Positions 1-64,000 of a stretch of DNA of 64,000 nt are shown in pieces. The stretch covers positions 5,520,001-5,584,000 of the forward strand of contig OZ249436.1 in NCBI GenBank assembly GCA_965235115.1, written 5' to 3'. A model generated the notes under the pieces. That model was not told where the DNA came from and made no database searches. It worked only from the letters and a program-made list of their open reading frames with translations. This stretch comes from Laetmonice hystrix. Taxonomy: Eukaryota. The position numbers and the translations under genes are program-made. How positions within the stretch are numbered: the stretch's first letter is position 1; each line of letters starts with the position of its first letter.

Positions 1-65
1 CTAAAACTGGGTTAAAATGATGATAAACATTTCGAGTACAAGACTGACTGTTTAAATATTTGTAC

Positions 66-52303
<52,238 letters not shown>

Positions 52304-52845
52304 ACCTTCACGCTCAAAACGTTTGAACTGTGTAATTTCATTTCAAGTCATATTGTAATTTCTTGACATTTGCCACCATATTACAGTTTAAAGCTTCGCA
52401 GAAAATCGTTTCTGCTGAATAATTGAGGAGTCAGTAAAAAAAAGAAAATAGACTTTCAACGTATTATTTTATTATAGTTGGTACAAGGGTAGCCCAAAAT
52501 ATGATATTTTTTCTAAAAAATTATTTATTTTTCAATATAAACAGGCATTTAATAGTTTCCCTTGAAAATTTTATACTTTCCTACAATTCCAATAGATGGC
52601 GCAGCAGGAGGCTGAAGCTGCTGAGGGAGGGGCACAGTCGGAAGGAGCCTAAAGTATAGAACAGGGAGGTCCACTACTATATTATTGCCACACTTGAATA
52701 AACATGGAAAACAAAGTACAATTTAGTAATCTTGCTACCTAGGCCTACATGTAGAGCTTTGACAATACTGAGTGAGACATATCAACCAAGAAAAACTGAC
52801 TTTCTGACTTTCATCACCATCAATCATCTCCACCCGCCGTGATAT

Positions 52846-53518
52846 TGTTGTGAAAGTGCCTTGGGCCGAACCTAGCGCCACCTAGAGGGATGAGGCTCAC
52901 CTAGTCAGTATATCCTCATATCGCGCCCTCTGGCGGATCGTGTAAATCGACCGCCTCAGTTTGGCCCCAGAAGGGTAGAATCTATATAAGCCTGGGTTTC
53001 CCGCGATAACTAGAGAGTTGTTGCAAGTTTGTCGTCCTGTGAGGAGCCCCACGCGGTTACCTTACAGGCCGATATTGCAACCCTCGGCCTATGCCGCCAT
53101 AGCCCAGTGACCATTGGTCTACTGTGCTGGCCTAGTAGGCCCTCGCTAACCCAGAGCGTTTAACCGCCTCCATATACTCGGTCGCCCGGGCCACTGTCGG
53201 GTGACGACCGGTATTTGGTAGGCTTTATACCTGACGACCGCCCCTAGTCCTATCGGACTCCGTTTAGTGACTAGGGAAACACTGACCACGGACTACGACA
53301 TTGGTTACGGACCAAACACTTTGACCTACGGACTGACCCTCATATTGACCCCGGCAACAACCACGGACCATCCCTGTGATACGAAATATACCCACTCCAG
53401 TGGCAGGCCCGACATAGTCGACAAGCAGGCCGCTACGGTAAGTGTATTTCTATCGTGCCAGTGGAAAGCCCACGGCTATCCCAACCGTGCTGTAGTGACA
53501 CGGAGCAATTTCACTACA
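52846..53518 (+). repeat. 5' LTR
   Basis: TG...CA ends with an imperfect terminal inverted repeat; TATATAA at ~52983; matches 57495..58167 at a constant offset of 4649. Confidence 0.95.
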
Positions 53519-53520
53519 AT

Positions 53521-53533
53521 TGGTGTCAGAAGT
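53521..53533 (+). promoter_or_regulatory. Primer binding site complementary to the tRNA-Leu 3' end
   Basis: TGGTGTCAGAAGT starts 2 nt after the 5' LTR; it is complementary to ...ACTTCTGACACCA of tRNA-Leu(CAA/CAG), a common gypsy PBS. Confidence 0.85.
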
Positions 53534-55137
53534 AAAGTAACTGGCACGACAGTTATAAGTGAAACCACAGTTTCACTACAATTAGTGTCAGAAGTAAACT
53601 AACTGACACGGTAGTTGAAACCACAGTTTCACTACACGTAGTTGAAACCACGACACTCACTAATTGGTAGAGTCGACGGCACACTCCTACTACAGTAGTG
53701 AGTGAAAAACGTGCGTCATTGCCAGCGCTTAGATTTCCCGCGCAGAGCAGCACGCAGACGTTTGCCTGCACTCTAGATCTATTTGTGTTTACTCTTTCAC
53801 ATCTCCGTTTTCAGCATAGTCAATTGTTTGAAGCGGGGGGAGGTTGTGTAGAGTTTAACTTGTAGATTTGTCCAATTTGGTCAAAGTTGTGATTTGCACC
53901 AGTACACGTGCACCCATTCACACGCCACTCAGTACCTCTCGTGTGCGCGGTGAAGCGCGACGGTGGGCCAACTTGAGTGTTGACCGAGCTTATTGATTAG
54001 CCTAATATTGCTGAACTGTATTTTTGCTCGTACTGCGTATTTGTGCATCTATACTAGCTTCACATAATTACAGCGTAAGTTAAGCCTAACTTCGCAGTAA
54101 CTAGGGCTACTCACTAAAAGTGACAGAGGTGACGATTTGCATACGCATAGCGACTGATATGTGACTGGTGAGTGGTGCCACATATAGCCCCACTCTGCCA
54201 GACCACCGGTGCATTCGTTCCCTGCTATAGAATAGTGGTATAGGAGCATAAATTGTGCATTCTCTGAAGTAGACAGTAACGTTTTCTATTTAGTTTCGAT
54301 TCTGTATACTTGAATTCGTTACTTGTGCCATAATACAGGCTGTCAAACTTGAGTAACCACCTTGTGTTTACTTTGCATGACGACGGCCGCTACCGGAGAA
54401 AAGTACGACCACTAATCACCAGGTGGCGCCAGCTCGGGATACCCGTAGTACTACAAGCGCCATCTGATGTAAGAAAACGAACCACACTACCGCTCCACGT
54501 CGTATTGAACAAGACTAAGGTTGGAAAACAATTTCTACCAAACGGTACCTGTACTTTACGGACATTTACGAGCAATTCACTTGAAAGCCTAAGGTGTTTG
54601 CCTCTACTTACGACTATAACACTTGTTGTAGAGACATTCAGGGTGAGTAAGTGATAAAAGTGTTTGACAATATAAGGGTTTGACTGTATTACCTAGCATT
54701 GCTTATCTATTCAATTGTTACACAGAGATACTCGGTGTTGACTTTGAATTTACAGTCAATAAACTTAACCCTATTGTTGTCTCAGCTTACTATAAGCACT
54801 CCACTGTTTGAATTTTACTGAACTTCAGTGATTTTCTTGCAAATAACTTAGAAAGTTAGCAGTGCTTAACCTGATCAATTCAAGTACATGAACTAAATGT
54901 TACATTGTACTTAGATTAACTTATTGGATATAAGTTAATTAAAATATTTGACAAGTTCAAATTATACAAACTCGTACTTTCGAAATAAGTCGGAATATAG
55001 TACAAACTTTGTTATTCGAACTCAATACTTGTTCATTTATTCCTAAGTTCCAGTACATGAACTTAGTGATTCGGTAATTCCGATCTTGAATTAATAACAA
55101 GTAATTACCAAAACCTCTGAATACTTTAACTACTATA

Positions 55138-56829
55138 ATGCCTCCTAAAGCCCAAAGGAAAGTTATGGAAGAGGAGAGGGAGGAGGAGTTTTCATTCAGA
55201 GAGAGTTTTGGAGAACTCACATCTTACCTCCGTGAGTCAGACAAAAGGAGGGAGGAACGAGATATAGAAAGGGAGAGGCAGAGGGAGGAACGAGATATAG
55301 AGAGGGAAAGAAAAAGGCAGGAGCAAGCCCAATTCGAAATAGAAAGACAGAGGCATGTGGAGGCAGAGCGTGCCCTGCGAGAGGAGGAGCGCGCTCGAAT
55401 AGACCAGGAGGGTCGCGCAAGACTGGAAGCCAGTCAAAAACAAATGACTCAAGTATTGTACATGATGATGGAGAGGCTAGAAGCCCCCAGGCGGGAGGAG
55501 GAAGTGAAAGGTGCTGAGGCTTTGACTCCACCGCCACTTTCCCCACGCCATCCAGTACTTGTACCTCCAGTTATGCCAACCCTGTCTCCAGCTGGAGCGG
55601 TACCTAAGCATCCCACGGGGACGCAGCACCCTCCTACTATTGCTCCGCTCCCTCAGGAGCGACAGGCCCCGAACCCTCAGGAGCGATACGCTCAGCCTGT
55701 CCCCCTCTTAGCGATACCACATGTATCCACTTCCACCCCGAGTCTCCGTGAACGGGAAACAGAGAGGCAGCGACTCTTCAAGGAAGAGTACGCGGCAACT
55801 CTTGGGGTGATTGAGCGGCAGGCCCAGCAAGGGCCGCCCCGGGAGAGGATGAGCAATGCCAACCTCCGTGAACGGGATGCCACCACAGGTAGCATGGCTC
55901 AAAACACCATAGGTAGCAGAGCTACACAAATGGGGTATCCGTTGTCGAGGCCAAATATGGCTACATTCGAGGGTAATGAGGAGGAGAGCTGGGAAGCATT
56001 CATCTACCCCTTTGAACGAATGGCGAATCGTTATGGGTGGAATGAGGATGACCGGCTGGACCACCTTTACGAATGTCTTCGAGGAAAAGCCGCCCGCTTC
56101 GTGTTCTCATTGCCTGGAGATCACCGCGAAAGCTACGCCCTGTTGCGAGGAGAGCTCGATCTGAGATATGGTGAGACTGAACCAGCTGGGACTGTGCGGA
56201 TGAAGCTCGCGAGTTTTCGACAAGAATCCCGGTCCACTAAAGAGTACGCAGAAGACGTACAGCGGCTTGTTGCGCAGGCCTATCCTGGAATAGGCACTGC
56301 TACCCGCGAAGAACTAACAGTAGAACAGTTCTTGAAAGGGTACCGCAATAGCAACGTGGCCTGCCTGGTTCTAAACCATAAGCCAACGACCCTCACAGAG
56401 GCGAGACGGAAAGTCGATGAATTCGAGTATAATTTCCAGGTGACCCTTGGCCAGGAAGACCGCTCTCGATCAAAGTCGAGGCGCGTCAGTTGGCAGGACG
56501 AGGAAGCGCAGACCTCATGTGACGAAGAATCGTTAGAAATTCTCAAGAAGACTTGCAAGTCAGTCATGACTATGCATTCTGAGATAACTGGTGAGATCTC
56601 AGAGGTCTGTGCCCTAGTGAAAGACCTGACAAAGACTGTCAAGGAGCAAGGGATGGAAATAGCGGCATTAAAAGAACAGGTAAATGCCCAGAGTTGTGGG
56701 GATGCCCCCAACATCCGGCAAGCCTGCTATGCCACTCCCCCAAGCCCACAAAGGTCAATCAGCTCAGTTTGCCACAGCTGTGGACAAGTCGGACACCGAT
56801 CGAGTCCACAGTTGACGTCGGAAAACTGA
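55138..56829 (+). CDS. gag: Retrotransposon Gag protein (563 aa)
   Basis: E/R-rich coiled-coil N-terminus, Pro-rich linker, capsid-like segment FEGNEEESWEAFIYPFERMANRYGW...LRGKA...RQESRSTKEYAEDVQRLVAQAYP...EQFLKG, and a C-terminal knuckle remnant CHSCGQVGH. Confidence 0.9.
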   Translation: MPPKAQRKVMEEEREEEFSFRESFGELTSYLRESDKRREERDIERERQREERDIERERKRQEQAQFEIERQRHVEAERALREEERARIDQEGRARLEASQKQMTQVLYMMMERLEAPRREEEVKGAEALTPPPLSPRHPVLVPPVMPTLSPAGAVPKHPTGTQHPPTIAPLPQERQAPNPQERYAQPVPLLAIPHVSTSTPSLRERETERQRLFKEEYAATLGVIERQAQQGPPRERMSNANLRERDATTGSMAQNTIGSRATQMGYPLSRPNMATFEGNEEESWEAFIYPFERMANRYGWNEDDRLDHLYECLRGKAARFVFSLPGDHRESYALLRGELDLRYGETEPAGTVRMKLASFRQESRSTKEYAEDVQRLVAQAYPGIGTATREELTVEQFLKGYRNSNVACLVLNHKPTTLTEARRKVDEFEYNFQVTLGQEDRSRSKSRRVSWQDEEAQTSCDEESLEILKKTCKSVMTMHSEITGEISEVCALVKDLTKTVKEQGMEIAALKEQVNAQSCGDAPNIRQACYATPPSPQRSISSVCHSCGQVGHRSSPQLTSEN

Positions 56830-57482
56830 GCAGGGTCGAGTACACAGGCCACCACTCGACCCGGAGATCAGGCCAACATTACCCACCAATGAAAGTGCTG
56901 GGTATCGGTAACACTGTAACAGGTGTTACTACTAGACAAGGCATTGGTTGAAGGTGAGCAACCATTGGTTACATTCAGAGCATCTGTGAATAGTGAGAAT
57001 GCAGGTCAAACTAACTCAGTGCTTTGCCTGGTTTTCATGTCATCCAATATGACAAATGACAAAATGTCTTTAACCGGCAAGCAGCCTTAATTAACAACCA
57101 CATAACTATCTGTATCAGAATGAGTATGTGTAACTTTAAGGTCAGTATTACTGTTGATCTCTGACAGCATTCAGCCACAAAAGATGATTCACTTTTGCAC
57201 CCAACTTTAGGAGTACTGACTCGAATAGTCCTCGAAACAGTAACGTCTCGGGCTAAACGTTGCCAAACCTATACGATAGGCCAGTACTATGGCAATAGCT
57301 ATGCTTAGATGGTATCTGCCCTGAGATAACAACTAGTCGCACTATGTATCCACTCCTATTGTTTTCTGGATGTAGCAATTTCCAAATGACTGTTCCAGAC
57401 ACCCCGTTCAGTCAACAGGTAAGATGCCCCACTTTCACATCTGTGCATTTGCAAGGAAACATCGAAGAGACTCGATGGTGCT

Positions 57483-57491
57483 GGGAGGGGG
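57483..57491 (+). promoter_or_regulatory. Polypurine tract
   Basis: GGGAGGGGG just upstream of the 3' LTR, preceded by a small hairpin CATCGA-agagac-TCGATG. Confidence 0.8.
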
Positions 57492-57494
57492 TGT

Positions 57495-58167
57495 TGTTGT
57501 GAAAGTGCCTTGGGCCGAACCTAGCGCCACCTAGAGGGATGAGGCTCACCTAGTCAGTATATCCTCATATCGCGCCCTCTGGCGGATCGTGTAAATCGAC
57601 CGCCTCAGTTTGGCCCCAGAAGGGTAGAATCTATATAAGCCTGGGTTTCCCGCGATAACTAGAGAGTTGTTGCAAGTTTGTCGTCCTGTGAGGAGCCCCA
57701 CGCGGTTACCTTACAGGCCGATATTGCAACCCTCGGCCTATGCCGCCATAGCCCAGTGACCATTGGTCTACTGTGCTGGCCTAGTAGGCCCTCGCTAACC
57801 CAGAGCGTTTAACCGCCTCCATATACTCGGTCGCCCGGGCCACTGTCGGGTGACGACCGGTATTTGGTAGGCTTTATACCTGACGACCGCCCCTAGTCCT
57901 ATCGGACTCCGTTTAGTGACTAGGGAAACACTGACCACGGACTACGACATTGGTTACGGACCAAACACTTTGACCTACGGACTGACCCTCATATTGACCC
58001 CGGCAACAACCACGGACCATCCCTGTGATACGAAATATACCCACTCCAGTGGCAGGCCCGACATAGTCGACAAGCAGGCCGCTACGGTAAGTGTATTTCT
58101 ATCGTGCCAGTGGAAAGCCCACGGCTATCCCAACCGTGCTGTAGTGACACGGAGCAATTTCACTACA
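57495..58167 (+). repeat. 3' LTR
   Basis: Appears identical by eye to the 5' LTR; preceded by a polypurine tract and followed by the ATAT TSD. Confidence 0.95.
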
Positions 58168-58421
58168 ATATGACCCTGGGCCTGGCTGTTGCAAGGCCGC
58201 GTAAAATCCCAAATAAGCCTACCCACCCAACCAAACGACTTTCAAACCGTTTCCTCGGAAATTTATCTCCTCCACCCGAAATTATTTACATATATTTCCA
58301 AAAACGCCCCCTAACGTGGTCATTTTATCGGAAAGGATTTACTGTTCCGCCAGATGGCGCCATAGGACATCGCCATAAGAATTTTAATCGTTAACATCGC
58401 TGTCGACACTACGCAGGCAAA

Positions 58422-61400
58422 ATGGCGACCCTGGGTGATATGGTCCGACTCACAACGATTGAAAAGTCTTCAAGTTTCATAGGTATTGAAAGGAATACCT
58501 CCCCAGAGGCTGTAACAGTCACTACAGGCAGTCAGCATATCAGGGTTTATGATGTAAGTCATTTTCATCATCGTGCAAGGCACTAGGATGAGACAGAATG
58601 ACATCCTAGCGGCGGGACGACCGTTCACCCACGGCACCCACGTGGGATGTTTAGCCTAGCCCAGGGTCAGGTGTCGGCCGCCGCCGGAAATAAGCCGTCC
58701 ACGGAAGGCTGTCAATAAACCAGAGGCAAGGTCAAAGTACCAAGTAGTAGCAGTGATGACGGAAGCAAAAAAAAGTGGGGGGGGGGGGGGGGGCCAAACT
58801 GTTCTAACATACTCAAGTTGCAGGCCCCGTAGCGTAGGCGTTGCCGTTGCCAGAACATTTTGTGGGGGGGGGGGGGGGGGTGACCACTCGGAGAATGTGG
58901 ACCTCTACGTGCCCACTCGGAGGAAAGTTATTTAAAATCAAGTTCCAAGATTTGAAATGCTGGTCATTGGTGCGCCGAAGGTGCGAAGCCTCGAGCTGGG
59001 GGTTGGGGGAGTCCTCCCCCAGAAAAAAAATTGAAAATTAAAGTGCCAAATACGCGTTTTCATGGCATCTGGGAACACAAACACAAAAGCCCTGAAAAGT
59101 GGGGGGGCCAAACCATAGTATGCCTCCCCGGCCCCCCCTGTTCCGACATCACTGAGTAGCCTTACCAACCGGCGGTCAGCACTGCTCCTGCATGTGTCGG
59201 CTGCTTCCCATGTCATAACAACATTATTTTCATAGCGAGCGCAAGCGAGCCGCGCAGCGGCTCGCGAAGCGAGCTCTATGACAACACGTGTGAAAGGGTT
59301 GCCAAGGTGACACATACTGTCTCACAAAAAAATTTCGTCACATAAAACCGGAACCGGAAAAACCATGGAGCAAATCCATGGAGAAATCCATGGAGGGTCA
59401 TGTGACCCTTTCAGAGCGTGTGTGATTTGTGACGTCACAGTGAACAAACAGTCGCGTGAGTGTTTGTTCACTGTGACGCCACAATATCCCGACGTCTGTG
59501 CTGCTAAGTGACCAGTCCTGACATTGTATATTGTTATACAGTGTGTACTTATAATATTGTAGGCCTCCCGTCGCTGCGCTCGCCCTCTAGGTAGCACCTA
59601 CATCATATTACAGCGTTAACGTTACAGGGCTTCCGTTAGATTTTCATATCAGCGTAAATACGCAGACGTTCTACATTTTAACACCGAGGTCAGATTGTGA
59701 AATATGAACATACCCCACCCCTCAGGCTCAGCGTCCTTGACCGGATAGATCATGGCCCAACTCGGTCCTCACAATGACGGATGAGCTGTTGCTATAGATC
59801 TGTAGTTTCACATTCCCCCATTGAGGCGTGATAATGAGGAACTTAAAATACTGTGTATGTTTAGCCAGCTCAGTCTCAAACCTGGCTAATAAAACCTTTT
59901 AGGCTACAAAGAAAAGGTTTTCTTTCACAGTAGAAGGACTAATATTTTGACCAAAACGCGATACATAGGCAAGGTCCTAGGCCAGCTATGACAGCTTTAT
60001 AATCCTTTAAAAATTGGAATAGCTTTTGAAGTATGTGTATTTTTATTACTATATTTAAAATTTTAAAAATCTAGGCCCCTTATGTATAAAGTTTGTAATT
60101 GTACCTATGCATTTTAACCCACAGTTGAGAGATACCAGACCACAGAGAAGTTGGGCTTCTCGAGCTGGAGATGCCCTGACCTCCTCAGCAGTAGTGGACT
60201 TTAGTTCCAACAGTTATGTGGCAGTTTTAGACAGACAGGTGACTTAATTATTAAAATTTTGTTTATTTACTGTAATAGGTTAAGGTCAAAGCATATACTT
60301 TATTTTAGGTGTAGAGAAGTCATAATATTATGCCATTTGATCTCACGTTATCAATTGTTAGAATCCTTCAGGAGAAATGAATGTTCCTAAAACAAACCAC
60401 AGATTATCACTATTTCCTTTGTGCATGCATGCAAAAGCAAGACTTGTCATTTTATTTTAATATTATTACTATTATTTTCAATATATATGTAACAAATGAT
60501 ATGCATTTAGTACCCATTAAATCAACATGCCTTTCAAAGCAATTAAAAGTCTAATGAAAAGTTTCTTCTTAATTCAGAAAATACGATGTTGGAGTGAGGA
60601 GGATACAAATTTTGATAAAGCCAAAAAGAAAACTGTAAGTACAGGGGGCATATGTTTTGCCTTTTAAAGCAATAAATATGTAAAGTAACAAAGCATGTCA
60701 ACATCGTCACTGCCAGGAAACTGAGATTTTATCAGCCAAGGTGAGGCACTCCTTGATAGAGACAGTGGGCTTTTTTAAAAGGCAGATGCTCTCTTATAGG
60801 CAACTTGTGCCATAGAATTTAGACACAATCTTGTATTAGATTAAAAGTTTTTATATACAAATATTATGGTAAAACAAATCTGTACTGTCTTAGCAACTGC
60901 TAATCCAATATTTTAATCACATGTCCATAAATTTGTTTACCTCAGGCACCAAAGCCAGTGCACCAGGTCATTAGTGCGCATGGGGCAGGCCCTTTAATTG
61001 TCTACAGTGATGGGACATTAGCCTGGCTGAGTAACATCAAAGAAAGTTTTGGTCAGGCCCTGGAAGGAAATAGCAAGATTGTTGGTGTTTGCAAAGCAGT
61101 TTACACAGGGAAGAAAGTGTGGCTGGTGATCATTGTCAGGAGTGAGGTAGTGTGATGTTTCTGTGAATACTATTAGTTATACTACAGTATAATACCTTTA
61201 TTATTGATGATAACTATAGATTTTATACATATACAGTGCTTAGTGTCATTATAGAAATGCTAGTTAGCCCTTCAATGTGAATGCCCTTGGCAATAGTTAT
61301 GATGTTAATATTAAATCAGTAACAATAAAAGCAACCAAAACAGTCACCTCAATCATATGTGTATGTAACTGTGTGGCTAACTTTACTTCTTTGTGGACTG

Positions 61401-64000
61401 AATGGCAGTGGGTTTGTTCTATTACTTTTATACTTTGAGACCAACAAGGAAATGTCTTTTTTAGGGTCTGAACACAATGACTCGAGCACGTGTATATCCA
61501 ATCGAAAAGGATTGTGTCAGTGTGCAGCCAAAACATGTTGACATAACAGGTGAGCGACACAAATATTTGTTTCTGGAGAACTATTTCAGACACAAAACCT
61601 GCTGCAGCCTCCCTGTAACATAAGCTCAGTCTGAACATAATAGATAAGACCTATTTTGACATGTAGACCATTGTCCTTATTGCAGACATATATACCTCTC
61701 AAGAAAATGTATCTCTACATGTCTCTGGAACCACACCGTCCTTGTTGATCTTGGGTGAGTTGCTTGCAATATTTATTTTCACTTGATCATACAACAGTAA
61801 AGTCACAAACCTTTCTATTTCAGATTGTATTTATTAATTTTCTACAGGTTCTGTTCCTTGATGTACTCAGAAATGCTTGATTCCATCTCAAAGAATCTTG
61901 ACTAATTCTAACGACATTCTAGTTATCGCTGGTTGTATTTTTGATCATTTTTTAAAAAAGGCATTGATTGACTGAATGTTTCAGATAAAAATGGAGGCTT
62001 GACAGACATATCTTTGGAGGATCAAAGCATTGGAGAGAGATCAAATCTACAACCTCTATCAAATATAATTGAAACCTCAGCTATCGAGAGTGTTAGTACA
62101 ACACATGTAGCAGTTGCTGGTATTACTGTGAATGATGCAGGTAAACCTCATTTTGTCTCATACCATTCTGGATCTTTACTGTAGTATTTCAAAGCTTGGA
62201 ATAATTAGAAAGAATTTTTTTTTAACCCATATTGTAACACTTAATATTTCTTATTACAGTTGGGTTTGGTATTTGGGATGCTAAGTTTGGAATTCTCCAT
62301 GATTGGAAAAAACTGCCACGGTCTTCTTCAGAACAGGTAGGTGAAGAAGGGAAAATGTCACTTGAAAGATTCTGTAAGAAAACAAGAATATATGCAGGCA
62401 AGGGGTCGCACCCTCTATTCCCCCTGATAATAATGTTATTTTGGCACATGGCTTTGTGCTGTTCTCATCTAGCGTAAAATTGTTACAAGAATAATTTTAT
62501 TTCAGCTAAGGCTGTTCAGCACTGAGAGCCACTTAGTTTTACTCTGTGGTGGAGTAATTTATGCAGCACCTTATACAGCAAAACCAGCAACACTAATAGC
62601 AGCACTTGGCAAGTTTAGCACCACTGGCGATAGCCTTTCTAAAGTAAGTATTTTTTTCTGTTTGAAAAAAGCATTATCCTGTCGAAATTATGCTACCAAC
62701 AAGAGAGCTGGCTTGAAAATCTCTTGTTGCGATTGATTGTTTGATTGATTGATCGATTGACCAGTTATTTACAGTTCACATAGATATTTGTAAGAAAGGA
62801 CTTTATAAACTAGGTATGGTTAAACTAATAGTGTCTCATAAAAATGTGCTAGGTAGATACTACATGGTATATTCAAAAGCTTATGAGCTGGAAGTGTTCA
62901 TCTTCCATGTTTGTGCAATATTTTGAGAGGAATGTTTTTTTCAGAATAAAACCTCAGACAACGTGCTGTCTACATTATTAGATGATCTTCATAAGGCTGG
63001 CAAGGTAAGAACATAATTTTGTAGGGAGGAACAACTGTTATACATTTTTATTTTCTGAATTTTGTTCTTTGCTTAAACATCAGCAACAGGTCTTCAGTCA
63101 TCGATTGTTTTGATAATGCGAAATGTCTTTTGAAAATTGCAGAAAGCTTCTCCTGAACTTTATCAAAAGACATTGCAGAGATTACAAGAATTACAAACCA
63201 AGAAGAATGAGTTTCCATTGGTGCAACATCAGGTGGCAGCATTTGTCAATAAATGCATTTCTGAGAGCAACCACTGGCCAGAGCAAGAACTTCACTACCT
63301 TATCAAGAAGAACATGGTTCCCCCAAGGTCAAATCATAATGCAATAATTTGTGTAATTTTTAATATTGAAAATTGATTTTCTTTTCAACTCTCATTACCT
63401 GTTTAAAAATATGAAGGAAATTAGTTTTACCAAATGCACTTGTAACAGCTCTATATTTTAGGTTGTAATCTCTAGGTTTGCCCAGAACTTGACTCCTTAC
63501 CTCCACAGATAGTGTGGCAAGCACGGGCCTGCTGACACATGGAGCCTTTTATTTATTTTGCCATAATTGTTTACCTTGCAGTCTTTCCATGGCAGTTGTT
63601 CACAGCCTGTGCTTGAAAAAAGACATACGACTTCTGCATGCTTGTCTTTTACATCTTAAAGAAATTCCAGAGGCTGCACTTGTAGAATGTCTTGGCTGCT
63701 TCCTTAGGTGAGTTTTCATTGTTAGAAAATCCTGAGGTTAGAGAATAACTTAAAGTTTTTATTTGTTCAAGCTTCTCTAAAAGTGTTGACCATAGATCTG
63801 TAGGCATCCTTGTGATTCACCAAAGAAGGGTAGGGGTTGGTCTTAATTGCCATCATCTCTGGAAGGGAGAATTGACCAGACCAGAAGCCGAGGGTTATTT
63901 ACTGGTAAATACTGACCGCTATTTTCATGTTTTAGTTCTCATGAATGTACCTACAATGGCATGAACGTCGAGGAGGAAGAATCAAGCACACCAGGCTTCT
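58422..64000 (+). CDS. NOL11: Nucleolar protein 11, multi-exon, 3'-partial (exons ~58422-58553, 60125-60238, 60578-60634, 60946-61146, 61465-61549, 61686-61753, 61985-62140, ~62260-62335, ~62506-62643, ~63143-63327, ~63562-63707 and others)
   Basis: Spliced peptide MATLGDMVRL...FIGIE...IRVYD/LRDTRPQRSWAS...SSAVVDFSSNSYVAV/KIRCWSEEDTNFDKAKK/...PLIVYSDG, later IWDAKFGIL, PYTAKPATLIAALGK and CLLHLKEIPEAALVECL, resembles the NOL11 pattern as I recall it; canonical splice sites. Confidence 0.85.
58751..59154. mobile_element. hAT-like MITE in NOL11 intron 1
   Basis: TIRs CAGTGATGACGGAA / TTCCGACATCACTG; 5-bp TSD AGTAG; poly-G tracts. Confidence 0.8.

Follow-up and report, generated by a model that had tools for sequence, protein, structure and literature searches.

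A recently inserted gag-only Ty3/Gypsy element in Laetmonice hystrix: a multi-copy family probably dependent on a gag-pol partner

Structure of the element and its cis signals

The window, the whole 64,000-nucleotide stretch of the Laetmonice hystrix genome that was analysed (contig OZ249436.1, 5,520,001 to 5,584,000), carries at positions 52846-58167 a gag-only LTR retrotransposon of 5322 bp, the features of which are collected in Table 1. Elsewhere in the window a rhodopsin-type GPCR in a single frame (12753-14159), an exon weakly matching SMG1 kinase (29871-30260, E=6e-4) and a DDE_Tnp_1_7 transposase fragment (42119-42694) lie on the minus strand, and minisatellites are numerous throughout.

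Table 1. Features of the gag-only element, in window coordinates
Feature	Position	Strand	Basis
5' TSD ATAT	52842-52845	+	
5' LTR, 673 bp, TG...CA	52846-53518	+	LTR alignment
TATA-like motif inside 5' LTR	52983	+	
PBS, 13 nt	53521-53533	+	complementary to 3' end of tRNA-Leu(CAG)
62-bp tandem unit (LTR end and PBS repeated)	53521-53595	+	
Family-specific 5' leader	53596-54779	+	identity among copies
Tract derived from family A: 3' end of leader and Gag codons 1 to ~180	54780-55694	+	identity to family A
gag ORF, 563 aa	55138-56829	+	ORF, Pfam and model
Pol-frame start remnant, pre-protease	56820-56877	+	74% to partner family A
Non-coding 3' region, found in the gag-only family alone	56878-57459	+	no pol homology detected
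Pre-PPT and PPT (PPT at 57483-57491)	57460-57494	+	common to family A
3' LTR, same as 5' LTR	57495-58167	+	alignment
3' TSD ATAT	58168-58171	+	

The two LTRs of one element share one sequence when it inserts. In the window copy they agree at 673/673 positions with 0 differences, which by the rule of three places their divergence below ~0.45%, and insertion of this copy is judged from the LTRs to be recent or very young. The preliminary description had listed apparently identical 673-bp LTRs, an intact 4-bp TSD, a PBS, a PPT and an uninterrupted 563-aa Gag, and each of these was recovered: ATAT stands at both ends, the PBS is of the tRNA-Leu type, and the PPT is followed by 3 nt and then the 3' LTR.

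The PBS, TGGTGTCAGAAGT, is complementary to host tRNA-Leu(CAG) genes at their 3' end, the CCA end being assumed to be added post-transcriptionally. The tRNA 3' pattern has 96 matches in tandem arrays (G000:C5:25913816-25985649, also C7 and C12). ARAGORN made no tRNA call at the first locus and did so at one of two further loci; two members of the C5 array are tRNA-Leu(CAG), and one C12 stretch yielded no call. Through the 62-bp unit, gag-only copies carry between one and five PBS-like motifs each. A canonical splice-donor motif lies at 53438, late in the LTR and upstream of the PBS, with an equivalent in the 3' LTR; it is retained in family A, the gag-pol family described below. As the 1.6-kb leader contains six ATGs ahead of gag, the RNA from which the ORF is translated may be a spliced one, or one that starts internally. 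An Rfam search gave a single hit, far under the cut-off (E=0.44), and no ribozyme.

The Gag protein

The 563-aa Gag runs without interruption and matches Pfam Retrotrans_gag (E=1.1e-5). It consists of a charged N-terminal region, a Pro-rich linker, a two-lobed capsid domain (CA, ~aa 285-440), a long helix and an incomplete zinc knuckle, which scores 16 bits against zf-CCHC (cut-off 20.8) and is missing its last Cys. The knuckle region (56790-56829) is shorter, in frame, than that of family A, and the older gag-only copy L020 is intermediate, indicating stepwise loss. A zinc knuckle normally binds RNA, and its loss here counts against the proposed preference of this Gag for the element's RNA.

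An AlphaFold model of residues 264-563 (pLDDT 83.5) matches the capsids of PNMA2, dArc and, more weakly, Ty3, at 15-20% identity, and the predicted fold is that of a general Ty3/Gypsy-type capsid. A Retrotrans_gag-type Gag with such a two-lobed fold places the element in Ty3/Gypsy. From the modelled fold and from the selection described below, the element would be expected to build its own capsid. A HMMER library search returned 4056 Gag relatives, the closest at 50% identity; among ten looked up, the two named proteins come from a limpet and a polychaete, and together with the GPCR and the SMG1-like exon they point to an invertebrate host, probably a lophotrochozoan. A word-indexed protein search with residues 260-563 yielded 0 of 1747 candidates.

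Absence of pol and the 3' region

Between the gag stop and the 3' LTR lie 665 bp, in the six frames of which no Pfam family is found at E<=10, while family A pol pieces in the same run match protease (PR), reverse transcriptase (RT), RNase H (RH) and integrase (IN). A 14-row profile of the protease region scores no better on this stretch than on shuffled sequence (215 of 300 shuffles as high), and tblastn of the family A pol pieces matched none of the gag-only loci among 30 loci searched. Pfam, the custom profile, tblastn and DNA alignment therefore agree in giving no PR, RT, RNase H or IN signal in the 3' stretch. What does match is a segment of ~58 nt across the end of gag, which aligns with the start of the family A pol frame (74%, E=3e-4; 14/25 aa at the protein level, E=0.52) and is a tiny pre-protease remnant of pol. 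The earlier statement that no protease, RT or integrase remnant is recognisable holds, and this short pol start is an addition to it.

Two candidates for further pol sequence were rejected. For a decayed protease, a DNA alignment collinear with the pol start reaches z=3.0, which falls to z=0.5 once the first 60 nt are removed, and HOXD70 scores are equalled by 160 of 200 shuffles. A local match to integrase in a reverse frame (score 47, z 4.4), one among 36 comparisons, lies on the wrong strand and has no counterpart in Pfam or tblastn; it was taken as chance.

In the sequencing runs, one contig of run X3 skips 1427 bases of the window (56026-57454), and an internally deleted derivative probably exists as DNA. 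No empty-site joint was seen among the matches listed from four runs, which stem from one sample, are not independent, were compared with a stretch having one flank, and give depths that are not copy numbers.

The gag-only family across the genome

The genome searched comprises 627 Mb in 35 contigs. The family-specific 3' region is present at 15 loci with different flanks, unbroken at 12 of them (16/16 candidates scored), and at least six near-full solo LTRs accompany them (40 scored of 91 candidates). LTR pairs could be compared in 11 copies and differ at 0-11 sites. Wherever both ends are readable (7/7 copies), matching 4-bp TSDs of ATAT, ATAC or GTAT are found; the 5' flanks depart from these in two copies whose 3' ends are damaged. 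In the 5' leader, identity among the copies is 97-99.5%, against 72-73% to family A (measured over 53900-54750). The preliminary description had proposed that the element transposed in its pol-less form, and this is what the shared 3' region, different flanks and matched TSDs establish: a multi-copy gag-only family has multiplied without pol. As in Quinta-type elements of wheat, the LTRs, PBS, PPT and TSD are intact, no PR, RT, RH or IN coding is present, and there are several independent insertions.

These same loci dispose of the single-copy explanation that had been named as a refutation, in which pol was deleted once from this copy after insertion. The trace of the pol start is what such a deletion could leave behind, yet the presence of one and the same pol-less 3' region at 15 differently flanked loci refutes it, and it is almost certainly wrong.

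Gag is open (545-569 aa) in 7/14 copies examined and broken in the other 7/14, the copy at C4:38.63 Mb being excluded from this count. Gag is broken in one copy whose LTRs are identical (674/674). A one-base frame change close to codon 489 (window-equivalent ~56602) is common to three copies and a fourth reaches the same frame, so that in these four (L010, L011, L018, L013) the Gag tail continues into what was once the pol frame. Copy C1c (L018) has another sequence with an LTR-like start inserted in its 3' region (~3140, reverse strand). Among metagenome loci, 0 of 214 pattern matches were confirmed as gag-only relatives.

Candidate gag-pol partner families

Family A encodes a Gag with a full CCHC knuckle, a pol whose domains run PR-RT-RH-IN, and additional 3' frames; the Ty3/Gypsy pol order is therefore seen on this homologous family, the gag-only element having no pol of its own. 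The two families have in common 13 nt at the start of the LTR and ~56 nt at its end, the PBS, the pre-PPT/PPT (88% over 49 nt, LTR start included) and a similar target, copy A_C4 being flanked by the TSD ATAA. The autonomous-type Gypsy partner that had been postulated from the window alone is thereby located, and the sharing of LTR termini, PBS and PPT is again as in the Quinta type.

A census of the leader (25/25 candidates scored) gave four young and two older copies of family A, plus one fragmentary copy. Gag and pol are both open in 0/4 young copies in this assembly: one has an open gag and a pol split over three frames, another has a pol frame of 1374 aa and an interrupted gag, and in the remaining two gag is damaged. 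After the integrase, family A has overlapping open frames of 373 and 234 aa before the 3' LTR (L031:3053-4194). They have no Pfam hit, and the clusters nearest to them in the atlas are unnamed or C2H2-like, recognition being under the tool threshold.

The damage to all young A copies in this assembly gives some room to a second explanation, that the family is as described and is helped at present by the more distant gag-pol family C, alone or jointly with A. In RT, family C and A are 82% identical. C copies exist in which gag (571 aa) and pol (1422 aa) are open, and the family shares with the gag-only one the LTR's initial 14-15 nt, the PBS and a 5' flank of ATAT. In the one 5-kb piece of one C copy that was compared, however, the shared 56-nt U5 end and any exchanged tract are lacking, and gag DNA identity across the capsid region is 65%. 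The exchange with A, in contrast, is recent (99-100% identity, see below), and a role for C as the present helper is considered unlikely. Three family C units stand in tandem with 10-kb spacing (G000:C10:20498089-20522627).

Recombination with family A

In the window copy and three sisters a tract of 0.7-0.9 kb is 98.8-100% identical to A_C4, whereas outside it these copies are 73-76% identical to A (5' leader 73%, CA 75%). A tract at 99-100% amid 73-76% elsewhere implies that the two families recombine. At positions that distinguish four other gag-only copies from three A copies, the window copy follows its own family to 54779, is A-like at 35/35 sites over 55006-55668 and returns to its family from 55695, so the breaks fall between 54779 and 55006 on the left and between 55668 and 55695 on the right. 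An 18-bp in-frame deletion at ~55668 distinguishes the window copy from its three nearest sisters (563 vs 569 aa) and adjoins the right edge of the tract.

The direction of transfer can be read from an older A copy, which is 92-96% identical to young A in every segment and groups with A and the four tract copies (100/99, 99/99); the tract allele is therefore native to A and flowed from A into the gag-only family. Finer nesting of the tract copies inside A is weak (93/98 and 92/83, and 23/0 in the narrowest tract tree). For the other gag-only copies, identity to A in the tract region is 75-95%, yet they agree with one another at 97-99.5% in the 5' leader, which suggests earlier captures from A. 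Taken together, identity to A forms a ladder in this one region only, with steps at ~75-83%, 82-90%, 90-95% and 99-100%.

Of 12 gag-only copies checked, 11 have the 62-bp LTR-end/PBS unit, as does 1/4 young A copies, a reverse exchange from the gag-only family to A. Sequence exchange between the two families has thus run both ways. Template switching in shared particles is an established route to such mosaics (PMC11302176). Ectopic gene conversion between genomic copies could also be the source of the tract.

Selection on gag

Between the gag-only family and A, the CA region shows dN/dS of 0.10-0.12 at a dS of 1.2-1.5. Within the family, changes in codons 270-563 were divided into those shared by at least two copies and those private to one. 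Shared changes number 11 synonymous to 2 non-synonymous in a set of nine copies (binomial p ~1e-5) and 29 to 30 in a set of 13 (p<=5e-4), against an expected synonymous share of 22-28%; these variants are few and not independent. Private changes (24 synonymous, 59 non-synonymous, 2 stops) fit neutrality, although the nine-copy private class is slightly synonymous-rich (15/39, p 0.02-0.10), partly through changes on the window-subfamily branch. Shared and private classes differ with Fisher p of 0.009 and 0.014. The dN/dS comparison that the preliminary description had called for therefore returns purifying selection between copies. With shared changes constrained and private ones neutral, gag is constrained during replication and left to decay after insertion, a pattern that points to transposon-level selection on gag and not to host co-option.

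This bears directly on the suggestion that the locus is a stage toward capsid domestication of the Arc, PNMA or PEG10 kind. Mammalian Arc is without a zinc knuckle, and both the knuckle loss and the resemblance of the fold to PNMA2 and dArc would suit such a course; the likeness, however, is found at 13-20% identity and is a general property of Ty3/Gypsy capsids. A domesticated gene is a single fixed locus with decayed LTRs and constraint after insertion. This locus is brand new, keeps both LTRs, identical to each other, and is one of 15; selection is seen on the copied variants, private changes behave as neutral ones, and gag is broken in half of the copies examined (7/14). Domestication by the host in progress here is accordingly very improbable, and that part of the earlier interpretation is not supported.

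A different objection is that Gag is a mere passenger, the element being wholly trans-mobilised and the synonymous bias coming from pieces of autonomous donors absent from the assembly. Copies with broken gag and near-identical LTRs fit this, as do the common C-terminal frame change and the proven capture from A. The bias is nevertheless present in the CA and C-terminus, which are just 75% identical to A; no pol-linked CA was found at 76%-87% identity (150 scored of 323 candidates); and gag has stayed open despite a CA synonymous divergence from A of dS ~1.3. A passenger Gag is therefore held to be improbable. The broken gag beside identical LTRs, the shared C-terminal frame change and the stepwise loss of the knuckle do indicate that Gag in cis helps without being obligatory and that its extreme C-terminus is dispensable; an intact Gag of its own does not seem strictly required.

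Proposed mechanism

The reading favoured here, and a likely one, is that the window holds a recent insertion of a multi-copy, semi-autonomous gag-only Ty3/Gypsy family that depends on an A-type gag-pol partner. Long ago a gag-pol element would have lost pol just after its start. RNA would now be transcribed from the 5' LTR and Gag translated from it, and this Gag would favour the packing of its own RNA in particles that also hold family A Gag-Pol. The RT of family A would prime on host tRNA-Leu and its integrase would insert the cDNA at RTAY sites, and a template switch by RT between co-packaged RNAs would yield the A-derived tract.

A bolder version, put forward tentatively and rather doubtful as it stands, is that the family is a helper-tracking symbiont that supplies capsid: judging by the ladder of identity to A, selection would have fixed, time and again, segments taken from the helper (its leader end and Gag N-terminus) so that co-assembly with its Gag-Pol stayed possible, while the knuckle was discarded and RNA capture left to the helper Gag or another mechanism. 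If true, it would amount to a division of labour in mixed capsids within an animal Gypsy pair.

Comparison with known systems

The closest described counterpart is RLG_Quinta of wheat, a Gypsy element with a Gag and no RT or IN that derives from the autonomous RLG_Cereba (PMC11302176). Quinta likewise shares LTR termini, PBS and PPT with its autonomous relative, and carries divergent gag variants in a conserved scaffold, which the account ascribes to recombination (PMC11302176). It differs in having an extra DUF1 domain and in being a centromeric, high-copy plant element; its gag exchange is described as taking place between Quinta lineages (PMC11302176), while the Laetmonice hystrix tract comes from the autonomous partner.

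The TR-GAG elements of Coffea and other plants resemble the present family in their LTRs, Leu-tRNA PBS, PPT, gag-only content and presence in at least two copies (PMC4350172). They were selected at a length of <=4 kb, which the 5322-bp element exceeds while agreeing in gag-only similarity and in having at least two copies (Chaparro 2015); in TR-GAG1 the Gag is Copia-type (UBN2) and bears a zinc finger, and the TSD is 5 bp long (PMC4350172). The Laetmonice hystrix element, by comparison, is 5.3 kb long and Gypsy-type, with a 4-bp TSD, a lost knuckle and an animal host. Among other plant systems, non-autonomous Athila elements are Gypsy elements with intact ORFs, purifying selection and inter-family recombination (PMC2410132). 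Sabrina and WHAM are also non-autonomous Gypsy elements with intact ORFs, although Sabrina_SA and WHAM retain protease (PMC9744471); Gag-protease forms are described from wheat and beet (PMC9744471, PMC13570524).

No animal Gypsy gag-only family was found in the literature covered, largely freely available papers, which is weak evidence that none has been described. Mammalian MaLR elements carry a gag-derived single ORF. They are pol-less animal LTR elements that rely on a relative, being MERV-L-related, and differ in belonging to a class III retroviral lineage with very high copy number (PMC6466679). The nearer animal parallel is zebrafish BHIKHARI, of which Bik-1 and Bik-2 are young LTR families with gag and without pol, with few full-gag copies and no intact helper in the reference; they are, by contrast, endogenous retroviruses and not Ty3/Gypsy, and have demonstrated host functions (PMC12067270). 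These fish elements show that gag-only elements are not confined to plants.

The layout is therefore known from plants and fish, and what may be new here is a gag-only family among animal Gypsy elements, with a partner that can be traced, a Gag N-terminus captured from it and the knuckle gone. Element, helper family, recombination tract and selection signal come together in one animal genome, and show how a lone gag can stay intact without pol or a zinc knuckle for the benefit of the element. This is a caution against calling such gag ORFs co-opted, and they are a possible raw state for Arc-like genes. It also makes testable whether dependent elements must match the Gag N-terminus of their helper, in an animal pair comparable to Quinta and Cereba in wheat.
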